This document shows positions 1 to 64,000 of a DNA stretch of 64,000 nucleotides, in pieces. Origin of the DNA: Shigella phage SH7; the sequence record KX828711. The stretch is one strand, 5' to 3'. The notes under the pieces are model-generated. The model had not been told where the DNA came from, ran no database searches, and worked only from the letters and a program-made list of their open reading frames with translations. A program made the translations under genes and the position numbers. How positions within the stretch are numbered: the first letter of the stretch is position 1; each line of letters starts with the position of its first letter.

Positions 1-1
1 C

Positions 2-850
2 AACGGTTCCACCGATAACCCATGGAATGAAATGGGCTTCCGTATCGATAAGCAAGTTATTGAAGCTAAATCTCGCCAGCTGAAAGCTGCTTACTCTATC
101 GAATTAGCACAGGACCTCCGCGCTGTTCACGGTATGGATGCTGATGCTGAACTGTCTGGTATTCTGGCTACCGAAATCATGCTGGAAATCAACCGTGAAG
201 TTGTTGATTGGATTAACTACTCAGCTCAGGTTGGTAAATCTGGTATGACCCTGACTCCGGGTTCTAAAGCTGGTGTATTTGACTTCCAGGATCCGATTGA
301 TATTCGTGGTGCTCGCTGGGCGGGTGAATCCTTTAAAGCTCTGTTGTTCCAGATTGACAAAGAAGCAGTTGAAATTGCTCGTCAGACCGGTCGTGGTGAA
401 GGTAACTTCATTATCGCTTCCCGTAACGTAGTTAACGTTCTGGCTTCAGTTGATACCGGCATTTCTTATGCTGCACAAGGTCTGGCTACCGGCTTTAACA
501 CTGATACTACCAAGTCAGTATTTGCTGGTGTTCTGGGTGGTAAATACCGTGTATATATCGACCAGTATGCTAAACAGGATTATTTCACTGTAGGTTATAA
601 AGGTCCGAACGAAATGGATGCTGGTATTTACTATGCTCCATATGTAGCTCTGACTCCGCTGCGTGGTTCCGATCCGAAGAACTTCCAACCGGTAATGGGG
701 TTCAAAACTCGTTACGGTATCGGTATCAACCCATTTGCAGAATCCGCTGCTCAGGCTCCGGCTTCTCGCATCCAGAGCGGTATGCCTTCTATTCTGAATA
801 GCCTTGGTAAAAACGCTTACTTCCGCCGTGTATATGTTAAAGGTATCTAA
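2..850 (+). CDS. 23: Major capsid protein gp23, C-terminal part (gene starts upstream of window)
   Basis: Frame is open from position 2 with no start; C-terminus ...GKNAYFRRVYVKGI matches T4 gp23; terminator and gene 24 follow as in T4. Confidence 0.93.
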   Translation, partial: NGSTDNPWNEMGFRIDKQVIEAKSRQLKAAYSIELAQDLRAVHGMDADAELSGILATEIMLEINREVVDWINYSAQVGKSGMTLTPGSKAGVFDFQDPIDIRGARWAGESFKALLFQIDKEAVEIARQTGRGEGNFIIASRNVVNVLASVDTGISYAAQGLATGFNTDTTKSVFAGVLGGKYRVYIDQYAKQDYFTVGYKGPNEMDAGIYYAPYVALTPLRGSDPKNFQPVMGFKTRYGIGINPFAESAAQAPASRIQSGMPSILNSLGKNAYFRRVYVKGI

Positions 851-865
851 TCTTTGACGATTTAA

Positions 866-881
866 GGGACCTTCGGGTCCC
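866..881 (+). terminator. Rho-independent terminator after gene 23
   Basis: GGGACC-TTCG-GGTCCC hairpin (UUCG tetraloop) followed by T-rich tract. Confidence 0.75.
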
Positions 882-898
882 TTTAGTTGTTTTTATGG

Positions 899-906
899 TA
901 TAAATA
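899..906 (+). promoter_or_regulatory. Late promoter for gene 24
   Basis: Exact TATAAATA 27 nt upstream of the gene 24 ATG. Confidence 0.75.
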
Positions 907-933
907 AATCATATAAACCAAAAGGAAAGCGCA

Positions 934-2217
934 ATGGCTAAAATCAACGAACTTCTGCGCGAATCAACCACAACGAATAGCAACTCAATCGGTCGCCCAA
1001 ATCTCGTTGCTTTGACTCGCGCTACCACTAAATTAATATATTCTGACATTGTAGCAACGCAAAGAACTAATCAACCTGTTGCTGCTTTTTATGGTATCAA
1101 ATACCTTAACCCAGACAATGAATTTACATTTAAAACTGGTGCTACTTATGCTGGCGAAGCTGGATATGTAGACCGAGAACAAATCACAGAATTAACAGAA
1201 GAGTCTAAATTAACTCTCAATAAAGGCGATTTATTCAAATATAATAATATCGTTTATAAAGTATTAGAAGATACACCATTTGCTACCATTGAAGAAAGCG
1301 ATTTAGAATTAGCTCTTCAGATTGCAATTGTTCTTTTAAAGGTTCGTCTATTTTCTGACGCAGCGTCAACGAGCAAATTTGAAAGCTCTGATAGCGAAAT
1401 TGCGGATGCTAGATTCCAGATTAATAAATGGCAAACCGCAGTTAAATCTCGTAAACTTAAAACTGGCATCACAGTTGAATTAGCACAAGATTTAGAAGCA
1501 AATGGATTCGATGCTCCTAATTTCTTGGAAGATTTGCTTGCAACTGAAATGGCAGATGAAATCAATAAAGATATTCTGCAGTCTTTGATTACAGTATCAA
1601 AACGTTATAAAGTTACAGGAATTACTGATACTGGATTCATTGATTTGAGTTATGCATCTGCACCTGAAGCTGGTCGTTCATTATACCGAATGGTGTGTGA
1701 AATGGTTTCACATATCCAGAAAGAATCAACTTATACAGCAACGTTCTGTGTTGCTTCAGCTCGTGCTGCTGCGATTCTTGCTGCATCAGGTTGGTTAAAA
1801 CATAAACCAGAAGATGACAAATATCTTTCACAAAATGCCTACGGGTTCTTAGCTAATGGTTTACCGCTTTATTGCGATACTAACAGCCCATTAGATTATG
1901 TAATCGTTGGTGTAGTAGAAAATATCGGTGAAAAAGAAATTGTCGGATCAATTTTCTATGCTCCGTATACAGAAGGTCTTGACTTAGATGACCCTGAACA
2001 TGTAGGTGCATTTAAAGTTGTAGTTGACCCAGAAAGCTTACAACCATCTATCGGTTTATTGGTTAGATATGCTTTATCTGCAAATCCTTACACTGTAGCA
2101 AAAGATGAAAAAGAAGCAAGAATAATTGATGGTGGAGACATGGATAAAATGGCTGGTCGTTCAGATTTGTCTGTTTTATTAGGTGTTAAGCTACCAAAAA
2201 TTATTGTTGATGAATAA
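934..2217 (+). CDS. 24: Capsid vertex protein gp24
   Basis: 427 aa, same length as T4 gp24; MAKINELLRESTTTNSNSIGRPNLVAL N-terminus; lies just downstream of gene 23. Confidence 0.93.
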   Translation: MAKINELLRESTTTNSNSIGRPNLVALTRATTKLIYSDIVATQRTNQPVAAFYGIKYLNPDNEFTFKTGATYAGEAGYVDREQITELTEESKLTLNKGDLFKYNNIVYKVLEDTPFATIEESDLELALQIAIVLLKVRLFSDAASTSKFESSDSEIADARFQINKWQTAVKSRKLKTGITVELAQDLEANGFDAPNFLEDLLATEMADEINKDILQSLITVSKRYKVTGITDTGFIDLSYASAPEAGRSLYRMVCEMVSHIQKESTYTATFCVASARAAAILAASGWLKHKPEDDKYLSQNAYGFLANGLPLYCDTNSPLDYVIVGVVENIGEKEIVGSIFYAPYTEGLDLDDPEHVGAFKVVVDPESLQPSIGLLVRYALSANPYTVAKDEKEARIIDGGDMDKMAGRSDLSVLLGVKLPKIIVDE

Positions 2218-2223
2218 AACAAA

Positions 2224-2239
2224 GGGACCGAAAGGTCCC
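2224..2239. terminator. Bidirectional terminator between convergent genes 24 and rnlB
   Basis: GGGACC-GAAA-GGTCCC hairpin flanked by A-run upstream and T-run downstream. Confidence 0.7.
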
Positions 2240-2249
2240 CTTTGTTTAT

Positions 2250-3254
2250 TTAGCTCACCAACTCAATCCAAGCTGGACGAAGTACATCTTGTACCATTTT
2301 AACTAATTCCTTCTTAATCAAAGAAGGATTATCCGCTTGAGTTAGAGTAATACCTTCACGAGAAGTTTCTTCCAAAATATCTTGAACAGTTAGTCCCATC
2401 ACCTTTCCAAAATCTTTAGGACCAATTTCACCAATTTTAGAAATAACGTTATTTACTCGGTTCAGTGTAACGTAACAAGCTAAAATTCCTACCAATTTGT
2501 TATCAGCTTCTGATAGTTCAACTTTAACTTTAATAGGCTTATCAGACTTTTTCTTTTCACTAAATTTGGAATTCTTGCATTTAATTGCTACACGATTGCC
2601 ATTAGGCATCCAAGAAGGATAACAAGGTTTCAATACATATCCTTCAGCGGTAAATACTTCGCCTTTTGCTTCGGCATTCCAAACGCATTTATTTGCATCA
2701 ACTAATCCAGCATGGTCTACTGTAAAATTATAATCTTGGACGACAGAATCTAAATCATTTGGCAATTTAATAAGCTCTTCAAATTTACCGCGACCTAAAA
2801 GTGGAGCAATTTTAAATTTAAATGTATTGCAGAATGATTCCATCATATAATCATCGACATAAGTCACGTCACCACTTTCCATAGTAACAATAATGTCAAA
2901 TACATAGAAATCTTTATCACCATAATCAACATTCTTCTGAATGCCAGGCCCAGCGAATTCACCAAAGACTTGATAAGATACAACTGCTGAAGTTTCCATA
3001 ATATCTTGTACTGCTTTAATGGAATCATCGTAATTCTTTAGAATAATTTCATACCCAAAGAAATCTTCAGCAGGAAGAATCGGTCCAGTACGTTTAGCGC
3101 AAGTTACTTTATCACGCTCGATAATTAGTGAAAAGTTTGTGCCGTGAATCTTTTCACGAGCTACCCACTCCCCACCAGTCAATCCCAGGCTATAAAGTTT
3201 TTCAATAAATTTAGAGTTGTAATGATTTTCAAGACTGCTATACTTTTTAAACAT
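2250..3254 (-). CDS. rnlB: RNA ligase 2 (Rnl2)
   Basis: 334 aa as in T4 Rnl2; [16 protein letters not shown]...EKIHGTNFS with ligase lysine motif KIHG. Confidence 0.92.
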
Positions 3255-3263
3255 AATTAATCC

Positions 3264-3542
3264 TCAAAATGTAATTTCTAACCAATCACCATCACGCTGA
3301 TCACTATTGACTTTAAAGCTGAATCCTTCTTTTCTCAGCCAATCACCAATTTCTTCAGTAATCAATTTATCACGAGCAATACAATAATAATTAAAATGTG
3401 TTTTACCTTGTTCAGCTGCTTTATTAGCAAGTTCCGAAAAATCTTTAATAAAACACTCTAGTTTAAACTGTTTACTTTTAAGTGCTTTTTCGCGCAATTG
3501 ATTAGCAAAAGATTCATTTTCATAAAGATCATACTGTTCCAT
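3264..3542 (-). CDS. Hypothetical protein (position of T4 24.2)
   Basis: 92 aa ORF between rnlB and hoc. Confidence 0.6.
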   Translation of the reverse strand: MEQYDLYENESFANQLREKALKSKQFKLECFIKDFSELANKAAEQGKTHFNYYCIARDKLITEEIGDWLRKEGFSFKVNSDQRDGDWLEITF

Positions 3543-3744
3543 TTTTCACCTTTTTATTGATATGTCTTTTTCTATAGACAACTTTTTCTCGAGTTTCAAA
3601 TTTATTCTTAGCAGTCATAGCTCGAGCCCATAATACAGCCACTTCTTTTGCCTGTAAGTTTAATTCACGAGCAATTTCAATGAATGACTTTCCAGACTCA
3701 TGAAGAGTAAACACCACAACCTCAGTTCTCATAATCAATCTCAT
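3529..3744 (-). CDS. Hypothetical small protein, possible helix-turn-helix (position of T4 24.3)
   Basis: 71 aa ORF; segment SFIEIARELNLQAKEVAVLWARAM resembles an HTH. Confidence 0.5.
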   Translation of the reverse strand: MRLIMRTEVVVFTLHESGKSFIEIARELNLQAKEVAVLWARAMTAKNKFETREKVVYRKRHINKKVKNGTV

Positions 3745-3813
3745 GTTATCGAGTTGATGCCATTATATACATCGTTTTCTGATTGTGTTTTGTGTGCTTT
3801 CAAAATGAAGAAA

Positions 3814-3827
3814 GGGGCCGAAGCCCC
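3814..3827 (-). terminator. Hairpin terminator downstream of hoc
   Basis: GGGGC-UUCG-GCCCC in transcript sense, 6 nt past the hoc stop. Confidence 0.6.
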
Positions 3828-3832
3828 TGAGA

Positions 3833-4963
3833 TTATGGATAAGTATAGATGATACCAGTTTCTAAAGCAGTTTTATGAATGATGTATCCATTACGTGATT
3901 CTTGAACATCAACTTCTGGATAGTCTTTCATCATTTTCTGAAGAGTGTAACGGTGCAAGTAGTACTTACTATCTGGGTCGTCAGTTTTCCAATCTTTACC
4001 TTCTTCAGTCATTTTTTGGATTTCATCCATAACCCACCAACCGCACCAGATATAAGCTGAAGTACGATGTGGAAGAGGATGAACATAAGGCAATTCACCT
4101 TTTGGTTCCGTAGCAACTTTATCAGTTACCTGAACTTGACCTGTTGTTTTAACTGTTTTGCTATCATAGTCAGTTGCTGTAACGACAGCAGTAACTTCAA
4201 TAGTTTGACTTCCAACAGATGAGGTATCAACAGTATATACGTTAGTTGACCCTTCTACAGGAGAAGAATCTTTCTTCCATGAATAAGTAATTTGCGCTTC
4301 TTCTGGAGCATCAGTGACATTAGCAGTAAATGTAGCCGAAGCATCTTGCTGAACATTAATAGAAGGAGGAGTCAATGTAACCTGTGGATTCATTGTCTTT
4401 TTATTAACCGTCAGTGACACTTCATTAGAAGTAACGCTCAGTGCATCATAATCTGTCGCAGTTACTTGAGCTATGCACTTGATTTTTTTAACTCCGCTTG
4501 TGTCAGGAGTGTAATTGAATGTAGCAGAAGTTGCTTCGCCCACAGGAGAACCGTCAACGTACCATTGATACGTAGCAGATGCACCTGATGGCTGCGAAGC
4601 CAAAGCAGCGGTAAATTCAATAGCTGTTCCGATTACTCCAGCGTCAGGGCTATTAGGAGTTACAGCTAAGGTGGTCGTTTGTGTCTTATTTTGAACTGTG
4701 ATAGTTGTTGTCGCTTCAGCCGTTTCCGGGCCTCCTTCAGAAAGTGTATTTGTTGCAACTACTTTAATAGTCTTTTGACCGGCAGGTCCTTTTAGTACAT
4801 AACTAAAAGTTGCTTCAGCTCCATCTTGTGGAGCATCATCTACAGTCCAAGCATATGTAATAGTTCCGCCTCCAGTTTCACCACTGGGTGTAGCAGTAAA
4901 CTGCTGAGTCTGATCTATAACTCCAGTAGGTGTTTTAGGAGTTATATCAACTGTAAAAGTCAT
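3833..4963 (-). CDS. hoc: Highly immunogenic outer capsid protein Hoc
   Basis: 376 aa as in T4 Hoc; repeated Ig-like segments; syntenic position. Confidence 0.85.
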   Translation of the reverse strand: MTFTVDITPKTPTGVIDQTQQFTATPSGETGGGTITYAWTVDDAPQDGAEATFSYVLKGPAGQKTIKVVATNTLSEGGPETAEATTTITVQNKTQTTTLAVTPNSPDAGVIGTAIEFTAALASQPSGASATYQWYVDGSPVGEATSATFNYTPDTSGVKKIKCIAQVTATDYDALSVTSNEVSLTVNKKTMNPQVTLTPPSINVQQDASATFTANVTDAPEEAQITYSWKKDSSPVEGSTNVYTVDTSSVGSQTIEVTAVVTATDYDSKTVKTTGQVQVTDKVATEPKGELPYVHPLPHRTSAYIWCGWWVMDEIQKMTEEGKDWKTDDPDSKYYLHRYTLQKMMKDYPEVDVQESRNGYIIHKTALETGIIYTYP

Positions 4964-4972
4964 AAGTTATCC

Positions 4973-5653
4973 TTATTTTAATGTTACGAAAGAAGAATTG
5001 CGTGTTTCACGAATTAAAACTGATCCATCGCGATTAATGTAATAAATTAAGCTAAATAAAGTTTGGTGCGCTGACGCATGTTCAAAACTAGTTGGGTGAG
5101 ATTTCCAATCCGGAGTTTCAGCAATCCATTGATAAATCCACCAAGGAACAGTACAGAATCCTGGATTTTTTCCAATCAGCTGAAGATTCGGACTAAAGTT
5201 TTCTGGAAGAGTAAATACAGACGGCTTTTCAGATTCAATAATCTCAGCTACAGCCTGTTCAAACTTTTCTTCAACAAAGGGAGTATCTTCAATCAAAACA
5301 TAGGTATTTTCAGGAATTTTATCCGTTTCTACTACTTCAATTTTAATGTCAGATTTAACTGGAGAATCAATCAGAAGTGCTGCTTCTGGATTGACTTCTT
5401 CATCGTCATATTTTAATCCCTCTGCGGCATCAGCAGCATCAATTAAGTCTTTAATAGATAACCCATCAGTCTCTGGCATAGGTTCACTAGCGAGCTTCTG
5501 GAGGGCTTCTTCAATATCAGCAACGATATTATCAAAAGATTTATTCTTTTTGACCTTTATACCAAACTGTTCAGCATATTCAGCTAATTTAGCTTTAGCT
5601 TCTTTGTTATCATCAAGAGCCTTCAGCTCTGCAATATAATCTTTATCTATCAT
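4973..5653 (-). CDS. inh: Inh, inhibitor of prohead protease (by position)
   Basis: 226 aa acidic protein between hoc and uvsW, the T4 inh position. Confidence 0.6.
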   Translation of the reverse strand: MIDKDYIAELKALDDNKEAKAKLAEYAEQFGIKVKKNKSFDNIVADIEEALQKLASEPMPETDGLSIKDLIDAADAAEGLKYDDEEVNPEAALLIDSPVKSDIKIEVVETDKIPENTYVLIEDTPFVEEKFEQAVAEIIESEKPSVFTLPENFSPNLQLIGKNPGFCTVPWWIYQWIAETPDWKSHPTSFEHASAHQTLFSLIYYINRDGSVLIRETRNSSFVTLK

Positions 5654-5666
5654 AATATTTCCTCAG

Positions 5667-5674
5667 TATAAATA
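5667..5674 (+). promoter_or_regulatory. Late promoter for uvsW
   Basis: TATAAATA 30 nt upstream of the uvsW ATG. Confidence 0.7.
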
Positions 5675-5703
5675 TAGATATATTTATTACATGGTATTTA
5701 GAC

Positions 5704-7215
5704 ATGACTGACATTAAAGTACATTTTTATGATTTTAGTCACGTGAGAATTGATTGTGAAGAAAGTACATTTCATGAACTCCGTGATTTCTTTAGCTTTG
5801 AAGCTGATGGGTATCGTTTTAATCCGAAATACAAATATGGCCACTGGGATGGACGAATCCGTCTTTTAGATTATAATCGCCTTCTTCCATTCGGCTTAGT
5901 CGGGCAAATTAAAAAGTTCTGTGATAACTTTGGCTATAAAGCCTGGATTGACCCACAAATTAACGAAAAAGAAGAATTATCAAGAAAAGATTTTGATGAA
6001 TGGCTTTCTAAATTAGAAATCTATTCAGGAAATAAAAGAATTGAACCACACTGGTATCAAAAAGATGCAGTGTTCGAAGGATTAGTTAATCGTCGTAGAA
6101 TTCTTAATCTTCCAACATCCGCCGGTAAATCTTTAATTCAAGCTTTGCTTGCACGTTATTATTTGGAAAATTATGAAGGTAAAATTCTTATCATTGTTCC
6201 AACAACTGCTTTAACAACTCAGATGGCTGATGACTTCGTTGACTATCGTTTATTCAGTCATGCAATGATAAAGAAAATCGGTGGAGGAGCATCAAAAGAT
6301 GATAAATATAAAAATGATGCACCAGTCGTTGTTGGTACATGGCAAACTGTAGTAAAACAACCAAAAGAATGGTTCTCACAGTTTGGAATGATGATGAATG
6401 ATGAATGCCATCTTGCTACAGGAAAAAGTATTTCATCTATCATATCAGGTTTAAATAACTGCATGTTCAAATTTGGTCTATCTGGTTCATTACGTGATGG
6501 CAAAGCCAATATCATGCAGTATGTTGGAATGTTTGGTGAAATATTTAAGCCAGTAACGACTTCTAAGTTAATGGAAGATGGACAAGTAACTGAGCTAAAA
6601 ATTAATAGTATTTTTCTTCGCTATCCCGATGAGTTCACTACTAAATTAAAGGGAAAAACTTATCAAGAAGAAATAAAAATTATTACGGGGCTTAGTAAAA
6701 GAAATAAATGGATCGCTAAATTAGCTATTAAGCTTGCGCAAAAAGATGAAAACGCTTTTGTCATGTTTAAACATGTATCGCATGGTAAAGCTATTTTCGA
6801 TTTAATTAAAAATGAATACGATAAAGTTTATTACGTATCAGGAGAAGTTGATACCGAAACCCGCAATATAATGAAAACCTTAGCTGAAAATGGTAAAGGA
6901 ATAATTATAGTAGCTAGTTATGGTGTATTTTCTACTGGTATTTCAGTTAAAAATCTGCATCACGTTGTTTTAGCGCACGGTGTTAAATCTAAAATTATTG
7001 TATTGCAAACAATCGGTCGTGTATTACGTAAGCATGGTTCTAAGACAATAGCAACAGTCTGGGACCTCATAGATGATTGTGGCGTTAAGCCAAAATCTGC
7101 TAATACGAAAAAGAAATATGTTCATTTGAACTATCTTTTAAAACACGGCATTGATCGTATTCAGCGCTACGCAGATGAAAAATTTAATTACGTAATGAAA
7201 ACAGTTAATTTATAA
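5704..7215 (+). CDS. uvsW: UvsW DNA/RNA helicase
   Basis: 503 aa; helicase motifs LPTSAGKS (Walker A) and MMMNDECH (DExH-type); T4 UvsW N-terminus MTDIKVHFYDFSHVRID. Confidence 0.93.
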   Translation: MTDIKVHFYDFSHVRIDCEESTFHELRDFFSFEADGYRFNPKYKYGHWDGRIRLLDYNRLLPFGLVGQIKKFCDNFGYKAWIDPQINEKEELSRKDFDEWLSKLEIYSGNKRIEPHWYQKDAVFEGLVNRRRILNLPTSAGKSLIQALLARYYLENYEGKILIIVPTTALTTQMADDFVDYRLFSHAMIKKIGGGASKDDKYKNDAPVVVGTWQTVVKQPKEWFSQFGMMMNDECHLATGKSISSIISGLNNCMFKFGLSGSLRDGKANIMQYVGMFGEIFKPVTTSKLMEDGQVTELKINSIFLRYPDEFTTKLKGKTYQEEIKIITGLSKRNKWIAKLAIKLAQKDENAFVMFKHVSHGKAIFDLIKNEYDKVYYVSGEVDTETRNIMKTLAENGKGIIIVASYGVFSTGISVKNLHHVVLAHGVKSKIIVLQTIGRVLRKHGSKTIATVWDLIDDCGVKPKSANTKKKYVHLNYLLKHGIDRIQRYADEKFNYVMKTVNL

Positions 7216-7229
7216 GGGCTTCGGCCCTT
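7214..7229 (+). terminator. Hairpin at the uvsW 3' end
   Basis: AAGGGC-TTCG-GCCCTT overlapping the uvsW stop; weak T-tract. Confidence 0.5.
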
Positions 7230-7240
7230 TGGAGAAAAAG

Positions 7241-7471
7241 ATGTTACTAGAATTTAAACAATTTCTTTATGAAGCTTCTATTGATGAATTTATGGGTAAA
7301 ATTGCCTCTTGTCAAACATTAGAAGGTTTAGAAGAACTTGAAGCTTATTATAAGAAAAGAGTTAAAGAAACTGAATTAAAAGATACTGATGACATCTCTG
7401 TGAGAGATGCTTTGGCAGGAAAAAGAGCTGAATTAGAAGATTCAGACGATGAAGTAGAAGAAAGCTTTTAA
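7241..7471 (+). CDS. uvsW.1: UvsW.1 small acidic protein
   Basis: ATG at 7241 (ORF track begins at an upstream TTG); 76 aa; immediately downstream of uvsW. Confidence 0.7.
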   Translation: MLLEFKQFLYEASIDEFMGKIASCQTLEGLEELEAYYKKRVKETELKDTDDISVRDALAGKRAELEDSDDEVEESF

Positions 7472-7480
7472 ATTAAAAAA

Positions 7481-7503
7481 GGCCCAACCAAAAAGGAAGG
7501 GCC
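7481..7503 (-). terminator. Putative terminator for the minus-strand uvsY-region transcript
   Basis: GGCCC/GGGCC 5 bp stem with 13 nt loop, followed on the minus strand by TTTTTT. Confidence 0.4.
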
Positions 7504-7526
7504 AAAACTATAGACTAAAGGTCACA

Positions 7527-7694
7527 CTATAGCAAAAGTTGTGTTTCATTTAATTGTTCTTCCGAACTTTCTGAAACTGGTAGTTCTTTAATGTAATTAT
7601 AGCAAGGCCCAGGATGTACAGGACCTTTGTCTGTTTCAACAACCAATGCAGAATCGATTGGAGTTTTACAGACAACACAAATCTTATCTGACAT
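7527..7694 (-). CDS. Small hypothetical protein with Cys pairs (uvsY-upstream ORF, missed by ORF track)
   Basis: 55 aa ORF MSDKICVVCKTPIDS...GPCYNY; ATG at 7694, TAG stop at 7527; late promoter upstream. Confidence 0.4.
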   Translation of the reverse strand: MSDKICVVCKTPIDSALVVETDKGPVHPGPCYNYIKELPVSESSEEQLNETQLLL

Positions 7695-7719
7695 GATTGT
7701 CTCCTCTGAATTATATATC

Positions 7720-7727
7720 TATTTATA
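7720..7727 (-). promoter_or_regulatory. Late promoter (minus strand) upstream of the uvsY-region small ORFs
   Basis: Minus strand reads TATAAATA about 25 nt upstream of the ATG at 7694. Confidence 0.5.
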
Positions 7728-7817
7728 ACCCCATCTTAAAACGCATTTCTTGTACACGCTTTAAACATGCTTCCATTTCTGCTAAAAGTCTAAATACTTC
7801 TTTATAATTTGTCATAT

Positions 7818-8045
7818 TTACCCCATATCTCTCATATGCATATCAATGCCCATATCTTTAGAATAAAAATATTCATCAAGATATCCGGCAAATTTTCCTT
7901 TAATATAAAGGACATCTTCACCACATGGGTGATCGGCCAGGATACGAATATCCTGACGCTTAAGATTATGCTTTTTCATTAAGAATTGAATTTCCGTTTC
8001 AAATTCTTCTTCATAATTAAAAGCATCATCAATGCTATATCTCAT
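7818..8045 (-). CDS. Hypothetical protein (uvsY-upstream ORF)
   Basis: 75 aa ORF ending at the uvsY start. Confidence 0.55.
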   Translation of the reverse strand: MRYSIDDAFNYEEEFETEIQFLMKKHNLKRQDIRILADHPCGEDVLYIKGKFAGYLDEYFYSKDMGIDMHMRDMG

Positions 8046-8458
8046 TATTTTCCAGCCTCAAATGCTCGCATGTCTTGAATATGCTTAATAGCAAATCCGC
8101 GTGATTTGATAGCATCAAGAGCTCCGCTACAGAAATCCAATAAAATTCCCCAATATTGTAATGAAGTATCAACTTTTAAAACATCCTTATCAGCTGATAG
8201 AACTGTCTTCATTTCTGATTTCTCATAGCGGTCCATACTAAATTCATCACCATCTCCTCGTCCCGAGTAGTAGTCTAATTTAGCTTTAAGAGCAACTTTT
8301 TTCTGTGCATCAATTCTAAGCATTTCCTTTTTAATACTTGAATGCTTATTAAGCCATTTACTATATAACATCACATTATTAGCTGCTTCATACTGTAATT
8401 TAGTCGAATCTATAAACACATCTTTCTTCAATTCTTCTTGAAGATCTTCTAATCTCAT
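8045..8458 (-). CDS. uvsY: UvsY recombination mediator
   Basis: 137 aa as in T4 UvsY; syntenic; MotA-dependent promoter upstream. Confidence 0.9.
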   Translation of the reverse strand: MRLEDLQEELKKDVFIDSTKLQYEAANNVMLYSKWLNKHSSIKKEMLRIDAQKKVALKAKLDYYSGRGDGDEFSMDRYEKSEMKTVLSADKDVLKVDTSLQYWGILLDFCSGALDAIKSRGFAIKHIQDMRAFEAGK

Positions 8459-8498
8459 ATTGTTCTCTATTCAATTGTTATTGGATGGACTTAGATTC

Positions 8499-8526
8499 AT
8501 TATACCACGTTTATACGTGAAGCATT
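8499..8526 (-). promoter_or_regulatory. Middle (MotA-dependent) promoter of uvsY; candidate oriF-type origin promoter
   Basis: Minus strand AATGCTTCA (MotA box) then 13 nt then TATAAT, about 35 nt upstream of the uvsY ATG. Confidence 0.65.
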
Positions 8527-8923
8527 ATACTCTATTACTGGAAGCCAGCTGCAGTTTTATCTGCTCAATATCATCAGGATTATCGATGACCGAAAAGCGT
8601 ATTTCTACTATCAGAGTATAATCATCATAAACTGGTATCACATTAACTGATAATTTATCAATACGTGGCTCATAGTTTCTTACTGCGCTTTCGATATTGC
8701 GCTCAACTGTGTCAGCAGTAAGAGGAGTCATATTTTCAAAAAGTTGGTCTGATAAATCACATCCAAATTCAGGGTCAAACGGTCTTGAACCTTTTCTTGT
8801 TGTAATAATTCCCAAAAGGCTATTTTTAATTGACCTTAATCCAAGGGATCTAGAAACGTCTTTGTCCCAATCCATTTTCATTTCTGGGTCGATGTCAGAA
8901 TAAAGCTTATTAATATTTGCCAT
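8525..8923 (-). CDS. 25: Baseplate wedge protein gp25
   Basis: 132 aa as in T4 gp25; syntenic. Confidence 0.9.
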   Translation of the reverse strand: MANINKLYSDIDPEMKMDWDKDVSRSLGLRSIKNSLLGIITTRKGSRPFDPEFGCDLSDQLFENMTPLTADTVERNIESAVRNYEPRIDKLSVNVIPVYDDYTLIVEIRFSVIDNPDDIEQIKLQLASSNRV

Positions 8924-9549
8924 TATAGTAACTCAAAGAACTCTTTGAGGCCTCTTATTACATGAGCATGGGTTTTTCCACACTCTGGACATTTAATTGG
9001 AACAGCCAAATAAACGGTAGGCTTTAAAAGCATATCTTTTATAGCCACAATATCTGACTCTGTGATGATAGAATATAAATCTTCTAGTTCCTTTTCATTT
9101 AAGTCTTCAACTGGAATGCTTTCCCCGTTAGCATGAATCGTTTCTATGCATGATACTATCATGTGGGCTATATTTTTATCATCAAAAATTTTAGGGTATC
9201 GGAATTTAATTTTAATGTCACCCAGTGTATACCAGAGGTCTTCTGGTGCATCTATTTGTGTATGTAATAGATTTATATGGGTCGGTATTTCAGTTCCACA
9301 GGTGCACTTCCAGGAGTTTTCGTGATTAACTTCGCCGAGAGAATGTGCCCATAAATGAATCAACAATAGTTCTGATTCTTGGCGGTTTAAATCTTTTGCA
9401 TTTGTGCAGTCTTTGATTAGCTTTTTAACAATTACTTCTACAGAACCATTATTTTTGGCAGTAATAAGTTCTAGATATTCTTTAAGCGTGAATGCGCGAC
9501 AATTGATTATTTTAGAACCAACTCTCACATCAAATTTGTATTCATACAT
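8923..9549 (-). CDS. 26: Baseplate hub protein gp26
   Basis: 208 aa as in T4 gp26; divergent from gene 51. Confidence 0.85.
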
Positions 9550-9570
9550 ATTTAGCTCCTTTATTTATCA

Positions 9571-9582
9571 TATTTATAAATA
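9571..9582. promoter_or_regulatory. Palindromic divergent late promoters for genes 26 (-) and 51 (+)
   Basis: TATTTATAAATA is its own reverse complement and holds TATAAATA on both strands, about 20 nt from each start codon. Confidence 0.75.
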
Positions 9583-9599
9583 GAATAAAAGGAGCATCT

Positions 9600-10349
9600 A
9601 TGGCAAACATTATTCGTTGTAAATTACCAGATGGTGTTCATCGTTTTAAACCATTTACGGTAGAAGATTATCGAGATTTTTTGTTAGTTCGAAACGATAT
9701 AGAACATCGGTCACCACAAGAACAAAAAGAAGTAATTGCTGATTTAATTGCTGATTATTTTGGAGACTATCCAAAGACTTGGCAACCATTTATATTTTTG
9801 CAGGTATTTGTAGGGTCAATAGGTAAAACTAAAGTACCAGTCACATTTGTATGTCCAAAATGTAAAAAAGAAAAGACAGTTCCATTTGAAATATACCAAA
9901 AAGAATTAAAGGAGCCTGTTTTTGATGTAGCTAATGTTAAAATTAAATTAAAGTTTCCTTCTGAGTTTTATGAAAATAAAGCAAAGATGATTACTGAAAA
10001 TATTCATTCTGTTCAAGTAGATGAAATATGGTATGATTGGAAGGAAATTAGTGAATCAAGCCAAATAGAACTTGTTGATGCCATCGAGATAGAAACATTA
10101 GAAAAAATTCTCGATGCAATGAATCCTATTAATTTAACATTGCATATGTCCTGCTGTGATAAGTATGTAAAAAAATACACTGATATAGTAGATGTGTTTA
10201 AGCTATTAGTTAACCCAGATGAGATATTTACTTTTTATCAAATTAATCACACACTCGTAAAAAGTAATTATAGCTTAAATTCAATAATGAAAATGATTCC
10301 TGCCGAGCGCGGATTCGTATTAAAACTGATTGAGAAGGATAAACAATAA
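9600..10349 (+). CDS. 51: Baseplate hub assembly protein gp51
   Basis: 249 aa as in T4 gp51. Confidence 0.85.
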
Positions 10350-11524
10350 TGAGTATGTTGCAACGCCCCGGATATCCAAATCTCAGCGTTAAATTATTTG
10401 ATAGCTACGACGCTTGGAGTAATAATAGATTTGTTGAATTAGCTGCTACTATTACCACATTAACTATGCGTGACTCTCTTTATGGTCGAAATGAAGGAAT
10501 GCTACAATTTTATGATTCTAAAAACATTCATACAAAAATGGATGGAAATGAAATAATTCAGATTTCTGTAGCTAATGCAAATGATATTAATAATGTTAAA
10601 ACACGAATTTATGGATGTAAGCATTTTTCCGTGTCAGTAGATTCAAAAGGTGATAACATCATTGCTATTGAATTGGGAACTATTCATTCTATAGAAAATC
10701 TTAAATTTGGTAGACCGTTTTTCCCTGATGCAGGTGAATCTATAAAAGAAATGCTTGGTGTCATTTATCAGGATCGCACATTATTAACTCCAGCAATAAA
10801 TGCTATAAATGCTTATGTTCCTGATATTCCATGGACTAGCACATTTGAAAACTATTTGTCCTATGTAAGAGAAGTTGCTCTAGCTGTAGGAAGTGACAAA
10901 TTTGTATTTGTATGGCAAGACATCATGGGAGTTAACATGATGGACTATGATATGATGATAAATCAAGAACCATATCCAATGATTGTCGGCGAGCCATCTT
11001 TAATAGGTCAATTCATCCAAGAATTAAAATACCCATTAGCATATGATTTCGTTTGGTTGACTAAATCGAATCCTCACAAACGTGACCCAATGAAAAATGC
11101 TACTATCTATGCGCATTCATTTTTAGATTCTTCATTGCCAATGATTACTACAGGAAAGGGTGAAAACTCTATTGTAGTGTCAAGGTCAGGTGCTTATTCT
11201 GAAATGACTTATAGGAATGGATATGAAGAAGCTATTCGTCTTCAAACTATGGCGCAATATGATGGCTATGCTAAATGTTCTACTGTCGGTAATTTTAACT
11301 TGACTCCTGGTGTTAAAATTATTTTTAATGATAGTAAAAACCAATTTAAAACAGAATTTTACGTTGATGAAGTTATCCATGAATTATCCAATAATAATTC
11401 AATAACTCATCTATATATGTTCACTAATGCAACGAAACTGGAAACAATAGACCCAGTTAAGGTTAAAAATGAATTTAAATCTGATACTACCACTGAAGAA
11501 AGTAGTTCTTCCAATAAGCAATAA
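10349..11524 (+). CDS. 27: Baseplate hub protein gp27
   Basis: 391 aa as in T4 gp27. Confidence 0.9.
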
Positions 11525-12002
11525 AGAAGTTTCTATTCCTAAAATGGGTCTTAAACATTATAACATTTTAAAAGATGTTAAAGGTCCTGATGAAAATTTA
11601 AAACTTCTTATTGATTCTATTTGTCCGAATTTATCACCGGCAGAAGTTGATTTCGTTTCTATTCATTTATTGGAATTTAATGGAAAGATTAAATCTCGTA
11701 AAGAAATAGATGGTTATACTTATGACATTAATGATGTTTATGTGTGCCAAAGATTAGAATTTCAATACCAAGGAAATACATTTTATTTTAGACCTCCTGG
11801 AAAATTTGAACAATTTTTAACGGTGAGCGATATGTTATCCAAATGCTTGCTTAAGGTCAATGATGAAGTTAAAGAAATTAATTTTCTTGAGATGCCAGCA
11901 TTCGTTTTAAAATGGGCAAATGATATTTTTACAACTTTAGCAATTCCTGGCCCTAATGGTCCAATAACCGGAATTGGCAATATTATTGGATTATTTGAAT
12001 GA
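11469..12002 (+). CDS. 28: Baseplate hub distal subunit gp28
   Basis: 177 aa as in T4 gp28; overlaps the 3' end of gene 27. Confidence 0.8.
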
Positions 12003-13771
12003 AAAAGCCACAAGAAATGCAAACGATGCGTAGAAAAGTTATTTCAGATAATAAACCGACACAGGAAGCGGCTAAATCCGCTTCCAACACTTTATCTGGG
12101 CTTAATGACATTTCTACAAAATTGGATGATGCTCAAGCTGCTTCTGAATTAATTGCTCAAACTGTCGAAGAAAAATCGAATGAAATAGTTGGAGCAATTG
12201 ACAACGTAGAAAACGCAGTGAGTGATACTACTGCTGGTTCTGAGTTAATTGCCGAGACCGTTGAAATTGGCAATAATATCAATAAAGAAATAGGCGAATC
12301 ACTCGGAAGCAAATTAGATAAATTAACGAGTTTATTAGAACAAAAAATTCAGACAGCTGGAATTCAACAAACAGGAACCAGTTTAGCTACGGTTGAAAGT
12401 GCTATTCCTGTTAAAGTTGTTGAGGATGATACAGCTGAATCTGTGGGTCCTTTATTACCGGCTCCTGAAGCAGTTAATAATGATCCTGATGCTGATTTTT
12501 TCCCTACCCCTCAGCCAGTTGAACCCAAACAAGAATCACCAGAAGAAAAACAGAAAAAAGACGCATTTAACTTAAAATTATCTCAAGCTTTAGATAAATT
12601 AACGAAGACTGTTGATTTTGGATTTAAGAAATCCATTTCAATTACTGATAAAATATCAAGCATGCTATTTAAGTATACTGTCAGTGCTGCTATTGAAGCC
12701 GCTAAAATGACTGCAATGATATTGGCTGTTGTTGTTGGAATAGACTTGTTGATGGTTCACTTTAAATACTGGTCAGATAAATTTTCGCAAGCCTGGGACT
12801 TGTTTAGTACTAACTTTACTAAATTCTCTAGCGAAACCGGAACATGGGGTCCTTTATTACAGAGCATCTTTGATTCTATTGATAAAATTAAACAGCTTTG
12901 GGAAGCTGGAGATTGGGGTGGATTGACAGCAGCTATTGTTGAAGGACTCGGAAGTGTTCTTTTTAATTTAGGTGAACTTATTCAATTAGGTATGGCTAAA
13001 TTATCTGCAGCAATTCTTCGAGTCATTCCTGGCATGAAGGATACTGCTGATGAAGTAGAAGGAAGAGCACTAGAAAATTTCCAAAATTCTACTGGAGCAT
13101 CTCTCAATAAAGAAGACCAGGAAAAAGTTGCAAATTATCAAGATAAAAGAATGAATGGAGACCTTGGTCCGATAGCAAAAGGATTAGACAAGATTGCGAA
13201 CTGGAAAACTCGCGCATCTAACTGGATTCGTGGTGTTGATAATAAAGAAGCACTAACTACCGACGAAGAACGTGCAGCAGAAGAAGAAAAATTAAAGCAA
13301 CTTTCTCCTGAAGAAAGAAAAAATGCTTTAATGAAGGCTAATGAAGCTCGAGCCGCGATGATTCGTTTTGAAAAATATGCTGATTCAGCTGATATGAGTA
13401 AAGACTCAACGGTTAAATCAGTTGAATCTGCCTACGAAGACCTTAAAAAACGGATGGATGACCCGGATTTAAATAATTCACCGGCAGTTAAAAAAGAACT
13501 TGCTGCTAGATTTTCTAAAATTGATGCTACTTATCAAGAGCTCAAGAAAAATCAGCCTAATGCCAAACCTGAAACTTCTGCTAAATCACCAGAAGCAAAA
13601 CAAGTCCAGGTAATAGAAAAGAACAAAGCACAACAAGCTCCTGTTCAACAAGCATCTCCTTCGATCAATAATACTAATAATGTTATTAAGAAAAATACTG
13701 TCGTTCATAATATGACACCTGTCACAAGCACAACTGCTCCTGGTGTATTTGATGCGACTGGAGTTAATTAA
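11999..13771 (+). CDS. 29: gp29 baseplate hub / tail-length determining protein
   Basis: 590 aa as in T4 gp29; internal repeats (ASELIAQTVE / GSELIAETVE). Confidence 0.9.
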   Translation: MKKPQEMQTMRRKVISDNKPTQEAAKSASNTLSGLNDISTKLDDAQAASELIAQTVEEKSNEIVGAIDNVENAVSDTTAGSELIAETVEIGNNINKEIGESLGSKLDKLTSLLEQKIQTAGIQQTGTSLATVESAIPVKVVEDDTAESVGPLLPAPEAVNNDPDADFFPTPQPVEPKQESPEEKQKKDAFNLKLSQALDKLTKTVDFGFKKSISITDKISSMLFKYTVSAAIEAAKMTAMILAVVVGIDLLMVHFKYWSDKFSQAWDLFSTNFTKFSSETGTWGPLLQSIFDSIDKIKQLWEAGDWGGLTAAIVEGLGSVLFNLGELIQLGMAKLSAAILRVIPGMKDTADEVEGRALENFQNSTGASLNKEDQEKVANYQDKRMNGDLGPIAKGLDKIANWKTRASNWIRGVDNKEALTTDEERAAEEEKLKQLSPEERKNALMKANEARAAMIRFEKYADSADMSKDSTVKSVESAYEDLKKRMDDPDLNNSPAVKKELAARFSKIDATYQELKKNQPNAKPETSAKSPEAKQVQVIEKNKAQQAPVQQASPSINNTNNVIKKNTVVHNMTPVTSTTAPGVFDATGVN

Positions 13772-13779
13772 GGAATAAT

Positions 13780-14874
13780 ATGGCAATTGTTAAAGAAATA
13801 ACTACTGATTTAATTAAAAAGTCCGGTGAGAAAATTTCAGCTGGACAGAGCACTAAATCAGAAGTAGTAACTAAAACATACACTGCCCAGTTTCCAACTG
13901 GGCGTGCTAGTGGTAATGACACTACAGGGGACTTCCAGGTAACAGATCTATATAAGAATGGATTATTATTTACTGCATACAATATGTCATCTAGGGATTC
14001 TGGAAGTCTTAGATCGATGAGATCTAACTACTCTTCTTCATCTTCGAGTATTTTACGTACAGCCAGAAACACTATTAGTAGTACAGTATCAAAACTATCA
14101 AATGGATTAATATCAAATAATAATTCAGGAACAATAAGTAAAGCTCCTGTCGCAAACATTCTTTTACCGAGATCTAAATCTGATGTTGACACATCATCGC
14201 ATAGATTTAACGATGTTCAAGAAAGCCTTATCAGTAGAGGCGGAGGTACTGCTACTGGTGTGCTAAGTAATATTGCTTCAACTGCAGTATTTGGTGCACT
14301 GGAAAGTATAACACAAGGTATAATGGCTGATAATAATGAACAGATTTATACGACAGCCAGAAGTATGTACGGCGGTGCTGAAAATAGAACTAAAGTGTTT
14401 ACATGGGATTTGACTCCACGTTCAACAGAAGATTTAATGGCTATTATTAATATCTATCAGTATTTTAACTATTTTTCTTATGGTGAAACAGGTAAATCTC
14501 AATATGCTGCTGAAATAAAGGGGTATTTAGATGATTGGTATCGTTCTACATTAATTGAACCTTTATCTCCGGAAGACGCAGCTAAAAATAAAACACTATT
14601 TGAGAAAATGACAGCAAGTTTAACGAACGTTCTTGTAGTTTCAAACCCGACAATTTGGATGGTGAAAAACTTTGGTGCAACATCTAAGTTTGATGGAAAA
14701 ACGGAAATATTTGGTCCATGCCAAATACAAAGCATCAGATTTGATAAAACGCCTAATGGTAACTTTAACGGATTAGCTATTGCTCCAAACCTCCCTAGTA
14801 CATTTACTCTCGAGATTACTATGAGAGAAATTATCACGTTAAACCGTGCTTCTTTATATGCGGGGACTTTTTAA
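13780..14874 (+). CDS. 48: Baseplate tail-tube junction protein gp48
   Basis: 364 aa as in T4 gp48. Confidence 0.9.
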   Translation: MAIVKEITTDLIKKSGEKISAGQSTKSEVVTKTYTAQFPTGRASGNDTTGDFQVTDLYKNGLLFTAYNMSSRDSGSLRSMRSNYSSSSSSILRTARNTISSTVSKLSNGLISNNNSGTISKAPVANILLPRSKSDVDTSSHRFNDVQESLISRGGGTATGVLSNIASTAVFGALESITQGIMADNNEQIYTTARSMYGGAENRTKVFTWDLTPRSTEDLMAIINIYQYFNYFSYGETGKSQYAAEIKGYLDDWYRSTLIEPLSPEDAAKNKTLFEKMTASLTNVLVVSNPTIWMVKNFGATSKFDGKTEIFGPCQIQSIRFDKTPNGNFNGLAIAPNLPSTFTLEITMREIITLNRASLYAGTF

Positions 14875-15839
14875 TGTATTCTTTAGAGGAATTTAATAAT
14901 CAAGCAATAAACGCAGATTTCCAACGTAATAATATGTTTAGCTGCGTTTTTGCGACAACTCCATCAACTAAAAGCTCATCGTTGATAAGTTCAATTAGCA
15001 ATTTTTCTTATAATAACTTGGGTCTAAATTCAGATTGGTTAGGATTGTCTCAAGGCGATATTAATCAGGGAATTACAACGTTAATTACAGCTGGCACACA
15101 AAAACTAATAAGAAAATCAGGAGTCAGTAAATATCTTATTGGTGCCATGAGTCAACGTACTGTCCAGAGTTTATTAGGCTCATTTACAGTTGGTACATAT
15201 TTAATTGACTTCTTTAACATGGCATATAACTCATCTGGATTGATGATATACTCTGTAAAAATGCCAGAGAATAGATTATCCTATGAAACTGACTGGAACT
15301 ATAATTCTCCTAATATTCGTATAACTGGAAGAGAATTAGACCCTTTGGTTATTTCATTTAGAATGGATTCAGAAGCTTGTAACTATCGTGCAATGCAAGA
15401 CTGGGTTAACGCTGTTCAAGACCCAGTAACTGGATTGCGTGCTTTACCGCAAGATGTCGAGGCAGATATTCAGGTCAATCTTCATTCTCGCAATGGATTA
15501 CCACATACTGCGGTGATGTTCACTGGCTGTATTCCAATATCTGTGAGTGCTCCTGAGTTATCATATGATGGAGATAACCAAATAACTACATTTGATGTTA
15601 CTTTCGCTTATAGAGTCATGCAGGCTGGAGCAGTTGATAGACAAGCTGCCCTTGAATGGCTTGAATCTGCTACTATAAATGGTATTCAAAGCGTTCTCGG
15701 AAATAGTGGAGGTGTTACTGGACTATCTAATTCGCTTTCACGACTTAGTAGATTAGGGGGAACTGCAGGAAGCATTTCAAATATTAATACTATGACAGGA
15801 ATTGTCAATTCGCAAAGTAAAATATTAGGAGCAATATAA
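14874..15839 (+). CDS. 54: Baseplate tail-tube initiator gp54
   Basis: 321 aa (T4 gp54 320 aa); syntenic. Confidence 0.9.
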   Translation: MYSLEEFNNQAINADFQRNNMFSCVFATTPSTKSSSLISSISNFSYNNLGLNSDWLGLSQGDINQGITTLITAGTQKLIRKSGVSKYLIGAMSQRTVQSLLGSFTVGTYLIDFFNMAYNSSGLMIYSVKMPENRLSYETDWNYNSPNIRITGRELDPLVISFRMDSEACNYRAMQDWVNAVQDPVTGLRALPQDVEADIQVNLHSRNGLPHTAVMFTGCIPISVSAPELSYDGDNQITTFDVTFAYRVMQAGAVDRQAALEWLESATINGIQSVLGNSGGVTGLSNSLSRLSRLGGTAGSISNINTMTGIVNSQSKILGAI

Positions 15840-15843
15840 CAAT

Positions 15844-15861
15844 GGGGACCGAAAGGTCCCC
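15844..15861 (+). terminator. Rho-independent terminator after gene 54
   Basis: GGGGACC-GAAA-GGTCCCC hairpin followed by ATATTTTTATTT. Confidence 0.75.
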
Positions 15862-15867
15862 ATATTT

Positions 15868-16158
15868 TTATTTACGGAATGAAATAAAGGCAGCAACTGA
15901 AGCAACAGAGGTTTCTTCAATATAAACCTCAATTTTTACCGGAGCTTCTGACTCAAATTTACCTGTTACTACACCTTGGAAAATACTTTCAGTCTGTTCT
16001 GGCTTTGAAAAATTTTCAGAAGGAAAAATTCCAAACTTTTTATCGGTTCCGAAAATTTTAATAAATTCATCGTAAACTGCTTCATTAAAAGCATTATCAG
16101 CAGGAATAACGCCTTCAACTACAAGTTCTTGACCTAAAAAGCGCAAAGAAGATTTCAT
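15868..16158 (-). CDS. Hypothetical protein downstream of the alt genes
   Basis: 96 aa ORF behind a strong early promoter and an AGGA ribosome-binding site. Confidence 0.6.
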   Translation of the reverse strand: MKSSLRFLGQELVVEGVIPADNAFNEAVYDEFIKIFGTDKKFGIFPSENFSKPEQTESIFQGVVTGKFESEAPVKIEVYIEETSVASVAAFISFRK

Positions 16159-16165
16159 TTTGTGT

Positions 16166-16219
16166 TCCTCATGTTATGTCAGTAAGACTACTATAACACA
16201 ACACGAGGGACTTGTAAAC
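16166..16219. repeat. 54 bp direct repeat, copy 1 (early promoter plus leader; copy 2 at 31935-31988)
   Basis: 53 of 54 nt identical to 31935-31988. Confidence 0.85.
16190..16219 (-). promoter_or_regulatory. Early promoter for the 96 aa ORF
   Basis: Minus strand GTTTAC then 18 nt then TATAGT, followed by an AGGA RBS and ATG. Confidence 0.65.
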
Positions 16220-18276
16220 TACATTTTGAACTTTTTAGACATTCCGTTAATGTTAACCAAAGAAGCTAAGATTTGAGAAACTTCGTTTTCCTCTTCTTTT
16301 GATTCTTCTACAAGGAATTGATTAAATCCAGCCATTGGACGAACTTCACCAGTTTCCATTAGATGGTCGCCATCATATACTGATTCTTCTAATTGTTCAG
16401 AAGGAGGAACGATTGTACCTTCGATTAGATACTTGTTATAAGCAGTTTCTTTCATAAAGTAAGTACTTACTTTATTAATCTTCAGTAAAATTCCACGTGG
16501 TAGAATAACTTCAGCTTCTGATGGAAATCCTGATAAATGACCCGGAACGATAACTTTAACTCGTTCAGCTCCTTTAATTACCATACCCACGCTAGTTTCA
16601 GCATCTTCATTAGCATATGTAGAATGACTACCCATATGCATCAAATCTTCTGCATCAACGGAACCTTCTCCTTCACCAGAAAATACTGCTCCGGAATCAT
16701 CTAAGGCCATATAATTTTTACCATACTCACCAAAGATATTTGGTTTAAGTGATGTAGATACGAAGTTCTTGAAATAGAACATTTTATTTTCAATGTTATG
16801 ACGCAAAGTTTTAAAAGTAACTTCTTGTCCACGGTAAAGTGTAGTTCCTGGAGGAAGAACTGAACCTTTAGCAAACGCAGAATCCATAGTCTCGATGTGC
16901 TTAATAGCGCGCTCCATGTATTCTTCACGTGTAGAATCAGGTTTACCTAAAAGGAATGAGTTCATTTCAACATACGAATCTGCACAATAATCTTCAATTA
17001 CATCAGATTCAGCCTGAGTCAATCCTTTTGGAGTTACTTCAGTGCTTGCATATTCATACGCCTGAGCAGCGGATTCATCAATTAATTTATAAATGCCATT
17101 CATGACAAATTGAATAATAGCTGTCTTTTCATCTGGCGTAGCTTTAGAACCTTTAACTAAATCATTGACAATTTTCTTAATAACATCAAAGCTATTAGAA
17201 ATATTAATGTCAGCAAGATCGCTTAAAATTTTATCAGTTTTATAATCAAAAAATTCTTTATTCTTTAAATATTCTTGAGAACTTTGATATGTTATATCGC
17301 TCTGCAACTTGATAGATGGATCACGTAAACGTGCATGGGCTAATGCAATATGACTTCGGAAGCTTTCTAGTTCATAATCACTAGATTTAAAACGAGAAGC
17401 ACTCCTCATATCACCGATAGCTCCTTTGCCGAAGTTTGAACCAATCTGAATAACGCCAGAGTTCATTGGTCCTTCTGCTTTATATACCGGAACTTTAGAT
17501 TCAAACTCTTGATATTTCTTAGCAGCAAAGCTATCACCCTGAAGTGAAGCATCAACAGTAGAATATTGAGCTTGTGCTGCTAATCGACGACTAATTTTAG
17601 TTTTCTGAATAACAGCTTGATCCGTACGCTTATCATTTTCTAAAGCAATAGAAGCAGCAACTGCGACAGCTTTAGGAACAGCATTACCTGTTTTAACGTC
17701 TACATAAACATCACCGACTTTCGATTCAACTTTTGTGAATAACTCAGTTGAAATAGGAGGTACACCTGGAATGTCTTCTAAATTGGCATTTTTACGGTAA
17801 ACCATAATATATGCATATTTCTTATCATAGTCCCAGATTTCCTTTAAAAGAACATATCGACCTGCTCCTTTAGTACGTACTAAACGGTCAGCAATAACTT
17901 GCATTTGACGAGCAGCGCCATTTGTTTTACTTTTTAGTACGCGGAATAGGCATGCATCAATTTTATACTGTTTCATTGTTTGAAGAGCAGTATCAAAAAC
18001 AGCATTAATGACGCCAATTGGATTTCCACCCAAGTTTTTAAGCTTAACTAATGATAATTTTTCATTAACACCTATCATTACGATATGCATCATTTTGTCG
18101 CCTGGCTTAACGTTTTTATTCGTATCACCGCCAGAGGTGTATGTACAAAATCTAAATCCAGGAAGCACGCTTTCTTCACCGGCTTGAATAGCAAAAATTT
18201 GTGGTATTTTATGCTTAGGATTTAAGTTAACAACCGGCGCCGAAGCGCCGTCAAATAATTCTGTAATAAGTTCCAT
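16219..18276 (-). CDS. Alt-family ADP-ribosyltransferase paralog
   Basis: 685 aa; shares MELITELFD... N-terminus and conserved blocks with the adjacent alt product; ExE-type motif SEAEVILPRG; central region diverged. Confidence 0.8.
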   Translation of the reverse strand: MELITELFDGASAPVVNLNPKHKIPQIFAIQAGEESVLPGFRFCTYTSGGDTNKNVKPGDKMMHIVMIGVNEKLSLVKLKNLGGNPIGVINAVFDTALQTMKQYKIDACLFRVLKSKTNGAARQMQVIADRLVRTKGAGRYVLLKEIWDYDKKYAYIMVYRKNANLEDIPGVPPISTELFTKVESKVGDVYVDVKTGNAVPKAVAVAASIALENDKRTDQAVIQKTKISRRLAAQAQYSTVDASLQGDSFAAKKYQEFESKVPVYKAEGPMNSGVIQIGSNFGKGAIGDMRSASRFKSSDYELESFRSHIALAHARLRDPSIKLQSDITYQSSQEYLKNKEFFDYKTDKILSDLADINISNSFDVIKKIVNDLVKGSKATPDEKTAIIQFVMNGIYKLIDESAAQAYEYASTEVTPKGLTQAESDVIEDYCADSYVEMNSFLLGKPDSTREEYMERAIKHIETMDSAFAKGSVLPPGTTLYRGQEVTFKTLRHNIENKMFYFKNFVSTSLKPNIFGEYGKNYMALDDSGAVFSGEGEGSVDAEDLMHMGSHSTYANEDAETSVGMVIKGAERVKVIVPGHLSGFPSEAEVILPRGILLKINKVSTYFMKETAYNKYLIEGTIVPPSEQLEESVYDGDHLMETGEVRPMAGFNQFLVEESKEEENEVSQILASLVNINGMSKKFKM

Positions 18277-18279
18277 GAT

Positions 18280-20340
18280 TTATCCTTGAACGAACTTGTA
18301 AGGCATGTTTGTAATATCTATGCAAGACGCAATAATTCCAAGAGATGATTCTACTTTCTGTTTAACATTTGATGAAACAAATGATGCAAAGTCAACTCTG
18401 TCTTCTATTTCAATATCACCTGTCATTGCAACCAATTCACCAGTTTCCATTAGACGGTCACCGTCATAAATGACTGATTCGGTGAGTTCTTCCGTAGTCA
18501 TAACTTCAGCTTGAATAAGCTTGTTGTTAGTTTTGACTGTTCCATCATTGTAAGATGCATCAGTTATTTTATTAACTTTGACCATTAATCCACGTGGCAA
18601 AATGACTTCCATTTCATTTGAAGGCGCTAAACTTCCGCCTGGTAAAACAACATTGACTTTATCAGCCCCAGTAATAACCCATCCAATTCCGACTAAATTA
18701 TCGCTAGAATTAACAAGCCCTTCATCATTTTTATCGATAGAAATGTTTAGACGCTTTTCATCTGGTAAAACACCAACAGCTGAATCAGTCATCCAAGTAC
18801 CAAAAATGTTTGGATATAATGATGTTGATACAAAATTTCTAAAATAAAAAACTCGATTTTTTACCAATGCTTCATATATTGAAGGTAACATTCGCTGTGA
18901 ACGATATAAAGTAATACCCTTTGGCAATCGATCACCATTTTTAAAGGCTGAATCTAAATTATCGATGGCTTGTTCTATTTCAGGTGCTGTTAAAATACTT
19001 GTACGCTCATCTGGATTATATAATCCCAAAAGAGCATTATTCATGTCTACATATCCTGAACCTACATATTCACGAATTCCGCGTTTTTGCGCTGGCGTGT
19101 ATTTAGATGAATCTTTATTTTCGACTATAGAATGCAATGACCATCCAACAGTAAGAGCATATCCACGTAATTCTCTTCGAATAATCTTTGTTTTTATTGC
19201 ATTCCAAGAATTTTGCACTAACTCATTATTCGCAGTGTCTTGATTTAAATGCGAATGCTTGTTAATATTTCTTTCTAACCAAGCACCTTTATATTTTTCT
19301 AAAGTATCATCGACTATAGAAGCAATAGTTTCTAAAGTTTTTATTGAAGTAATAGATTCTTTTCGTAATCTTTCTAAAGCTTTATTTTTTATTTCTGTAT
19401 TAACATCAGATTCTTTATCTTCAGGAATTATAGAAGCTTCTCTGAATGCCATTCCAGCTGTAACACTATTAAGAGCATTCTCTAATGCAAATCCTGAAGT
19501 AGAAATAACAGTTAATTCATTAGCATCAGAAATTAAAGGAGCGTCAGCGGGTTTATTTAATTCTGCTGCTGAAGCCTCAAATTTTTGAAACATCGGCGTT
19601 TCAAATCTAGAAGATTCCAACGACTGACTTTGTGCAATTGCTCTACGGGAAATTTTAACTTTAACGATTACAGCTTGGTCAGAACGTTTATCATTTTCTT
19701 GTGCAATAGATGCTGCAATTGCCTCATTTTTAGTTACTTGGGCTCCAGTATCTTTATTGATATAAACATCACCGACCTTCGATTCAACTTTAGTAAAGAG
19801 CTCGGTACTAATTTCCGGAACTCCTGGAATGTCTTCTAGTGATACATTTTTGCGATGTATAAGAATATATGCATACTTTTTATCATAATCCCAGAGTTCC
19901 TTAAGAAGGACGTATCTGCCACCTGAACGACTACGGATAAGTCTATCAGCAATAACTTGAATTTGTCGAGCTTGGCCAGCAGTTTTAGACTTAAGAATAC
20001 GAAGCATACAAGCATCAATTTTATACTGACGCATCGTTTGCATTGCAACAGTAAAAACTGAATTGATATAATTAATTGGGCTTGGACCAAGACCTTTTAA
20101 TTTAGCAATTGAACCTTTAGCAGTTAATGTAAAAGGAACAATATGCATCATTTTATCGCCCATTTTTAAATCGCGATTAGTATCACCTCCAGATGTATAG
20201 GTACATAAACGAAAGCCTGGTTGTTCAATTGCGTCATCGACATGAACTGAAAAAATTTGTGGTATCTTCTTCTTTGGATTTAAGTTTGTAATCGGAAGAG
20301 TAGTATCTTCGTCAAATAATTCTGTAATAAGTTCCATCAT
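18280..20340 (-). CDS. alt: Alt ADP-ribosyltransferase (virion-packaged)
   Basis: 686 aa (T4 Alt 682 aa); MELITELFDEDTTLPITNL N-terminus; NEMEVILPRG ExE motif; immediately downstream of gene 30 with own late promoter. Confidence 0.85.
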   Translation of the reverse strand: MMELITELFDEDTTLPITNLNPKKKIPQIFSVHVDDAIEQPGFRLCTYTSGGDTNRDLKMGDKMMHIVPFTLTAKGSIAKLKGLGPSPINYINSVFTVAMQTMRQYKIDACMLRILKSKTAGQARQIQVIADRLIRSRSGGRYVLLKELWDYDKKYAYILIHRKNVSLEDIPGVPEISTELFTKVESKVGDVYINKDTGAQVTKNEAIAASIAQENDKRSDQAVIVKVKISRRAIAQSQSLESSRFETPMFQKFEASAAELNKPADAPLISDANELTVISTSGFALENALNSVTAGMAFREASIIPEDKESDVNTEIKNKALERLRKESITSIKTLETIASIVDDTLEKYKGAWLERNINKHSHLNQDTANNELVQNSWNAIKTKIIRRELRGYALTVGWSLHSIVENKDSSKYTPAQKRGIREYVGSGYVDMNNALLGLYNPDERTSILTAPEIEQAIDNLDSAFKNGDRLPKGITLYRSQRMLPSIYEALVKNRVFYFRNFVSTSLYPNIFGTWMTDSAVGVLPDEKRLNISIDKNDEGLVNSSDNLVGIGWVITGADKVNVVLPGGSLAPSNEMEVILPRGLMVKVNKITDASYNDGTVKTNNKLIQAEVMTTEELTESVIYDGDRLMETGELVAMTGDIEIEDRVDFASFVSSNVKQKVESSLGIIASCIDITNMPYKFVQG

Positions 20341-20360
20341 ATCCTCTCTAGTGTTTATTC

Positions 20361-20368
20361 TATTTATA
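20361..20368 (-). promoter_or_regulatory. Late promoter for alt
   Basis: Minus strand TATAAATA about 20 nt upstream of the alt ATG. Confidence 0.7.
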
Positions 20369-20374
20369 AAATTA

Positions 20375-20390
20375 AAGGCCCGAAGGCCTT
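20375..20390 (-). terminator. Hairpin downstream of the gene 30 operon
   Basis: AAGGCC-UUCG-GGCCUU in transcript sense, overlapping the stop of the 62 aa ORF. Confidence 0.6.
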
Positions 20391-20578
20391 TAGTAATCTA
20401 GTGGTAAGAGAGTACGATATATTTCAAACTTTGGTCCTTTTTCATAGGCATCAAATGTTTCTGTAAATTTATTGTAAGCGTATGCATCTACAAATTCGAG
20501 AATGACTTGTGATACAGAAGTAGAAACATCTCCACCTTCTTTTTGAGCAATGACAATTGTTTCTAAGTAAGCTTTCAT
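20390..20578 (-). CDS. Hypothetical protein between gene 30 and alt
   Basis: 62 aa ORF; its start overlaps the gene 30 stop (ATGA). Confidence 0.55.
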   Translation of the reverse strand: MKAYLETIVIAQKEGGDVSTSVSQVILEFVDAYAYNKFTETFDAYEKGPKFEIYRTLLPLDY

Positions 20579-22038
20579 AAACCAGTTACCTCATGAAAAT
20601 CACCAAATACATCCTCGAATGTATTAGCTTTAGTTTTATCTTCACGTAAACGAATCGCAATCGGAAGAAATAATTTAACGTAATCGGTGCGGCCATCAGA
20701 TTTTAACCAACCGTTGCATTCGCACTCTAGAATTTTTCCAATATAATAATTTTGGTTTTCCATAATGCGAGTACGGTCAAGTTCATGCGATTTTACACCG
20801 GCTTTATCTTTTAAGCCTGAACCAGCATTTACTTTAATTTTTCCACACTCTGACTCAAGAATAAATCCACCAGCTTTAGTAGGGTCTTTACGGTGAGGAT
20901 AAATTCCTACAATTTTTAAATCAACATCAATTACTTCTTTAAATTTATAAAGATTTTTTGAACGAGCATTTTCCCATAATCCATCGGTATTTTTGAGAAT
21001 AATACCTTCAAGACCTTGGTCAATATACTTTTTGTAAATTACCTTAGCTTCATCTAGGTTATTTACTAGCTGGTTTTCAATTAAAATTACTTTATCATAG
21101 CCTGATGTCATTTGTTCTAGTTTAGAAAAACGTACATCATACTTTAAACGAAATGCAGGAAGACCATATATTTCTACTAATGGAACATAGTCCCAGACCT
21201 GAAACTTCATGCATTGAGCTTCTTTTTCTGAAATAGTTCCCTTTAAAGATTTATTAGCGATTCCATTAGAAGCAGTACGTGATTCAGCTACTTCGGCGAA
21301 TTCTTTAGCTTTACTAATTTCAGGATAAGCATCAAAAAGAAAATCTAGGCCTTCTGGCTCCTTTTTAACTTGCTCATGGTATACCAATTCGCCATCAATT
21401 AACACACCTTCTGGATGAATCTGGCGAGCTTCTGCAGTCATTTTAATTAACTCTTCCTTAAGAAGATCTAATCCTAGATATTCATTACCAGCTCGTGATA
21501 AAAGACGAACATCATCTAATTCATCACCTCTGACTTCAGCAAAGCACCGAGCTCCATCAGCTTTTAATTGGGCAAAGGCTGGAAATTTGATATTCTTATT
21601 AATGCCTTTTTCATCATAAGAACTTGCCAGCATTTGAGGTTGTTCAGGAATTAAACCTGGCCAAACTTTGTTTGCAATAGATACTGAAGCACCGCATTCA
21701 AGGTCTCGCATCATCACCCGACGCAAAACTTCAACATCATCTTTTTTACCGTCAGTAATATATCCAGTTAATTCCTCAATTGCCGCATTTCCGGTCAATT
21801 TCCGAGTAGCTAACGTGAATTCAATGAAGTCAAGCATATCGGTAAGAGTTAACATTCCAAAACTCTGGGTAGCAATACCCGGTTTAGGCCATTTCTTGAT
21901 ATAATACTGTAACCCACGAGAATAAGTCAGACGATATACTCGTTTAAGCAATTCATTATCTTTATTCTTTTCAAGAATTGCTTGCTTCTGTTTAGTTGAA
22001 CCAATAGATGCTATTTCATTCAGAATTTTAAGAATCAT
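20575..22038 (-). CDS. 30: ATP-dependent DNA ligase gp30
   Basis: 487 aa as in T4 DNA ligase; adenylation motif K-x-DG (AQLKADGARC). Confidence 0.95.
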   Translation of the reverse strand: MILKILNEIASIGSTKQKQAILEKNKDNELLKRVYRLTYSRGLQYYIKKWPKPGIATQSFGMLTLTDMLDFIEFTLATRKLTGNAAIEELTGYITDGKKDDVEVLRRVMMRDLECGASVSIANKVWPGLIPEQPQMLASSYDEKGINKNIKFPAFAQLKADGARCFAEVRGDELDDVRLLSRAGNEYLGLDLLKEELIKMTAEARQIHPEGVLIDGELVYHEQVKKEPEGLDFLFDAYPEISKAKEFAEVAESRTASNGIANKSLKGTISEKEAQCMKFQVWDYVPLVEIYGLPAFRLKYDVRFSKLEQMTSGYDKVILIENQLVNNLDEAKVIYKKYIDQGLEGIILKNTDGLWENARSKNLYKFKEVIDVDLKIVGIYPHRKDPTKAGGFILESECGKIKVNAGSGLKDKAGVKSHELDRTRIMENQNYYIGKILECECNGWLKSDGRTDYVKLFLPIAIRLREDKTKANTFEDVFGDFHEVTGL

Positions 22039-22304
22039 TGTTCATCCTTTAGAGTTTGGTTTACAGCTCTATTATAAATCAATTCATCATTAAGCTCAGG
22101 CAAAGACCTATGATATGTAGTTCTAACTTTATTTCCTTGCATCCAGTGCTTGACGTAAATGAAACCTTGCTCTACACATTTTTTAAAAATTCGTTCGTCT
22201 TTTTGAGCTCGAAATTCTGGATTGCATCTAAAAAATTGATTTACGTGACCGTAATCACGTGTAGTATTACCTTCATTTTCATAAATAGTGTGAACAACAA
22301 ACAT
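22035..22304 (-). CDS. Hypothetical protein (position of T4 30.1)
   Basis: 89 aa ORF overlapping the gene 30 start by 4 nt. Confidence 0.6.
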   Translation of the reverse strand: MFVVHTIYENEGNTTRDYGHVNQFFRCNPEFRAQKDERIFKKCVEQGFIYVKHWMQGNKVRTTYHRSLPELNDELIYNRAVNQTLKDEQ

Positions 22305-23143
22305 TAGAATGCTCCTTGGAAAATATTATCACCACCAGTAGGTCTATTATACAAATACTCTATGCCACCAGGTTTAATATAGTTCCATGTCTGAAACGGA
22401 TGTGTCTGATATGGATGATATAGATGATTATAAGGATTAAATCCAGGAGTTCTCCAGGTAGTGTTCCAAGGAAAAGAATCGTTTTTAACCATCTTCTCAA
22501 TTAAATCTTTTATAGCTTTTTCACTATCAAAACTTTCTTTATTTTCCTTCGATGGAAAAAGCTTATTCTCTACATCATTCCATGTATAAACTCGCTGCGC
22601 AGTTTTTGGAATACTGTCACGCTCCCCTCGAGCCATCCAATAAACAGGAACATTTAATATTTCACTCGCGTGATCGCAGTGGTGAGCGAGATCGTCAATA
22701 TAACAAATTACGTTATATTTCTCTTTTGCCTTTTTGAACAACTCTTCTTTTGAAGAATCATGACCACACATCAATACTTCTGAGAAGGCACCAGGAAAAA
22801 GAGCATTCAAATTAAATTGACGATTTAGCAGAGCGTCAATAGAATCACCCAATGCTGTAACAGCTACAAAATTATAATCTTCTTTTAATTTGTTAATTAC
22901 ACACAGGGCATCTTTATACGGAGACAAGTAACGAATAAAATCTGAACGATTGTATTTTTCAATTAACTTGACACCAAGTTCTTCATCGCAATTAAAGAGC
23001 TTACCAGGAGAAATAAATTTTTCGTCCTGAATCATTTTTAAAATATGTTCCAACGGAAGATTATATTTTTGGGCAAAATAAGGAAGACCTGATTGCCAGC
23101 TTAAACATACACCATCAATATCAGTTAAAATAGTAGGCTTCAT
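22304..23143 (-). CDS. HAD-superfamily-like hydrolase (position of T4 30.2)
   Basis: 279 aa; N-terminal ILTDIDGV (HAD motif I DxDxV) and YIDDL (motif IV). Confidence 0.6.
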   Translation of the reverse strand: MKPTILTDIDGVCLSWQSGLPYFAQKYNLPLEHILKMIQDEKFISPGKLFNCDEELGVKLIEKYNRSDFIRYLSPYKDALCVINKLKEDYNFVAVTALGDSIDALLNRQFNLNALFPGAFSEVLMCGHDSSKEELFKKAKEKYNVICYIDDLAHHCDHASEILNVPVYWMARGERDSIPKTAQRVYTWNDVENKLFPSKENKESFDSEKAIKDLIEKMVKNDSFPWNTTWRTPGFNPYNHLYHPYQTHPFQTWNYIKPGGIEYLYNRPTGGDNIFQGAF

Positions 23144-23604
23144 AGAGAGTCTCTTAATAGGTTTAACACATCAATAAATTCAGCTTCAGTTAGTATTGTA
23201 TCATCTTTTGTTAGACCACTAGCCATGCTGTGCTTCAAAACTTTTCCTTTCGAGGCTTGTAATGCATCACGAAAGCCCTTGTTTTGGATCGCTGCCTCAA
23301 AATACGCATTTGTGTATAATTCTTTCCAGGCTGGGGAGTATCTTGAAAACGGAACTCCAAGCCAGAAGAGGGTCCCACGGTCCTGAGCTCTAGTATAAGA
23401 CCTTCCAGCTTGTTGGGCGGCAAGCCCGGATAACCCAAATATACGTCTTTGTTGTTCAACATTTTTCACCTTACATCCTTGGAGGAATCCTTCGAGACCT
23501 CCAAATTGAATGCCATCCATAACGAAAGGCCAATAGGCGAAATTACTTAATGCACATGATGGCCACCTAAAATTACTTCTAATCTCTAACTCAGACATTT
23601 TCAA
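23140..23604 (-). CDS. NADAR/YbiA-like (DUF1768) protein (position of T4 30.3)
   Basis: 154 aa; LSNFAYWPF...DGIQFGGLEGFLQGCK pattern resembles the E. coli YbiA FSNFA.WP...DG..W.TSEHYFQA.K signature. Confidence 0.6.
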   Translation of the reverse strand: MKMSELEIRSNFRWPSCALSNFAYWPFVMDGIQFGGLEGFLQGCKVKNVEQQRRIFGLSGLAAQQAGRSYTRAQDRGTLFWLGVPFSRYSPAWKELYTNAYFEAAIQNKGFRDALQASKGKVLKHSMASGLTKDDTILTEAEFIDVLNLLRDSL

Positions 23605-23797
23605 TGCTTATAATTTCAACATCAGCCCAATGACCATAGTTTGGTAGACGAAATTCAACTGGCCAGTCACTGCCTTTTTCTAATATAATAGACTTAACTT
23701 GCGGTTCTTCATGTTCATCAGTATATGGATTTTTATCTGTTACTTTATATGTGACCTTAATGTACTGAATTCCAAAAATCTTATTAATTATATTCAT
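23591..23797 (-). CDS. Hypothetical protein (30.x cluster)
   Basis: 68 aa ORF in a tightly packed co-oriented array. Confidence 0.55.
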   Translation of the reverse strand: MNIINKIFGIQYIKVTYKVTDKNPYTDEHEEPQVKSIILEKGSDWPVEFRLPNYGHWADVEIISIENV

Positions 23798-23991
23798 ACT
23801 AATTCCTTTAATCCGTAAATAGGAGATAATTCATCACCCATACGAAGGTCTTCATTTCCATCTACCCAGGAAACAATATAAGCCTCTTTTATTTGAACAC
23901 CACTCCATTTAAATGGAGGTAGAACCTTAGAAATTAATCCAGGTATACCAACTCCCTTTAATTCAACAGTTTGACCTAAAAAGAATTTCAT
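23794..23991 (-). CDS. Hypothetical protein (30.x cluster)
   Basis: 65 aa ORF, 4 nt overlap with neighbours. Confidence 0.55.
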   Translation of the reverse strand: MKFFLGQTVELKGVGIPGLISKVLPPFKWSGVQIKEAYIVSWVDGNEDLRMGDELSPIYGLKELV

Positions 23992-24278
23992 CAGAACCTC
24001 ATCTGAAAGCCGTGTGATTTAACATTACCGCCGCCAATATCAGAAATATTAATTTCACGCGCAATTGAAGGGTCAATGTCAATTTCACGATTAAGTTTAG
24101 CGATAGCTAAAGTATCACGCCCATTTACTGTACGGAATTCTAAAGGACAAACCACATCAACATAATTTTTAATCGATTCACTGGTAGGTTGCAAATGAGC
24201 AGGAAGGTCTTTAGGCGCCTTAGAGAAAACAACTTCACAGAAATTTTTGCGGGTATCAAAATAAGTAGTCATAAACAT
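23991..24278 (-). CDS. Hypothetical protein (30.x cluster)
   Basis: Start trimmed to the ATG at 24278 (MFMTTYFDT...), which follows an RBS; the ORF-track start at 24329 would run through an intergenic hairpin. Confidence 0.55.
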   Translation of the reverse strand: MFMTTYFDTRKNFCEVVFSKAPKDLPAHLQPTSESIKNYVDVVCPLEFRTVNGRDTLAIAKLNREIDIDPSIAREINISDIGGGNVKSHGFQMRF

Positions 24279-24295
24279 AGTATTTTCCTCAGTAA

Positions 24296-24309
24296 GGGGC
24301 CGAAGCCCC
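24296..24309 (-). promoter_or_regulatory. C(UUCG)G RNA hairpin between two 30.x genes, just upstream of an RBS
   Basis: GGGGC-UUCG-GCCCC in transcript sense; no T-tract after it on the minus strand, so not a classic terminator. Confidence 0.5.
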
Positions 24310-24318
24310 TGTTTTATT

Positions 24319-24684
24319 TTAAATATCAAATTCGTTAAGAACTACATCAAAGATTGCTTCAAGATGCTCAGGTTTAGCTCTGTTACTCAGAATATGACGA
24401 ATCCAAGTTTTAACCAGAAGCTTACGATTAACGCCATTCCAGCAAGGATGAGTCCCTAAATCACGTTGACGAAAATCATCATCCAAAGCGATTTTGAAGT
24501 TGGAGCCTTCCATTGTGATTGAAACCGTGATGCCATTTTCAAATCGCATATAAACGTAGTTAGGAGTCATATACTGTTCAATTTCGCATACTGATCCATT
24601 TTGATGTTTCCAAAGGCAGATAGTATCAATAGAACCTGCAATACCATTAGAAACATATTTACGTTCAAAGTTGATGTAGTTCAT
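24319..24684 (-). CDS. Hypothetical protein (30.x cluster)
   Basis: 121 aa ORF with its own early promoter. Confidence 0.6.
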   Translation of the reverse strand: MNYINFERKYVSNGIAGSIDTICLWKHQNGSVCEIEQYMTPNYVYMRFENGITVSITMEGSNFKIALDDDFRQRDLGTHPCWNGVNRKLLVKTWIRHILSNRAKPEHLEAIFDVVLNEFDI

Positions 24685-24721
24685 TTTTATTCTCCGAGAT
24701 GTTTAATTGCGGTACAGGTAT

Positions 24722-24750
24722 ATAATATCATATCCTGTACCAAAGTAAAC
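24722..24750 (-). promoter_or_regulatory. Early promoter for the 121 aa ORF
   Basis: Minus strand GTTTAC then 17 nt then TATTAT; the -10 is bracketed by the 8 bp inverted repeat GGTACAGG/CCTGTACC (24711-24741). Confidence 0.55.
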
Positions 24751-24752
24751 AA

Positions 24753-25085
24753 TTATTTTACTACTTTCCAATGCTTCATATCAAGTTTACCAACTTTTTT
24801 CATCTTCTCAATTAAGCGTTCGGCACGTTGGCGAGCTGTAACATAATACCATTCACCTAATTCATTTTGTTCAATTTTTCCAACGATTACTGTATTCAAT
24901 TCATAAATCCAACCAGTAAAGAAATTATGAACTTGAATTGTAAAGGTGAAATCTGTTCCCATACCTTCTGTTGTTTCTACTTCAATAATATCACCTTCAA
25001 CTGCCATTAAGAACCACATAGTTTCATCATATTTACCAGTGAAGCATTTAGTTTTAACTGCAGCGTTCAGATTAATCGTTTTCAT
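24753..25085 (-). CDS. Hypothetical protein (30.x cluster)
   Basis: 110 aa ORF. Confidence 0.6.
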   Translation of the reverse strand: MKTINLNAAVKTKCFTGKYDETMWFLMAVEGDIIEVETTEGMGTDFTFTIQVHNFFTGWIYELNTVIVGKIEQNELGEWYYVTARQRAERLIEKMKKVGKLDMKHWKVVK

Positions 25086-25112
25086 TTTATTCTCCTTTGT
25101 TTGTGTAAGATA

Positions 25113-25142
25113 ATACTATCACAAAGGAACCATACTGTAAAC
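25113..25142 (-). promoter_or_regulatory. Early promoter for the 110 aa ORF
   Basis: Minus strand GTTTAC then 18 nt then TAGTAT. Confidence 0.5.
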
Positions 25143-25172
25143 AACTTTATGCAATCTTTGGAAAATAAAAAA

Positions 25173-25190
25173 GGACTCCCGAAGGAGTCC
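25173..25190 (-). terminator. Rho-independent terminator after the 58 aa basic ORF
   Basis: GGACUCC-UUCG-GGAGUCC in transcript sense followed by TTTTTTATTTT. Confidence 0.7.
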
Positions 25191-25195
25191 TCAAC

Positions 25196-25372
25196 TTATG
25201 CTTTCTGCTTACCAAAACGAGAAGCATCATCTCGAAGAACCGCACGTGCTCGACGCATGATCTTCTCAACAGTTTGATTGATACGAGAGTTCGACCCACG
25301 CTTGTAGCCAGCGCGTTTAGAATCACCAACTTTCTTTTCAACTGCTTTCTTTGCTTTAACTTGTTTTGCCAT
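25196..25372 (-). CDS. Small highly basic protein (position of T4 30.9)
   Basis: Start trimmed to the ATG at 25372 (MAKQVKAKKAVEKK...), 58 aa; the ORF-track start lies in the non-coding region. Confidence 0.5.
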   Translation of the reverse strand: MAKQVKAKKAVEKKVGDSKRAGYKRGSNSRINQTVEKIMRRARAVLRDDASRFGKQKA

Positions 25373-25618
25373 TATAAATTCTCTTTTAAATGAAAATGCA
25401 GGACTTATTGGCATTGCCTGCGCAAGCCCTCAAGGGGAACATAGGTTTTTTGGATATTTAACGACCAGGATAACCATAAACCCGTCATCATTCACATTCA
25501 AGAGGTACACCGTAAAACTGCCGGGGTCTTAAAACTATAATGATTCGCAAATCATTAATCAGACAGTTCGACGGCTCCTCGATTTTAGCTCACGCTAATG
25601 CAGTGAATCTCCAATAAA

Positions 25619-25867
25619 TTACTTCAATGTTACCACAAAGTGACGAACTGCTTTTCGTGCAGCAGAAGCCAAAGGCTTAGCATATTTAAGTTCATCTTTT
25701 TCCTGAAGCTCAGCAGCTAATGCAGTTTGAGCAGGATTCAGATGTTTGAAATAACGCAGGATTTCAAGAGCTTCGGCTTCAACATCAATAGATGCACCAT
25801 AGTTTTCGTGACCATTATTCCATGCGTTTCGTTGCAGTTCAAGAGCGTGTTGTAATTGTTTAATCAT
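25619..25867 (-). CDS. rIII: rIII lysis-inhibition accessory protein
   Basis: 82 aa as in T4 rIII; lies just downstream of gene 31. Confidence 0.85.
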   Translation of the reverse strand: MIKQLQHALELQRNAWNNGHENYGASIDVEAEALEILRYFKHLNPAQTALAAELQEKDELKYAKPLASAARKAVRHFVVTLK

Positions 25868-26006
25868 TTAAAAATTCTCGTTAGAGATTAAAACTCGGTA
25901 GTCACGTTCTTCTGAATTTCATCTTCTTTCGACAGATCTCTCAGTTGTAGACTACCACGTAGAATTGTTCGGTTAACTTATTATTCCGACACCCAATTCA
26001 TATTAT

Positions 26007-26014
26007 TATTTATA
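26007..26014 (-). promoter_or_regulatory. Possible late promoter between gene 31 and rIII
   Basis: Minus strand TATAAATA directly after the gene 31 stop, about 140 nt upstream of rIII. Confidence 0.4.
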
Positions 26015-26350
26015 TCACTTATAAAGACATGGAATAGCTTTATAGTGACAAGTAACGAATTTTTGTTTAATTTCTTTTGGCTGCTTAAGACCCAGAGCTA
26101 CAAAAGGATGCGGAACATTTCGAATTTGACCAACTGGAAGAGAAGTCAAATCACCAACTTCGCAGAAACCTTCAGGAACATCAGGACCGACAGAGTGAAC
26201 TACACACAGTTCAGGAACTTCACCTTGAACACGTTTACCGATAATAAGTCCTGATTCTGTAACTTCTTCATCACCGGCTTGTGCAGGTTCAGAAACTAAA
26301 ATAACATATTCACCGACAGCACGAATTGGTAGCTGTTGTACTTCAGACAT
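26015..26350 (-). CDS. 31: gp31 co-chaperonin (GroES-like)
   Basis: 111 aa as in T4 gp31; [20 protein letters not shown]-terminus. Confidence 0.93.
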
Positions 26351-26380
26351 CGTTTTTCCTTTTTGTTAACAGATGAATTA

Positions 26381-26407
26381 ATAATAACAAATAATTCTTA
26401 AAGCATT
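26381..26407 (-). promoter_or_regulatory. Middle (MotA-dependent) promoter of gene 31
   Basis: Minus strand AATGCTTTA MotA box then 12 nt then TATTAT, about 30 nt upstream of the gene 31 ATG. Confidence 0.65.
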
Positions 26408-26715
26408 TATTTACCAATAAATTGAAGCAAATGCTCAACTTTCATACCATTAACAGAAATCAATTTGTCAATAGAAAAACCTCGCCATGCACCAAGTTCA
26501 ACATCAAATACTGGAATCATATCCGTAGATTCTTTCCGAGTAGATTCAGTCAATTTACCAGTTTGCATGGTTGGCATAAAATCTGCATCACGAGTACCTT
26601 CCATAGTACGAATAGTACCATCAGACTTTTCAAAAACTACGTTTGAAACACCCATGGACAGTTTAGTTTTCAAAATTTCACGAATTGCTACTTTCTGCTC
26701 AGTTGTCAGTTTCAT
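26407..26715 (-). CDS. Hypothetical protein (position of T4 31.1)
   Basis: 102 aa ORF. Confidence 0.6.
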   Translation of the reverse strand: MKLTTEQKVAIREILKTKLSMGVSNVVFEKSDGTIRTMEGTRDADFMPTMQTGKLTESTRKESTDMIPVFDVELGAWRGFSIDKLISVNGMKVEHLLQFIGK

Positions 26716-26952
26716 TTATTTACCTATTACAGTTTTAATATGAGTTGTTCCACGTTCTTTAAGAGTGGAAAGCAATTTTTGGCATTTTTCTAAATCAGAT
26801 TTCCAACTATACGGACTATCAATACAAACCCAGTTTGACTTATAATACTGCTTCCATTTAGAGAAAAAATACTTCTTATACTCTACAGCAAATGAAATAT
26901 TCTCGTTGGAATAAGAACTAATTGCTGTGAGTTGTACCAAACGAAATTTCAT
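26716..26952 (-). CDS. Hypothetical protein (position of T4 31.2)
   Basis: 78 aa ORF. Confidence 0.55.
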   Translation of the reverse strand: MKFRLVQLTAISSYSNENISFAVEYKKYFFSKWKQYYKSNWVCIDSPYSWKSDLEKCQKLLSTLKERGTTHIKTVIGK

Positions 26953-27533
26953 TATTCACCACAGAATTCGTTGATATTTTCCCAATTTAACTTATTCAAG
27001 TTTTTCTTAGGAACATTAAACACTTCAATACCCGCATTTCGCAGAATATCATCCCAGCCAGGTTTATTTTTATCGTATGTTTCACAATAAACCAACTTTT
27101 TAATACCAGATTGAGCTATCGCTTTTGCACAATCTGGACAAGGAGAAAGTGTTACATACATAGTAGCACCTTCAATAGAAGAACCATTTCGTGCAGCAAA
27201 CAAAATTGCATTTAGTTCAGCATGAATTTCATTTTTAGACGACCATTCAGAGTGAGCGCTACGGTGTTCTTTCGCCAAGACAAAACGATCAGTTGAACCA
27301 AATGATACACATTCAGGCTTATGACCTTGAATGATAGTATGTTTAGGCTTATTCAGCAACCAACCTTGCTCGGCAGCATAATCACAGCAATTCACACCGC
27401 CTGCAGGCGAACCGTTATATCCAGTAGAAATAATACGTCCATTCTTTTCAATTACTGCTCCTACCTTCCAGGAGCAACATTTGGATTCTTGTGATACTAA
27501 ATATGCAATTTGAAGTACTGTACTCGCTTTCAT
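26952..27533 (-). CDS. cd: dCMP deaminase
   Basis: 193 aa as in T4 Cd; zinc-binding deaminase motifs HAELNA and PCPDCAKAI. Confidence 0.95.
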   Translation of the reverse strand: MKASTVLQIAYLVSQESKCCSWKVGAVIEKNGRIISTGYNGSPAGGVNCCDYAAEQGWLLNKPKHTIIQGHKPECVSFGSTDRFVLAKEHRSAHSEWSSKNEIHAELNAILFAARNGSSIEGATMYVTLSPCPDCAKAIAQSGIKKLVYCETYDKNKPGWDDILRNAGIEVFNVPKKNLNKLNWENINEFCGE

Positions 27534-27868
27534 TTCATAATCACCAGATAAGCAGATTTAGCAGTTTCAACACGATAAATTTCGTGACGAAGTTTAGTTA
27601 TACTTTTAATAACAGAACTAATTATATTCTGCCCGTCTTTAAAGCGGTTTTTCTTATCAATAAAAACTGCGCCAACCATCTTTTTGTGAAGCTCAACTGG
27701 ATACTTCGTCACAATAATAGCATCATACACAGAAGGATGAATACTATTCACCAGAGTATCATTCATTAAAGTTATTCTAATGAACTGTGCTGTTTCAGAA
27801 TCAAGCGCTCTATGATCGCCAGTATCATTTTCAAGACAATTATCAATTATATCAGTTAAATTCATCAT
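27530..27868 (-). CDS. Hypothetical protein (cd.x cluster)
   Basis: 112 aa ORF. Confidence 0.6.
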   Translation of the reverse strand: MMNLTDIIDNCLENDTGDHRALDSETAQFIRITLMNDTLVNSIHPSVYDAIIVTKYPVELHKKMVGAVFIDKKNRFKDGQNIISSVIKSITKLRHEIYRVETAKSAYLVIMK

Positions 27869-28104
27869 AGTACGCCATACACCCTTTGTGCTTCAACTAA
27901 TCCATCAAAATCCAGTTTAAGATGCGATATTTGATCGCCATCACCTGGATTCACAATTACTAATACTGAACGAGGAGTTTCGGTAATAACACGAACCGAT
28001 GTTTCAGGAAATCGTTCAGAAACCTTATTTACTAATTCCTGGGCAAATAGTTTAACTTTTTCTTGGAATTCTTTAACAGTAATTGGTTTTTCACTTAGCA
28101 GCAT
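27865..28104 (-). CDS. Hypothetical protein (cd.x cluster)
   Basis: 79 aa ORF. Confidence 0.6.
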   Translation of the reverse strand: MLLSEKPITVKEFQEKVKLFAQELVNKVSERFPETSVRVITETPRSVLVIVNPGDGDQISHLKLDFDGLVEAQRVYGVL

Positions 28105-28268
28105 GTTGATCCCAGCTCCTTACTTTCAACATTTTTAACTAATTTGACAGAAACTAATTCAGCATCTTGGGTAATCATTACCGGACCTTCTTCATACTCT
28201 TCAAGATATTCTAGAGCTTTCTTTTTAGCTTCTTCCTTCGTATCAGTTTGAGCATAGATATAGAACAT
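28095..28268 (-). CDS. Possible small ORF (cd.x cluster; below ORF-track size cut-off)
   Basis: 57 aa from the ATG at 28268 (MFYIYAQTDTKEEAKKK...), filling an otherwise non-coding 240 bp gap. Confidence 0.35.
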   Translation of the reverse strand: MFYIYAQTDTKEEAKKKALEYLEEYEEGPVMITQDAELVSVKLVKNVESKELGSTCC

Positions 28269-28346
28269 ACAACCAGTAATACCTACTACTTTCCACTTAA
28301 TTTCTTTATCAGTTTTAATTTCAAATTTACTTACAGAATCATCTTT

Positions 28347-28625
28347 TCAAACTTCTTCGAAAAAAGAATATTCTAACATATAAGCAATTGAAAATAACGG
28401 GCTAACTTTATAGGATTCACCCATTACATCAACAGCTTTATACCAACAATCATCAATTTCGCGTTTAATGCTAATAACATTTTTCGCAGGATCTATTTTT
28501 ACTTTAAATGAATTTTCTCCAATAAACTGAGCAATTCGTTTATTAGCCCCGCAAGTTTCATTAAAAATATCTTTATATCCAGCTTTAAAGCGATAAACCT
28601 TATCTTCTTCAAACCATTCGCTCAT
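28347..28625 (-). CDS. Hypothetical protein (cd.x cluster)
   Basis: 92 aa ORF. Confidence 0.6.
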   Translation of the reverse strand: MSEWFEEDKVYRFKAGYKDIFNETCGANKRIAQFIGENSFKVKIDPAKNVISIKREIDDCWYKAVDVMGESYKVSPLFSIAYMLEYSFFEEV

Positions 28626-28687
28626 TTCAATTTCCTCGTTTGTTTTGGTAGAGCTATAATATCACAACTCTACCGTAAAGTAAACTA

Positions 28688-28963
28688 TTAAATTGCTTTG
28701 AATTCTGCTGTCTGCGATTCAAAACGAATATCGCCTTTGATAACTAGCTCAGCATCAAGACCGAATACAACAATGATATGCGCGGAACCTGGATACAACG
28801 TAATGGCAATAGAATCCACCTGATCTGGAAGCAAAGTATTCAATACATGAGTCACTTGAGCATGAATTCGAAGCTCAGCTGCGTTATCAAGTTTTTCAAA
28901 CATATTATTAGCGATAATTTGGCTAAACACTACTTCTACGATTTTAGAGTAAGTCGGAAACAT
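28688..28963 (-). CDS. Hypothetical protein (cd.x cluster)
   Basis: 91 aa ORF. Confidence 0.6.
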   Translation of the reverse strand: MFPTYSKIVEVVFSQIIANNMFEKLDNAAELRIHAQVTHVLNTLLPDQVDSIAITLYPGSAHIIVVFGLDAELVIKGDIRFESQTAEFKAI

Positions 28964-28965
28964 AT

Positions 28966-29158
28966 TTACCTCACATAATTTTCTTCAAGCCAATCAATAA
29001 CATCCAAAGCGTTATCAAAAGTTGAACCATCTACTCTGTCTTCTGTTTCATAATCAAGAACATCTAAGCCTACTCTTCCATCAACAATAGGCCATAAACA
29101 AAATAGATATTTCTTTTCTTTTTCAATTTTATCACAAAGATGATAAATCTTTTCTAGG

Positions 29159-29166
<8 letters not shown>
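28966..29166 (-). CDS. Hypothetical protein
   Basis: 66 aa ORF. Confidence 0.5.
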
Positions 29167-30556
<1,390 letters not shown>

Positions 30557-30560
<4 letters not shown>

Positions 30561-30787
30561 TTATTTTTCTCAACTAATGATTGAATATAATCATGCAGGT
30601 CTTTAGATGCTTTACCCCACTTATTTTGGTATTCATTTTTAAGATTAGCACGTGATTGAGCTAATAAAACATCATTAGTTGGAGGTAAAGATTCTAACCG
30701 CTGAATCTGACGTCCATAAATCATTGCAGCCATCTCGGATTCATAAATCAATCCTTTGAGATGTTCAAATTGATGACATGAAATCAT
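30557..30787 (-). CDS. Hypothetical protein
   Basis: 76 aa ORF. Confidence 0.55.
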
Positions 30788-31083
30788 TTACATTTATCCT
30801 CTTTTAGCTCTTGACGATAATAACATATCATAGTTTTCTGATCATGTACATATCGTTTTACATCATTAAGCCAAATACGAAATTCCTGAGAATCTTCAAA
30901 TGGCATACCGACCCAAGCTTTACCATCGATAACTTTAACTTGCCAAGATAATTTAGCTTCGTCATATGACTTTATTTGTACAGGCCAATTAGGATGAACT
31001 GTTTCTTTCTTTACTTCTAGAGGCTTTGTCGAACAACCAGCTAGAAGACCAATGGATAATATTACTGCTGATAGTTTAATCAT
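30784..31083 (-). CDS. pseT.2: Outer-membrane spanin (o-spanin lipoprotein)
   Basis: 99 aa; signal peptide with lipobox LLAGC; overlaps the i-spanin gene by 4 nt. Confidence 0.7.
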   Translation of the reverse strand: MIKLSAVILSIGLLAGCSTKPLEVKKETVHPNWPVQIKSYDEAKLSWQVKVIDGKAWVGMPFEDSQEFRIWLNDVKRYVHDQKTMICYYRQELKEDKCK

Positions 31084-31433
31084 TTAGAAAGGTCCTGGAT
31101 GTCTTCTGCGAACTTGTTGAAGGAGTTGTTGATTTGTTTTTCAACCAATCCTGGCTTATGAGCCACCACATCCGCCTTCTTTGCGTCTTTGCGCAGCTTT
31201 TCATTTTCACGCTCAATAGCAGCAATTGCCTCACGATTTTTAGTATTCATCGCATCAATATAATTATACTGAATTCGCAAATTATTTAATGCTAAAGCGT
31301 TTTCATTGGCCGTTTTTGTAATTTCTACAACAGACGTTTCTAATCTTTCTACCTTATTTTTTAAAATAATAGATGTTCCGCCCAATGCTATTACAATTAA
31401 TAGCAAACCTGCTGTCGTATTACTTAATTGCAT
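31080..31433 (-). CDS. pseT.3: Inner-membrane spanin (i-spanin)
   Basis: 117 aa; N-terminal transmembrane helix (GLLLIVIALGGTSIIL) then coiled-coil-like periplasmic domain; paired with the lipoprotein. Confidence 0.7.
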   Translation of the reverse strand: MQLSNTTAGLLLIVIALGGTSIILKNKVERLETSVVEITKTANENALALNNLRIQYNYIDAMNTKNREAIAAIERENEKLRKDAKKADVVAHKPGLVEKQINNSFNKFAEDIQDLSK

Positions 31434-31930
31434 AAAGTTTTAATAACCTCTACAATATCGTCTTGAGAAAGACCGTTAATTAAAATATGATGTTCAGCCG
31501 GAGATTTAGAAATTTTAAAGCATGCCTCAACATCTTCTGCCATATCCGATGCGCTACGATTTGGATTACTAATTCCAAGGCGGTGTTTTCCCGTCAAAGG
31601 ATTAACAATAATGTAGCATTTACAGCTATTGATATGAACATTAGGCTGAGTCTGATTAATGAATACTTCACAATCGTATTTCGCAAGCTGATTTTCTAAA
31701 AAGACTTTCATCTCCTCAACTGCATCAGGAAGCATATCACGGGCTTGCTCAAGACGACGATTTCGATATTCTTTAATGGTCGTTTTCCGCTTGACTTGCT
31801 TTGCTAAATCTTTCTTAAGATCAGTGATATATCCAACTCGACGATTTCCTTTGAATACAGAAATCCCATCTGTAGTATCACCGTATGCTTCAACGACCAT
31901 TTCAGTAGTAATAAGCTGTAAATCCATCAT
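31424..31930 (-). CDS. alc: Alc transcription terminator / host transcription unfolding protein
   Basis: 168 aa (T4 Alc 167 aa); upstream of the spanins and downstream of rnlA; strong early promoter. Confidence 0.8.
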   Translation of the reverse strand: MMDLQLITTEMVVEAYGDTTDGISVFKGNRRVGYITDLKKDLAKQVKRKTTIKEYRNRRLEQARDMLPDAVEEMKVFLENQLAKYDCEVFINQTQPNVHINSCKCYIIVNPLTGKHRLGISNPNRSASDMAEDVEACFKISKSPAEHHILINGLSQDDIVEVIKTLCN

Positions 31931-31934
31931 AAAG

Positions 31935-31988
31935 TCCTCATGTTATGTCAGTAAGACTACTATAACACAACATGAGGGACTTGTAAAC
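31935..31988. repeat. 54 bp direct repeat, copy 2 (early promoter plus leader of alc)
   Basis: 53 of 54 nt identical to 16166-16219. Confidence 0.85.
31959..31988 (-). promoter_or_regulatory. Early promoter for alc
   Basis: Minus strand GTTTAC then 18 nt then TATAGT, followed by an AGGA RBS. Confidence 0.65.
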
Positions 31989-31991
31989 AGC

Positions 31992-33579
<1,588 letters not shown>

Positions 33580-33606
33580 AATAAAATGGGCCTTACGGCC
33601 CACTCC

Positions 33607-34785
33607 TTAAAAATATTTTTTAAAACTCATCATAACTTTATCATCAACATCATTATCAATCTGTGCAACAAGGTAAGATGACAGTTCTACTTCTTGTGGC
33701 GCGGATTGAACATTATCAGAATTAAGATATTCACGAATCCAAGGATATGGATGTTTAACCGGAGCATCGGTAATTGGGCATGGAAGACCACACTGTTTCA
33801 TACGAGATACAGTTAAGTAATCAATAAAGCTCCACATGCTATTTGTATTTAATCCAGGAACATCGCCATCTTTAAATAAATGAACTGCCCAATCTTTTTC
33901 TTGGCGGTTAACTTCCATGAAAATATCAACTGCTTCTTGTTCACACTCTTGAGCAATTTTAACCCATTCATCACCATCAGTACCGGATTGAAGTTGACGA
34001 ATAATATATTGAGTGCCTTTAAGGTGAAGCTGCTCATCACGTGCAATGAACTTCATAATCTTGGCATTACCTTCCATGATTTCCATGTTCTTATGGAAGT
34101 TAAAGGTACATGCGAAAGATACATAAAAACGAATAGCTTCTAGGGCATTAATAACGTGCAAACAGAGGTAAAGAGAACGCATTAGTTCGTATTTGCATTC
34201 TTCTACATGCATAAGGCTATTTGAATATGCGTCCAAATCATATTCATTCTCTGAAAAACACCTAAAAATTTCTTTTGCGTTTTCCCATTCACGAGTTTTC
34301 TCAATAACATCATCATAATAACGACCAATAGATTCAGCACGTTTCATGATAGCTTTATCTAATACAATCTCATCAAATACCTTCGATGGATCAGTATAAA
34401 GATTTCGCATGATATGTGTATATGAACGGCTGTGAATAGTTTCACTAAAAGTCCACGTAGCAACCCATGTATCAAGGCTCGGGTCTGAAATTAATGACAT
34501 AAGTACAGCAGACGGTGCACGACCCTGAATGCTATCCAAAAGTGATTGATACTTCAGGTTATTAGTAAAAATATTTTGCTGATACTGAGGAAGCTTATTA
34601 AACTGTGCAGCATCCATCATTAAGTTTACTTCTTCAGGACGCCAGAAAAATGATAATTGCTTTTCGGTCAAATCTTCAAAAACTTTATGGCGTTGAATAT
34701 CATAACGCGCAATACCAAGACCTGAACCGAAGAACATAGGTTCTTTTAAAACATCAACTGGATTTGTATTAAAAACTGTAGACAT
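33607..34785 (-). CDS. nrdB: Ribonucleotide reductase small subunit NrdB (intronless)
   Basis: Continuous 392 codons from MSTVFNTNPV; di-iron ligand motifs present; no interruption where T4 carries its group I intron. Confidence 0.93.
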   Translation of the reverse strand: MSTVFNTNPVDVLKEPMFFGSGLGIARYDIQRHKVFEDLTEKQLSFFWRPEEVNLMMDAAQFNKLPQYQQNIFTNNLKYQSLLDSIQGRAPSAVLMSLISDPSLDTWVATWTFSETIHSRSYTHIMRNLYTDPSKVFDEIVLDKAIMKRAESIGRYYDDVIEKTREWENAKEIFRCFSENEYDLDAYSNSLMHVEECKYELMRSLYLCLHVINALEAIRFYVSFACTFNFHKNMEIMEGNAKIMKFIARDEQLHLKGTQYIIRQLQSGTDGDEWVKIAQECEQEAVDIFMEVNRQEKDWAVHLFKDGDVPGLNTNSMWSFIDYLTVSRMKQCGLPCPITDAPVKHPYPWIREYLNSDNVQSAPQEVELSSYLVAQIDNDVDDKVMMSFKKYF

Positions 34786-35516
34786 TAATTTTTCCTCTTT
34801 AAAATTCTGCCGTGTTTCCAACCTGGCGGTATAATATCATCTTTACCTATAAGCGTGCATTCACTTCCATTATTAATCCATTTCTTACCGCGGATTCCTT
34901 TATAATCTCTTGGTTTTATTTTGTCAAACTTTGCATCAAGTTGATATGACCATCTAAATCCATAAGCATATTGAAATTTACCCTCGGCACAATATTTGAT
35001 ATTTGACCCGTTTCCATTAACTGACCGGGACGCTGCCGCAATAGAGTGAAAGGTTTCTATGAAATCCCCATCTAATGAGAATTTATGTATTTCTACAGAT
35101 GGGCACGCATATCTATTCACGTTAGATACATGCTGTTTAGTTTCGTTTTTATGATGCTTGCCTAGCATCCCTTTAGGATGAGGATTATTTTTCCAATATT
35201 TCTTAAAGAACTCAGAATTAGCTTTAGCAAATAATTTTCTGTGTAAGCTGTACAATCTGTTATTAATTCTATTGCCAGCTTTATCTGTTGCCATTAACGT
35301 TAACGCAGAGGCAAGACCAAAATGACCTTCATTTATCTTACATAGTAATAGATGAGCTATAAAATGTTCTCTGGCTGTTAATTCAACTAAATTTTCCTTA
35401 TCATCAGAACCTCCCATACATTTAGGGATTATATGATGTGTCTCTTTATATTCTAGTAAAGATTCCCGAGCCTGAGCTCGGGAAATTAGGTCGTTATAGA
35501 TTTTTTGATAATTCAT
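34785..35516 (-). CDS. HNH homing-type endonuclease (MobE-like position)
   Basis: 243 aa; HNH motif HHIIPKCMGGSDDKENLVELTAREHFIAH; start and stop each overlap the neighbour by 1 nt (TAATG at both ends). Confidence 0.8.
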   Translation of the reverse strand: MNYQKIYNDLISRAQARESLLEYKETHHIIPKCMGGSDDKENLVELTAREHFIAHLLLCKINEGHFGLASALTLMATDKAGNRINNRLYSLHRKLFAKANSEFFKKYWKNNPHPKGMLGKHHKNETKQHVSNVNRYACPSVEIHKFSLDGDFIETFHSIAAASRSVNGNGSNIKYCAEGKFQYAYGFRWSYQLDAKFDKIKPRDYKGIRGKKWINNGSECTLIGKDDIIPPGWKHGRILKRKN

Positions 35517-37780
35517 TACAATTTACACGCTGCGCAATCATCGGCTTTTGGAGTTTCTATTTCATAATCATCAGTACCGGAACCATCACGAGTATTATGA
35601 TAATAGAAGTTTTTAATGCCATAATACCATCCGTATAGCATGTCATCAATCATTACAGACATTGGAACCTTTCCTTTTGGAAAAATCTGCGGGTCATAAT
35701 ATGTATTCGCTGAAGCTGATTGACATACCCATTTAAGCATAATAGCTACCTGCGTAAGATAAGGTTTATTACCTTTCTTAGCTAATTTCCACGTATAATC
35801 ATATAGGTCTATGTTATGCTCAATATTGGGCACGACTTGATTAAAGGAACCCTCTTTTGATTCTTTAACAGAGACTGGTCCACGTGGAGGCTCGATACCG
35901 TTTGTACTGTTAGAAACTTGGGAAGATGACTCACATGGCATAAGTGCTGATAATGTGCTATTACGGATGCCAAAGAGCTTAAGGTCTTCCCGCAGCGACG
36001 ACCAGTCACAAACGTATTTTGGAGCTGCGATTTGGTCAATCTTTTTATTGTACCAGTCGATAGGTAATTCGCCTCGAGACCAACGAGTGTCTGAATAATA
36101 TTCGCAAGGTCCTTTTTCTTTGGCGAGCTTAATGGATGCTTTAATGAGTCCATACTGTAGTCTCTCAAATAGTTCATGTGTTAAATCGTTAGCATCTTCA
36201 TAAGAAGCAAAATTACTTGCCAGCCAAGCTGCATAGTTAGTAACACCTACGCCAAGGTTTCGACGCTTTTTAGCTTTTTCTGCTTCAGGAACTGGATATC
36301 CTTGGTAGTCCAAAAGATTATCAAGAGCACGAACTTGGACTTCTGCTAATTCATTAATTTTATCTTGGTCTTGCCAATCGAAGTTATCCAACACAAATGC
36401 AGATAACGTGCACAATCCAATTTCAGCATCAGGACTATTCACATCATTTGTTGGAATAGCAATTTCACAACACAAGTTACTCTGGCGAATAGGTGCCTTT
36501 TCGCGAATAAACGGAGTATAGTTATTCGTATTATCAATGAACTGCACATAAATCCTTGCTGTTCCTGAGCGTTCAGTCATGAGTAATTCAAACAGTTCAC
36601 GGGCTTTAATACGCTTTTTACGAATATTAGGGTCTTTTTCTGCGGCTTCGTATAATTCGCGGAAACGGTCTTGGTCTTTAAAATAAGAATAATAAAGTTC
36701 GCCACCCATTTCATGTGGACTGAACAAAGTAATGTAATCATTCTTTCCGAATCGTTCCATCATCAAATCATTCAGTTGAACGCCATAATCCATATGACGG
36801 ATACGGTTTTCTTCTACGCCTTTGTTATTTTTCAAAACGAGAAGATTTTCAACTTCCAAATGCCAAATAGGATAATAAGCAGTAGCAGCGCCGCCACGAA
36901 TTCCGCCCTGTGAGCATGATTTAACAGCAGTCTGAAAATGTTTCCAAAAAGGAATAACACCGGTATGGCGTACTTCACCTGTGCCAATCTTAGAACCTTC
37001 AGCACGAATCATACCAACGTTAATACCAATTCCAGCACGTTTGGAGATATATTCAACAATCGAAGCGGAAGCCTTATTGATAGACTTTAATGAATCACCT
37101 GCCTCAATAACAACGCATGAACTAAACTGCCGAGTTGGAGTACGGCAACCAGCCATAATAGGGGTTGGCAGTGAAATCTGTCGAGTAGATACTGCTTCAT
37201 AAAAACGAATAACATGTTTTAATCTATCAACAGGTTCATCTTGATGCAATGCCATTCCAATAGTCATAAATGCAAACTGTGGAGTTTCATAAATTTGACC
37301 AGTGGTTTTATCTTTAACTAGATATTTTTCTTTTAATTGCATCGCCCCGGAATAAGTAAATTCCATATCCCGTTCATGCTTAATTTTTGATTCTAAAAAT
37401 GTAATTTCTTCTGCTGAATATTTTGACAACAATTCAGGGTCATATTTACCTTCATTTACGCAGTAAGAAATATGGTCAATAAATGAACGTGGTTCATACT
37501 GTCCATAAACATGCTTACGAAGAGCGAACATTAAACAGCGTGCAGCTACGTATTGATAATCAGGCTCTTCAACTGAAATAGAATTCGCAGCAGCCTTAAT
37601 TACAATGGTTTGAATGTCATCAGTTGTCATTCCATCACGGAGATATGATTTAATATTTTCATATAATTCATAAGGATCTACAGATGTTCCTTCAGCTGCC
37701 CAAGATAAAACTTTAATAATTTTTTGTGGGTCAAAGCTCTGAGAAACACCACTACTTTTGATAACATTAATTAATTGCAT
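35516..37780 (-). CDS. nrdA: Ribonucleotide reductase large subunit NrdA
   Basis: 754 aa as in T4 NrdA; class Ia RNR features including the C-terminal Cys pair. Confidence 0.95.
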   Translation of the reverse strand: MQLINVIKSSGVSQSFDPQKIIKVLSWAAEGTSVDPYELYENIKSYLRDGMTTDDIQTIVIKAAANSISVEEPDYQYVAARCLMFALRKHVYGQYEPRSFIDHISYCVNEGKYDPELLSKYSAEEITFLESKIKHERDMEFTYSGAMQLKEKYLVKDKTTGQIYETPQFAFMTIGMALHQDEPVDRLKHVIRFYEAVSTRQISLPTPIMAGCRTPTRQFSSCVVIEAGDSLKSINKASASIVEYISKRAGIGINVGMIRAEGSKIGTGEVRHTGVIPFWKHFQTAVKSCSQGGIRGGAATAYYPIWHLEVENLLVLKNNKGVEENRIRHMDYGVQLNDLMMERFGKNDYITLFSPHEMGGELYYSYFKDQDRFRELYEAAEKDPNIRKKRIKARELFELLMTERSGTARIYVQFIDNTNNYTPFIREKAPIRQSNLCCEIAIPTNDVNSPDAEIGLCTLSAFVLDNFDWQDQDKINELAEVQVRALDNLLDYQGYPVPEAEKAKKRRNLGVGVTNYAAWLASNFASYEDANDLTHELFERLQYGLIKASIKLAKEKGPCEYYSDTRWSRGELPIDWYNKKIDQIAAPKYVCDWSSLREDLKLFGIRNSTLSALMPCESSSQVSNSTNGIEPPRGPVSVKESKEGSFNQVVPNIEHNIDLYDYTWKLAKKGNKPYLTQVAIMLKWVCQSASANTYYDPQIFPKGKVPMSVMIDDMLYGWYYGIKNFYYHNTRDGSGTDDYEIETPKADDCAACKL

Positions 37781-38097
37781 AAGTCCTCAACTTGAAAATC
37801 GTCTTTAAACAATCGGTTAACTATATGAGCTATTATATCACCATGACACGGCTTCGGTTTACATGTGCATCCTAGCCTCATTCCACGTAAAGGCTCTAAA
37901 TGTGCTTTAGTTATTTCTCCGGATTTAATTCGACGTATAAAATCTTTTTTGAATAATTCAATGGCAGCCTCCCGGCTGCCAGCATCTTTACCGACGTAAT
38001 TTCCCCAAAATGTACCACGGTGAATATTAACATCAAAGTCGGATTTATATTTATTCACTACCTGGCATAGACGGCCCGCGCGGTGATAATTCGTCAT
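37771..38097 (-). CDS. Hypothetical protein (nrdA-upstream ORF)
   Basis: 108 aa ORF overlapping the nrdA start. Confidence 0.55.
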
Positions 38098-38326
38098 ATT
38101 GTTGTTCCGTTAAAACAGTAATATCATAATAACAATCAGAAGAAGTTTTAACTGTGGAAATTTTATTATCAAAATACTCACGGGTCATTTTATGAGTATA
38201 ATATTTTTTGCCATAAATGATAATAGGCTGATTTGGTCCTGGAACTTCTAACTCACTTGGATTAGGAAGTGTAAAAAGAACGACACCAGAAGTATCTTTA
38301 AATCGTAAAATCATATATCCTCGCAA
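38051..38326 (-). CDS. Hypothetical protein (between td and nrdA)
   Basis: 91 aa ORF; start may be an internal Met. Confidence 0.5.
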
Positions 38327-38337
38327 TTAAATTAAAA

Positions 38338-39198
38338 TTACACCGCCATCTTTCCTTTAATTGGCGGGTGAGATACATAGTTTTTAAGAACAAAATCATG
38401 TGGCTTTGCGAATTGACTCAACCAAAATACCTGCGATTCTGTGTTCCATTCATCAAATTCATCTGGAAATTTTAATTGTAATTCGCATAAATCCATAGGT
38501 TCACGACGCAAAATTTCTTTACATTGTTCTACGTGATTCATATAGATATGAGTATTACCACCAGAAAATATCAAATCTCCTGGAATAAGATTACACATCT
38601 TAGCTACAATATGAACTAACGTAGCATATGATGCAATATTAAATGGAAGACCGAGGAAAACATCTACCGAACGTTGATACCACTGCAAATCCAAATAGCC
38701 ATTACGCACATTAAACTGATAGAACATATGACAAGGTGGTAATGCCATATATTTAAGTTCAGCTGGATTCCATGCAGAAACAATTTGACGCCTATCATTT
38801 GGTAGTTTTTTAATACGATCAACAACTTCTATAATTTGGTCTACACCACCAAAATCGCGCCATTGTTTTCCATAAATTGGACCAAGTTCACCACTATGGT
38901 ATCCTAAATCTTTTGCTTGATTTTCGTAATTTTCATCCCAGACTGTTTTGCCTTGAATTAATGAATCATGTTGAATTAATCGCAAATCATTGACATTTGT
39001 GCTTCCCGATAAAAACCATATTAGCTCAGCAATGCAAGCTTTCCAGGCGAGCTTCTTAGTCGTTACTGCAGGAAAACCTTTAGTTAAATCCCAGCGCAAT
39101 TTAGTACCGAACAAAGCAATTGTTCCTGTGCCTGTTCGGTCATCGGTTTCATAGCCATTTTCCAGGATATCTTTAATTAAAAATTGGTATTGTTTCAT
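38338..39198 (-). CDS. td: Thymidylate synthase (intronless)
   Basis: 286 aa from MKQYQFLIKDI as in T4 TS; uninterrupted reading frame; catalytic segment ALPPCHMFYQF. Confidence 0.93.
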   Translation of the reverse strand: MKQYQFLIKDILENGYETDDRTGTGTIALFGTKLRWDLTKGFPAVTTKKLAWKACIAELIWFLSGSTNVNDLRLIQHDSLIQGKTVWDENYENQAKDLGYHSGELGPIYGKQWRDFGGVDQIIEVVDRIKKLPNDRRQIVSAWNPAELKYMALPPCHMFYQFNVRNGYLDLQWYQRSVDVFLGLPFNIASYATLVHIVAKMCNLIPGDLIFSGGNTHIYMNHVEQCKEILRREPMDLCELQLKFPDEFDEWNTESQVFWLSQFAKPHDFVLKNYVSHPPIKGKMAV

Positions 39199-39401
39199 TA
39201 GTTCATCCAAGAATATGTAGAAGGATATTTGGCAAAGTTAGGCTTATATCCTAATTTAACCATTTGTTTTGCTTTGCGAGTAAATCCTAAAGAACGCTCA
39301 CCTTTAAGATATTTTTTTTGGTGTCATAGGCCCTTGATGCATCTGCCGACAAATAAAAAGGGCCATAGCATTAGGAACATCCTTAACTTTTAATTTATTG
39401 C

Positions 39402-40227
<826 letters not shown>

Positions 40228-40243
<16 letters not shown>

Positions 40244-40587
40244 TGAAAAGGGTCATGAGCATATCCGCTAGCGTCAATCATTTTAACTAAAGTTACCATT
40301 CCTCTGTTAACTGCTTGTGCGATTTCATCAAAAACTTCGTCACTATCGTCGTAAAGGTCATTAAAAAGTTCTAATACGTTCTTCTGAACTTTTAATTTAC
40401 GGCCGACAATTTCGCCTACAGTAAATTCGTTTCCGCCAAATCCAGTGTAAAATGTAATTACACCCATTAACTGGCTTTCACGGGAATCTATGTCGTGTGA
40501 TAAATTAATAAAAGCCGTCCCAGGCGCGGTTTTAAGTTGGCAACGAATTTTTACTTGGGTAATTCCAGTTATATGAATGTTAGACAT
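40228..40587 (-). CDS. Hypothetical protein (position of T4 frd.2)
   Basis: 119 aa ORF. Confidence 0.6.
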
Positions 40588-40597
40588 AATATTTTTC

Positions 40598-40840
40598 TCA
40601 AACAGACTTTTTCACAATTTTCCAATCAGCTTTAAACTGTTCAACGTCAGAATGGTAAATCCAGAATCCTGCGCTTTCTCCATCCTCATAAAGAGGGCAT
40701 CCATCACATTCATCTTCCCATCCCATATCACGCAAAAGACGTTCAGCTTTTTCAACAAGTTCAGAATCTTTACCGATGATATTAAAATACCATTTACCTC
40801 TAACTTCTGAATCTTTAATGCTCTGACGTTGTAATCTCAT
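40598..40840 (-). CDS. Hypothetical protein (position of T4 frd.3)
   Basis: 80 aa ORF. Confidence 0.55.
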   Translation of the reverse strand: MRLQRQSIKDSEVRGKWYFNIIGKDSELVEKAERLLRDMGWEDECDGCPLYEDGESAGFWIYHSDVEQFKADWKIVKKSV

Positions 40841-40894
40841 TTTATTCTCCTTAGTTAATAAGGCTATAGTATCACTACTATAGCCTGTTGTAAA

Positions 40895-41260
40895 CTACTT
40901 TTTGAAAGTTTTTCGCAAAATTTCAATGATTTCATCTACATTGTTTTCGTCAACAATGCAGTGAATTTTCGTTACGCCAGAAACCTTGTCTTTAACTTCA
41001 TCTTCTTCAGAAGTTGGTTCTTTATACTCACGAAAACAATGAAATTCATCTTCGCAGACGTTAAAGTAAAAATGCTTTCCATTTGCGCATTCAATGTGTT
41101 TTATTACTTTAAATCCGTCAGCAAAGAAAGATTCTTTAACTTCAAACCATCCGCCATTTTCTTGAATAATTTTAACTATTGATGAATTAGAACGTGGGCG
41201 ATAACTAATAAATGTATCAATAAGTCTTGGAACAAGCTCATACTTTTTGCCATTATACAT
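40895..41260 (-). CDS. Hypothetical protein
   Basis: 121 aa ORF between the frd.x ORFs and gene 32. Confidence 0.6.
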   Translation of the reverse strand: MYNGKKYELVPRLIDTFISYRPRSNSSIVKIIQENGGWFEVKESFFADGFKVIKHIECANGKHFYFNVCEDEFHCFREYKEPTSEEDEVKDKVSGVTKIHCIVDENNVDEIIEILRKTFKK

Positions 41261-41304
41261 TACGTTTTCCTCATTTTAATAGGGGCTATAAAGCCCCTTG
41301 ATAA

Positions 41305-41532
41305 TTATTGTTCAATCAGTCCCATGTAAAATTCTGCGTCTTCGGAATCCATACCATCACAATATTCATTAGCCATAAAACGAGTGAGGTCTTCAAGAGG
41401 ACCTTCAATAACGATTTGAATACTCCAAAAATTAGAATCTTGTACGCTTGTGATACTAAGTTCAGGATAACGATTACGAATAACTTCTTCAATATATTCA
41501 AAATCAACGATGTCAATATCAACTTTAGCCAT
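41305..41532 (-). CDS. Hypothetical acidic protein
   Basis: Start trimmed to the ATG at 41532 ([11 protein letters not shown]...), which follows the RBS AGAGGAAAA and an early promoter. Confidence 0.5.
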
Positions 41533-41575
41533 ATTATTTTCCTCTTTAATCATCAGCAGTATTGCCGATAGTTGT

Positions 41576-41605
41576 ATAGTACCACAGTCCTTGTGGTATG
41601 TAAAC
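41576..41605 (-). promoter_or_regulatory. Early promoter (part of a terminator-plus-promoter cassette)
   Basis: Minus strand GTTTAC then 18 nt then TACTAT with an AT-rich upstream element; near-identical to the cassettes at 58270-58299 and 61923-61952. Confidence 0.6.
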
Positions 41606-41636
41606 CGTTTTGTGAAAAAATTTTTGAAATAAAAAA

Positions 41637-41655
41637 GGGGACCTCTAGGGTCCCC
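41637..41655 (-). terminator. Rho-independent terminator after gene 32
   Basis: GGGGACC/GGTCCCC hairpin followed on the minus strand by TTTTTTATTT. Confidence 0.75.
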
Positions 41656-41677
41656 AATTAATTAGTAATATAATCTA

Positions 41678-42586
41678 TTAAAGGTCATTCAAAAGGTCAT
41701 CCAGGTCCGTGTCATCAACACTAGATGAACTGCCAGAGCTTGAGCTCATAAAATCATCTTCAGTTTTTGTATTGAAGTCATCAACATTGAATGCATCCAA
41801 ATCATCAGCAACTTTATCAGCTTTCTTAGCGGCAGTCGCTGCGGCACCGCCCATAGCAGCAGTTCCCATAACTTGACTGAATTTAGTGCTCAGTTCTTCA
41901 AACGATTTGAATTTATCTTTAGAAGTCATTTCAGAAAGGTCAACCATTTGTTCGAACAGTTCTTTCTGGAAAGATTCATCATCAATGTTTGGAATCGCAG
42001 ATTGATTCAGGAATTTAGATTCGTCGTAGTTACTAAAACCAGAAACTTGTTTAACTTTCAGTACAAAGTTAGCACCTTCCCACGGACAAGTTACATCAAC
42101 CGGAGTTTCACCCATTTCAACATCAACTGCAATCATTGCATTGATTTTATCCCAGATTTTCTTACCGAAGCGGTATTTAAATACTTTACCTTCATTTTCT
42201 GGAGCAGCCGGGTCTTTTACTACAAGAATGTTAGCCCAGTAAGAAGTTTTACGTTTAACAAGACCGTACTCTTTATTGTCAGTGTTATACAAATCATTTT
42301 TACTGATGTACTGACATACTGGACAAGAATCGTAATCACCGTGGGTAGATGAACAGTTTTCAATATACCATTTACCATTTTTCTTGAAACCGTGATTTAC
42401 AAGAATTGCAAATGGTGCTTGTTCATCATTTTTAGACGGAAGAAAACGAATTACTGCTTGACCGTTACCCGCATTATCGAGTTTCAGTTTCCACTCGCCT
42501 TTATCTTCAGAAGAAAAACCACCTTTATTTCCAGCCAGTTTAGCCATTTGTGCAGCGAGTTCAGCAGTAGATTTACGTTTAAACAT
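41678..42586 (-). CDS. 32: gp32 single-stranded DNA-binding protein
   Basis: 302 aa (T4 gp32 301 aa); [18 protein letters not shown]-terminus and acidic Ser/Asp-rich C-tail. Confidence 0.95.
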
Positions 42587-42685
42587 TTTTATTTCCTTTT
42601 TAATTTAATTAACAGTTGGTGCTATGACGATGTATGACCTCATAGCTGGTCAGTGAGATAATTATAATCTATTTATAATAAGCAA

Positions 42686-43339
42686 TTAATACTTGCAAGA
42701 TTTCACAGTTTCAATGAAAACACTTTTAGCTTTCTGCGAATCAATATTTAAAATTTTTCTATAAGCCTTTAACTTTATAGAATAATTATTCCAGACTAAA
42801 TTATCAGTCTGTTCATCATGTTTATCAATTATATTTAAAAACGAATCAAGCAAGATAAACGTCTCAAACGAAATTATATTCGATTGAAGTAGTTTAAAAA
42901 TATAACTTGATTGAACTTTTGGATTATACTCAAAGATTTCTTTAAAAGCAGAAACTTCAACTTTTTTACTAAAATAATAAATGTTGCGAATATCTTCTTC
43001 AAACTTAAATTTAATTTGCTTTAAGCGTCCGATATATTCACGATAAAACACAAGTGCATCAGCGTCAGAGATGTCACCAATCCAAGCATCTTGGTTAGCA
43101 ACCAGATTGCTTATAAAGATTAAAGCAAGTTCCTTTAATTTATATTTTTCTGATAACTTCTGGAAAAAATACTTATCCCTTCGCTTTTGATAAGCGGCAT
43201 CAGACACCCGCATGCACCAATTATACTTAATTACATCATACTTTCCATTCATATGCTGTTTTATCATTAAGTATAATTTATAAACTGATTTACCATCAAT
43301 ATATCTTTCACCACCAGCAGGCATGCGGAGTTTAATCAT
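42686..43339 (-). CDS. 59: gp59 helicase loader
   Basis: 217 aa as in T4 gp59; syntenic between 33 and 32. Confidence 0.93.
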   Translation of the reverse strand: MIKLRMPAGGERYIDGKSVYKLYLMIKQHMNGKYDVIKYNWCMRVSDAAYQKRRDKYFFQKLSEKYKLKELALIFISNLVANQDAWIGDISDADALVFYREYIGRLKQIKFKFEEDIRNIYYFSKKVEVSAFKEIFEYNPKVQSSYIFKLLQSNIISFETFILLDSFLNIIDKHDEQTDNLVWNNYSIKLKAYRKILNIDSQKAKSVFIETVKSCKY

Positions 43340-43674
43340 AGTAGAAAATCTAATGTATTAGTTTTTTCACAACGAACAACAGAAGGACGTAAAAGATTTT
43401 CGTCAATAGCTTCTGACTGAATTTTTTCAATTATACCCGAAGGAATAAATTTAGCAAATTGAGTTTCAGGAATAGAATTTTCTTCTAAGAATGCTGTTGT
43501 AGCTTCAAGATAACTCATTCCAAACTCTTCTACCATTTTTTCAATAATAAATCCATTTTCTTGGCGGTCAAGAAGCTTTGCAATTTCATCCTTTTCTTTC
43601 TTAATTGAAAGTTCTTTTTCTGAAAGACCGGTCTCATCGACCGGACGAATATCATTTAGAGAAAACTGTGTCAT
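43336..43674 (-). CDS. 33: gp33 late transcription co-activator
   Basis: Start trimmed to MTQFSLNDIRPVDE (112 aa as in T4 gp33). Confidence 0.9.
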   Translation of the reverse strand: MTQFSLNDIRPVDETGLSEKELSIKKEKDEIAKLLDRQENGFIIEKMVEEFGMSYLEATTAFLEENSIPETQFAKFIPSGIIEKIQSEAIDENLLRPSVVRCEKTNTLDFLL

Positions 43675-43921
43675 AAAGTTCAACTACCTCTTCAGTTTCA
43701 GCTTCAAACACATCACGGTTATCTTTATGATACAAAGCTAACAGACGATTAAACATCTTACCATCAACGCCAAGTTCATCTTTGGCACGAATTCGAATAT
43801 CTTTAATCAATTCATTATAACCAGAAATTTTCAGTTTATGATCAGATGCTTCTTTAATAAATTTAGCCAAATCTTCGCCATGGATAGCTTCATCAAATTC
43901 AACCATTTCTTTTTTAGCCAT
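43652..43921 (-). CDS. dsbA: DsbA double-stranded DNA-binding protein
   Basis: 89 aa as in T4 DsbA; overlaps the gene 33 start. Confidence 0.9.
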   Translation of the reverse strand: MAKKEMVEFDEAIHGEDLAKFIKEASDHKLKISGYNELIKDIRIRAKDELGVDGKMFNRLLALYHKDNRDVFEAETEEVVELYDTVFSK

Positions 43922-43929
43922 TATTCACC

Positions 43930-44847
43930 TCAAAATTCATTAATGCTATTAGTTAATTTAGAAAGACCCGCTTTTACAAAATATGAATAAATTTTGCCAC
44001 GTGGTGGTAATTTATATGAATTATAGTAATTCACGATGTTTGAAGCAATATTATCAGGAATATAATCAAAATCAATTAGAACTAAATTTTCTTTATAACG
44101 ATTATATTCAGATTCAGTGAGAAGCACCTTAGCTTGCTCGCGGTCATTAGCAATAGCTTCGACAATAGATGTTTTCATTGAAGGAGTTCGTTCACCTTCA
44201 ACTCTGGTAAACCAAAAGTCAGATCGTACTTTAACTGAAGCAACGTTATCCTTTTTGTCACCTTTAAGGATTTTAGTCATACAGTCAATTTCAGCAGAAC
44301 CGCTTTTAATTTTAACCCATTTCTTGTGCATCGGTGACCATTGCTTAACATTTGGGTATTTGTGAAGTTGAGTAAAGTCACCGTCCGATGAAATGATTAA
44401 AATCTTATGTCCTTCTAAAGAGAACTTTTTAACAAGAATAGCAATATGGTCATCTGCTTCATACTTATCAATATCCATAACGATGTATGGCATATAAGCT
44501 TTCAGTTCATCTATAACTTTATGACTGGATTCAAAATAACCTTCCCAATCCCAAGTAGATTCTTCTCGTGCTTTTCCACGGTTTTTCTTATAATAATAAG
44601 CAAAATCACGACGCCAGTATCCAGATTTCGCGTTATCAATACACAGTACAATTTTAGTGTATCCAAGAGTTTTTGCTTTTTTGACATTAAACTTAATTGA
44701 GTTCAATATCAAATAACGAACCATTGATAAATTAATTTTTTCTTTATCTGGAAAGTTTACCAAAGCAGTTGAAAGCGCAATCTGACTAAAGTCAATTAAG
44801 CAGATTCCTTCTTTGTAATCTTCATCCAGCATCATTTCTAAATCCAT
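43930..44847 (-). CDS. rnh: RNase H (5'-3' exonuclease, FEN family)
   Basis: Start trimmed to MDLEMMLDEDYKEG (305 aa as in T4 RNase H). Confidence 0.93.
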   Translation of the reverse strand: MDLEMMLDEDYKEGICLIDFSQIALSTALVNFPDKEKINLSMVRYLILNSIKFNVKKAKTLGYTKIVLCIDNAKSGYWRRDFAYYYKKNRGKAREESTWDWEGYFESSHKVIDELKAYMPYIVMDIDKYEADDHIAILVKKFSLEGHKILIISSDGDFTQLHKYPNVKQWSPMHKKWVKIKSGSAEIDCMTKILKGDKKDNVASVKVRSDFWFTRVEGERTPSMKTSIVEAIANDREQAKVLLTESEYNRYKENLVLIDFDYIPDNIASNIVNYYNSYKLPPRGKIYSYFVKAGLSKLTNSINEF

Positions 44848-44876
44848 ATGAACCTCGTTCAATTAGTGAGATTTCT

Positions 44877-44906
44877 ATTATATACTATCCAAATCTTAAA
44901 GTAAAC
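44877..44906 (-). promoter_or_regulatory. Early promoter for rnh
   Basis: Minus strand GTTTAC then 18 nt then TATAAT, about 30 nt upstream of the rnh ATG; divergent from the gene 34 late promoter. Confidence 0.6.
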
Positions 44907-44909
44907 AAG

Positions 44910-44917
44910 TATAAATA
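44910..44917 (+). promoter_or_regulatory. Late promoter for gene 34
   Basis: TATAAATA 34 nt upstream of the gene 34 ATG. Confidence 0.75.
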
Positions 44918-44951
44918 CTTATTATTGAAAACACAATAGGAGCCCGGGAGA

Positions 44952-47900
44952 ATGGCCGAGATTAAAAGAAAGTTCAGAGCAGAAGATGGTCTGGACGCAG
45001 GTGGCGATAAAATAATCAACGTAGCTTTAGCTGATCGTGCCGTAGGAACTGACGGTGTTAACGTTGATTACCTAATTCAAGAAAACACAGTTCAACAATA
45101 CGATCCAACTCGTGGATATTTAAAAGATTTTGTAATCATTTATGATAACCGTTTTTGGGCTGCTATAAATGATATTCCAAAACCAGCGGGAGCTTTTAAT
45201 AGCGTACGCTGGAGAGCATTACGTACTGATGCTAATTGGACAACTGTTTCATCAGGACCTTATCAATTAAAGTCAGGTGAATCAATTTCAGTTAATACTG
45301 CAGCAGGAAATGATATCACATTTACTTTGCCAACTTCTCCAATTGATGGAGATACTATCGTTCTTCAAGATATTGGTGGAAAACCCGGAGTTAACCAAGT
45401 TTTAATTGTAGCTCCAGTGCAAAGTATTGTAAACTTTAGAGGCGAACAAGTACGATCAGTACTAATGACCCATCCAAAATCACAGATAGTTTTAATTTTT
45501 AGTAATCGTCTGTGGCAAATGTATGTGGCTGATTATAGCAGAGAAGCGGTAGTTGTGACGCCAGCAAGTCTCTACCAGGCGCAGTCAAACGATTTTATCG
45601 TGCGCAGATTTACTTCTGCTGCACCGATAAATATTAAACTTCCGAGATTTGCTAATCATGGCGATATTATTAATTTCGTTGATTTAGATAAATTAAATCC
45701 TCTTTATCATACAATTGTTACTACATATGATGAAACTACATCAGTACAAGAAGATGGAACTCATTCCATTGAAGGCCGTACATCTATTGATGGTTTCTTG
45801 ATGTATGATGATAATGAGAAATTATGGAGATTATTTGACGGGGATAGTAAAGCACGTTTACGTGTTATAACAACTAATTCTAATATTCGTCCAAACGAAG
45901 AAGTTATGGTATTTGGTGCGAATAATGGAACAACTCAAACAATTGAACTTCAGCTTCCGACCGATATTTCCATTGGCGATACTGTTAAAATTTCCATGAA
46001 TTACATGAGAAAAGGCCAAACAGTTAAAATCAAAGCTGCCGGTGAAGATAAAATTGCTTCTTCAGTTCAATTGCTGCAATTCCCAAAACGTTCAGAATAT
46101 CCGCCTGAGGCTGAATGGGTGACTGTTCAAGAATTAGTTTTTAACGGTGAAACTAATTATGTTCCAGTTTTACAACTTGCTTATATAGAAGATTCTGACG
46201 GAAAATACTGGGTTGTACAGCAAAACGTTCCAACAGTTGAAAGAGTCGATTCTTTAAATAATTCTACTAGAGCAAGATTAGGCGTAATTGCTTTAGCTAC
46301 ACAAGCTCAAGCTAACGTCGATTTAGAAAATTCTCCACAAAAAGAATTAGCAATTACCCCAGAAACATTAGCTAACCGTACTGCTACAGAAACTCGTAGA
46401 GGTATCGCAAGAATAGCAACTACCGCCCAAGTGAATCAGGATACTACATTCTCTTTTGCTGACGATATTATCATCACTCCTAAAAAGCTGAATGAAAGAA
46501 CTGCTACAGAAACTCGTAGAGGTGTTGCTGAAATTGCTACGCAACAAGAAACTAATACAGGTACTGATGATACTACGATCATCACTCCTAAAAAGCTTCA
46601 AGCTCGTCAGGGTTCTGAATCATTATCTGGTATTGTAACTTTTGTATCTACTGCAGGTGCTACTCCAGCTTCTAGCCGTGAATTAAATGGTACGAATGTT
46701 TATAATAAAAACACTAATAATTTAGTTGTTTCACCTAAAGCTTTGGATCAGTATAAAGCTACTCCAACACAACAAGGTGCGGTAATTTTAGCAGTTGAAA
46801 GTGAAGTAATTGCTGGACAAAGTCAGGAAGGATGGGCAAATGCGGTTGTAACACCAGAAACGTTACATAAAAAGACATCAACTGATGGAAGAATTGGTTT
46901 AATTGAAATTGCTACGCAAAGTGAAGTTAATACAGGAACTGATTATACCCGTGCAGTCACTCCTAAAACTTTAAATGACCGTAGAGCAACTGAAAGTTTA
47001 AGTGGTATAGCTGAAATTGCTACACAGGTTGAATTCGACGCAGGCGTCGACGATACTCGTATCTCTACACCATTAAAAATTAAAACCAGATTTAATAGTA
47101 CTGATCGTACTTCTGTTGTTGCTCTATCTGGATTAGTTGAATCAGGAACTCTCTGGGACCATTATACCCTTAATATTCTTGAAGCAAATGAGACACAGCG
47201 TGGTACACTTCGTGTAGCTACACAGGTCGAAGCTGCTGCAGGAACATTAGATAATGTTTTAATAACTCCTAAAAAGCTTTTAGGTACTAAATCTACTGAA
47301 GCACAGGAAGGTGTTATTAAAGTTGCAACTCAGTCTGAAACTGTGACTGGAACATCAGCAAATACTGCTGTATCTCCAAAAAATTTAAAATGGATTGTGC
47401 AGAGCGAACCTACCTGGGCAGCTACTACTGCGATAAGGGGATTTGTTAAAACTTCATCTGGTTCAATTACGTTCGTTGGTAATGATACAGTCGGTTCTAC
47501 TCAAGATTTAGAACTGTATGAGAAAAATAGCTATGCAGTATCACCATATGAATTAAACCGTGTATTAGCAAATTATTTGCCATTAAAAGCAAAAGCTGTA
47601 GATAGTAATTTATTGGATGGTCTAGATTCATCTCAGTTCATTCGTAGGGATATTGCGCAGACAGTTAATGGTTCACTAACCTTAACCCAACAAACGAATC
47701 TGAGTGCCCCTCTTGTATCATCTAGTACTGCTACGTTTGGTGGTTCAGTTTCGGCAAATAGTACATTGTCTATTTCTAACACTGGAACGACTTCTTCTCG
47801 ATTTACATTTGAGAAAGGTCCTGCTTCTGGTAGTAATGCTGATTCTGCATTGCATGTTCGTGTATGGGGTAATAAGTACAGCGGCGGTTCTGATGTAACT

Positions 47901-48824
47901 CGCGCAACGATTATAGAATTCTATGATGCTTCCGGCACTCATTTCTATTCTCAAAGAGATACGTCAAATAATGTGTTGTTCAACATTTCAGGTACGATGC
48001 AATCAGTCCATGCTAGCGTTCGTGGTGTTCTGAACGTTACAGGTGTCTCAACGTTTAATAGTTCAGTTACAGCCAATGGTGAATTCATTAGCAAGTCTGC
48101 AAATGCATTTAGAGCAATTAGTGGTGATTATGGATTCTTTATCAGGAATGATGGTGGCAGCACATATTTTATGCTTACTGCATCAGGCGATCAGACTGGC
48201 GGATTTAATGGATTACGTCCTTTAGCTATTAATAATGCATCCGGTCAAGTAACGATTGGTGAAAGCTTAATCATTGCCAAAGGTGCTACTATAAATTCAG
48301 ATGGTTTGACTGTTAACTCGAGAATTCGTTCTCAAGGTGTTAAAACATCTGACTTATATACCCGTGCGCCAACATCTGATACTGTAGGATTCTGGTCAAT
48401 CGATATTAATGATTCAGCCACTTATAACCAGTTCCCGGGTTATTTTGAAATGGTTGAAAAAACTAATGAAGTGACTGGGCTTCCATACTTAGAACGTGGC
48501 GAAGAGGTTAAATCTCCTGGTACATTGACTCAGTTTGGTAACACACTCGATTCACTTTACCAAGATTGGATTACTTATCCAACGACTCCAGAAGCACGTA
48601 CCACTCGCTGGACGCGTACATGGCAGAAAACCAAAAACTCTTGGTCAAGTTTTGTTCAGGTATTTGATGGAGGTAACCCTCCTCAGCCATCTGATATCGG
48701 TGCTTTACCATCTGATAATGCTATAATGGGGAATCTTACTATTCGTGATTTCTTACGAATTGGTAATGTTCGCATTATTCCTGACCCAGTGAATAAAACG
48801 GTTAAATTTGAATGGGTTGAATAA
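44952..48824 (+). CDS. 34: Long tail fibre proximal subunit gp34
   Basis: 1290 aa (T4 gp34 1289 aa); MAEIKRKFRAEDGLDAGGDKIINVALADR; internal repeats. Confidence 0.95.
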   Translation: MAEIKRKFRAEDGLDAGGDKIINVALADRAVGTDGVNVDYLIQENTVQQYDPTRGYLKDFVIIYDNRFWAAINDIPKPAGAFNSVRWRALRTDANWTTVSSGPYQLKSGESISVNTAAGNDITFTLPTSPIDGDTIVLQDIGGKPGVNQVLIVAPVQSIVNFRGEQVRSVLMTHPKSQIVLIFSNRLWQMYVADYSREAVVVTPASLYQAQSNDFIVRRFTSAAPINIKLPRFANHGDIINFVDLDKLNPLYHTIVTTYDETTSVQEDGTHSIEGRTSIDGFLMYDDNEKLWRLFDGDSKARLRVITTNSNIRPNEEVMVFGANNGTTQTIELQLPTDISIGDTVKISMNYMRKGQTVKIKAAGEDKIASSVQLLQFPKRSEYPPEAEWVTVQELVFNGETNYVPVLQLAYIEDSDGKYWVVQQNVPTVERVDSLNNSTRARLGVIALATQAQANVDLENSPQKELAITPETLANRTATETRRGIARIATTAQVNQDTTFSFADDIIITPKKLNERTATETRRGVAEIATQQETNTGTDDTTIITPKKLQARQGSESLSGIVTFVSTAGATPASSRELNGTNVYNKNTNNLVVSPKALDQYKATPTQQGAVILAVESEVIAGQSQEGWANAVVTPETLHKKTSTDGRIGLIEIATQSEVNTGTDYTRAVTPKTLNDRRATESLSGIAEIATQVEFDAGVDDTRISTPLKIKTRFNSTDRTSVVALSGLVESGTLWDHYTLNILEANETQRGTLRVATQVEAAAGTLDNVLITPKKLLGTKSTEAQEGVIKVATQSETVTGTSANTAVSPKNLKWIVQSEPTWAATTAIRGFVKTSSGSITFVGNDTVGSTQDLELYEKNSYAVSPYELNRVLANYLPLKAKAVDSNLLDGLDSSQFIRRDIAQTVNGSLTLTQQTNLSAPLVSSSTATFGGSVSANSTLSISNTGTTSSRFTFEKGPASGSNADSALHVRVWGNKYSGGSDVTRATIIEFYDASGTHFYSQRDTSNNVLFNISGTMQSVHASVRGVLNVTGVSTFNSSVTANGEFISKSANAFRAISGDYGFFIRNDGGSTYFMLTASGDQTGGFNGLRPLAINNASGQVTIGESLIIAKGATINSDGLTVNSRIRSQGVKTSDLYTRAPTSDTVGFWSIDINDSATYNQFPGYFEMVEKTNEVTGLPYLERGEEVKSPGTLTQFGNTLDSLYQDWITYPTTPEARTTRWTRTWQKTKNSWSSFVQVFDGGNPPQPSDIGALPSDNAIMGNLTIRDFLRIGNVRIIPDPVNKTVKFEWVE
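46378..46600 (+). repeat. Tandem repeat of about 120 bp inside gene 34
   Basis: CTGCTACAGAAACTCGTAGAGGT recurs at 46381 and 46501; ATCATCACTCCTAAAAAGCT recurs at about 46470 and 46578. Confidence 0.6.
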
Positions 48825-48832
48825 GAGGTATT

Positions 48833-49948
48833 ATGGAAAAATTTATGGCAGAGTTTGGACAAGGATATGTCCAAACGCCATTTTTATCGGAAAGTAATTC
48901 AGTAAGATATAAAATAAGTATAGCGGGTTCTTGCCCGCTTTCTACAGCAGGACCATATGTTAAATTTCAGGATAATCTTGTCGGAAGTCAAACATTTAGC
49001 GCAGGTCTTCATTTAAGAGTTTTTGACCCTTTCACTGGAGCATTAGTTGATAGTAAGTCATATGCTTTTTCGACTTCAAATGATACTACATCAGCTGCTT
49101 TTGTTAGTTTCATGAATTCTTTTTCAAACAATAGACTTGTTGCTATATTAACTAGCGGAAAGGTTAATTTTCCTCCTGAAGTAGTATCTTGGTTAAGAGC
49201 AGCAGGAACATCTGCTTTTCCATCTGATTCTTTATTGTCAAGATTTGACGTATCATATGCTGCCTTTTACACTTCTTCTAAAAGAGCTATCGCACTAGAG
49301 CATGTTAAACTGAGTAACAGAAAAAGCACAGATGACTATCAAACTATATTAGATGTAGTATTTGATAGTTTAGAAGATGTTGGAGCGACAGGATTTCCTA
49401 AAAGAACATATGAAAGCGTTGAGCAATTTATGTCAGCAGTCGGTGGAACTAATAACGAAATTGCACGTCTACCTACAGCATCTGCAATAAGTAAACTTTC
49501 TGACTATAATTTAATTCCTGGAGATGTTCTTTATCTTAAAGCACAACTATATGCTGATGCTGATTTATTAGCGTTGGGAACTACTAATATTTCAATTCGT
49601 TTTTATAATGCGTCGAATGGATATATTTCCTCGACACAAGCTGAGTTTACCGGACAAGCTGGGTCTTGGGAATTAAAAGAAGATTATGTAGTTGTTCCAG
49701 AAAATGCAGTTGGATTTACGATATACGCACAGAGAACTGCACAAGCGGGTCAAGGCGGTATGAGAAATTTAAGCTTTTCTGAAGTGTCAAGAAATGGTGG
49801 CATTTCAAAACCTGCTGAGTTTGGCGTCAATGGTATTCGAGTTAATTATATCTGTGAATCTGCTTCACCTCCGGATATAATGGTACTTCCTACGCAAGCA
49901 TCGTCTAAAACTGGTAAAGTGTTTGGACAGGAATTTAGAGAAGTTTAA
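48833..49948 (+). CDS. 35: Long tail fibre hinge protein gp35
   Basis: 371 aa (T4 gp35 372 aa); follows gene 34. Confidence 0.85.
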   Translation: MEKFMAEFGQGYVQTPFLSESNSVRYKISIAGSCPLSTAGPYVKFQDNLVGSQTFSAGLHLRVFDPFTGALVDSKSYAFSTSNDTTSAAFVSFMNSFSNNRLVAILTSGKVNFPPEVVSWLRAAGTSAFPSDSLLSRFDVSYAAFYTSSKRAIALEHVKLSNRKSTDDYQTILDVVFDSLEDVGATGFPKRTYESVEQFMSAVGGTNNEIARLPTASAISKLSDYNLIPGDVLYLKAQLYADADLLALGTTNISIRFYNASNGYISSTQAEFTGQAGSWELKEDYVVVPENAVGFTIYAQRTAQAGQGGMRNLSFSEVSRNGGISKPAEFGVNGIRVNYICESASPPDIMVLPTQASSKTGKVFGQEFREV

Positions 49949-49953
49949 ATTGA

Positions 49954-49971
49954 GGGAGCCTTCGGGTTCCC
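49954..49971 (+). terminator. Hairpin terminator after gene 35
   Basis: GGGAGCC-TTCG-GGTTCCC followed by TTTTTCTTT. Confidence 0.65.
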
Positions 49972-49979
49972 TTTTTCTT

Positions 49980-49987
49980 TATAAATA
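49980..49987 (+). promoter_or_regulatory. Late promoter for genes 36-37-38
   Basis: TATAAATA 23 nt upstream of the gene 36 ATG. Confidence 0.75.
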
Positions 49988-50010
49988 CTATTAAAATAAA
50001 GGGGCATACA

Positions 50011-50667
50011 ATGGCTGATTTAAAAGTAGGTTCAACAACTGGAGGCTCTGTCATTTGGCATCAAGGAAATTTTCCATTGAATCCAGCCGGTGACGATGTA
50101 CTCTATAAATCATTTAAAATATATTCAGAATATAATAAACCACAAGCTGCTGATAACGATTTCGTTTCTAAAGCTAATGGTGGTACATATTTAAATAAAG
50201 TAATTTTTAATAAAGGAATGACTGTTCCTGGTGCTGGGTCAGGTGACAACGGTATTTTTGCCGGTCCTGGTGATAATGCTACATATGATACTACAAATAT
50301 GGATATTGTTTCATGGTATGGTATCGGCTTTAAATCATCACAAGGGGCAGCAGGTAGAACTGTAGTAATTAACACACGAAACGGAGATATTAGCTCAAAG
50401 GGTGTAATTGAAGCATCACAAATACGCGCAACTTCGTTATCACCAGTAAATAATTATGACCTTACGAGAAAAGATTATGTTGATGGAGCAATAAATATTG
50501 TTACAACAAATGCAAACTCTAGAGTATTACGCTCTGGAGACACTATGACAGGAAATTTAACTGCGCCAAACCTTTTTTCACAGAATCCTGCATCTCAACC
50601 CTCGCATGTTCCGCGATTTGACCAAATCGTAATTAAGGATTCTGTTCAAGATTTCGGCTATTATTAA
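50011..50667 (+). CDS. 36: Long tail fibre distal connector gp36
   Basis: 218 aa (T4 gp36 221 aa); syntenic. Confidence 0.85.
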   Translation: MADLKVGSTTGGSVIWHQGNFPLNPAGDDVLYKSFKIYSEYNKPQAADNDFVSKANGGTYLNKVIFNKGMTVPGAGSGDNGIFAGPGDNATYDTTNMDIVSWYGIGFKSSQGAAGRTVVINTRNGDISSKGVIEASQIRATSLSPVNNYDLTRKDYVDGAINIVTTNANSRVLRSGDTMTGNLTAPNLFSQNPASQPSHVPRFDQIVIKDSVQDFGYY

Positions 50668-50675
50668 GAGGACTT

Positions 50676-53600
50676 ATGGCTACTTTAAAACAAATACAAT
50701 TTAAAAGAAGCAAAACGGCAGGTCAACGTCCAGCTGCTTCAGTATTAGCCGAAGGTGAATTGGCTATAAACTTAAAAGATCGTGTACTTTTTACTAAAGA
50801 TGATCAAGGAAATATTATTGACTTAGGTTTTGCTAAAGGCGGTAGTATTGACGGGAATGTTATTCATAAAGGCAATTATAACCAAACTGGCGATTATACT
50901 TTAAACGGTACATTCACCCAGACTGGTAATTTTAATTTAACCGGTATTGCTCGAGTAACTCGTGATATTATTGCTGCTGGGCAGATTATGACTGAAGGCG
51001 GAGAACTTATTACAAAAAGTTCAGGAACGGCACACGTTCGTTTTCATGATTCCGCCGACCGTGAACGCGGTATTATTTTTTCTCCTGCTAATGACGGTTT
51101 AACTACACAGGTAGTTAACATCAGAGTTCAAGATTACAAAGCTGGTTCAGAAAGCACTTTCGCTTTTAATGGAAATGGTTTGTTTTCTTCACCAGAAGTT
51201 TTTGGGTGGAAATCTGTATCAACTCCGGTAATTTATACCAATAAAGTTATCACCAATAAAAAAGTTAAAGATGATTATGACATCTATTCGACGGCAGACA
51301 ATGTTCCATTGTCTGAAAGCACTACTGCTATTAATCATCTTCGTGTTATGCGTAATGCAGTTGGTTCTGGTATTTTCCATGAAGTTAAAGATAATGATGG
51401 AATAACATGGTATAGTGGAGATGGATTAGACGTTTATCTTTGGTCATTTACTTGGAGCGGCGGAATTAAATCAAGTCACTCAATTTCCATCGGTTTAACA
51501 CCCGGACCTAAGGATTACTCAATATTAGGACCGTCTAGTATCGCTTTAGGAGATAATGATACTGGATTTAAATGGCATCAAGACGGATATTATTTCAGTG
51601 TTAACAATGGCACAAAAACGTTTTTATTTAGTCCCAGCGAAACAACTAGCCTAAGAAAATTTGTAGCTGGATATTCTACTAACGGAACCGATTTAACTAC
51701 TCCTCCAACTGAAAATTATGCTCTTGCTACTGTAGTGACATACCATGATAATAACGCGTTTGGGGATGGTCAGACTCTTTTAGGATATTATCAAGGCGGT
51801 AACTATCATCACTATTTCCGCGGTAAAGGTACCACAAACATTAATACTCACGGTGGTTTGTTAGTTACTCCTGGTAATATTGATGTTATTGGCGGTTCTG
51901 TTAATATCGATGGTAGAAATAATGCTTCTACAGCGATGTTTAAAGGTAACACAACAGGTAGTAGTTCTGTGGATAACATGACAATTTCCGTTTGGGGCAA
52001 TACGTTTACTAATCCTAGTGTAGGTAATCGTAAAAACGTCATGGAAATTTCTGATGCAACTAGCTGGATGAGTTATATTCAAAGACTTACAACAGGTGAA
52101 GTAGAAATGAACGTTAACGGTTCATTTGAATCATCTGGTGTTACTGCTGGAAATAGAGGAGTTCACACAACGGGCGAAATTTCATCTGGGGCTGTGAATG
52201 CGCTTCGTATTTGGAACGCAGATTATGGAGCTATTTTTAGACGTTCAGAAGGCAGTCTTCATATTATTCCAACTGCTTACGGTGAAGGTAAATATGGCGA
52301 TATCGGTCCACTTCGCCCGTTTAGTATGGCTTTAGATACCGGTAAAGTTACTATTCCAGATTTACAATCAAGTTACAATACGTTTGCTGCTAACGGTTAT
52401 ATTAAATTTGTTGGTCATGGAGCGGGTGCCGGCGGTTATGACATTCAATATGCTCAAGCGGCTCCTATTTTCCAGGAAATTGATGATGATGCTGTAAGCA
52501 AATATTATCCTATTGTTAAACAGAAGTTTTTAAATGGTAAAGCTGTTTGGTCTTTAGGTACTGAAATTAGTTCAGGTACATTCGTTATTCATCATCTGAA
52601 AGAAGATGGTTCACAAGGCCATACGTCTCGTTTTAATCAAGACGGTACTGTTAACTTCCCAGATAACGTTTCTGTCGGCGGCGGTGAAGCTACTATTGCT
52701 CGCAATGGTAATATCTGGTCTGATATCTGGAAAACGTTTACTTCAGCAGGCGACGTAACTAATATTCGCGATGCAATAGCTACTCGTGTTGCTAAAGAAG
52801 GTGATACGATGACCGGTAGGTTGACTTTATCTGCTGGAAATGATGCCCTTGTTTTAACTGCAGGCGCGGGTGCTTCATCGCACATCCGTAGTGATGTAGG
52901 TGGTACAGGTAACTGGTATATAGGCAAAGGCGGCGGCGACAATGGTCTAAGTTTTTACAGTTACATTACACAAGCCGGTGTGAACATAACAAATAACGGC
53001 GAAATAGCGCTTTCTCCTCAAGGACAAGGAGCGTTTAATTTTAATAGAGACCGCCTTCATATAAACGGTACACAATGGGTTGCGCATAAATCTGGCGCCT
53101 TTGGTGACCAATGGAGTTTAGAAGCTCCGATATTTATAGATTTTGGTAGTGTCAGTAATGACTGCTATTATCCTATTATTAAAGGAAAATCTGCTATTAC
53201 TAATGAAGGATACATATCTGGTGTTGATTTTGGTATGCGTCGTATCACTAATAACTGGGCGCAAGGTATTATTCGTGTAGGTAACCAGGAAAACGGTTCT
53301 GACCCACAAGCTGTATATGAATTTCACCATAACGGAACTCTGTATGTTCCTAACATGGTTAAAACTGGAGCAAGATTATCAGCTGGCGGCGGCGACCCGG
53401 TGTGGACTGGGCCATGTCTTGTTATTGGTGATAATGATACTGGTTTAGTCCATGGCGGTGATGGCCGAATCAATATGGTTGCCAATGGTGTTCATATTGC
53501 TTCATGGTCATCTGCTTATCATCTCCATGAAGGTCTTTGGGATACTACTGGTGCTTTGTGGACTGAGCAAGGAAGAGCTATTATTTCTTTTGGTCATTTA

Positions 53601-53987
53601 ATCCAACAGAGTGATGCCTATTCTACATTTGTCCGTGATGTTTATGTCCGTTCTGATATTCGCGTTAAAAAAGACCTCGTTAAATTTGAAAATGCTTCTC
53701 AGAAGCTTTCTAAAATTAACGGTTACACTTATATGCAGAAGCGAGGCCTGGATGAGGAAGGTAATCAGAAATGGGAACCTAACGCTGGTTTAATTGCTCA
53801 AGAAGTTCAAGCTATTTTACCAGAATTAGTTGAAGGCGACCCTGATGGTGAAGCTTTACTTCGTTTGAACTATAACGGTGTAATTGGTTTAAATACAGCT
53901 GCAATCAATGAGCATACTGCAGAAATTGCGGAACTTAAATCAGAAATTGAAGAACTTAAAGCATTAGTTAAATCATTGTTAAAATAA
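50676..53987 (+). CDS. 37: Long tail fibre distal subunit gp37 with C-terminal intramolecular-chaperone-like domain
   Basis: 1103 aa; last ~110 aa (from S993, [10 protein letters not shown]...) resemble the self-cleaving chaperone domain of phage fibre and endosialidase proteins; T2-type arrangement with the gene 38 adhesin. Confidence 0.88.
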
Positions 53988-53991
53988 TAAG

Positions 53992-54007
53992 AGGGGCTTC
54001 GGCCCCT
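53992..54007 (+). promoter_or_regulatory. C(UUCG)G hairpin between genes 37 and 38, next to the gene 38 RBS
   Basis: AGGGGC-TTCG-GCCCCT directly after the gene 37 stop; no T-tract; GGAGG RBS follows. Confidence 0.5.
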
Positions 54008-54018
54008 TGGAGGTTTAT

Positions 54019-54813
54019 ATGGCAGTAACAGGACCGTGGGTAGGATCGTCTGCAGTAGTTAATACAGGACAAAATTGGATGGGCGGCGCGGCCCAACGAT
54101 TAAGAATGGGTGCTCCATTTTGGATGAGTAATATGATAGGTCGATCTGTTGAAATAATTCACACGCTTGGAGCAGACCATAACTTCAATGGTCAATGGTT
54201 CCGAGATAGATGTTTTGAGGCAGGTAGTGCACCTATAGTGTTTAATATCACCGGAAATTTGGTATCATATTCCAGAGACGTTCCTTTATTCTTCATGTAC
54301 GGAGATACACCTAATGAATATGTTCAATTAAATATTGGTGCTGGAGCTCATATGTGGGGTAGAGGTGGACAAGGTGGATGGACTCATTCTGGTGGAGATG
54401 GTAATGGTCAACAGGGTGGACATTGTATTCAAAATGACATTGGTGGTCGATTAAGAATTAATAACGGCGGAGTAATTTGTGGCGGTGGTGGCGGTGGTGG
54501 CGGTATCGCTTATCGTCCTCACTCTGGTGCAAACTGGCAGGATATTGGTGGCGGTGGAGGAAGACCATTTGGCCCAGGAGGTGGCGGTGGTTATTCAGGA
54601 GGTGCTGCTTCTTATGACGGCCCAGGAGGTGGTTATAATTATGGTAATGCTCATTCTGGCCAGGGCGGTGATGCTGGCGCAAATGGACAAAATGCCTGGC
54701 ATGATGGCGGTAAAGTACTAAAAGTCGGTGCTGGCGGGGCCGCAGGTTATGCTGTCATAGGGTCTGCTCCAACATGGCAAAATGTTGGAATAATATATGG
54801 TCCAAGAGTATAA
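54019..54813 (+). CDS. 38: gp38 receptor-binding adhesin (T2-type, glycine-rich)
   Basis: ATG at 54019 ([20 protein letters not shown]...; ORF track begins at an upstream TTG); several Gly-rich motifs ([22 protein letters not shown]). Confidence 0.85.
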
Positions 54814-54843
54814 TTTGAATAAATATCCTTAAAAGGAGGGTCT

Positions 54844-55500
54844 ATGGCAGCACCTAGAATATCATTTTCGCCCTCTGATATTCTGTTTGGTGTTCTAGAT
54901 CGCTTGTTCAAAGATAACGCTACCGGGAAAGTTCTTGCTTCCAGGGTAGCTGTCGTAATTCTTTTGTTTATAATGGCGATTGTTTGGTATAGGGGAGATA
55001 GTTTCTTTGAGTACTATAAGCAATCAAAGTATGAAACATACAGTGAAATTATTGAAAAGGAAAGAAATGCACGCTTTGAATCTGTCGCCCTGGAACAACT
55101 CCAGATAGTTCATATATCATCTGAGGCAGACTTTAGTGCGGTGTATTCTTTCCGCCCTAAAAACTTAAACTATTTTGTTGATATTATAGCATATGAAGGA
55201 AAATTACCTTCAACAATAAGTGAAAAATCACTTGGAGGATATCCTGTTGATAAAACTATGGATGAATATGCAGTTCATTTAAATGGACGTCATTATTATT
55301 CCAACTCAAAATTTGCTTTTTTACCAACTAAAAAGCCTACTCCCGAAATAAATTACATGTACAGTTGTCCATATTTTAATTTGGATAATATCTATGCTGG
55401 AACAATAACTATGTACTGGTATAGAAATGATCATATAAGTAATGACCGCCTTGAATCAATATGTGCTCAGGCGGCCAGAATATTAGGAAGGGCTAAATAA
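54844..55500 (+). CDS. t: Holin T
   Basis: 218 aa as in T4 holin; one transmembrane segment (VAVVILLFIMAIVWY) and large periplasmic domain. Confidence 0.93.
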   Translation: MAAPRISFSPSDILFGVLDRLFKDNATGKVLASRVAVVILLFIMAIVWYRGDSFFEYYKQSKYETYSEIIEKERNARFESVALEQLQIVHISSEADFSAVYSFRPKNLNYFVDIIAYEGKLPSTISEKSLGGYPVDKTMDEYAVHLNGRHYYSNSKFAFLPTKKPTPEINYMYSCPYFNLDNIYAGTITMYWYRNDHISNDRLESICAQAARILGRAK

Positions 55501-55773
55501 TTATTTGTTTGTATACATCTCTAGATATCGATATACACCCTCAAAACCCTCGTTGAATTCGTCGATGAGGGTTTTCTTATCTTCTTGAGTTAATTCAGAA
55601 ACAATTTTACGGAATGAATTCTGATTTAATTTTCTACCTTCATGCGTTACTCCAATCTCATTCAGAAATGCAATAAAATTAGCACGATTTTCAACAATAT
55701 CTTCTCTGGAAAATTTAATTAAAATAGACGCAACAGTAATAATTTCACGAACTGTATCAATATTTTTATTCAT
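55501..55773 (-). CDS. asiA: AsiA anti-sigma-70 factor
   Basis: 90 aa as in T4 AsiA; MNKNIDTVREIITVASILIKFSRED. Confidence 0.93.
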   Translation of the reverse strand: MNKNIDTVREIITVASILIKFSREDIVENRANFIAFLNEIGVTHEGRKLNQNSFRKIVSELTQEDKKTLIDEFNEGFEGVYRYLEMYTNK

Positions 55774-55785
55774 TAACTATACCAC

Positions 55786-55938
55786 TCAATTAGTTGACTT
55801 TGTTATAATATCATCAGACGCTTGATTTGTAAACTGGTCTGTGTTATTTTCTTCAAAAATTTTTTCTACGAATTCCTTGAACGACTCGCGTTCCTGAGCT
55901 ACATTATGCTCGATTACTTTTTCAAGATTATGACTCAT
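55786..55938 (-). CDS. Possible small ORF between arn and asiA (below ORF-track cut-off)
   Basis: 50 aa MSHNLEKVIEHNVAQERESF...; its ATG overlaps the arn stop (ATGA). Confidence 0.35.
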   Translation of the reverse strand: MSHNLEKVIEHNVAQERESFKEFVEKIFEENNTDQFTNQASDDIITKSTN

Positions 55939-56213
55939 TCGAAATAATCTTCAATTTCATAATCATGGACATAAATCATTATAGTTTTTAATACATCATC
56001 AATACTTTTTCCTGGAGCTGGAATTACGTAAAAATATCCTGCTTTTGAGAGGTCTTTATAAGTTCCAATCAAGAAATCATTATTCTCAAGATGCAGTTCT
56101 TCAACTAATTCATTAACAATTGAGTGGTATAAATTTGGTAAAAACTTATATAGCTTTTCTAGAATATCAATTTTGATTGTGTATTGAACCACAGACTGAG
56201 AATCAATAATCAT
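55935..56213 (-). CDS. arn: Arn anti-restriction protein (by position and length)
   Basis: 92 aa acidic protein downstream of asiA, as T4 Arn. Confidence 0.7.
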   Translation of the reverse strand: MIIDSQSVVQYTIKIDILEKLYKFLPNLYHSIVNELVEELHLENNDFLIGTYKDLSKAGYFYVIPAPGKSIDDVLKTIMIYVHDYEIEDYFE

Positions 56214-56296
56214 AGACCTTCCCCTTATGTTTCTGTTTGCGATTAGATTCTTTAAACGCTTTCTTCTTATCCTTATGGACAGAAGCTTTATTAAAA

Positions 56297-56515
56297 TTAT
56301 GTTTTGCGACTAAATTGTTCATAGTGCTGAATTACCTCTCTCAAACATTTGCATGTGAATGAAAACTTTTTAGCTACACCACATTCAAATATATGTTCTC
56401 TTAAATCACGTGTGTCAGTATATCCCATCTCAACAATAAAATGTCGTATTAAATTTTTATCTTTATCATTGAGAGAATTAAAATAATCGGATTTTGAATT
56501 AATTTCCCTGGCCAA
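56297..56515 (-). CDS. Hypothetical protein (arn-motA interval)
   Basis: 72 aa ORF. Confidence 0.5.
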   Translation of the reverse strand: MAREINSKSDYFNSLNDKDKNLIRHFIVEMGYTDTRDLREHIFECGVAKKFSFTCKCLREVIQHYEQFSRKT

Positions 56516-56795
56516 ATTGAATCACCTTCAGTTGACGTTTTAGCTCTTTTATCATTTCTTCGTTCATCGCAATATAAAGATCGCGTAAAGCAGGTTTTAG
56601 CATTCCATTTATTGGGGAACTAAATGGACATACATAATCTTTTCCTACGAGCTTTTTAGTGAATTCAATATTACAGAACTGAAATGCCGGCTCATTGGTA
56701 TAAATTCCCCAATTAGTTGACATCATTTTATTGGCATATTCCAGTGCCTGGATTTGATTCATAATTCCATCAATTTGAAACTGTTTAATATTCAT
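56499..56795 (-). CDS. Hypothetical protein (arn-motA interval)
   Basis: 98 aa ORF. Confidence 0.55.
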   Translation of the reverse strand: MNIKQFQIDGIMNQIQALEYANKMMSTNWGIYTNEPAFQFCNIEFTKKLVGKDYVCPFSSPINGMLKPALRDLYIAMNEEMIKELKRQLKVIQFGQGN

Positions 56796-57256
56796 TAGTA
56801 AAGGTCCTCAGAGTAAAGTTCTTTTTCACTACCACCACGTTCAATACGTACTTGTCCAGCGTAAGTTGCAATAATCATTGCTTCTTCACGTGTCCAATAA
56901 TTACTGTATTGGTCAATAAACCCTTGGTCATCATCACAAACTTGTTGAGTAACTAATTGAGGTTTAACTACATCTAAAACTTCTGCCATATCTTTAGAAT
57001 AATGACGAGCACCTGGAATAATAAGAGTTCGTCCATCTTTTAATTTAAAACGGTTGGCTGCGCAAACAATTCGTCGTTGATACTTTTGATTTTCGTCCCA
57101 ATATGCAGACTGCCAACAGATTTCAGGAACTTCTTTCAGAATATCTTCTTCTGTGCATTTATAACCATGTGCTTTAAATTTTTCAACAAGACTTTCTGGA
57201 GTTTCACGAGATAAAGGCACATTCAGCATTTTTAAACGATTAATAAATGGGTTCAT
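56795..57256 (-). CDS. Hypothetical protein (arn-motA interval)
   Basis: 153 aa ORF; no recognisable motif. Confidence 0.6.
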
Positions 57257-57582
57257 TTAAACCATCCTTTAATACGCTGCCACAAAGTTTTCTGTTGAGC
57301 TTTGTTAACACCAATTGAGCGAATAACTGGTTGAGATTCCTGGAATTCTTTATAATCAGCAAGGTAAATTTCGTAAGCTGCATCCGTAAATGAACTTATC
57401 GCCGCCATAAAATTATTGCGAATACCTACTGGAGCATCTTTACTTTCACGAATAATCATGTATTTACCAGTCTTAATCTTTACGATAGTTCCAAGATAAG
57501 CTCCATGATACCAGATGTCCCACCCCTCTTGAGTGGGTTCTGCACAACGACGAAGTTCATTGACAATTTCTAACTTGTTCAT
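57253..57582 (-). CDS. Hypothetical protein (arn-motA interval)
   Basis: 109 aa ORF. Confidence 0.6.
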
Positions 57583-57592
57583 TATTTATTCC

Positions 57593-58228
57593 TCACAGTT
57601 CAGATGCTACAGTGATTACAGCTTCAATGTTTTCTGCCGAGCGTTTAATGTCAAGATACACATTACCGTTTTTAGCGATTTTACATGACATTCCGATATC
57701 AGTAAATTTCTGAATATGATGTTCCATCATTTTGTATCCAAAAATTCGCATATTTCCATTGTTGTTAATTTCAAAATTACGAATTCCGTGAGTGCGTTTT
57801 TCTAAAATAGCGAGATAATTACTACGATAAGTTTCAACCTTTTTAAGAACAAATCCATTTTCATCTAAAAGTTTTAACATGAGGTCTTTATCTTCTTCCA
57901 TATCGGAAGTAATCTCGCGAGCTTTACGAGTTGCTCGTTTTTTCAGCAGTTCCGGAGCATTTTCCTGTGCATATAAAGTTGCTGCATTTGAAATAATATC
58001 CTGAGCTTCACCAGTAATGATTAATCCATCACCAGATTTCTCCACCAGGCCTTTTTTAATCAATACCCCAATATTACTATTAACTACTGCGTTACCTAAA
58101 TCTGGATGCACCTCACGAACTTCTGCAGCTGTAATGAAATCTTTCTTAGCAATGGTAATTAAAATCGTAGCAGTTTTTTCATTCAGAACATCGTTAGAAG
58201 CTTTGATGATGTAAGTTACTTTAGACAT
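57593..58228 (-). CDS. motA: MotA middle-transcription activator
   Basis: 211 aa as in T4 MotA; MSKVTYIIKASNDVLNEKTATILITIAKKDF. Confidence 0.93.
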   Translation of the reverse strand: MSKVTYIIKASNDVLNEKTATILITIAKKDFITAAEVREVHPDLGNAVVNSNIGVLIKKGLVEKSGDGLIITGEAQDIISNAATLYAQENAPELLKKRATRKAREITSDMEEDKDLMLKLLDENGFVLKKVETYRSNYLAILEKRTHGIRNFEINNNGNMRIFGYKMMEHHIQKFTDIGMSCKIAKNGNVYLDIKRSAENIEAVITVASEL

Positions 58229-58269
58229 TTTCTAATCTCCGTAATTCTGTATCAGTAGTTGATAGTTGT

Positions 58270-58299
58270 ATAGTACCACAGTATGCTTTGGTTGTAAAC
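58270..58299 (-). promoter_or_regulatory. Early promoter for motA (terminator-plus-promoter cassette)
   Basis: Minus strand GTTTAC then 18 nt then TACTAT with the conserved upstream TTTTTCACAAAAC element. Confidence 0.6.
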
Positions 58300-58329
58300 C
58301 GTTTTGTGAAAAAATTTTTGAAATAAAAA

Positions 58330-58349
58330 GGGAGAGCCAAGGCTCTCCC
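58330..58349 (-). terminator. Rho-independent terminator after the gene 52 operon
   Basis: GGGAGAGCC/GGCTCTCCC 9 bp stem followed on the minus strand by TTTTTATTT. Confidence 0.7.
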
Positions 58350-58354
58350 TAAAA

Positions 58355-58504
58355 TTACTGCATGACTGTGATAACTGTCATGATAACACGTTGAATTCCG
58401 AATGCAAGAAGACCTCCTGCTACGGCTGGAACAACACCTAAACCCGCCAGTAAAATGCTACCAGATACTAATGCAGTGCTTGTAATACCTATGAATGGAC
58501 TCAT
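58355..58504 (-). CDS. Small hydrophobic membrane protein (below ORF-track cut-off)
   Basis: 49 aa MSPFIGITSTALVSGSILLAGLGVVPAVAGGLLAFG...; ATG overlaps the gene 52 stop (ATGA). Confidence 0.45.
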   Translation of the reverse strand: MSPFIGITSTALVSGSILLAGLGVVPAVAGGLLAFGIQRVIMTVITVMQ

Positions 58505-59829
58505 TTGATTTCCTCTAAATCTTTAGTGTATTCAGTAACTACATCAGTAGTTTTCCAATATTCGTTTTCTTCTTTTTTAGCTTTAGCTTCTTCAGCAAGT
58601 TTCTTCGCTTCATCGGAAGTCATATGAAAAATATTCATTCCAACTAGTTTATCAACATAAGAAGAATACATATCGATTTTCGAAAGTTCTTCGGTCAGTT
58701 CTTTACGAGTTTTACCCTGTACAACAATTTCACCTGAAATTACTTTCTTAATGAAATGTGCCTTGGCAAAGGCTAAACGAAATGCTGATTCAGTTTCTTT
58801 AATTTTGTTATCAATTCGTTTTTGGACATAAGTTTTACGAACTTCAACGAAGTCTTCAATTAAATCGACTACGTTATCGTAAACTTGTAGTTTTCCTTTC
58901 TCATTAATAACCGTAATATTCTGAGAACGACGCTCAATCAACCCGAAGTCTTTCATAATTTTTGCATGGCGTTCTTCTTCGTTATCGCTCAAAGAATATT
59001 CTTTACGGAATTTAACTTTAAAGCCAAAACCATGCTCACCACAAGCATCATCCCATGTAATGAAGCCTTTATCTTCAAGCGGGTCTAAGATTTTACTCAC
59101 ATAAGTTTCACGATCATACTTATACGGAATCTCGGTGATATGCATTTGAGTTCGTGAAGTAAACTTGTACGTTCCACGAATTTCATATTGACCATCAATT
59201 TCAACGACTTCACCGCGAAATTCTGGGAATTCTACCTTCGGTTTAGTTACTTTCTTTCCTTGAAGAGCTTGTAGTACAGCTTTCTTGACAGAAGAAACAC
59301 TATGAGGAAGAATGTAAGTTGCATAACCGGTTGCAATACCGGAAACACCATTAAGAAGAACAGTAGGAATAATAGGCAAATAGAAAGCAGGCGGAATGTG
59401 TTCTTTATCTTGATGTACTGGAGCATATTCAGTATCTTTATATACGTTATAGAAATTTTTACTTACACGAGCAAAAATATAACGACTAGCTGCTGCCTTT
59501 TGGACAGTACGAGAACCAAAGTTTCCTTGACCATCTAACAGAGGAAAATTATTATTCCAAGTGTTAGCCATTAAAGCTCCCGCATCTTGCGCAGAGTTTT
59601 CACCATGATGATATCCAAGGTCCGCTACACCACCTGCAATAGAAGCGAGTTTGTGAAACTTATCTTTATTTCCTCGTGCCAAATCAAGAGCTCGAGCAAT
59701 AACAAATCGTTGAACTGGCTTAAATCCATCAATCATATTTGGAATAGCACGATTTTCAACCGTGTACATAGCATAAGCCAATGCTTCATTATCAATGATA
59801 CTTTTTAAATCGCGATTATTCAGTTGCAT
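58501..59829 (-). CDS. 52: DNA topoisomerase II medium subunit gp52
   Basis: 442 aa as in T4 gp52; gyrase-A-like N-terminal region. Confidence 0.95.
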   Translation of the reverse strand: MQLNNRDLKSIIDNEALAYAMYTVENRAIPNMIDGFKPVQRFVIARALDLARGNKDKFHKLASIAGGVADLGYHHGENSAQDAGALMANTWNNNFPLLDGQGNFGSRTVQKAAASRYIFARVSKNFYNVYKDTEYAPVHQDKEHIPPAFYLPIIPTVLLNGVSGIATGYATYILPHSVSSVKKAVLQALQGKKVTKPKVEFPEFRGEVVEIDGQYEIRGTYKFTSRTQMHITEIPYKYDRETYVSKILDPLEDKGFITWDDACGEHGFGFKVKFRKEYSLSDNEEERHAKIMKDFGLIERRSQNITVINEKGKLQVYDNVVDLIEDFVEVRKTYVQKRIDNKIKETESAFRLAFAKAHFIKKVISGEIVVQGKTRKELTEELSKIDMYSSYVDKLVGMNIFHMTSDEAKKLAEEAKAKKEENEYWKTTDVVTEYTKDLEEIK

Positions 59830-59833
59830 AAAT

Positions 59834-59974
59834 TTACCATACTAGTGAATGTAGTGCCATAATAACATCAGAAATGAAAAGCACGACTTGAATCAATCCG
59901 AACATTACTCCATAATATAGTGCTACTAATAAAGTAGCAAGGGCTAATGAATAGCCCAAGATTTTCTTAATCAT
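59834..59974 (-). CDS. Small hydrophobic membrane protein (below ORF-track cut-off)
   Basis: 46 aa MIKKILGYSLALATLLVALYYGVMFGLIQVV...; reading frame closes cleanly. Confidence 0.4.
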   Translation of the reverse strand: MIKKILGYSLALATLLVALYYGVMFGLIQVVLFISDVIMALHSLVW

Positions 59975-60125
59975 TAGTAGATAACAACACAAATGTTAAA
60001 TATGCACACATACCCTGGGCTAAAGCCTGTGAAAACACACTGCTAGCATCGATACAGATAGTTAAAACACATGCTACTATCCAACAAATAAATGAAATAA
60101 CTCCTAATAATTTTGCAATATTCAT
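59967..60125 (-). CDS. Small hydrophobic membrane protein, possibly Ac-like
   Basis: 52 aa MNIAKLLGVISFICWIVACVLTICID...; T4 ac lies at this position with similar size. Confidence 0.4.
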   Translation of the reverse strand: MNIAKLLGVISFICWIVACVLTICIDASSVFSQALAQGMCAYLTFVLLSTND

Positions 60126-60132
60126 ATTTTCC

Positions 60133-60213
60133 TCACTGGCGTCCGAAGACGCCTTTAGTTTTAAGATTATTACGATAGAACTGCATCACGTGTTCGTTGT
60201 GGAAATTACTCAT
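60133..60213 (-). CDS. stp: Stp peptide (activator of host PrrC anticodon nuclease)
   Basis: 26 aa [29 protein letters not shown] matching T4 Stp; start overlaps the ndd stop (TAATG); absent from ORF track because of size. Confidence 0.8.
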
Positions 60214-60671
60214 TAATATGCCTGCAAAACGAATTTAAAGTTATCAGCCAACATACGGTTCATTTCTTCAAGTGTTTGATACTCAGAATGATGATTACGA
60301 GTAAACGCTAAAGCTAACTGTCCTTTTCCAAATCCCGTCGTCAGAGGTTTCATCTTAGAAGCAGGCAGATAAAATACTGTGTATGGAACATTGTTATTTG
60401 CAATAGTACGCGCAAGCTGAGACCGACGTTGACGAATATGACTTAGAACTGCACTGAATCCTTGCTTAGAACGTTGATTACCTACATAAAATCGTGCTGA
60501 CACACATGGATTACTAAATGGATGACCATCTAATTTACTTACTAAAAAGTAAAATCCAGGTTTAGATAAAATATCTTTATGCGGAGTTCCCAAAAACCAC
60601 TCACCACCCTTGATTGTACCAATAACAGTAGCACCTGCATTATTCAGATCAGTAACAGTCATGTATTTCAT
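60213..60671 (-). CDS. ndd: Ndd nucleoid disruption protein
   Basis: Start trimmed to [18 protein letters not shown] (152 aa; T4 Ndd about 151 aa). Confidence 0.9.
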
Positions 60672-60731
60672 ATTGATTTCCTCTAAATTATTTTCTACTC
60701 CAAGGCCGCATGAATTCATACGGCCGATAGA

Positions 60732-60947
60732 TTAATCGTCGCAGTCGACGCTCAATTCCCAAAACTCTTCTACAGTATAAGTTTCAGTATCATTTTCAAT
60801 ACAGAAACGTTCATTACTGTTATTTGCTAAAGTAGCGTTAACTGTCATTTTCTCGCTAGTGCTCTTAAGAGGTGAAATACGAATTAACTGATCACCATTA
60901 TCTAAACAAAAAATTTCACCAACTTTTACATCTTTAAAAATTTTCAT
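60732..60947 (-). CDS. Hypothetical protein
   Basis: 71 aa ORF. Confidence 0.55.
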   Translation of the reverse strand: MKIFKDVKVGEIFCLDNGDQLIRISPLKSTSEKMTVNATLANNSNERFCIENDTETYTVEEFWELSVDCDD

Positions 60948-61062
60948 AATTCACCTCAGGGAGTATAAAATCCAAATGCAGTTGTTGACCATCCCATCCA
61001 ATATGGGATATTTGCGCCAATGTAAAATACAAGAATATAAAACCAAATGCTTAGTAAATTCA

Positions 61063-61281
61063 TTATTTTACACCATTCCAAATTGTTTCAACCACAGATT
61101 TCAAACCATTTTGGTGAATATCCATTCCGACAACTGCCATTAAATAAATTCCAACTACAACTGAACCCAAGGCGAAAATCAACATGAAAATGAATAAAGC
61201 CGGAAAAATATTATCGAAAAACCATTCCATAAATGTAAAAGCACTGCGTTTACGCTTCATATTTTCCTCACATAAATCCAA
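61063..61281 (-). CDS. Hypothetical membrane protein
   Basis: 72 aa; hydrophobic segment FPALFIFMLIFALGSVVVGIYLMAVVG. Confidence 0.5.
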   Translation of the reverse strand: MDLCEENMKRKRSAFTFMEWFFDNIFPALFIFMLIFALGSVVVGIYLMAVVGMDIHQNGLKSVVETIWNGVK

Positions 61282-61381
61282 AGTAAGCGTTTAATACATC
61301 AATCATTAAAACGATTGGGAATATACTCAAAACTATTAATATTATAACTACATTCCATATAGCTTTAACAATCTTTTTCAT
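61268..61381 (-). CDS. Small hydrophobic membrane protein
   Basis: Start trimmed to the ATG at 61381 (MKKIVKAIWNVVIILIVLSIFPIVLMID...), 37 aa; the ORF-track extension covers the promoter. Confidence 0.4.
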   Translation of the reverse strand: MKKIVKAIWNVVIILIVLSIFPIVLMIDVLNAYFGFM

Positions 61382-61409
61382 TTTGTGTTCCTCCGTAGTT
61401 GATAGGGTA

Positions 61410-61439
61410 ATACTACCACGGAGGAACAGTCTTGTAAAC
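61410..61439 (-). promoter_or_regulatory. Early promoter for the 37 aa membrane ORF
   Basis: Minus strand GTTTAC then 18 nt then TAGTAT; 9 bp inverted repeat TTCCTCCGT/ACGGAGGAA (61388-61426) brackets the -10. Confidence 0.55.
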
Positions 61440-61624
61440 AACTTTTTTAAAAATATTCGTAATAAATGTGAATACCAACTACTACCGCTGAAACCTGTGC
61501 AACCCACCACGCACAAGCAATAAGTACAGAATTCAAAATTTTCATAATAACCTCATCACAAAAGTAAATGTTAAACAAATTACTGGAATACTAATTAACC
61601 AAACAAAACACCACCATAATGAAC

Positions 61625-61888
61625 TCATAGTTCAATCTCAGCGATTTTCATTTCATTACTATTAATAGCCGCTTTAAGACTATCTGAAAGAATTACATTC
61701 CAGTGGTCATTCATATGGCCATTAACTAAGCGTGTAATTTCTTCAGGAGTTGAAAAATAAGGTTGATCAGACTCCCAATGTGATAATCCTAAGCGAGTAT
61801 AAATCATGCCTTCATCATCGCTAGAATATTCAACTGACACAAACTCATCAGTTATTTTATGTTTAGCGTAATAAAATTTAAATTTCAT
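61625..61888 (-). CDS. Hypothetical protein
   Basis: Start trimmed to the ATG at 61888 (MKFKFYYAKHK...), 87 aa; the ORF-track extension to 61987 covers the promoter. Confidence 0.55.
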   Translation of the reverse strand: MKFKFYYAKHKITDEFVSVEYSSDDEGMIYTRLGLSHWESDQPYFSTPEEITRLVNGHMNDHWNVILSDSLKAAINSNEMKIAEIEL

Positions 61889-61922
61889 TTTATTCTCCAA
61901 ATCCATATCAGTTGATAGTTGT

Positions 61923-61952
61923 ATAGTACCACGGTCCTTGTGGTATGTAAAC
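61923..61952 (-). promoter_or_regulatory. Early promoter (third copy of the conserved promoter cassette)
   Basis: Minus strand GTTTAC then 18 nt then TACTAT, near-identical over about 60 nt to the promoters at 41576-41605 and 58270-58299. Confidence 0.6.
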
Positions 61953-61968
61953 TGTTTTGTGAAATTTT

Positions 61969-62526
61969 TTAAATGGAAAGATACCATCCGTTGTAGTTGC
62001 TTTTTCTTACAACCTTACGAAGGTCTTCTCTGTCACCGATGAACTTCGGAGTGTACTGGATGACACCTGGATGAATTTCTTTAGTGTTGAATATAATTAT
62101 ACAGTCAGCGACTTGATGATTTAGAATGGGTCCTAGATTTATTCCAGAACCGTATGGATACTCTCCGCTGCATCCTGTTGTTACAGAAATCCAACGTGAG
62201 TCAGTTTGGTGTGTCTTAACTTCTACACGAAGCCCGCAGTATCTTGGATGCGCCAATACATCCCATGCGTATGTATACGGGTCATTAACATCTTCTTGAC
62301 CTTTATTGACATATCCGCTTAGCCAATCTGCCACAAAAAACTCTGCGTACACAGCGATACGGCATCTTTCGATAACTTCTGCTTTATCCTGGTTCGGGTT
62401 TTGTTTTAAAGAGTATCTTGCTGTATCAGCAATTTTGACCTTCATTTCACTAGTCAAGTCACTGTTCGATAGGGTAAATGTCGGAATCTGAAATAGTCTC
62501 TGTAAACCCGGATTCGTTTTCTGCAT
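61969..62526 (-). CDS. denB: Endonuclease IV (DenB)
   Basis: 185 aa as in T4 DenB; lies between rIIB and ndd. Confidence 0.9.
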   Translation of the reverse strand: MQKTNPGLQRLFQIPTFTLSNSDLTSEMKVKIADTARYSLKQNPNQDKAEVIERCRIAVYAEFFVADWLSGYVNKGQEDVNDPYTYAWDVLAHPRYCGLRVEVKTHQTDSRWISVTTGCSGEYPYGSGINLGPILNHQVADCIIIFNTKEIHPGVIQYTPKFIGDREDLRKVVRKSNYNGWYLSI

Positions 62527-62788
62527 TTAGACTTTCCTTTTTACCGCTAAGATAGGCGTTATATACTTTAAGAGTGCCATAATAAATTCGGTCATTTTCA
62601 TCTAAAGACTCGCGGTCGAGTTCATCGAGCTCCTTTTTATCCATGACTATAACATCATTACAGTAAAGAAACCCAAGTTTTTCATGCCCAAACTCGAATT
62701 TATTGCAGTACACAATATTAGCGTAATGATTACCATGTAGAGAAATTTCTTTTATGTCGGTGTCACCGATATTCATACAATAAATCAT
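62459..62788 (-). CDS. Hypothetical protein (denB-upstream ORF)
   Basis: Start trimmed to the ATG at 62788 (MIYCMNIGDTDIK...) behind the RBS AAGGAAAATT; 109 aa. Confidence 0.55.
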   Translation of the reverse strand: MIYCMNIGDTDIKEISLHGNHYANIVYCNKFEFGHEKLGFLYCNDVIVMDKKELDELDRESLDENDRIYYGTLKVYNAYLSGKKESLNAENESGFTETISDSDIYPIEQ

Positions 62789-62806
62789 AATTTTCCTTAA
62801 AACAAA

Positions 62807-62820
62807 AGGGCCGAAGCCCT
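62807..62820 (-). terminator. C(UUCG)G hairpin terminator
   Basis: AGGGC-UUCG-GCCCU in transcript sense followed by TTTTGTTTT. Confidence 0.55.
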
Positions 62821-62823
62821 CTT

Positions 62824-63018
62824 TTACTTGAATTGTGCAATTCTTTTCTCTAGACATTCAGCATAAGATTTCATTGAGATGAACTGTGAAAGCAGCAGTT
62901 CTTGCTCAACTGCGCTAACTGTTAGAAACTTTGCGCTTTCTAAAAATTTACTCAGTGCATTAATTTTGAGCATTAATTGATCGTATTCTTCTTTTACTCG
63001 TGCTTGATAACCTAACAT
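62824..63018 (-). CDS. Hypothetical protein (rIIB-downstream ORF)
   Basis: Start trimmed to the ATG at 63018 (MLGYQARVKEEY...) behind the same RBS AAGGAAAATT as its neighbour; 64 aa. Confidence 0.5.
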   Translation of the reverse strand: MLGYQARVKEEYDQLMLKINALSKFLESAKFLTVSAVEQELLLSQFISMKSYAECLEKRIAQFK

Positions 63019-63050
63019 AATTTTCCTTAATGTGATAAGGGCCAAAGCCC

Positions 63051-63989
63051 TTATTTAAATTGTTCAGTAACGTCTTCAACTACTTCGTATTGGCAGGTAC
63101 GCATTTTAGCGTCGTTGTAATCAATCGGAATTGATACTACATCGCGAGGATGTACTTTAACTTTTACAACTCGACTAGTTGAACTGCCAAAGTGACGAAT
63201 ATAAGATTTAGAACACACATGCAGACCACGAGAACAAGTTTGTGTATCATCGTCATTCACACGAGTACGTGGCATTTTAACTACTTTACCCGGACTGTTA
63301 TCAAAGGTATTTGAGTGACAGTCAAAGTAATTGCTGCGAACTACTTTCCAAGCATAGAAGTAGCCATCTTCTGTAATTTCAATATCGTTTGCTACCAAGA
63401 AATCAAAGAGTCGAGATACCGCTTTTTGGCTTGGGTTTTCCAACAGATTTTCCAAGAACGGAAAATAAAATTCAAAGTTTTCGCCTTTTTCCATCGAGTC
63501 AAGAATACGATCAACTAAACCAGATCGCAATTCAATATTTTGATAGAACAAGCTTCCACCTTCAATTCGAACATCGCCGGAAATATATTTTTCAACAGCG
63601 CGACGAACATTAATTTTTTGTGCAGCTTCTTCCAGCTTATCTGCTACAAGCAGATTAAGAATTTCCTGGAAGTTTGAATGAGTATTAGGAGTTGCGTTAT
63701 AAGTTACACCGTCAACAGTAATTGAAATGAATTTTTTAGAAGCATTCCAAATAATATCAGATTTAGCAACTGGAGCAATAGCTACATCGCTATTAACTTT
63801 AACTGTAATGTCACCGCTAATAGTAACTGTAGAGCGTTCTGCTTCTTCAGCATTTTTCAAAACACGACGGATTGTGTCAACCGATACACCTTGCCAATCA
63901 GCCAATTCCTGTTGAGTGTAATTACCACTTGAATATAGTTTAACAATTTCAGCTTGTTCGTTTTTGGTCAGGCATTTAATATTGTACAT
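63051..63989 (-). CDS. rIIB: rIIB rapid-lysis protein
   Basis: 312 aa as in T4 rIIB; terminal gene of the T4 map on this side. Confidence 0.9.
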   Translation of the reverse strand: MYNIKCLTKNEQAEIVKLYSSGNYTQQELADWQGVSVDTIRRVLKNAEEAERSTVTISGDITVKVNSDVAIAPVAKSDIIWNASKKFISITVDGVTYNATPNTHSNFQEILNLLVADKLEEAAQKINVRRAVEKYISGDVRIEGGSLFYQNIELRSGLVDRILDSMEKGENFEFYFPFLENLLENPSQKAVSRLFDFLVANDIEITEDGYFYAWKVVRSNYFDCHSNTFDNSPGKVVKMPRTRVNDDDTQTCSRGLHVCSKSYIRHFGSSTSRVVKVKVHPRDVVSIPIDYNDAKMRTCQYEVVEDVTEQFK

Positions 63990-64000
63990 AATTTTCCTTA

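Follow-up and report, generated by a model that had tools for sequence, protein, structure and literature searches.

Three near-identical cassettes on the minus strand of the Shigella phage SH7 genome (sequence record KX828711) are best read, with a probability of about 0.8, as sigma-70 early-promoter cassettes, two of which are fused to a preceding terminator. Their likeness would reflect constraint together with ectopic recombination or gene conversion. The analysis covered a stretch of 64,000 nucleotides of this genome (the window), segments of which were 96–99% identical to complete Tequatrovirus genomes (e.g., T2, EPIMRB01 and the slur phages), and on this sequence identity the window is assigned to Tequatrovirus (T4/T2-like). 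The region from ∼105 to 168.9 kb in T4 coordinates is its rough counterpart, with the early genes on the minus strand. Sites were assigned from the annotations of T4, T2 and ime09 and from the ORF list of the window. The features discussed below are the following.

41567..41641, minus strand: c41.6, predicted early promoter of frd.3, comprising T-tract/UP, -35, spacer, extended -10 and +1 block; reference member of repeat family D1
41576..41605, minus strand: promoter core of c41.6, read from the sequence as GTTTACA, the 14-nt spacer S1 (TACCACAAGGACTG) and TGG-TACTAT
41592-41598 and 41580-41586, minus strand: inverted-repeat arms of c41.6, read from the sequence
41637..41655, minus strand: predicted intrinsic terminator hairpin of gene 32, GGGGACC-CTAGA-GGTCCCC with a T-run (terminator scan)
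41678..42586, minus strand: gene 32, single-stranded DNA-binding protein, upstream of c41.6
41305..41532, minus strand: frd.3, 75 aa, phrog_1764, predicted to be driven by c41.6; conserved cargo
40895-41260, minus strand: frd.2, the ORF beyond frd.3
58261..58335, minus strand: c58.3, predicted early promoter of motA with spacer allele S2 (ACCAAAGCATACTG); member of the direct-repeat family
58329..58350, minus strand: predicted intrinsic terminator hairpin after motA.1, AGGGAGAGCC-TTGG-GGCTCTCCCT with a T-run (terminator scan)
58355..58504, minus strand: motA.1, 49 aa, last ORF of the gene 52 transcription unit, upstream of c58.3
57593..58228, minus strand: motA, predicted to be driven by c58.3
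61914..61988, minus strand: c61.9, predicted early promoter immediately behind denB, spacer allele S1 (TACCACAAGGACCG), no terminator; member of the direct-repeat family
61969..62526, minus strand: denB, upstream of c61.9
61625..61888, minus strand: ORF B, 87 aa, phrog_2390, directly behind c61.9; variable cargo
61386..61439, minus strand: diverged fourth member, predicted early promoter of an ndd.4-like ORF (pattern match at 61410-61439)

Three repeated cassettes between genes

Matches to GTTTAC-N18-TAnnAT, whose multiple alignment the initial annotation of this DNA had proposed, were collected across the window. Eleven were found against 0.31 expected, and they included all four sites that had been named beforehand: 41576-41605, 58270-58299, 61923-61952 and 61410-61439, all on the minus strand. 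The 19-mer GTGGTACTATACAACTATC occurred exactly three times in the window (41567-41585, 58261-58279 and 61914-61932) and was absent from 100 shuffles, even when 3 mismatches were allowed; an exact 19-mer common to the three cassettes is beyond chance expectation. The cassettes constituted the first-listed direct-repeat family of the window, with a length of 75 nt and 87% and 75% ungapped identity to the reference copy. As the ungapped comparison understates c61.9 (3-nt indel upstream), gapped alignments were used instead, and these gave 66/72 identical positions for c41.6 and c58.3, 63/73 for c41.6 and c61.9, and 59/75 for c58.3 and c61.9. Overall, the three cassettes were 79–92% identical across ∼72 nt, which together with the common 19-mer bears out the ∼60 nt of near-identity that had been claimed for them. 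When compared over 95 nt without gaps, pairs of cassettes were 57–73% identical, and all other pairs among the 12 early promoters of the window averaged 42%. Each copy contains TTTACA-N17-TACTAT with a TG two bases before the -10 element, and on these elements the three are classed as strong T4-type early promoters, two of them behind putative terminators.

All three cassettes are intergenic and lie between the gene 32 stop codon and the frd.3 ATG, between the motA.1 stop codon and the motA ATG, and between the denB stop codon and the ORF B ATG. The hairpin behind gene 32 (41655-41637) has 7 bp, 6 of them GC, followed by a T-run, and a fold of -14.3 kcal/mol. The hairpin behind motA.1 (58350-58329) has 9 bp and a T-run, with a fold of -16.5 kcal/mol (z -3.7). 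The initial annotation had placed terminators behind two cassettes, after gene 32 and after gene 52. Both hairpins with their T-runs were found, but the second comes after motA.1, an ORF overlapping the gene 52 end, rather than immediately after gene 52. The hairpins had also been presented as part of the shared repeat, and this part did not stand: the two are unrelated in sequence and not homologous to each other, and near-identity begins at the T-tract after each. The third cassette, c61.9, has no terminator because the denB stop codon (61969-61971) falls inside its A/T-rich upstream region; only the 6-bp spacer hairpin and a weak stem of -4.2 kcal/mol without a T-run are present. An Rfam scan of the whole window returned no family at gathering score. 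On the other side of gene 32, the interval to gene 59 (42587-42685) is without the segG homing-endonuclease gene, unlike in T4, and has the T2-like arrangement.

T4 has orthologous promoters at the same sites, at 146875 (frd.3), 163673 (motA) and 167086 (ndd.6), and at all three the flanking genes are alike and the sequence is near-identical. By this comparison the three cassettes form a subfamily of the classical T4 early promoters. A census of the early promoters, which covered T4 outside the 149–160 kb late region, found the -10/+1 core GGTACTATACAACTATC at seven promoters, namely imm.1, nrdC.8, nrdC.10, e.8, frd.3, motA and ndd.6, of which the imm.1 promoter lies just after gene 43. The upstream block TTTCACAAAAYNGTTTAC was present at six of the seven, and the mobD.5 promoter was one base off the core, giving a family of seven or eight copies per genome over the part of T4 covered. 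In one IMG/VR phage genome of 169,650 nt the 17-nt core had eight exact copies.

The start of the c41.6 transcript is predicted at an A near 41569. In T4, frd.3 RNA is among the most abundant NAD-capped transcripts and motA is named as an early transcript (bioRxiv 10.1101/2024.04.04.588121). As an NAD-capped RNA, the frd.3 RNA must be a primary transcript starting with A, which fits a start at the A of CAACT-A-TC and gives indirect support from T4.

From the sequence we infer the promoter and terminator activities in SH7, as well as the exact start sites and the recombination mechanism. The GC-rich hairpin with its T-run would end the upstream transcript (gene 32 or the gene 52–motA.1 unit), and the T/A-rich stretch of the terminator probably doubles as UP element. 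After the UP region would come GTTTACA as the -35 element, TGG-TACTAT as the extended -10 element, with 17 bp between the two hexamers, and the conserved ACAACTATC block, with the A seven bases past the -10 element as the probable start. The SD and the start codon of the driven gene (frd.3, motA or the 87-aa ORF) would be carried by a short leader, and host RNA polymerase would fire the cassettes immediately after infection.

Gene content at the cassette borders

A comparison with relatives had been suggested as a further check, and gene content and intergenic sequence were found to vary at or next to the cassettes rather than being identical at all of these sites. The ORFs that had been put forward as recently shuffled cargo turned out to be conserved. 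T4 and T2 both have frd.3 and frd.2 in syntenic positions, and a query from the end of gene 32 to the start of frd.3 was at least 80% covered in 479 of the 499 matching records. For the small membrane ORFs near 61.3 kb (ndd.4 region), T4 has a collinear arrangement with 95.5% identity. At c41.6 only the spacer varies among relatives, not the cargo.

At the denB site the promoter is followed by ORF A (68 aa), ORF B (87 aa) and ndd.6 in ime09, by ORF B and ndd.6 in the window, and by an 8-codon remnant (MKIAEIEL) and ndd.6 in T4. This remnant is unannotated in T4, where it lies between the promoter and ndd.6 (L002 ∼6994-7020; ∼166993-167019 of the T4 record). It consists of the cassette start codon fused to the last codons of the 87-aa ORF found in the window and ime09, and is therefore a deletion scar. 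The indel junctions at the denB site lie at TAAAATGAAA-type microhomologies of 8–10 nt in the SD/start (ribosome-binding) region, and their sequence indicates that these indels did not arise by recombination of one full cassette with another. Such indels would stem from short microhomologies that are A/T-rich or lie in ribosome-binding sites. Across the sequenced relatives, ORF B was found in 267 records compared with 495 that contain denB.

The motA site is in a simple state in the window and in T4. In ∼138 records (28%) it holds an extra module, a 75-aa ORF with a second early promoter, that has a repeated 22-nt leader at its borders and was at least 99% identical to the query in 129 of them. 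The 75-aa ORF between motA.1 and motA corresponds to phrog_10955 (L017 3279-3330 and L019 1230-1700, IMG/VR relatives). In one motA-site variant (relative L017) the first cassette is without T-tract, UP region and -35 element, and such a 'half' cassette would let transcription read through from gene 52.

Indels were also present on both sides of the frd.1 promoter (40866-40895), the next one downstream of c41.6. In EPIMRB01 (L035 1599-1859) an 86-aa ORF (phrog_4423) is inserted in the UP region of this promoter, and in T4 (L004 2560-2644) an 84-nt insert between the promoter and the SD encodes an unannotated 22-aa hydrophobic peptide. Comparison of the window with T4 shows a compensatory change from C-G to G-C in the arms of the frd.1 promoter hairpin. 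From these comparisons, the variable cargo comprises ORF B (61625-61888), the motA-site module, which the window lacks, and the indels at the frd.1 promoter. All PHROG matches of the cargo ORFs were to families of unknown function.

Evidence for exchange of promoter blocks between dispersed copies

The 14-nt spacer is generally unconserved: when T4 early promoters were compared pairwise (465 pairs), their spacers agreed at a median of 4/14 positions, and only 4 pairs had 11 or more identical positions. The orthologous frd.3 promoters of T4 and the window agree at 5/14 spacer positions, yet non-orthologous pairs agree at 13 or 14. The window frd.3 spacer matches the window denB-site spacer at 13/14, the T4 frd.3 spacer matches that of T4 nrdC.10 at 14/14, and the T2 frd.3 spacer matches that of T4 e.8 at 13/14. 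Three spacer types were seen at the frd.3 site: the window and ∼17% of relatives have the ndd.6-site type, T4 has that of nrdC.10 and T2 that of e.8. Moreover, the window frd.3 site is identical to the ime09 denB site over ∼52 nt of the cassette, spacer included. Of 479 records, 82 (17%) combine S1 with the frd.3 leader, leaving ∼83% without it, and S1 was present at the denB site in every genome examined. The simplest reading is that the frd.3 site of the window was converted from a denB-site copy, where direction and timing of the exchange would follow from parsimony only. Exchange at orthologous sites between co-infecting phages would spread alleles as well, and is taken together here with ectopic events within a genome.

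Other blocks also recurred at non-orthologous sites. The leader AACT(AC)TGATACGGATTTGGAGAATAAAATG is common to the ndd.6, imm.1 and nrdC.10 sites, the nrdC.10 site of a 171.9-kb phage (IMG/VR, L038) bears a hairpin like the gene 32 terminator, and in one IMG/VR relative (L031) the -10/+1 block of the ndd.4 promoter is the family core. At 5870-5995 of L038 a perfect palindrome, GGGGACCTCTAGAGGTCCCC, stands with an S3-spacer cassette in the nrdC.11–nrdC.10 region, with extra ORFs on both sides; the ORF upstream of it, of 166 aa, has a match to a PHROG with the annotation RNA polymerase ADP-ribosylase. This locus was considered as a gene 32 site with different cargo and was rejected as such, since inspection of its ORFs identified the nrdC.11–nrdC.10 region.

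Pure functional convergence on an extended early-promoter consensus (UP, GTTTAC, TGn, -10 and +1), with no exchange, would also make promoters alike, and part of the likeness of the cassettes does appear to be ordinary promoter consensus. T4 early promoters have a consensus beyond the -35 and -10 elements (PMC2988021), and GTTTAC is present in all 12 early promoters of the window, TG-n-TAnnAT in most of them. In T4-like contigs that are more distant, the TTTCACAAAAC-GTTTAC block recurs beside spacers and leaders that are unrelated. An IMG/VR scan with TTTCACAAAAYNGTTTAC gave many chance matches in unrelated viruses and was interpreted by context, its counts being unusable for frequencies. However, because of the spacer data convergence is largely refuted as the sole cause. 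In addition, non-orthologous sites have leaders in common as far as the start codon, and even a terminator hairpin; of the window's 12 early promoters, only 3 contain the c41.6-type variant. Convergence alone is therefore regarded as unlikely.

A second alternative is that the three copies are relics of an old segmental duplication that carried a gene with its regulatory region to three places. The copies are same-strand direct repeats, as such a duplication would leave them, but homology ends at the cassette borders, and the flanks 32/frd.3, motA.1/motA and denB/ORF B are mutually unrelated. Other loci matched the window only within the cassette itself, and the copies are too similar, given the divergence of the spacer at orthologous sites. 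Segmental duplication is contradicted because flanking homology is lacking, and we consider it the most improbable of the explanations.

The spacer was further inspected for the inverted repeat TACCAC(A)...(T)GTGGTA, which the initial annotation had reported in the 41.6 and 61.9 kb copies. It is present in both, with 7 bp in c41.6 and 6 bp in c61.9, and c58.3 lacks it. The conserved blocks, and this repeat in particular, could be a shared operator that binds a phage or host factor co-regulating the genes behind the cassettes, for instance in early-promoter shut-off, the mechanism of which is stated as not known (PMC2988021), and similar CCACAAGGATGTGG spacers occur at two further T4 early promoters (T4 2458 and 50973). 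Against this, the right arm of the repeat is merely the extended -10 element (TG-G-TA), and the third near-identical copy is without it. The spacer fold was significant in c41.6 only (z -3.45), partly owing to a second hairpin in the leader, and c61.9 (z +0.4) and c58.3 (z +0.3) folded no better than shuffled sequence. The spacer at the frd.3 site is freely replaced by unrelated alleles, S1 being absent from most relatives, and a candidate protein that would bind it did not emerge. On the folding of c61.9 and c58.3 and on the identity of the right arm, a role of the spacer repeat as functional hairpin or operator was rejected, and an operator as the source of the likeness is considered very improbable.

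The preferred explanation remains constraint combined with exchange. Constraint to the strong T4 early-promoter consensus would keep the cassettes alike, and so would repeated ectopic recombination or gene conversion among the seven or eight dispersed copies. The T4 recombination machinery would use 50–75 nt of dispersed homology for gene conversion and occasional crossovers. Such exchange would turn the copies into mosaics in which hairpin, UP region, spacer, -10/+1 block and leader can each be swapped, and would also make the cassettes preferred borders for the gain and loss of small accessory ORFs. A role in recombination is supported by the spacer variation at the frd.3 site, the uneven presence of ORF B and the motA-site module, whereas the microhomology junctions at the denB site and the conserved cargo of c41.6 count against this explanation. 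In its more specific form, T4 early-promoter cassettes may well evolve as mosaics by ongoing gene conversion within the genome, with the frd.3 spacer replaced at least three times. It is to the same degree plausible that hairpins, -10/+1 blocks and leaders are swapped in the same manner as spacers. If this is true, the cassettes would form a natural promoter-shuffling system able to retune conserved early genes, and not only to move accessory ORFs.

Other early promoters and comparison with known systems

The fourth, more diverged member announced at 61410-61439 was recovered as a GTTTAC-N18-TAnnAT match before the ndd.4-like ORF. Over 61386-61439 it forms a 14-bp hairpin that spans the -10 element and has its 3' arm over the SD (-22.8 kcal/mol, z -4.9). 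A second near-identical cassette pair was observed on the minus strand at 31935-31988 and 16166-16219, before alc and alt.-3, with 98% identity over 54 nt. Both members have the layout GTTTAC, spacer, TATAGT and a long hairpin with its 3' arm over the SD (z -6.1 and -4.7), and in T4 the same 54-nt pair (136336 and 123093) is 100% identical. The window also contains two tandem full-length Alt-like ORFs on the minus strand (16219-18276 and 18280-20340; 685 and 686 aa, 42% mutual identity). At the corresponding place T4 has a single alt, together with alt.-1 and alt.-2 as short leftovers of a duplicate gene. Among the 12 early promoters, six (61439, 40895, 28685, 24750, 31988 and 16219) have a hairpin across the -10 element and the start region with z of -4 or lower. 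The 3' arm pairs with the SD at 61439, 25142, 31988 and 16219, of which 25142 has a weaker fold (z -1.7). In such promoters, the SD could be masked in RNA that reads through from upstream, but not in RNA initiated within the hairpin. An SD-masking hairpin is absent from the three near-identical cassettes.

In T4, hairpins that mask a ribosome-binding site and contain an internal promoter are known for genes e, soc and I-TevI, with middle or late promoters. The neighbouring promoters at 61439, 25142, 31988 and 16219 resemble these in having a hairpin that spans the -10 element and covers the SD. They differ in that the promoters within the hairpins are predicted early ones here, and middle or late ones in T4.

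T4 early promoters are of the UP/-35/TGn/-10 class with extra consensus regions (Hinton, 2010; PMC2988021), and the window cassettes have the same elements, the same spacing and the same neighbour genes. The differences from T4 concern the frd.3 promoter, which in the window has a spacer found in T4 at the ndd.6 site only, and the gene behind the denB-site promoter, which in the window is the 87-aa ORF that is missing from T4.

Strong T4 early promoters fused to terminators have been proposed before as drivers of modular gene shuffling. The present comparison places three predicted borders of early transcription units in the SH7 genome, and sorts the neighbouring ORFs into a variable one (the 87-aa ORF at 61625-61888) and conserved ones (frd.3, frd.2 and motA). 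It also offers a clean natural example of promoter pieces exchanged between dispersed copies. Repeated spacer replacement at the conserved frd.3 site was not found in PMC2839356 or PMC4122927, and would be a modest new detail. With ∼480 sequenced relatives, spacer exchange could become a population-scale test of the recombination model for PeSL (promoter-early stem-loop) cassettes.

PeSL cassettes have been described in T4-type phages (Arbiol et al., 2010, PMC2839356; Comeau et al., 2014, PMC4122927), with the ndd region among the published examples. Their T4/PST consensus is TTTACW-N17-TAYWAT with a stem-loop just upstream (PMC4122927, PMC2839356), and a further trait attributed to them is the excision of mini-circles by recombination between neighbouring cassettes (PMC2839356). 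The window cassettes depart from this description in three respects. One of the three copies, c61.9, has no terminator stem-loop, the conserved span is ∼52–75 nt as compared with ∼100 bp, and the denB-site indels have junctions at ribosome-binding-site microhomologies instead of being cassette-to-cassette crossovers. Several other traits match. The initial annotation had read the sites as PeSL cassettes, and this reading agrees with the A/T-rich region, the sigma-70-type early promoter (TTTACA-N17-TACTAT in all three), the putative terminator stem-loop just upstream in c41.6 and c58.3, and the SD and start codon of the next gene. All three lie, like PeSL cassettes, between an upstream stop codon and the next SD and start codon, and they contain the further PeSL sequence, as TTTTTTATTTCAAAAATTTTTTCACAAAAC in c41.6 and c58.3 and as CCATTTAAAAAATTTCACAAAAC in c61.9. 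The window cassettes are likewise present in several copies that are conserved over tens of bases, well beyond the hexamers, and stand beside indels of small ORFs of unknown function among close relatives; these were found at c61.9, c58.3 and the frd.1 promoter, but not for the cargo of c41.6. Degraded 'half' copies in relatives (L017) are a further likeness. The sequence comparison supports an assignment of the cassettes to the published PeSL class, and as such they represent an already known feature of T4-type phages.

Follow-up and report, generated by a model that had tools for sequence, protein, structure and literature searches.

Genes 37 and 38 of Shigella phage SH7 form, with a probability of roughly 0.9, a standard T-even receptor-recognition module of the T2/T6/S16 type, i.e., a gp37 fibre protein tailed by a chaperone domain together with a gp38 adhesin, for which cleavage, docking and use of OmpA are predicted from homologues. 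The DNA analyzed here (the window) comprises 64,000 nucleotides and corresponds to the last 64 kb of the genome of this published Tequatrovirus, with published ORF coordinates offset by a fixed 100,870. Both SH7 and the two ORFs have been published (PMC5238451) and the architecture of the module is already known. Indeed, this architecture, the cleavage of gp37, the construction of gp38 from glycine-rich motifs (GRMs) and hypervariable segments (HVSs), and recombinational swapping were all described between 1986 and 2018 and refined up to 2026, and that understanding is unchanged by our results. Analysis of SH7 adds to it a mosaic allele, a predicted OmpA receptor, a crossover located in flanking DNA, and a single true repeat. 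The SH7 sequence itself shows the domain make-up of the two proteins, the conserved residues, the structural homology and the mosaicism.

The gp37 fibre protein and its C-terminal domain

Gene 37 (50676..53987, + strand) encodes the precursor of the distal long-tail-fibre subunit, an ORF of 1103 aa that takes in the chaperone domain at its C-terminus. Both T4 and T2 gp37 align with its N-terminal ~640 aa, and Pfam placed Gp34_trimer at aa 450-550 and Peptidase_S74 at aa 993-1052. A BLAST search of gp37 against itself detected no internal domain duplications at E < 1e-3, and an NCBIfam scan of gp37 and gp38 returned zero family matches.

In a preliminary description, the last ~110 aa of gp37, beginning with the serine codon at 53652, were likened to self-cleaving intramolecular chaperones. 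This proposal was upheld by Pfam, homology to S16, residue conservation and fold matches. The Peptidase_S74 match (PF13884; E 2.3e-12, 47.5 bits vs. a cutoff of 22) starts exactly at Ser993, with the complete domain spanning 111 aa (aa 993-1103; 53652..53984, + strand). A homologue of this domain is present in the S16 gp37 construct (E 5e-34), whose chaperone domain has 113 residues and a known cleavage site (PMC7917993). By alignment of SH7 DVYVR/SDIRVKK to the reported S16 site DLNVS/SDRRIKK, autocleavage is predicted between Arg992 and Ser993 (53649..53654, + strand), so that the serine picked out in the preliminary description is the very residue aligned with the S16 site (PMC7917993). In the homologue MyRF, the cut falls directly N-terminal of the equivalent serine (PMC8326128). 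Ser993 (53652-53654, TCT) and Lys998 (53667-53669), both on the + strand, have the Ser-x4-Lys spacing of a predicted catalytic pair and, together with Asp994, are invariant across 10 aligned sequences (alignment A1). Querying a word index for homologues of the chaperone domain yielded only 13 matches, mostly shortened 170-aa ORF calls, which sufficed for alignment.

An AF2 model of the chaperone domain, built as a monomer and of moderate confidence (pLDDT 68), was compared with known structures using Foldseek. All of the top 10 matches were IMC/ICA structures (MyRF ICA, endoNF IMC, GA-1 IMC), of which MyRF 7DC3 alone was significant (E 5.5e-5); endoNF 3GW6 was a weak match (E 0.13) and 3GUD was also among the top matches. 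This fold search was needed to establish the link with 3GW6 and 3GUD, because a PDB sequence search with the chaperone domain alone retrieved only S16 gp37, MyRF and the phage fibre 8JOV, and did not reach endoNF, T5 pb1 or GA-1. The domain ends in a long alpha-helix (aa ~1066-1102; 53871..53984, + strand; AF2 helix 107-143 of the fragment, pLDDT 85-93) which, by analogy with MyRF and endoNF, is a probable trimeric coiled coil. Within the region coding for this helix, TRF reported a 21-nt periodicity at 53920-53960.

Upstream of the predicted cut, the distal tip of mature gp37 (aa ~914-992; 53415..53651, + strand) ends in DVYVR and aligns with residues 27-92 of 6F45_A (E 1.5e-43). On the basis of the S16 structure, this tip is the predicted docking platform for gp38 (PMC6851490; PMC7917993). 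In T2 and T6, gp37 undergoes C-terminal cleavage, after which gp38 caps it (Trojet 2011, PMC3157838, citing Drexler 1986). In the published LC-MS/MS table of SH7 virions, gp34 and gp36 are present, with gp37 and gp38 not among the entries considered here.

The gp38 adhesin and its expression

Gene 38 (54019..54813, + strand) encodes the receptor-recognising adhesin, a protein of 264 aa followed by a TAA stop codon (54811-54813). Glycine makes up 26.5% of the protein, whose sequence matches SH7 tail fiber adhesin P0001 at 100% identity. The preliminary description was accurate in all of its coordinates and sequences, including the length of gp38 and the position of the gp37 Ser993 codon (53652-53654), and its identification of gp38 as an adhesin, not a chaperone of the T4 kind, was borne out. 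Two adhesin Pfam families together span the full length of the protein i.e., Gp38_N (PF21721) at aa 1-40 (E 1.6e-21, 76 bits vs. a cutoff of 25) and GP38 (PF05268) at aa 45-264 (E 5e-68). Sequence matches were obtained to the PP01 gp38 receptor-binding domain (PDB 9V85, E 2e-72) and to S16 gp38 (6F45_D, E 2.5e-52), and these two were also the only structural matches of the AF2 model (pLDDT 86), with TM scores of 0.72-0.79 when normalised to the query and 0.83-0.86 when normalised to the target. BLASTP against T4 gp38 (183 aa) found no similarity, with a best E value of 0.77 over 20 residues. T2 gp38 aligned with the SH7 protein from end to end at 41% identity. The label "T2-type" given previously is apt for the architecture but not for kinship, the nearest relatives being wV7, RB32 and FL08, not T2. 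The N-terminal attachment domain (Gp38_N, aa 1-40; 54019..54138, + strand) carries Trp7, Trp20 and Trp35, which align with the tryptophans of S16 gp38; in that protein, the three residues insert in pockets of gp37 (PMC6851490).

The genes are ordered 36-37-38-t, as in F1, AR1, RB32, wV7 and T2. A GGGGC-UUCG-GCCCC tetraloop hairpin (53991..54008, + strand; -17.7 kcal/mol, z -2.35), with no T-run 3' of it on the + strand, separates the stop codon of gene 37 from the ribosome-binding site of gene 38; it is followed by a Shine-Dalgarno GGAGG (54009..54013, + strand) that was read from the sequence 5 nt 5' of the ATG at 54019. A TTG at 54007 was rejected as the start codon because it lies inside the hairpin and upstream of the Shine-Dalgarno; the ATG at 54019 yields the conserved MAVTGPW and the deposited SH7 protein. 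No TATAAATA late-promoter box was found directly before gene 38, the closest on the + strand being at 49980 and 44910. With no such box upstream, and no T-run accompanying the hairpin on the coding strand, a late promoter or terminator belonging to gene 38 itself was rejected. We therefore treated genes 36-37-38 as co-transcribed, and they probably constitute a single late transcript.

The specificity cassette and its glycine-codon runs

An entropy and glycine-conservation profile of 102 gp38 proteins delineated a receptor-specificity cassette, a polyglycine sandwich, at aa 106-253 (54334..54777, + strand). The preliminary description had noted a conserved N-terminus and glycine-rich motifs separating variable segments, and in the profile blocks of invariant glycine indeed alternate with high-entropy segments. 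We regard this alternation as real because it was seen over all 102 aligned proteins. Within the cassette, which contains the invariant glycine columns (alignment A2), the approximate, alignment-derived boundaries in gp38 residues are GRM1 113-120, HVS1 121-132, the GRM2 block 133-162, HVS2 163-176, GRM3 177-185, HVS3 186-212, GRM4 213-220, HVS4 221-238 and GRM5 239-248. At the amino acid level, the SH7 cassette is 98% identical to that of wV7/KIT03, 93-94% identical to those of FL08 and AV119, and 49-59% identical to the T6, M1, FL18 and Ac3 types.

Runs of glycine occur at aa 155-162 (G8; 54481-54504), 177-181 (G5), 187-191 (G5) and 203-205 (G3). The repeated glycine codons around 54480-54620 had been described as simple-sequence DNA, which holds for one stretch but not for the rest. 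TRF identified a true tandem array, (GTGGCGGTG)x2.9, at 54479..54504 on the + strand (period 9, 2.9 copies, 100% match), which codes for the G8 helix (aa 155-162) and is the sole such repeat, whereas the remaining GGCGGTGGT copies are isolated, imperfect and 11-21 nt long. In another contig (L008), canonical gene 38 homology stops exactly within the G8 tract, where it is joined to sequence of the gp37 tip and chaperone domain.

Mosaic origin of gene 38

Gene 38 of SH7 is a natural mosaic, in which the fibre and codons 1-105 are AR1-like and the cassette (codons 106-253) is RB32/wV7/FL08-like. When gene 37 was compared with its AR1 counterpart in 33 bins of 100 nt, nucleotide identity was 82-100% in 31 of them, and 77% at 53076-53175. 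The region coding for the gp38 attachment domain was 97-100% identical to AR1 vs. 53-77% to RB32, and codons 1-~101 were mostly 87-100% identical to AR1. The cassette, however, shared only 20-77% nucleotide identity with AR1; compared with RB32 and wV7 in blocks of 10 codons, it was 89-97% identical in most and 77-87% identical in four. The change occurs in the conserved beta-helix core (aa ~49-105, ending in NEYVQLNI; 54163..54333, + strand), which is near-identical in nucleotide sequence in AR1, RB32 and wV7 and is where the 5' crossover probably took place: AR1, RB32, wV7 and the window share exact matches of 41-83 nt in this region, and it is here that likeness to AR1 stops and likeness to RB32 starts. 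On its 3' side, the module is bordered by the conserved gene t, encoding a holin (54844..55500, + strand; Pfam Phage_holin_T, E 2e-117). Nucleotide identity to every phage compared was 90-98% in the bin at 54776-54875, and at least 92% (mostly 96-100%) from 54876.

The crossover that can be detected in SH7 thus lies in conserved flanks and not in the glycine codon runs. This bears on the suggestion, made in the preliminary description and published much earlier as a hypothesis (Tetart et al., 1998, as cited in PMC3157838), that glycine-codon runs support the swapping of variable segments, according to which the SH7 allele would have been built by crossovers within glycine-rich motifs. The G8 tract at 54479-54504 does provide microhomology, being the only exact match of at least 14 nt within the cassette to gene 38 of AR1 or T2, which are adhesin genes of other receptor classes, and the L008 join falls exactly inside it; moreover, an engineered CM8 x EV240 recombinant swapped gene 38 only "from HVS2 onwards" (bioRxiv 10.64898/2026.04.02.716166). 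Yet the shared microhomology extends over just 15-22 nt, all four HVSs of SH7 belong to the RB32/wV7 lineage, and the only detectable junctions lie in the conserved stretches of 41-83 nt that border the cassette. [quoted passage not shown] An origin of the SH7 allele at glycine runs is consequently unlikely. HVS-by-HVS mosaicism within the SH7 gene was rejected for the comparisons made, the four HVSs sharing one lineage.

Prediction of the receptor

That the module determines which outer-membrane receptor is used, as stated in the preliminary description, is established for gp37/gp38 in the literature (PMC3157838; PMC12032242). RB32 requires OmpA and LPS (PMC3157838), and FL08 and AV119 require OmpA (PMC12032242). 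Of its 148 positions, the SH7 cassette has 9-10 that differ from FL08 and AV119; in the sequences as aligned, RB32 gp38 has three cassette substitutions, and its overall identity to SH7 gp38 is 91%. Given that the cassette is of the RB32/FL08/AV119 type and that these relatives are OmpA-dependent, OmpA is the predicted receptor of SH7, most likely bound via a cassette of the "type 1 OmpA" class. As a single HVS substitution, Q206L, is known to switch specificity from OmpF to OmpW (bioRxiv 10.64898/2026.04.02.716166), the 9-10 differences make OmpA a strong prediction, short of certain.

A receptor other than OmpA i.e., OmpC, as in the AR1/PP01 lineage, Tsx, OmpF or LPS, appears distinctly improbable. 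Such a receptor would accord with the AR1-like character of gp37 and gp38 residues 1-105, since PP01-type gp38 binds OmpC (PMC12892980), with the ease with which single HVS substitutions switch porin specificity (bioRxiv 10.64898/2026.04.02.716166), and with the sensitivity of RB32 to LPS composition (PMC3157838). Specificity, however, maps to the HVS cassette, which in SH7 is 93-98% identical to those of wV7, FL08 and AV119, and OmpA dependence has been demonstrated experimentally for FL08, AV119 and RB32. Given the low identity of the cassette to AR1 (20-77% at the nucleotide level), the receptor class is predicted to differ from that of AR1/PP01.

SH7 is polyvalent, infecting E. coli K-12, O157:H7, Shigella and S. 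Paratyphi. If it uses OmpA, the reported tolerance of the "type 1" gp38 class for all OmpA loop variants tested would fit this broad host range. Tentatively, two linked readings can be considered: the chimera of an AR1-type fibre shaft and gp38 attachment domain with an RB32/wV7 "type 1" OmpA-binding cassette could underlie polyvalency, and the (GGCGGTGGT)n tract could be a natural hotspot for illegitimate joining of adhesin genes, the L008 contig, in which the 5' half of a gene 38 ends inside that tract, being an example.

Proposed mechanism

In the mechanism that we propose for the SH7 module, gp37 would be synthesised as a precursor of 1103 aa, of which the 111-aa Peptidase_S74 domain would trimerise via its C-terminal coiled coil and template folding of the triple beta-helix upstream. 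The chaperone domain would then excise itself by a Ser993- and Lys998-dependent cut between Arg992 and Ser993, and its loss would bare the blunt ...DVYVR tip of gp37. A single gp38 monomer is predicted to dock on this tip through W7, W20 and W35 of its N-terminal helical bundle. Gp38 itself is a beta-helix bearing a polyglycine-II sandwich, the lattice of which is made by the conserved glycine-rich motifs, with the hypervariable segments as distal loops that would touch the outer-membrane receptor. The allele is a recombinant, with an AR1-like shaft and gp38 attachment domain joined to an RB32/wV7-like cassette in the conserved beta-helix core. By deciding to which bacteria a T-even phage can attach, the module offers phage therapy and diagnostics their main means of predicting host range or of re-engineering it. 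Although homologues in the wV7 and HY03 records are labelled "distal long tail fiber assembly catalyst", it is extremely improbable that gp38 acts like its T4 namesake, as an assembly chaperone that helps gp37 to fold and is absent from the virion, with gp37 bearing the receptor-binding tip, because those labels are inherited from T4 nomenclature, gp38 has no sequence similarity to T4 gp38 (E 0.77) and matches adhesin Pfam families and both solved adhesin structures over its full length, and gp37 ends in a removable chaperone domain instead of the T4-type C-terminal needle domain.

Comparison with known systems

The S16 gp37-gp38 tip complex (PDB 6F45; Dunne et al., 2018) is encoded in the same gene order as in SH7. 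Its gp37 tip and chaperone domain are homologous to those of SH7 (E 1.5e-43), with VS/SDRRIKK aligned to VR/SDIRVKK, and its gp38 is a full-length homologue (E 2.5e-52, TM 0.79-0.83) of about 45% identity. Both gp38 proteins have the three tryptophans, the G8 helix and a GGGGGRP motif. S16 differs in its hypervariable loops, in its target, Salmonella OmpC, and in the size of its chaperone domain (113 vs. 111 aa).

The "type 1 OmpA" adhesins of RB32/RB33, wV7, KIT03, FL08 and AV119 (Trojet 2011; Lutz 2025) are 263-266 aa long and have a cassette like that of SH7, whereas aa 1-48, the SH7 attachment domain, belong to a different lineage (identity of 53-77% to RB32 in nucleotides and of 81% to wV7 in amino acids) and RB32 gp37 is largely unrelated to SH7 gp37 past the first ~100 nt. 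Conversely, the OmpC binder AR1/PP01 (9V85) has the same gp38 fold as SH7 (TM 0.72-0.86) but a different cassette.

T2 gp37 has a homologous C-terminal chaperone domain with the SD-R-K motif (YIRSDIRLK), and its processing has been shown biochemically (Drexler 1986, cited in PMC3157838); T2 differs from SH7 in its gp38 (41% identical), its receptors (FadL/OmpF) and the length of its gp37 (1341 aa). In T4, the locus also lies between gene 36 and gene t, and gp37 is homologous to that of SH7 over its N-terminal ~640 aa, but gp38 (183 aa) is an unrelated chaperone and gp37 has its own receptor-binding tip, without Peptidase_S74.

Finally, endoNF (3GW6), GA-1 gp12 (3GUD), the MyRF ICA (7DC3) and MEROPS S74 have in common with SH7 the Pfam family and the C-terminal helix. 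The Ser-x4-Lys pair corresponds to S911/K916 in endoNF, S587/K592 in MyRF and S993/K998 in SH7 gp37. The endoNF, GA-1 and MyRF domains are 12-24% identical to that of SH7, whose passenger is a T-even fibre beta-helix and not a sialidase or transcription factor.

Location of the gene 37-38 region in the SH7 genome

Gene 37 (+ strand, 50676-53987; 3,312 nt, 1103 aa) is followed by gene 38 (+ strand, 54019-54813; 795 nt, 264 aa), which begins with the ATG at 54019 behind a Shine-Dalgarno GGAGG read from the sequence at 54009-54013 (+ strand). With gp34, gp35 and gp36 on the upstream side and the holin gene t downstream, as assigned by Pfam, the region is a T4-like long-tail-fibre locus. The window corresponds to SH7 genome positions 100,871-164,870, up to the genome end; after subtraction of the constant offset of 100,870, ORF238 (145822-149694) and ORF239 (150881-151537) of the published 164,870-bp genome (PMC5238451) coincide exactly with gp34 (44952-48824) and gp36 (50011-50667). 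Furthermore, gp38 is 100% identical to the SH7 'tail fiber adhesin' (P0001). In a phage BLAST collection without SH7, the top match to 53000-55000 reached 91.8%, the best neighbours of the window being at ~95%.

All coordinates in the preliminary description, which had proposed a T2-type host-range module here, agreed with the sequence; its observation is confirmed and its interpretation supported. The biology was already known, in a published phage: the SH7 authors named ORF241 as gp37 ('95% identical to AR1') and ORF242 as a gp38 adhesin ('95% identical to wV7') with no T4 gp38 homology (PMC5238451). What remains of value is the predicted receptor, together with the chimeric structure mapped here.

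T4 late-promoter boxes (TATAAATA) were found on the + strand just upstream of gene 36 (49980-49987) and gene 34 (44910-44917), with none before gene 37 or gene 38 on that strand. This arrangement implies that genes 36, 37 and 38 share a late transcript; the 12 occurrences in the whole window are not above chance (mean 9.2). The hinge protein gp35 (48833-49948) matched Pfam ILEI (PF15711; interleukin-like EMT inducer, a FAM3-type domain) at aa 58-123 (E 4.4e-7, 30.7 bits vs a cutoff of 27). Gene 37 ends in a double stop, TAATAA, and the hairpin GGGGC-UUCG-GCCCC at 53991-54008 precedes the gene 38 ribosome-binding site. By RNA folding this tetraloop hairpin is very stable (-17.7 kcal/mol, z -2.35), and the coding strand has no T-run after it. 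The hairpin may serve RNA stability or translational coupling, like elements first described between T4 cistrons.

gp38 is a predicted adhesin with a five-GRM/four-HVS architecture

A T4-type assembly chaperone was the alternative identity for gp38, and T4 gp38 showed no similarity to it (E 0.77). The adhesin assignment, by contrast, held along the full length: Pfam identified Gp38_N at aa 1-40 (E 1.6e-21) and GP38 at aa 45-264 (E 5e-68), T2 gp38 aligned end to end at 41% identity, and PDB sequence matches were obtained to 9V85 (PP01 gp38 receptor-binding domain, E 2e-72) and 6F45_D (S16 gp38, E 2.5e-52, residues 1-261). An AlphaFold2 model (pLDDT 86) likewise matched the folds of these two PDB structures only, with TM scores of 0.72-0.79 (query-normalised) and 0.83-0.86 (target-normalised), the next match having an E of 2.7. 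The three S16 tryptophans that plug gp38 into gp37 (PMC6851490) align with SH7 Trp7, Trp20 and Trp35.

Glycine makes up 26.5% of gp38, with runs of G8 (aa 155-162), G5, G5 and G3. In an entropy profile of 102 aligned full-length gp38 sequences, five blocks had near-zero entropy, i.e., aa 113-120 (WGRGGQGG), 133-162, 177-185 (GGGGGRPFG), 213-220 (SGQGGDAG) and 239-248, with high entropy between them. This pattern of conserved Gly-rich motifs (GRMs) and hypervariable segments (HVSs), also noted in the preliminary description, reproduces the five-GRM/four-HVS scheme of Trojet et al. (PMC3157838), with boundaries that are approximate here. 'HVS3' holds extra Gly stretches, since the S16 structure shows ten short PGII helices.

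Mosaic origin of the gene 38 allele

Nucleotide identity to six phages was determined in 100-nt and 10-codon windows. Gene 37 and codons 1-~101 of gene 38 were AR1-like (mostly 87-100%), whereas between codons ~106 and ~253 AR1 dropped to 20-77% identity and RB32 and wV7 stood at 89-97% in most blocks, and at 77-87% in four. RB32 gp37, in contrast, is largely unrelated (16-63% after the initial 100 nt), and identity to the RB32 attachment domain is 53-77%. The allele thus joins a fibre and attachment domain of AR1 type to a specificity cassette of RB32/wV7 type. Codons 49-105, and the sequence from codon ~250 into gene t, are nearly identical in all lineages; the 5' crossover would lie somewhere in 54163-54333. 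The homologue P0042, a further case of the same modularity, joins the SH7 attachment domain (48/48 identical) to a T6-like cassette (53% identical).

Gene 37 of phage Ec_MI-02 lacks the whole 600-nt (200-aa) stretch 52676-53275 and is 100% identical from 53376 onward; fibre-shaft modules are evidently subject to in-frame gain or loss. Proteins P0104-P0107 from Klebsiella-associated contigs (~175-179 aa) combine the Gp38_N domain (...FWMSNMIG) with an unrelated C-terminal domain that is not Gly-rich, so the docking module also occurs with another type of receptor-binding head. Several database entries (P0108-P0113) bear the annotation 'tail fiber domain-containing protein [Escherichia coli]'; each is an ORF call of 170-250 aa starting at an internal Met of gp37, a piece of a phage fibre entered under a bacterial assembly.

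Gly-codon runs as possible sites of exchange

Gly-codon repeats around 54480-54620 had been proposed to support swapping of the variable segments, an idea published earlier (Tetart 1998, as cited in PMC3157838). TRF detected one true array, at 54479-54504 (9 nt x 2.9, 100%); the other copies are short and imperfect. Within the cassette, this array is the sole exact match of at least 14 nt (15-22 nt) to gene 38 of AR1 or T2; the flanks share exact matches of 41-83 nt with relatives. In an E. coli-labelled contig (L008, ABMKHH010000064.1), gene 38 homology stops inside the 54479-54504 tract and continues as gp37-tip and chaperone-domain sequence. Its 303-aa ORF (5001-5912; P0089) joins gp38 residues 1-156 to gp37-tip and Peptidase_S74 chaperone sequence, the junction falling exactly within the poly-Gly tract of (GGTGGCGGT)n, and lies downstream of a 1140-aa gp37-like gene; the 3' flank resembles the Krischvirus/Tequatrovirus phages KFS-EC and G37-3. 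The join is a recombination junction of natural origin, located at the Gly-codon repeat; the fusion ORF is possibly a dead remnant. This contig, and an engineered recombinant for which a 2026 preprint (bioRxiv 10.64898/2026.04.02.716166) reports exchange 'from HVS2 onwards' only, make such swapping plausible, but nucleotide-identity windows gave no indication of exchange between individual HVSs in this allele, and in the comparisons made such exchange did not shape this window. Only whole-cassette exchanges were recovered by Trojet et al. (PMC3157838).

The specificity cassette predicts OmpA as receptor

The SH7 cassette is 98% identical to those of wV7 and KIT03 and 93-94% identical to those of FL08 and AV119; RB32 gp38 is 91% identical overall, with three cassette substitutions in the aligned sequences. 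Identity was only 49-59% to T6 (Tsx), M1, FL18 (type 2 OmpA) and Ac3. FL08 and AV119 did not plate on ΔompA, and their 'type 1' adhesins accepted all eight OmpA variants tested (PMC12032242); RB32 requires OmpA and is LPS-sensitive (PMC3157838). Because of these cassette relationships, OmpA is the predicted SH7 receptor, with a probability of roughly 0.75 since single HVS changes can switch porin specificity (bioRxiv 10.64898/2026.04.02.716166).

The gp37 C-terminus resembles intramolecular chaperones

The codon at 53652-53654 is Ser993 of gp37, with 111 residues from there to the end, and Pfam Peptidase_S74 begins at this residue (E 2.3e-12). The last 118 aa matched an S16 gp37 construct (E 5e-34); weak matches were to the MyRF ICA domain and to one further phage fibre. 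S993, D994 and K998 were invariant in a 10-sequence alignment with identity down to 34%. A model of aa 960-1103 had a pLDDT of 68 (74-93 in the domain), and its ten best PDB fold matches were all among the MyRF ICA (E 5.5e-5), endoNF IMC (3GW6) and GA-1 IMC (3GUD). Sequence and model together point to an intramolecular chaperone.

The Ser-x4-Lys spacing of S993/K998 equals that of S911/K916 in endoNF and S587/K592 in MyRF, which is cut immediately before the equivalent serine (PMC8326128). S16 gp37, with a 113-residue chaperone domain, has a reported cleavage site of DLNVS/SDRRIKK (PMC7917993), with which SH7 aligns as DVYVR/SDIRVKK. Owing to the S74 start, the S16 and MyRF alignments and the conserved Ser-Lys pair, Ser993, the serine singled out in the preliminary description, is exactly the expected cleavage residue, and gp37 would be cut at Arg992/Ser993. 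Whereas T4 gp37 has no chaperone domain of this type, T2 gp37 carries YIRSDIRLK in the equivalent position, and Drexler et al. demonstrated its C-terminal processing in 1986 (as cited in PMC3157838).

What the first reader, a model, noticed from the sequence alone, without database searches (positions are those of the whole stretch)
56297..57582. Four uncharacterised early ORFs between the anti-restriction gene arn and motA
The ORFs at 56297-56515, 56499-56795, 56795-57256 and 57253-57582 (72, 98, 153 and 109 aa) form an overlapping co-transcribed block directly upstream of arn. None matches a family I can recognise from sequence. Their placement in an early operon beside asiA and arn makes them candidates for additional host-takeover or anti-defence functions.
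Basis: inference. Interest (0 to 1): 0.4.

Follow-up and report, generated by a model that had tools for sequence, protein, structure and literature searches.

The report
Known T4 arn.1–arn.4 early genes

Summary
The four ORFs exist exactly as described. [quoted passage not shown] Each belongs to a placeholder family of unknown function: Pfam Phage_T4_Y16F, T4_Y16D and Phage_T4_Y16C, and PHROG 4452. A fifth conserved 39-aa gene (DUF7230) lies between arn.1 and arn and was missed.

Published T4 data show all four proteins are made early. Both CRISPRi and transposon sequencing find them dispensable, and the transposon data show no phenotype on one clinical strain.

The block is conserved next to motA in roughly 800–1,000 phage genomes. 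arn itself occurs in only 483 near-identical genomes, so guilt by association with arn is weak.

Arn.3 is the most interesting part. Its roughly 95-residue core defines a pan-phage family (3,233 cluster representatives). It has invariant Arg/His/Gln/Asp/Arg/Gln residues and an invariant C-terminal SE-LY tail. It has a confident predicted fold with no solved relative.

Function remains untested. Independent accessory host-interaction proteins is my best reading, held at modest confidence.

Verdict: already known, moderate-to-low interest.

The parts
57253..57582 (-). arn.4 (109 aa; Pfam Phage_T4_Y16F, PHROG 1594). Basic (pI 9.2), soluble. Predicted as an N-terminal helix, a five-stranded sheet and helices, with a basic aromatic C-terminal helix.
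56795..57256 (-). arn.3 (153 aa; Pfam T4_Y16D / PF26092, PHROG 839). A variable N-terminal helical extension of about 45 residues, followed by a conserved core of about 95-110 residues with invariant R84-H85, Q111-G-F-x-D115, R123 and Q135 and a C-terminal SEDLY.
56499..56795 (-). arn.2 (98 aa; Pfam Phage_T4_Y16C, PHROG 1844). Conserved NWG-YTNE-GF motif and a C-terminal KP...Y..MN.E.I segment. No conserved Cys or catalytic-looking residues.
56297..56515 (-). arn.1 (72 aa from TTG; PHROG 4452). The reference T2/T4 annotation of 43 aa from the ATG at 56428 is truncated. Conserved DYFNSLN motif at residues 10-16.
   Evidence: AAGGTGA Shine-Dalgarno 5 nt upstream of TTG. The full frame is conserved in RB69, Klebsiella phages and a T5-like Serratia phage. 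Relatives start at the same place with ATG or GTG. Codon-level coding signal in codons 2-29, with only frame 0 open.
56502..56511 (-). 10-nt complement (CCAGGGAAAT) of the seed of the host sRNA ArcZ. It overlaps the last codons of arn.2 and codons 2-5 of the 72-aa arn.1.
   Evidence: Site position as published for T2 (arn.2 +285..+294; preprint 10.64898/2026.06.19.733364). Unique in the window. ArcZ sequence verified in 5417/5426 E. coli genomes and by Rfam RF00081. Predicted duplex -23.4 kcal/mol, rank 32 of 12,794 windows.
56440..56444 (-). ACAUU, at the position of the putative RNase E motif of the preprint (GcAUU in T2; GCAUU in T4), 11 nt upstream of the annotated short arn.1 ATG. It lies inside the real arn.1 coding sequence (codons Arg24-His25).
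   Evidence: Read. T4 sequence. Preprint text. The G to A difference is synonymous in the 72-aa frame (CGG/CGA Arg).
56203..56322 (-). Unnamed 39-aa, very basic (pI 10.2) ORF between arn.1 and arn (Pfam DUF7230, PHROG 1359).
   Evidence: Detected by phmmer in 13 fetched loci. Intact in T4.
55935..56213 (-). arn (DNA-mimic inhibitor of McrBC), the downstream neighbour.
   Evidence: Pfam DM_Arn E=4.4e-54. Restricted to 483 records, all at 90% identity or more.
57593..58228 (-). motA, the upstream neighbour and the conserved syntenic partner of the block.
   Evidence: Pfam MotA_activ and MotCF. Synteny. 1141 records.
58270..58298 (-). Early-type sigma-70 promoter (GTTTACA, 17 nt, TG-n-TACTAT) upstream of motA. 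It is the likely origin of the transcript that covers the block.
   Evidence: and sequence. It is preceded by an intrinsic terminator at 58350-58329. No minus-strand terminator was found from there to asiA.
55501..55773 (-). asiA, the last gene of the same-strand array, with its own early-type promoter-like site at 55833-55805.
   Evidence: Pfam AsiA E=1e-42. Promoter scan.

Best explanation
**What it is.** The finding is the arn.4-arn.3-arn.2-arn.1 gene block of a T4-type (Tequatrovirus) phage.

**Shown.**
- The four are genuine protein-coding genes.
- They lie in a nine-gene, same-strand, translationally coupled array running from motA to asiA.
- That array is served by the early promoter upstream of motA.
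- In T4 the four proteins are made early and are dispensable on laboratory hosts.
- In T2 the transcript is stabilised by the host sRNA ArcZ, which pairs at the arn.2/arn.1 junction.

**Inferred.**
- The four are separate small cytoplasmic accessory proteins rather than subunits of one machine. Their phyletic ranges differ, and Arn.3 occurs alone in most other phages.
- Their conserved association is with motA, not with arn.
- Most likely they are conditionally useful host-interaction factors (host take-over or counter-defence in the broad sense).

**Arn.3, also inferred.** It is probably a small enzyme or ligand-binding protein. It would use its invariant R84-H85, Q111/D115, R123 and Q135 residues and its invariant C-terminal SE-LY tail. 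The target would be a universally conserved, probably phosphate-bearing one, such as a nucleotide-like small molecule or a nucleic-acid end, engaged during the early or replication phase.
For: **Identity.** 97.7-98% DNA identity to T2 and relatives, with the arn.1-arn.4 annotation. PHROG and Pfam placeholder families.

**Real genes.** Conservation, codon-level signal, and T4 omics classing arn.2/3/4 as early RNA plus early protein and arn.1 as early RNA plus middle protein.

**Organisation.** Overlaps and Shine-Dalgarno sites. Promoter and terminator layout. No 15-nt-spaced MotA box in the block, whereas clear ones occur elsewhere in the window.

**Dispensable.** CRISPRi-ART scores all four 'Not Fit'. 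HIDEN-SEQ recovered insertions in 13/13, 21/22, 33/34 and 16/16 TA sites. T2 naturally carries a frameshifted arn.4 in four independent genome records.

**Independent proteins.**
- Counts are 1000/1581/948/806 records for Arn.4/3/2/1.
- Some T4-like loci lack Arn.2 or Arn.1.
- 65 non-T4-like viral loci carry only the Arn.3 core, with no recurrent neighbour.

**Arn.3 as enzyme or binder.** Invariant polar residues hold across 59 and 45 diverse sequences. The confident fold places R84-H85 just before helix 88-100 and R123 at the start of helix 123-132. The family is very large. In other phages the gene sits among replication and nucleotide genes.

**ArcZ.**
Against: - No biochemical or genetic function is known for any of the four.
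- No fold or sequence link to any characterised protein was found, so the enzyme-or-binder reading of Arn.3 rests only on its conservation pattern.
- Conserved synteny across genera is unusual for fast-turnover counter-defence genes.
- No conditional phenotype appeared in the two T4 Tn-seq comparisons I read.
- The preprint calls the transcript 'middle', whereas sequence and T4 omics point to early.
Confidence: 0.5

Rival explanations
1. Dedicated counter-defence inhibitors. This is the reading of the first reader and of the 2026 preprint. Each protein would neutralise a specific bacterial immune system, as the neighbouring Arn neutralises McrBC.
For: - Early expression.
- Dispensability on lab hosts.
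- Co-transcription with arn and ArcZ-dependent stabilisation of the transcript.
- Small size.
- The Arn.3 core fold recurs in many phages, and weakly (Foldseek E 2.5e-3 to 4e-2) in 'large polyvalent proteins', which Iyer et al. (PMC5512222) interpret as injected early effectors.
Against: - The link to arn is recent and lineage-specific (arn in 483 records against 806-1581). The block persists where arn is absent.
- The proteins are not acidic DNA mimics.
- There is no fold match to solved structures, which would include any solved anti-defence proteins.
- Log2FC is about 0 and q=1 on K-12 versus delta-rnlA and versus clinical strain CFE299, where true conditional genes drop 8- to 30-fold.
- arn genes are never mentioned among the HIDEN-SEQ hits.
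- Conserved synteny across genera is atypical for anti-defence islands.
Confidence: 0.25
2. Accessory factors of the early-to-middle transcription switch. These would be small proteins that work with MotA and AsiA on host RNA polymerase or on the nucleoid.
For: - They lie between motA and asiA in every T4-like locus examined.
- Arn.4, Arn.2 and Arn.1 occur in 70-88% as many phage records as MotA.
- They are co-transcribed with motA from its early promoter.
Against: - Arn.3 is common in phages that lack MotA and AsiA, including Ackermannviridae, jumbo Pseudomonas phages and siphoviruses.
- Arn.1 has a homologue in a T5-like phage.
- No DNA-binding or RNA-polymerase-binding family was detected.
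- Unlike asiA, which HIDEN-SEQ classes as essential, and motA, whose insertion counts are near zero, they are fully dispensable.
Confidence: 0.1
3. Arn.3 (and possibly its neighbours) serves the phage's own DNA or nucleotide metabolism, as a replication-module accessory enzyme, rather than acting on the host.
For: - In non-T4 phages its neighbours are DnaB-like helicase, primase, SNF2-type helicase, VRR-NUC-like and topoisomerase II genes.
- In Kuttervirus it lies two small genes downstream of the topoisomerase II large and medium subunit genes, echoing the T4 order 52 - motA.1 - motA - arn.4 - arn.3.
- In a Pseudomonas jumbo phage it is next to a metal-dependent phosphohydrolase.
- It has enzyme-like invariant residues.
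Against: - No recurrent partner gene was found.
- It is fully dispensable in T4 in rich medium.
- No similarity to any known nucleotide or DNA enzyme.
- The 'C-N hydrolase' and 'polynucleotide kinase' labels in some records are not reproduced.
Confidence: 0.15
4. Some of the ORFs are not genes: chance ORFs in AT-rich DNA, or regulatory RNA rather than protein. This applies especially to the 5' extension of arn.1.
For: The reference T4 and T2 annotations treat the 5' 87 nt of arn.1 as intergenic. An automatic gene caller skipped arn.1 altogether. The published ArcZ and RNase E sites lie there.
Against: - The strongest motif of the family (DYFNSLN) lies in that stretch.
- Relatives start at the equivalent codon with ATG or GTG.
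- Synonymous and non-synonymous changes in codons 2-29 match those in codons 30-72, and only frame 0 is open in all relatives.
- All four proteins are detected in T4 proteomics.
Confidence: 0.02

Closest known systems
T4/T2/RB69 genes arn.1, arn.2, arn.3, arn.4 (older synonyms asiA.2-asiA.7 and motA.-1 to motA.-5; UniProt placeholders behind Pfam Phage_T4_Y16C, T4_Y16D, Phage_T4_Y16F)
   Same: They are orthologues. The gene order motA-arn.4-arn.3-arn.2-arn.1-...-asiA is the same. Arn.4 is 100% identical to modern T4 sequences. Arn.2 is 99% identical to T2. Arn.3 is 92.7% identical to an old T4 partial record and 100% identical to a Citrobacter phage.
   Different: Only gene models differ. The window has the intact 109-aa arn.4, whereas T2 carries a frameshift and the T4 reference reads ATA at the start. 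The 72-aa arn.1 matches the RB69 annotation rather than the 43-aa T4/T2 one.
Arn, the DNA-mimic inhibitor of the McrBC restriction enzyme (Pfam DM_Arn)
   Same: Same strand and same transcription unit. Small early protein, dispensable on lab hosts.
   Different: No sequence or family relationship. Arn is acidic (pI 4.55) while the four are pI 5.3-9.2. Arn is confined to Tequatrovirus, whereas the four are far more widespread. The 'anti-restriction nuclease' labels on arn.1, arn.3 and arn.4 in many records and on PHROG 4452 appear to be name propagation, with no support in the sequences.
Small stand-alone phage proteins that sequester immune signalling nucleotides (Tad1, Tad2, Acb2). This comparison is from my own knowledge and is a lead, not a test.
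   Same: Like them, the Arn.3 core is about 90-100 residues, stand-alone, spread across unrelated phages, encoded among early genes, dispensable, and rich in invariant Arg, His, Tyr, Gln and Asp residues.
LPD and other effector domains of phage 'polyvalent proteins' (Iyer et al. 2017, PMC5512222)
   Same: The Arn.3 model gives weak Foldseek matches (E 2.5e-3 to 4e-2, probability at least 0.99) to three 'large polyvalent protein associated domain-containing' proteins of uncultured phages. That paper notes solo versions of such domains in phages.
   Different: There is no Pfam LPD hit for Arn.3 or for 45 family members. The matched region of the large proteins could not be examined. The longest family members found by profile search (up to 434 aa) have N-terminal parts with no Pfam match.
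ArcZ-regulated mRNAs (Hfq-dependent sRNA, Rfam RF00081)
   Same: There is a perfect 10-nt complement to the ArcZ seed at the published T2 position. It extends to 12 pairs when two G-U pairs are allowed, on my reading of the duplex.
   Different: The target is a phage mRNA. With the corrected gene model the site lies in the translation-initiation region of arn.1 rather than in an intergenic spacer. The exact 10-mer is absent from RB69, Klebsiella and the other fetched T4-like loci.

Membership tests
T-even arn.4 / Pfam Phage_T4_Y16F (PF26821) / PHROG 1594 | Significant full-length sequence match to the family, and a position immediately downstream of motA | tested here: met
   PHROG 1594 E=2.5e-54 over residues 1-109. 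All 55 homologue clusters carry PF26821. Named. Synteny.
T-even arn.3 / Pfam T4_Y16D (PF26092) / PHROG 839 | Significant match, including the conserved core motifs CAAN, RH, QGFxD, R, GQ and C-terminal SE-LY | tested here: met
   PHROG 839 E=1.1e-73. All homologues carry PF26092. Invariant columns.
T-even arn.2 / Pfam Phage_T4_Y16C (PF26819) / PHROG 1844 | Significant full-length match, and a position between arn.3 and arn.1 | tested here: met
   PHROG 1844 E=3e-50. PF26819 on all 23 clusters. 948 phage records. Alignment.
T-even arn.1 / PHROG 4452 (72-aa form) | Full-length match of the 72-aa frame, including the N-terminal DYFNSLN motif | tested here: met
   PHROG 4452 E=4.9e-39 over 1-72. 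tblastn coverage at 80% or more in 801 of 806 records. Alignment and starts. Codon test.
DNA-mimic anti-restriction proteins (Arn, Ocr-like) | Strongly acidic surface or low pI, and a match to a DNA-mimic family | tested here: not met
   pI 9.24, 5.31, 8.58 and 8.51, against 4.55 for Arn. No DM_Arn or other mimic family hit.
Phage anti-defence proteins in general | Loss of the gene sensitises the phage to a specific host defence (conditional essentiality) | tested here: inconclusive
   This rests on published data only. In T4 HIDEN-SEQ the log2FC values are -0.05/0.75/0.02/0.36 (REF versus delta-rnlA) and -0.08/-0.02/0.05/0.07 (K-12 versus CFE299), all q=1. The other seven comparisons were not read (two of them are not in the held copy), and the main text never mentions arn genes. 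The panel is small.
Carbon-nitrogen hydrolase superfamily (label on Kuttervirus homologues of Arn.3) | Match to a CN_hydrolase profile | tested here: not met
   The Kuttervirus protein and 45 family members give no CN_hydrolase hit even at E up to 1.
Prokaryotic E2 family B (weak Pfam hit of Arn.3) | Score above the Pfam gathering threshold, and a UBC-like fold | tested here: not met
ArcZ target site (as defined for T2 in preprint 10.64898/2026.06.19.733364) | Complement of the ArcZ seed at arn.2 +285..+294, and an RNase E-type motif 11 nt upstream of the short arn.1 ATG | tested here: met
   CCAGGGAAAT at 56511..56502, unique in the window. ACAUU at 56444..56440, which still fits the RN-WUU RNase E consensus (from my own knowledge). 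Function in this phage was not tested.
MotA-dependent middle transcription unit | MotA box (TGCTT) about 15 nt upstream of a -10 TAnnnT on the coding strand | tested here: not met
   The only coding-strand match in the block (56592..56571) has an 11-nt spacing. Clear sites elsewhere in the window have 15 nt. T4 omics class the RNAs as early.

The most novel reading that the evidence does not exclude
Arn.3 (Pfam T4_Y16D) would be the founding member of a new fold of pan-phage enzyme or nucleotide-binding 'sponge'. It would neutralise a widely conserved bacterial signal or modify a nucleic-acid end. Its invariant RH / QGFxD / R / Q residues and its C-terminal SE-LY tail would form the active or binding site. 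That would make it a broadly distributed counter-defence or host-takeover activity that has escaped every screen so far. Separately, ArcZ pairing across the arn.1 start codon could make arn.1 translation, and not only transcript stability, host-sRNA-controlled.
Probability: 0.15. Interest if true: 0.7.

Novelty: already known. Interest (0 to 1): 0.3.

Why it matters
As a discovery it matters little. These genes have been named for decades, sit in Pfam and PHROGs as families of unknown function, and were explicitly flagged as 'function unknown, possibly counter-defence' in a 2026 preprint.

Three practical points do matter.

1. **Reference annotations are wrong here.** The T4/T2 gene models mis-state two of the four genes: arn.1 is 72 aa, not 43, and arn.4 is 109 aa, not 68. 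T2 is a natural arn.4 frameshift mutant. This affects how CRISPRi guides, Tn-seq tables and the ArcZ 'intergenic region' model should be read.

2. **The association with arn is misleading.** The block belongs with motA and is much older than arn. The widespread 'anti-restriction nuclease' labels are unsupported.

3. **Arn.3 is the best experimental target of the four.** It represents a very large, sharply conserved, structurally unassigned phage family (over 3,000 cluster representatives at 50% identity).

Tried and rejected
**Family libraries**
- Pfam, NCBIfam and PADLOC scans of all four proteins gave only sub-threshold noise: Prok-E2_B, Nif11 leader, PD-T4-9_B, REase_II.
- Scanning 45 diverse Arn.3-core proteins against Pfam, PADLOC and NCBIfam gave no family hit by more than one member.

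**Solved structures**
- PDB sequence and profile searches for all four found nothing below E of about 0.1.
- AFDB50 Foldseek was unavailable.
- BFVD returned only uncharacterised phage proteins and weak polyvalent-protein matches.

**Arn.3 fusions and neighbours**
- The N-terminal partners of the longest Arn.3-core proteins have no Pfam family and only unknown PHROGs.
- Neighbourhood clustering in 44 dereplicated non-T4 loci found no recurrent partner.

**Tested relationships**
- hhalign shows no relationship between Arn.4 and the DUF6527 gene upstream of Arn.3 in Kuttervirus, nor between Arn.4 and the Arn.3 core.
- The 'C-N hydrolase' label was rejected.

**Other leads dropped**
- A membrane-targeting amphipathic helix at the Arn.4 C-terminus was considered, but its hydrophobic moment did not rank among the top segments.
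- A MotA-box promoter inside arn.2 was rejected on spacing.
- Rfam found nothing near threshold in 55000-59000.
- Literature searches for Pfam accessions, locus tags and peptide motifs returned nothing relevant.
- The T4 structural-genomics paper does not cover these proteins.
- An ArcZ duplex scan does not single out the site by energy alone.
Full report
**Observation.** The four ORFs are on the minus strand at exactly the stated coordinates and lengths: 56297-56515 (72 aa, TTG start), 56499-56795 (98 aa), 56795-57256 (153 aa) and 57253-57582 (109 aa). They belong to a run of nine same-strand genes from motA (57593-58228) to asiA (55501-55773). The junctions are +10, -4, -1, -17, -26, -11, -4 and +12 nt, and each gene has a Shine-Dalgarno sequence. 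One correction is needed. A 39-aa, very basic ORF (56203-56322) lies between arn.1 and arn and overlaps both. It matches Pfam DUF7230 (E=1.2e-11) and PHROG 1359. It is annotated in T2, found in 13 fetched loci, and intact but unannotated in the T4 reference.

**Identity.** The 3-kb region is 97.5-98% identical to T2, Shigella phage ESh26 and several hundred other Tequatrovirus genomes. Curated records name the ORFs arn.1, arn.2, arn.3 and arn.4, with the older T4 synonyms asiA.2-asiA.7 and motA.-1 to motA.-5. Each falls in a family of unknown function:
- PHROGs 4452, 1844, 839 and 1594;
- Pfam Phage_T4_Y16C (arn.2), T4_Y16D (arn.3) and Phage_T4_Y16F (arn.4).

These Pfam models are newer than the local Pfam copy, which is why one search found nothing. 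The label 'anti-restriction nuclease' carried by many records and by PHROG 4452 has no support in the sequences and looks like name propagation from arn.

**Gene model of arn.1.**
- The full 72-aa frame aligns in RB69 (74% identity), Klebsiella Jiaodavirus (52%) and even a T5-like Serratia phage (35%).
- The most conserved motif, DYFNSLN (residues 10-16), lies in what the references call intergenic DNA.
- Relatives start at the equivalent codon with ATG or GTG behind Shine-Dalgarno-like sequences. The window's TTG has AAGGTGA 5 nt upstream.
- Codons 2-29 show the same mix of synonymous and amino-acid changes as codons 30-72, and only frame 0 is open in all relatives.

**Gene model of arn.4.**
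- The N-terminal 41 residues are the best-conserved part of the protein.
- The T4 reference reads ATA at the start position, but three independent modern T4 genomes read ATG. They encode a 109-aa protein identical to the window's.
- All four independent T2 genomes share a 2-nt deletion after codon 26, so T2 is a natural arn.4 frameshift mutant.

**Transcription.**
- An intrinsic terminator (58350-58329) is followed by an early-type promoter (GTTTACA, 17 nt, TGnTACTAT; 58298-58270) upstream of motA.
- No minus-strand terminator was found from there to asiA.
- The only MotA-box-like match on the coding strand inside the block has an 11-nt spacing. The convincing middle promoters elsewhere in this window have 15 nt.
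- T4 time-resolved omics class arn.2, arn.3 and arn.4 as early RNA and early protein, and arn.1 as early RNA and middle protein (PMC9697503 supplement).

So 'early operon' holds, and the proteins are made.

**Published functional data.**
- A June 2026 preprint (10.64898/2026.06.19.733364) shows that in T2 the host sRNA ArcZ pairs with arn.2 at +285..+294 and protects the transcript from RNase E. It states that the functions of arn.1-arn.4 are unknown and that counter-defence is conceivable.
- CRISPRi-ART scores all four as 'Not Fit' in T4 (PMC11879866 supplement). The guides for arn.1 and arn.4 were, however, aimed at the truncated starts.
- HIDEN-SEQ transposon sequencing of T4 recovered insertions in 13/13, 21/22, 33/34 and 16/16 TA sites (non-essential).
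- HIDEN-SEQ also shows log2 fold changes near zero (q=1) for the reference library versus a delta-rnlA host and for K-12 versus clinical strain CFE299. Genuine conditional genes such as nrdC.1, cef and pseT fall by 4-5 log2 units there (10.1101/2025.11.20.689424 supplement). Its main text never mentions arn genes.
- I did not read the remaining condition tables.

**Distribution and synteny.** tblastn counts in 50,697 phage records are:

| Protein | Records |
|---|---|
| MotA | 1141 |
| Arn.4 | 1000 |
| Arn.2 | 948 |
| Arn.1 | 806 |
| Arn.3 | 1581 |
| Arn | 483 (all at 90% identity or more) |

- In RB69 (Mosigvirus) and a Klebsiella Jiaodavirus the order motA-arn.4-arn.3-arn.2-arn.1 is kept, while arn and its neighbours are replaced by unrelated ORFs.
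- Some T4-like contigs lack a detectable Arn.2 or Arn.1.
- The conserved partner of the block is therefore motA, and arn is a late, lineage-specific neighbour. This weakens guilt by association with arn.
- It also shows that the four genes are not a fast-turnover accessory island.

**Arn.3.**
- *Conservation.* A diverse 59-sequence alignment shows invariant R61, A66, A67, R84, H85, Q111, G112, F113, D115, Y120, R123 and Q135, plus a near-invariant C-terminal L-x-S-E-x-L-Y that ends the protein.
- *Family size.* An exhaustive profile search found 3,233 representatives at 50% clustering (1,308 at E of 1e-10 or better). Many are stand-alone proteins of about 90-100 residues, and some carry the domain at the C-terminus of proteins up to 434 aa. 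Across 45 such proteins the invariant set is A, RH, QGF, R, Q and L..E..Y.
- *Genomic context.* In 65 non-T4-like viral loci (44 after dereplication) the gene occurs without Arn.4, Arn.2 or Arn.1 and with no recurrent neighbour. The surroundings are early and replication genes. In Kuttervirus it lies two small genes downstream of the topoisomerase II subunit genes. Fusion partners and all family-library scans were uninformative.
- *Reading.* The pattern of invariant polar residues in a small domain found in phages of many different hosts argues for a universal small-molecule or nucleic-acid target. It could be an enzyme or a binder. This is inference.

**Arn.4, Arn.2 and Arn.1.**
- Arn.2 shows a conserved NWG-YTNE-GF motif and a C-terminal KP...Y..MN.E.I segment, with no conserved Cys or catalytic-looking residues.
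- Arn.1 is a 72-residue protein with conserved DYFNSLN, GYTD, H-I-x-E-C and C-L-x-E-V-I-x-H segments.
- None is acidic like Arn, and none has a hydrophobic segment. None has a solved relative by sequence.

**The ArcZ site.**
- The ArcZ 3' part was verified in 5417 of 5426 E. coli genomes, next to arcB, and by Rfam RF00081.
- Its seed complement CCAGGGAAAT occurs once in the window, at 56511..56502. By my arithmetic about 0.12 occurrences are expected by chance on both strands.
- With the corrected arn.1 model this is nt +5 to +14 of the arn.1 ORF. The predicted duplex runs across the start-codon region.
- The putative RNase E motif (ACAUU here, GCAUU in T4) lies in arn.1 codons 24-25, and the difference is synonymous.
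- Energy scanning alone ranks the site 32nd of 12,794 windows, so its significance rests on the preprint's RIL-seq data.
- The exact 10-mer is absent from RB69, Klebsiella and the other fetched T4-like loci.

**Mechanism and rivals.**
- *Best reading (confidence about 0.5):* four independent, early, dispensable accessory proteins whose conserved context is motA. Most probably they act on the host in a conditional way, and Arn.3 is a small enzyme or ligand-binding protein.
- *Rivals:* dedicated counter-defence inhibitors (0.25); Arn.3 as an accessory enzyme of the phage's own replication or nucleotide module (0.15); accessory factors of the MotA/AsiA switch (0.1); non-genes (0.02, essentially refuted).

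**Comparison, novelty and verdict.**
- The ORFs are members of the known arn.1-arn.4 orthologue families, and every defining feature tested was met.
- They are not DNA mimics, not C-N hydrolases and not E2-like. They are not related to any solved structure I could search.
- The finding is already known as a set of named hypothetical genes, and the functional speculation matches what a 2026 preprint already says.
- What is added here:
  - corrected gene models;
  - the T2 frameshift and the anomaly in the T4 reference;
  - the demonstration that the block is tied to motA rather than arn;
  - the size, conservation signature and structural orphan status of the Arn.3 family;
  - the placement of the ArcZ site in the arn.1 initiation region.
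- Interest 0.3.

Noticed in passing
window 56428-56515 (minus strand): The 70-nt 'intergenic region' between arn.2 and arn.1 in the T2/T4 annotations, and in the 2026 ArcZ preprint, is really the coding 5' part of a 72-aa arn.1. The ArcZ pairing site is therefore nt +5..+14 of arn.1, inside its translation-initiation region, and the putative RNase E site lies in codons 24-25. ArcZ might control arn.1 translation as well as transcript stability.
   Followed up: yes
window 57460-57582; loci L095, L099-L101 (T4) and L001, L096-L098 (T2): The T4 reference genome reads ATA where three other T4 genomes and this window read the arn.4 ATG start. That explains the truncated 68-aa annotation. All four T2 genome records share a 2-nt deletion after codon 26, so T2 is a natural arn.4 frameshift mutant.
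   Followed up: yes
window 56203-56322 (minus strand): A conserved 39-aa, very basic ORF (Pfam DUF7230, PHROG 1359) overlaps the end of arn.1 and the start of arn.
   Followed up: partly
database annotations of arn.1, arn.3, arn.4 homologues: Many GenBank and UniRef records, and PHROG 4452, label these proteins 'anti-restriction nuclease'. Nothing in the sequences supports a nuclease or anti-restriction role, so it looks like propagation of the arn gene name.
   Followed up: partly
L087 (Salmonella phage barely, Kuttervirus) 1-3282: In Ackermannviridae the Arn.3-core gene lies just downstream of the topoisomerase II large and medium subunit genes and a DUF6527 gene. This echoes the T4 order gene 52 - motA.1 - motA - arn.4 - arn.3 and may be ancient synteny. 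The record's 'C-N hydrolase' label is not reproducible.
   Followed up: partly
window 8499-8524, 33143-33168, 44101-44126, 47161-47186 (minus strand) and 44569-44594 (plus strand): These are strong candidates for MotA-dependent middle promoters (TGCTT, 15 nt, then TATAAT, or TACTAT at 33143). The pattern as a whole is over-represented in the window: 39 matches against 24.4 +/- 5.4 expected.
   Followed up: no
window 56571-56592 (minus strand, inside arn.2): A MotA-box-like TGCTTTA followed after only 11 nt by TATATT, upstream of arn.1. The spacing is too short for a canonical middle promoter. It is noted because T4 proteomics class Arn.1 as a 'middle' protein, unlike its neighbours.
   Followed up: partly
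window 54007-54813 (plus strand): The gene after the long-tail-fibre gene 37 is a glycine-rich, T2-type gp38 adhesin. A close relative carries Pfam Gp38_N and GP38. This is consistent with a T2-like rather than T4-like receptor-recognition module. The listed TTG start is probably four codons too early.
   Followed up: no
L005 (Serratia phage Kamaji, T5-like) 2414-2698: An Arn.1 homologue (35% identity, with an N-terminal extension) sits in the early region of a Demerecviridae phage, near the D2 protein and DNA ligase genes. Arn.1 is therefore not restricted to T4-like phages.
   Followed up: no

Follow-up and report, generated by a model that had tools for sequence, protein, structure and literature searches.

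A cluster of eight small hydrophobic peptide genes between motA and denB of a T4-like Shigella phage as probable accessory modifiers of the host envelope

Small inner-membrane regulator peptides are familiar from Escherichia coli: AcrZ, MgrB, MgtS and SgrT are 30-50 aa long, carry a single hydrophobic helix, and bind a larger membrane protein, which for AcrZ is AcrB. Phage T4 makes early, membrane-located, non-essential and conserved proteins such as Imm and Sp, and its known exclusion functions lie at other loci than the one described here. The closest characterized counterpart of our genes is T4 Ac (PF26944, PHROG 2501), whose acriflavine-sensitivity phenotype has been described in both T4 and T2. 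Expression of ac alone sensitizes E. coli to acriflavine and ampicillin, and T4 that lacks ac or carries the G38R substitution is resistant (bioRxiv 10.1101/2025.06.30.662393; cited in PMC13250531). A 2025 preprint proposed that Ac blocks the AcrAB-TolC efflux pump from the inner membrane, making the pump of AcrB, the partner of AcrZ, the suggested Ac target as well (bioRxiv 10.1101/2025.06.30.662393).

We analyzed a 64,000-nt stretch of Shigella phage SH7 (record KX828711; hereafter the window), a Tequatrovirus (T4-like) genome in which the stretch under study is 97% identical to other Tequatrovirus genomes. A cluster of eight peptide genes (motA.1, 52.1, ac, ndd.2, ndd.2a/3, ndd.4, ndd.5 and ndd.6) occupies the classical non-essential stretch from motA to denB; all lie on the minus strand, as do the promoters and terminator given below. 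The original prediction, made from the letters alone, had placed at least five tiny hydrophobic ORFs here. All five exist on the minus strand (58355-58504, 59834-59974, 59967-60125, 61063-61281 and 61268-61381), are strongly hydrophobic (best 19-aa Kyte-Doolittle window 2.3 to 3.1), and correspond to T4 motA.1, 52.1, ac, ndd.2a/ndd.3 and ndd.4; ndd.2, ndd.5 and ndd.6 had been overlooked, which brings the total to eight. Every ORF pairs one-to-one with annotated genes of T4, RB14 and Bas41 and matches its own PHROG family (E<=1.6e-17). T4 gp52.1, MotA.1, Ndd.2, Ndd.2a/Ndd.3, Ndd.4, Ndd.5 and Ndd.6 are 89-100% identical one-to-one orthologues, with the same gene order, overlaps and promoters. 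All eight are genuine genes already annotated in T4-type phage, and we add nothing beyond the existing T4 annotation. The expectation that most would lack a known function also held, as Ac alone has a function on record. Annotation of many public T4-like records is incomplete, with 52.1, stp, ndd.6 or the peptide gene fused to the gene 52 stop codon missing. The window also carries an 87-aa soluble ORF (orf87) between ndd.6 and denB that T4 does not have.

T-rich frames of AT-rich DNA can yield Phe/Leu/Ile-rich peptides without any gene, and hydrophobic small ORFs are frequent in this genome: 43 of the 63 in the whole window lie within long genes that are read in a different frame (59247-59426 within gene 52 is one). 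Hydrophobicity is therefore weak evidence in such an AT-rich genome, and conservation becomes decisive. ORFs with an ATG start and a length of 28 aa or more were counted in the 1340 nt that separate the larger genes, and again in 1000 shuffles. The minus strand holds eight such ORFs, 8/8 hydrophobic and together filling 1056 nt (79%) of the inter-gene space, and the plus strand of the same 1340 nt holds none; the shuffles gave a mean of 0.72 and a maximum of 4, and 0/1000 reached eight hydrophobic ORFs. Loss of the reading frames in relatives had been named as the outcome that would count against these genes, but the frames are intact in eight close relatives, and five families (52.1, ac, ndd.2a/3, ndd.4 and ndd.6) are recognizable in other Tevenvirinae genera. 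In Tequatrovirus alignments, within-genus pN/pS is 0.04-0.37 for seven of the eight genes, and this strong purifying signal disappears in shifted frames of the same alignments for most genes; the control fails for 52.1 (+1 frame, 0.29) and ndd.4 (0.15 and 0.42). Within-genus constraint is weak for ndd.4 and ndd.6 (pN/pS 0.93 and 0.33, on very few substitutions). With a separate PHROG or Pfam family for each ORF and a genetic phenotype for ac, the idea that these are chance open frames is already refuted for the group, and we give it next to no credence. Profile-profile comparison of the eight families and two further families from the same slot gave only probabilities below 40%, so the cluster is not a tandem duplication. 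An Rfam scan for non-coding RNA found nothing near any gathering score, and remote-homology searches of Pfam and NCBIfam at E<=10 returned only DUF7396, DUF7248 and noise.

The 52-aa ORF at 59967..60125, which had been placed at the position of T4 ac, is indeed an Ac orthologue (PHROG 2501, E=3.7e-25, full length). It occupies the same slot as in T4, between stp and 52.1 and upstream of topoisomerase gene 52, and its ATG is preceded by the Shine-Dalgarno sequence GAGGAAAAT. The peptide matches RB14 Ac in full (100% identity) and T4 Ac at 96%; unlike the T4 protein, it has an additional Thr, three codons ahead of the stop. PF26944 is assigned to database proteins that share 96-98% identity with the window peptide, and pN/pS is 0.08. 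The form with the extra Thr is the commoner one (328/461 records are at least 99% identical to the window form), and this variant, as found in phage PP01, is reported to be still acriflavine-sensitive (bioRxiv 10.1101/2025.06.30.662393). G38 is present and lies within [ST]V..Q...QG, which T4 Ac shares and which is the sole motif invariant across both Ac clades. An exhaustive phmmer search with Ac over 1.84 billion representatives returned five matches, three of them short and Ac-like, two of these with T4-like phage names; the other two matches were long proteins, one matching over many stretches, and we regard them as spurious.

Ac raises the acridine load of the cell, whether infected or uninfected and expressing Ac; according to the preprint's proposal, it would do so by sitting in the inner membrane and blocking the AcrAB-TolC pump. 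That Ac in the membrane causes some rise in net dye entry is very probable; AcrAB-TolC as its specific target is a tentative assignment, for which we would offer slightly worse than even odds. The likeness of the phage peptides to AcrZ, MgrB, MgtS and SgrT lies in size and in the single hydrophobic helix; binding to a larger membrane protein is a feature of the regulators and for the phage peptides is only proposed. Searches of PDB sequences with Ac, 52.1, motA.1 and ndd.2a/3 found no meaningful match, and a phmmer search with Ac and 52.1 over every PDB chain, presumably with AcrZ in its AcrB complexes among them, gave zero matches at E<=10 and hence no homology to AcrZ. The regulators thus differ from the phage peptides in sequence as far as solved chains go (E<=10), and the effect of Ac would be the opposite of theirs, inhibition rather than tuning.

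On either side of gene 52 lie 52.1 and motA.1. The 46-aa 52.1 (59834..59974; PHROG 3595) matches Pfam DUF7396 (PF24129) over positions 1-46 of 46 with 81.9 bits against a cut-off of 27. It occurs in 811 phage records, Klebsiella and Enterobacter phages among them, keeps the invariant residues Y20 Y21 G22, Q29, S35 D36 and W46, and shows a cross-genus pN/pS of 0.09-0.24 against Dhaka-, Gapriver- and Mosigvirus. The 49-aa motA.1 (58355..58504; PHROG 3487, E=9.5e-31, whole peptide covered) is Gly/Ala-rich and hydrophobic, 98% identical to T4/RB14 motA.1, present in 491 phage records by tblastn, and has a pN/pS of 0.04 in nine Tequatrovirus sequences. AF2 modelled 52.1 from a 13-sequence alignment as one helix (residues 2-45, pLDDT 96) and motA.1 from its single sequence likewise (residues 3-48, pLDDT 91), although isolated hydrophobic peptides are nearly always modelled as helices, which says little on topology, and a single long helix cannot separate a single-pass peptide from a hairpin.

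The placement of these two genes raises the thought that they serve the phage's own machinery, for example as membrane tethers for the gp39/gp52/gp60 topoisomerase or for replication complexes. Gene 52 starts 5 nt beyond the end of 52.1, an arrangement kept in Dhaka-, Mosig-, Gapriver-, Kanagawa-, Jiaoda- and Karamvirus, and motA.1 begins inside the gene 52 stop codon. In 8/10 gene 52 loci outside Tequatrovirus (nine Tevenvirinae and one Acinetobacter phage), a hydrophobic ORF of 23-49 aa overlaps that stop codon, with sequences that differ between genera, and the aminoacridine m-AMSA poisons T4-type topoisomerase II. Against tethering, close packing and ATGA overlaps are common across T4 genomes, and Ac alone sensitizes uninfected cells, where the topoisomerase is absent. 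Without any small subunits, purified T4/T6 topoisomerase II is active and its cryo-EM structure complete, for which reason we rejected the topoisomerase-subunit idea as the main reading. In a T4 CRISPRi-ART screen, moreover, all the cluster genes scored 'Not Fit' and gene 52 'Fit', so that knock-down of 52.1 or motA.1 carries no fitness cost on a laboratory host, unlike that of gene 52 (PMC11879866). We consider a role in the phage machinery very improbable. A broader version, which we also find hard to credit, is that the peptides around gene 52 form a fast-evolving functional unit that might, at the inner membrane, couple or protect the phage machinery for DNA topology and replication, or might jointly disable host efflux to suit replication; acridine sensitivity would then be a by-product of this unit, not a peculiarity of Ac alone. 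Throughout the Tevenvirinae, gene 52 has small membrane-peptide genes on both sides, with 52.1 just upstream and then one to three more peptides, either of the Ac type or from two other unrelated families; the peptide ORF fused to the gene 52 stop codon occurs in nearly every genus and is often unannotated.

The remaining five genes lie closer to denB. The 35-aa ndd.2 (60956..61063; PHROG 4135, E=1e-22, whole peptide covered) is aromatic-rich and hydrophobic with zero charged residues, is 89-94% identical across eight Tequatroviruses and has a pN/pS of 0.14. Next comes ndd.2a/ndd.3, a single 65-aa gene (61063..61260; PHROG 2401). The predicted size range of 37-72 aa stood at its lower end, in the 37-aa ORF at 61268-61381; the 72 aa came from an upstream TTG, and the start is most likely the ATG at 61260, behind GAGGAAAAT and annotated in relatives, giving 65 aa. 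Only when read from this ATG does the peptide match Pfam DUF7248 (PF23906; 73.4 bits against a cut-off of 27, residues 5-63). Its N-terminus is basic (KRKR), it has a single long hydrophobic segment, and its C-terminus carries the conserved motif [DN]GLKS[VL]VE.[IVL]W[NE]G; pN/pS is 0.16 and 493 records contain it. The 65-aa frame is unbroken in RB14, Bas41, Ac3, F1, teqdroes and FL08, with homologues in Gapriver-, Jiaoda-, Winkler- and Karamvirus. The window and most relatives have one gene where the T4 reference has two fragments, ndd.2a and ndd.3, because one G is missing there after ATGAA.

The 37-aa ndd.4 (61268..61381; PHROG 3098, E=3.9e-21, whole peptide covered) follows the Shine-Dalgarno sequence GGAGGA and begins with KK..K ahead of one hydrophobic segment; it retains 58% identity in Dhaka-, Gapriver- and Kanagawavirus, with the conserved block KAIWN...VL[SA]IFP[IV]V.MID and a cross-genus pN/pS of 0.30-0.39. 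The 32-aa ndd.5 (61447..61545; PHROG 5011, E=3.6e-26, whole peptide covered) is 94-100% identical across eight Tequatroviruses with a pN/pS of 0.12. The 28-aa ndd.6 (61542..61628; PHROG 8851, E=1.6e-17, whole peptide covered) has homologues with W..[IV]W[LFVM][LA][SC]IP[VML][IV]C in Mosig-, Dhaka-, Gapriver- and Kanagawavirus.

All starts are ATG, with a GAGG-type Shine-Dalgarno sequence or a stop/start overlap. Overlapping start and stop codons had been anticipated, and five are real: the motA.1 ATG with the gene 52 stop (ATGA, 58501-58504), the 52.1 start with the ac stop (8 nt, 59967-59974), ndd.2 with ndd.2a/3 (TAATG, 61063), ndd.5 with ndd.6 (4 nt, 61542-61545), and the ndd.6 ATG with the stop of the upstream 87-aa ORF (ATGA, 61625-61628). 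That between 61063-61281 and 61268-61381 gives way to a 7-nt gap once ATG 61260 is taken as the start. To judge from these overlapping stops and starts, several of the peptide genes appear to be translationally coupled to their neighbours.

Three TG-extended TTTACA-17-TAnTAT sites that share flanking blocks were found at 61951-61923, 61438-61410 and 58298-58270. The first (61923..61951; TTTACA-17-TACTAT) opens the string orf87, ndd.6, ndd.5 and the second (61410..61438; TTTACA-17-TAGTAT) stands in front of ndd.4; the third is the early-type motA promoter, downstream of the terminator after motA.1. The proposal that the ORFs sit behind early promoters is therefore borne out at the level of consensus matches, with two of the three sites upstream of cluster ORFs. 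A hairpin resembling an intrinsic terminator (58329..58350; 9-bp stem with six GC pairs, then TTTTTATTT) begins 5 nt past the motA.1 stop and is predicted to end the transcription unit. By sequence analysis, the peptide genes would lie on long polycistronic messages from sigma-70-type early promoters, together with ndd, stp and gene 52. In T4, as expected for small early membrane peptides of T-even phages, transcripts of all these genes are of the early class (PMC9697503 Table S2). Mass spectrometry of T4-infected cells detected none of the peptides (Class_P = NA; PMC9697503), and we found no T4 ribosome-profiling study in the literature; translation is therefore directly proven only for ac, by genetics.

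Two further observations fit accessory genes: the T2 record MH751506 has nonsense codons in ac and ndd.2a/3, and a T4 deletion running from 52.1 to denB, saΔ9, retains 50% of the wild-type yield (PMC6071114). The same deletion (52.1, ac, stp, ndd, ndd.1-6 and denB) abolishes the phage-induced stimulation of phosphatidylglycerol synthesis, which two other large deletions keep, and the authors of that review point to the region's predicted membrane proteins (PMC6071114). One or more of the peptides might accordingly redirect host phospholipid synthesis, raising phosphatidylglycerol through inner-membrane lipid enzymes. However, the saΔ9 phenotype belongs to the deletion as a whole, so that ndd, stp, ndd.1 or denB could be the cause; the underlying work was published in a review only; and the peptides show no similarity to lipid-metabolism proteins in Pfam or NCBIfam. 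Stimulation is also lost in the partly overlapping rIIΔDD2 (PMC6071114), and the responsible gene may therefore be denB-proximal, or denB or ndd itself. On balance we think a lipid-synthesis role unlikely, at perhaps one chance in a handful.

Some of the peptides could instead act as superinfection-exclusion or envelope-sealing factors like T4 Imm and Sp, keeping later phages from injecting DNA or causing lysis from without, a role the original prediction had raised. They share with T4 Imm, Sp and rI/T the character of small, early or membrane-located, envelope-modifying phage proteins that are non-essential in the laboratory, and being early, membrane-located, non-essential and conserved is also the profile of Imm and Sp. 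But those proteins are larger, belong to unrelated families and map elsewhere in the genome. In a PHROG scan to E=0.01, all eight peptides matched only their own family or a close variant, with no cross-match and no homology to Imm or Sp. In the literature found, neither an exclusion nor a lysis phenotype is reported for this region, and none of exclusion for saΔ9 or related deletions. With nothing found in its support, we judge exclusion improbable.

Sequence analysis indicates that each of the eight genes encodes a peptide of 28-65 aa that would be barely more than one long hydrophobic helix, with basic N-termini in 52.1, ndd.2a/3, ndd.4 and ndd.5. Most likely the peptides are accessory, reside in the inner membrane and modify the envelope of the host. 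We put at roughly 85% the whole explanation, in which eight early-transcribed accessory genes supply peptides that sit in the host inner membrane and bind or modify envelope components. The peptides would enter that membrane within minutes of the start of infection and would act stoichiometrically rather than as enzymes, each binding or modifying components of the host envelope. Whether the seven besides Ac act in the same general mode, as small helical peptides tuning host inner-membrane proteins or lipid synthesis, is an even bet; they are dispensable on laboratory hosts and would be retained for other conditions or hosts.

For annotation, the value lies in small genes omitted from T4-like records and in the T4 reference itself, where a one-base deletion splits ndd.2a/3. 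More generally, the small membrane peptides of phages have received little study, and this cluster offers a few candidates for experiments: Ac, possibly a naturally occurring inhibitor of a multidrug efflux pump, and a gene in the 52.1-denB block that may control host phosphatidylglycerol synthesis.

Between motA (57593-58228) and denB (61969-62526), in the classical non-essential region adjoining rII, lie eight genes for very small hydrophobic peptides: motA.1 (58355-58504, 49 aa), 52.1 (59834-59974, 46 aa), ac (59967-60125, 52 aa), ndd.2 (60956-61063, 35 aa), ndd.2a/3 (61063-61260, 65 aa), ndd.4 (61268-61381, 37 aa), ndd.5 (61447-61545, 32 aa) and ndd.6 (61542-61628, 28 aa). They share the stretch with gene 52 (58501-59829), ndd (60213-60671) and three products that are small, yet hydrophilic: stp (60133-60213, 26 aa), ndd.1 (60732-60947, 71 aa) and an 87-aa ORF (61625-61888). 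This map was transferred from the RB14, Bas41 and T4 annotations; the window comes from a T4-like (Tequatrovirus) genome whose early genes lie on the - strand, and 58200-62000 matches 775 phage records by megablast, of which 485 span 80% or more of the query; the top match is 97% identical. The original prediction had listed the ORFs that correspond to motA.1, 52.1, ac and ndd.4 and one at 61063-61281, all of which are present and strongly hydrophobic, as part of a cluster of at least five; it missed ndd.2, ndd.5 and ndd.6, which bring the total to eight. The 72 aa assigned to 61063-61281 are most likely too many: ATG 61260, which follows GAGGAAAAT, is the better start and yields a protein of 65 aa, as in the annotations of relatives, and the supposed overlap with ndd.4 disappears. 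Observation and interpretation were both right; annotations of T4 and its relatives already contain the whole cluster, and nothing in the finding is new.

Hydrophobicity alone is weak evidence for a gene in this AT-rich genome, since 43 of the window's 63 small ORFs with hydrophobic products fall within long genes, in other frames. One good instance of such a chance product, not conserved as a gene, is a very hydrophobic ATG-ORF of 59 aa within gene 52 (59247-59426, - strand, other frame). The cluster itself is far from chance: in the 1340 nt that the larger genes leave free, the - strand has eight ATG-ORFs of 28 aa or longer, every one of them hydrophobic and together filling 79% of the space, and the + strand has none; 1000 shuffles gave a mean of 0.72 and a maximum of 4.

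Conservation was assessed in 18 loci: eight Tequatroviruses, nine other T4-like enterobacterial loci (seven named Tevenvirinae genera, with one record unassigned to genus) and one Acinetobacter phage. Loss of the frames in relatives had been put forward as what would speak against the prediction; in close relatives all are intact except in laboratory T2 and the T4 reference. Within-genus pN/pS was 0.04 for motA.1, 0.08 for ac, 0.12 for ndd.5, 0.14 for ndd.2, 0.16 for ndd.2a/3, 0.33 for ndd.6, 0.37 for 52.1 and, with very few substitutions, 0.93 for ndd.4. Shifting the frame abolished the signal for most genes, the exceptions being 52.1 (+1 frame, 0.29) and ndd.4 (0.15, 0.42); across genera, 52.1 gave 0.09-0.24 and ndd.4 0.30-0.39. 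Clear motifs of 52.1, Ac, ndd.2a/3, ndd.4 and ndd.6 are recognizable outside Tequatrovirus, in Dhaka-, Mosig-, Gapriver-, Kanagawa-, Jiaoda-, Winkler- or Karamvirus. Each of the eight peptides matches its own PHROG family (E<=1.6e-17), and profile comparison found no relatedness among these families. In Pfam, 52.1 is DUF7396 and ndd.2a/3 is DUF7248; relatives of Ac carry PF26944. By tblastn, 52.1 occurs in 811 phage records, and Ac, motA.1 and ndd.2a/3 in about 460-490 each. Several close-relative records omit small genes: 52.1 is unannotated despite an intact frame in four of eight (Ac3, F1, teqdroes, T2), stp is missing from Ac3, F1 and teqdroes, and ndd.6 from Ac3, teqdroes and T2, indicating that under-annotation of small genes is widespread in T4-like records.

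The peptides differ in design. In 52.1, an N-terminal KK and a variable, hydrophobic first half precede a nearly invariant second half (YYG, Q29, SD35-36, terminal W), and its AF2 model is one helix (residues 2-45, pLDDT 96). The Gly/Ala-rich motA.1 (GLGVVPAVAGGLLAFG) is likewise modeled as one helix, residues 3-48. The 46-52 aa members may form either a single pass with an interfacial helix or a helical hairpin. In ndd.2a/3, KRKR is followed by a 27-residue hydrophobic segment and a conserved 20-residue tail, and the sequence suggests an N-in, C-out topology. One hydrophobic segment follows a basic N-terminus in ndd.4 and ndd.5; ndd.6 combines one such segment with a C-terminal Arg, and ndd.2 has no charged residues.

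Two of these genes have interrupted frames in the T4 reference or in a laboratory T2 record. One G is missing after the ndd.2a/3 start in T4 (NC_000866, 5925-6140 of the fetched locus, ATGAACGT) relative to the window (61055-61270, ATGAAGCGT), and T4 is therefore annotated with two fragments, an out-of-frame ndd.3 of 26 aa and a 40-aa ndd.2a that begins at an internal Met; a single gene of 65 aa is present in the window and in nearly all relatives. The loss is either a laboratory-strain pseudogene or a sequencing error. The T2 record MH751506 carries in-frame stops at ac codon 11 and ndd.2a/3 codon 45 (2969-3124 and 4072-4269 of its locus), which fits with laboratory stocks not needing, or even selecting against, both genes.

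Three - strand promoter-like sites (61951-61923, 61438-61410 and 58298-58270) have the features of T4 early promoters: A/T-rich sequence upstream, GTTTACA, a spacer of 17 nt, a TG-extended TAnTAT and a shared block, CTATCAACT. The first two bear out, as consensus matches, the expectation that early promoters precede ORFs of the cluster; the third is the motA promoter and lies beyond a strong terminator hairpin downstream of motA.1 (58350-58329). These elements point to two likely transcription units, one probably running from 61951 through the 87-aa ORF, ndd.6 and ndd.5, the other from 61438 through ndd.4, ndd.2a/3, ndd.2, ndd.1, ndd, stp, ac, 52.1, 52 and motA.1 up to the terminator. Stop and start codons overlap at five junctions. 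The 87-aa ORF appears as 120 aa (61625-61987), overlapping denB, in the mechanical ORF list and in the FL08 annotation; since the 61951-61923 promoter lies inside the extension and ATG 61888 follows GGAGAATAAA, the product is likely to be 87 aa long. The gene is absent from T4 and T2, and the F1 and teqdroes allele is only 55% identical, marking a mosaic spot. The last stp codons form a perfect - strand hairpin with a UUCG tetraloop (GGCGUC-UUCG-GACGCC, 60138-60153) ending 5 nt upstream of the ac Shine-Dalgarno; it could stabilize the message or modulate ac translation, and the T2/F1 stp variant lacks it. In T4, transcripts of the cluster genes are all classed as early, and mass spectrometry detected none of the peptides (PMC9697503 Table S2), as expected from their tiny size and hydrophobicity. 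A literature search found no ribosome-profiling study of T4; direct proof of translation comes from genetics and concerns ac only.

Small membrane-peptide genes flank the topoisomerase gene 52 in every Tevenvirinae genus examined. Downstream of it, different genera carry unrelated sequences and the ORFs frequently lack annotation: at the motA.1 position, eight of ten non-Tequatrovirus loci have a hydrophobic ORF of 23-49 aa starting in or at the gene 52 stop (L004 2392-2496, L005 2416-2496, L006 2407-2496, L007 3398-3496, L008 4432-4581, L009 3355-3426, L011 3359-3499 and L012 4315-4455, L-numbers being fetched homologous loci). These represent several unrelated families, and the AnYang, WFbE185, ZX14, Kp5N and CkP1 copies are unannotated in GenBank. 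The gene 52-ndd slot (L002, L004-L009, L011-L013) holds two to four small ORFs with two hydrophobic segments each. Four or more unrelated families are represented: 52.1; Ac, whose T4-type and RB69-type clades are adjacent in Bas41; one of 52-54 aa, found in AnYang, VR26, ZX14 and Gravdalen; and one of 57-60 aa that shares a conserved F/VER motif (ZX14, Kp5N, Gravdalen, CkP1, Pet-CM3-4). Two unrelated two-segment ORFs occupy this position in Acinetobacter phage Maestro. A functional link between these peptides and the topoisomerase is quite unlikely, because the enzyme is already complete in their absence and knocking them down is neutral; in a genome-wide T4 screen all cluster genes scored 'Not Fit' and gene 52 'Fit' (PMC11879866).

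Only Ac has an assigned phenotype. Acriflavine inhibits wild-type T-even phages and loss of ac confers resistance. In a 2025 preprint, ac alone, expressed in E. coli, sensitizes cells to acriflavine and ampicillin, and its authors propose that Ac inserts into the inner membrane and blocks AcrAB-TolC (bioRxiv 10.1101/2025.06.30.662393), as restated in a 2026 PNAS paper (PMC13250531). Our alignment of both Ac clades contains a single invariant motif, [ST]V..Q...QG, whose glycine is G38, the residue at which a change to Arg gives resistance (bioRxiv 10.1101/2025.06.30.662393). An exhaustive phmmer search found no Ac homologues outside T4-like phages. Nor did Ac show sequence similarity at E<=10 to solved structures (PDB chains), presumably including AcrZ. 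The best-supported reading is that the cluster encodes accessory early inner-membrane peptides that would modify the host envelope, with Ac as the worked example. In T4 saΔ9, deleted from 52.1 through denB, the burst is half normal and the phage-induced rise in phosphatidylglycerol synthesis is abolished (PMC6071114); this lipid-synthesis phenotype of a multi-gene deletion is a second lead on what the cluster may do.
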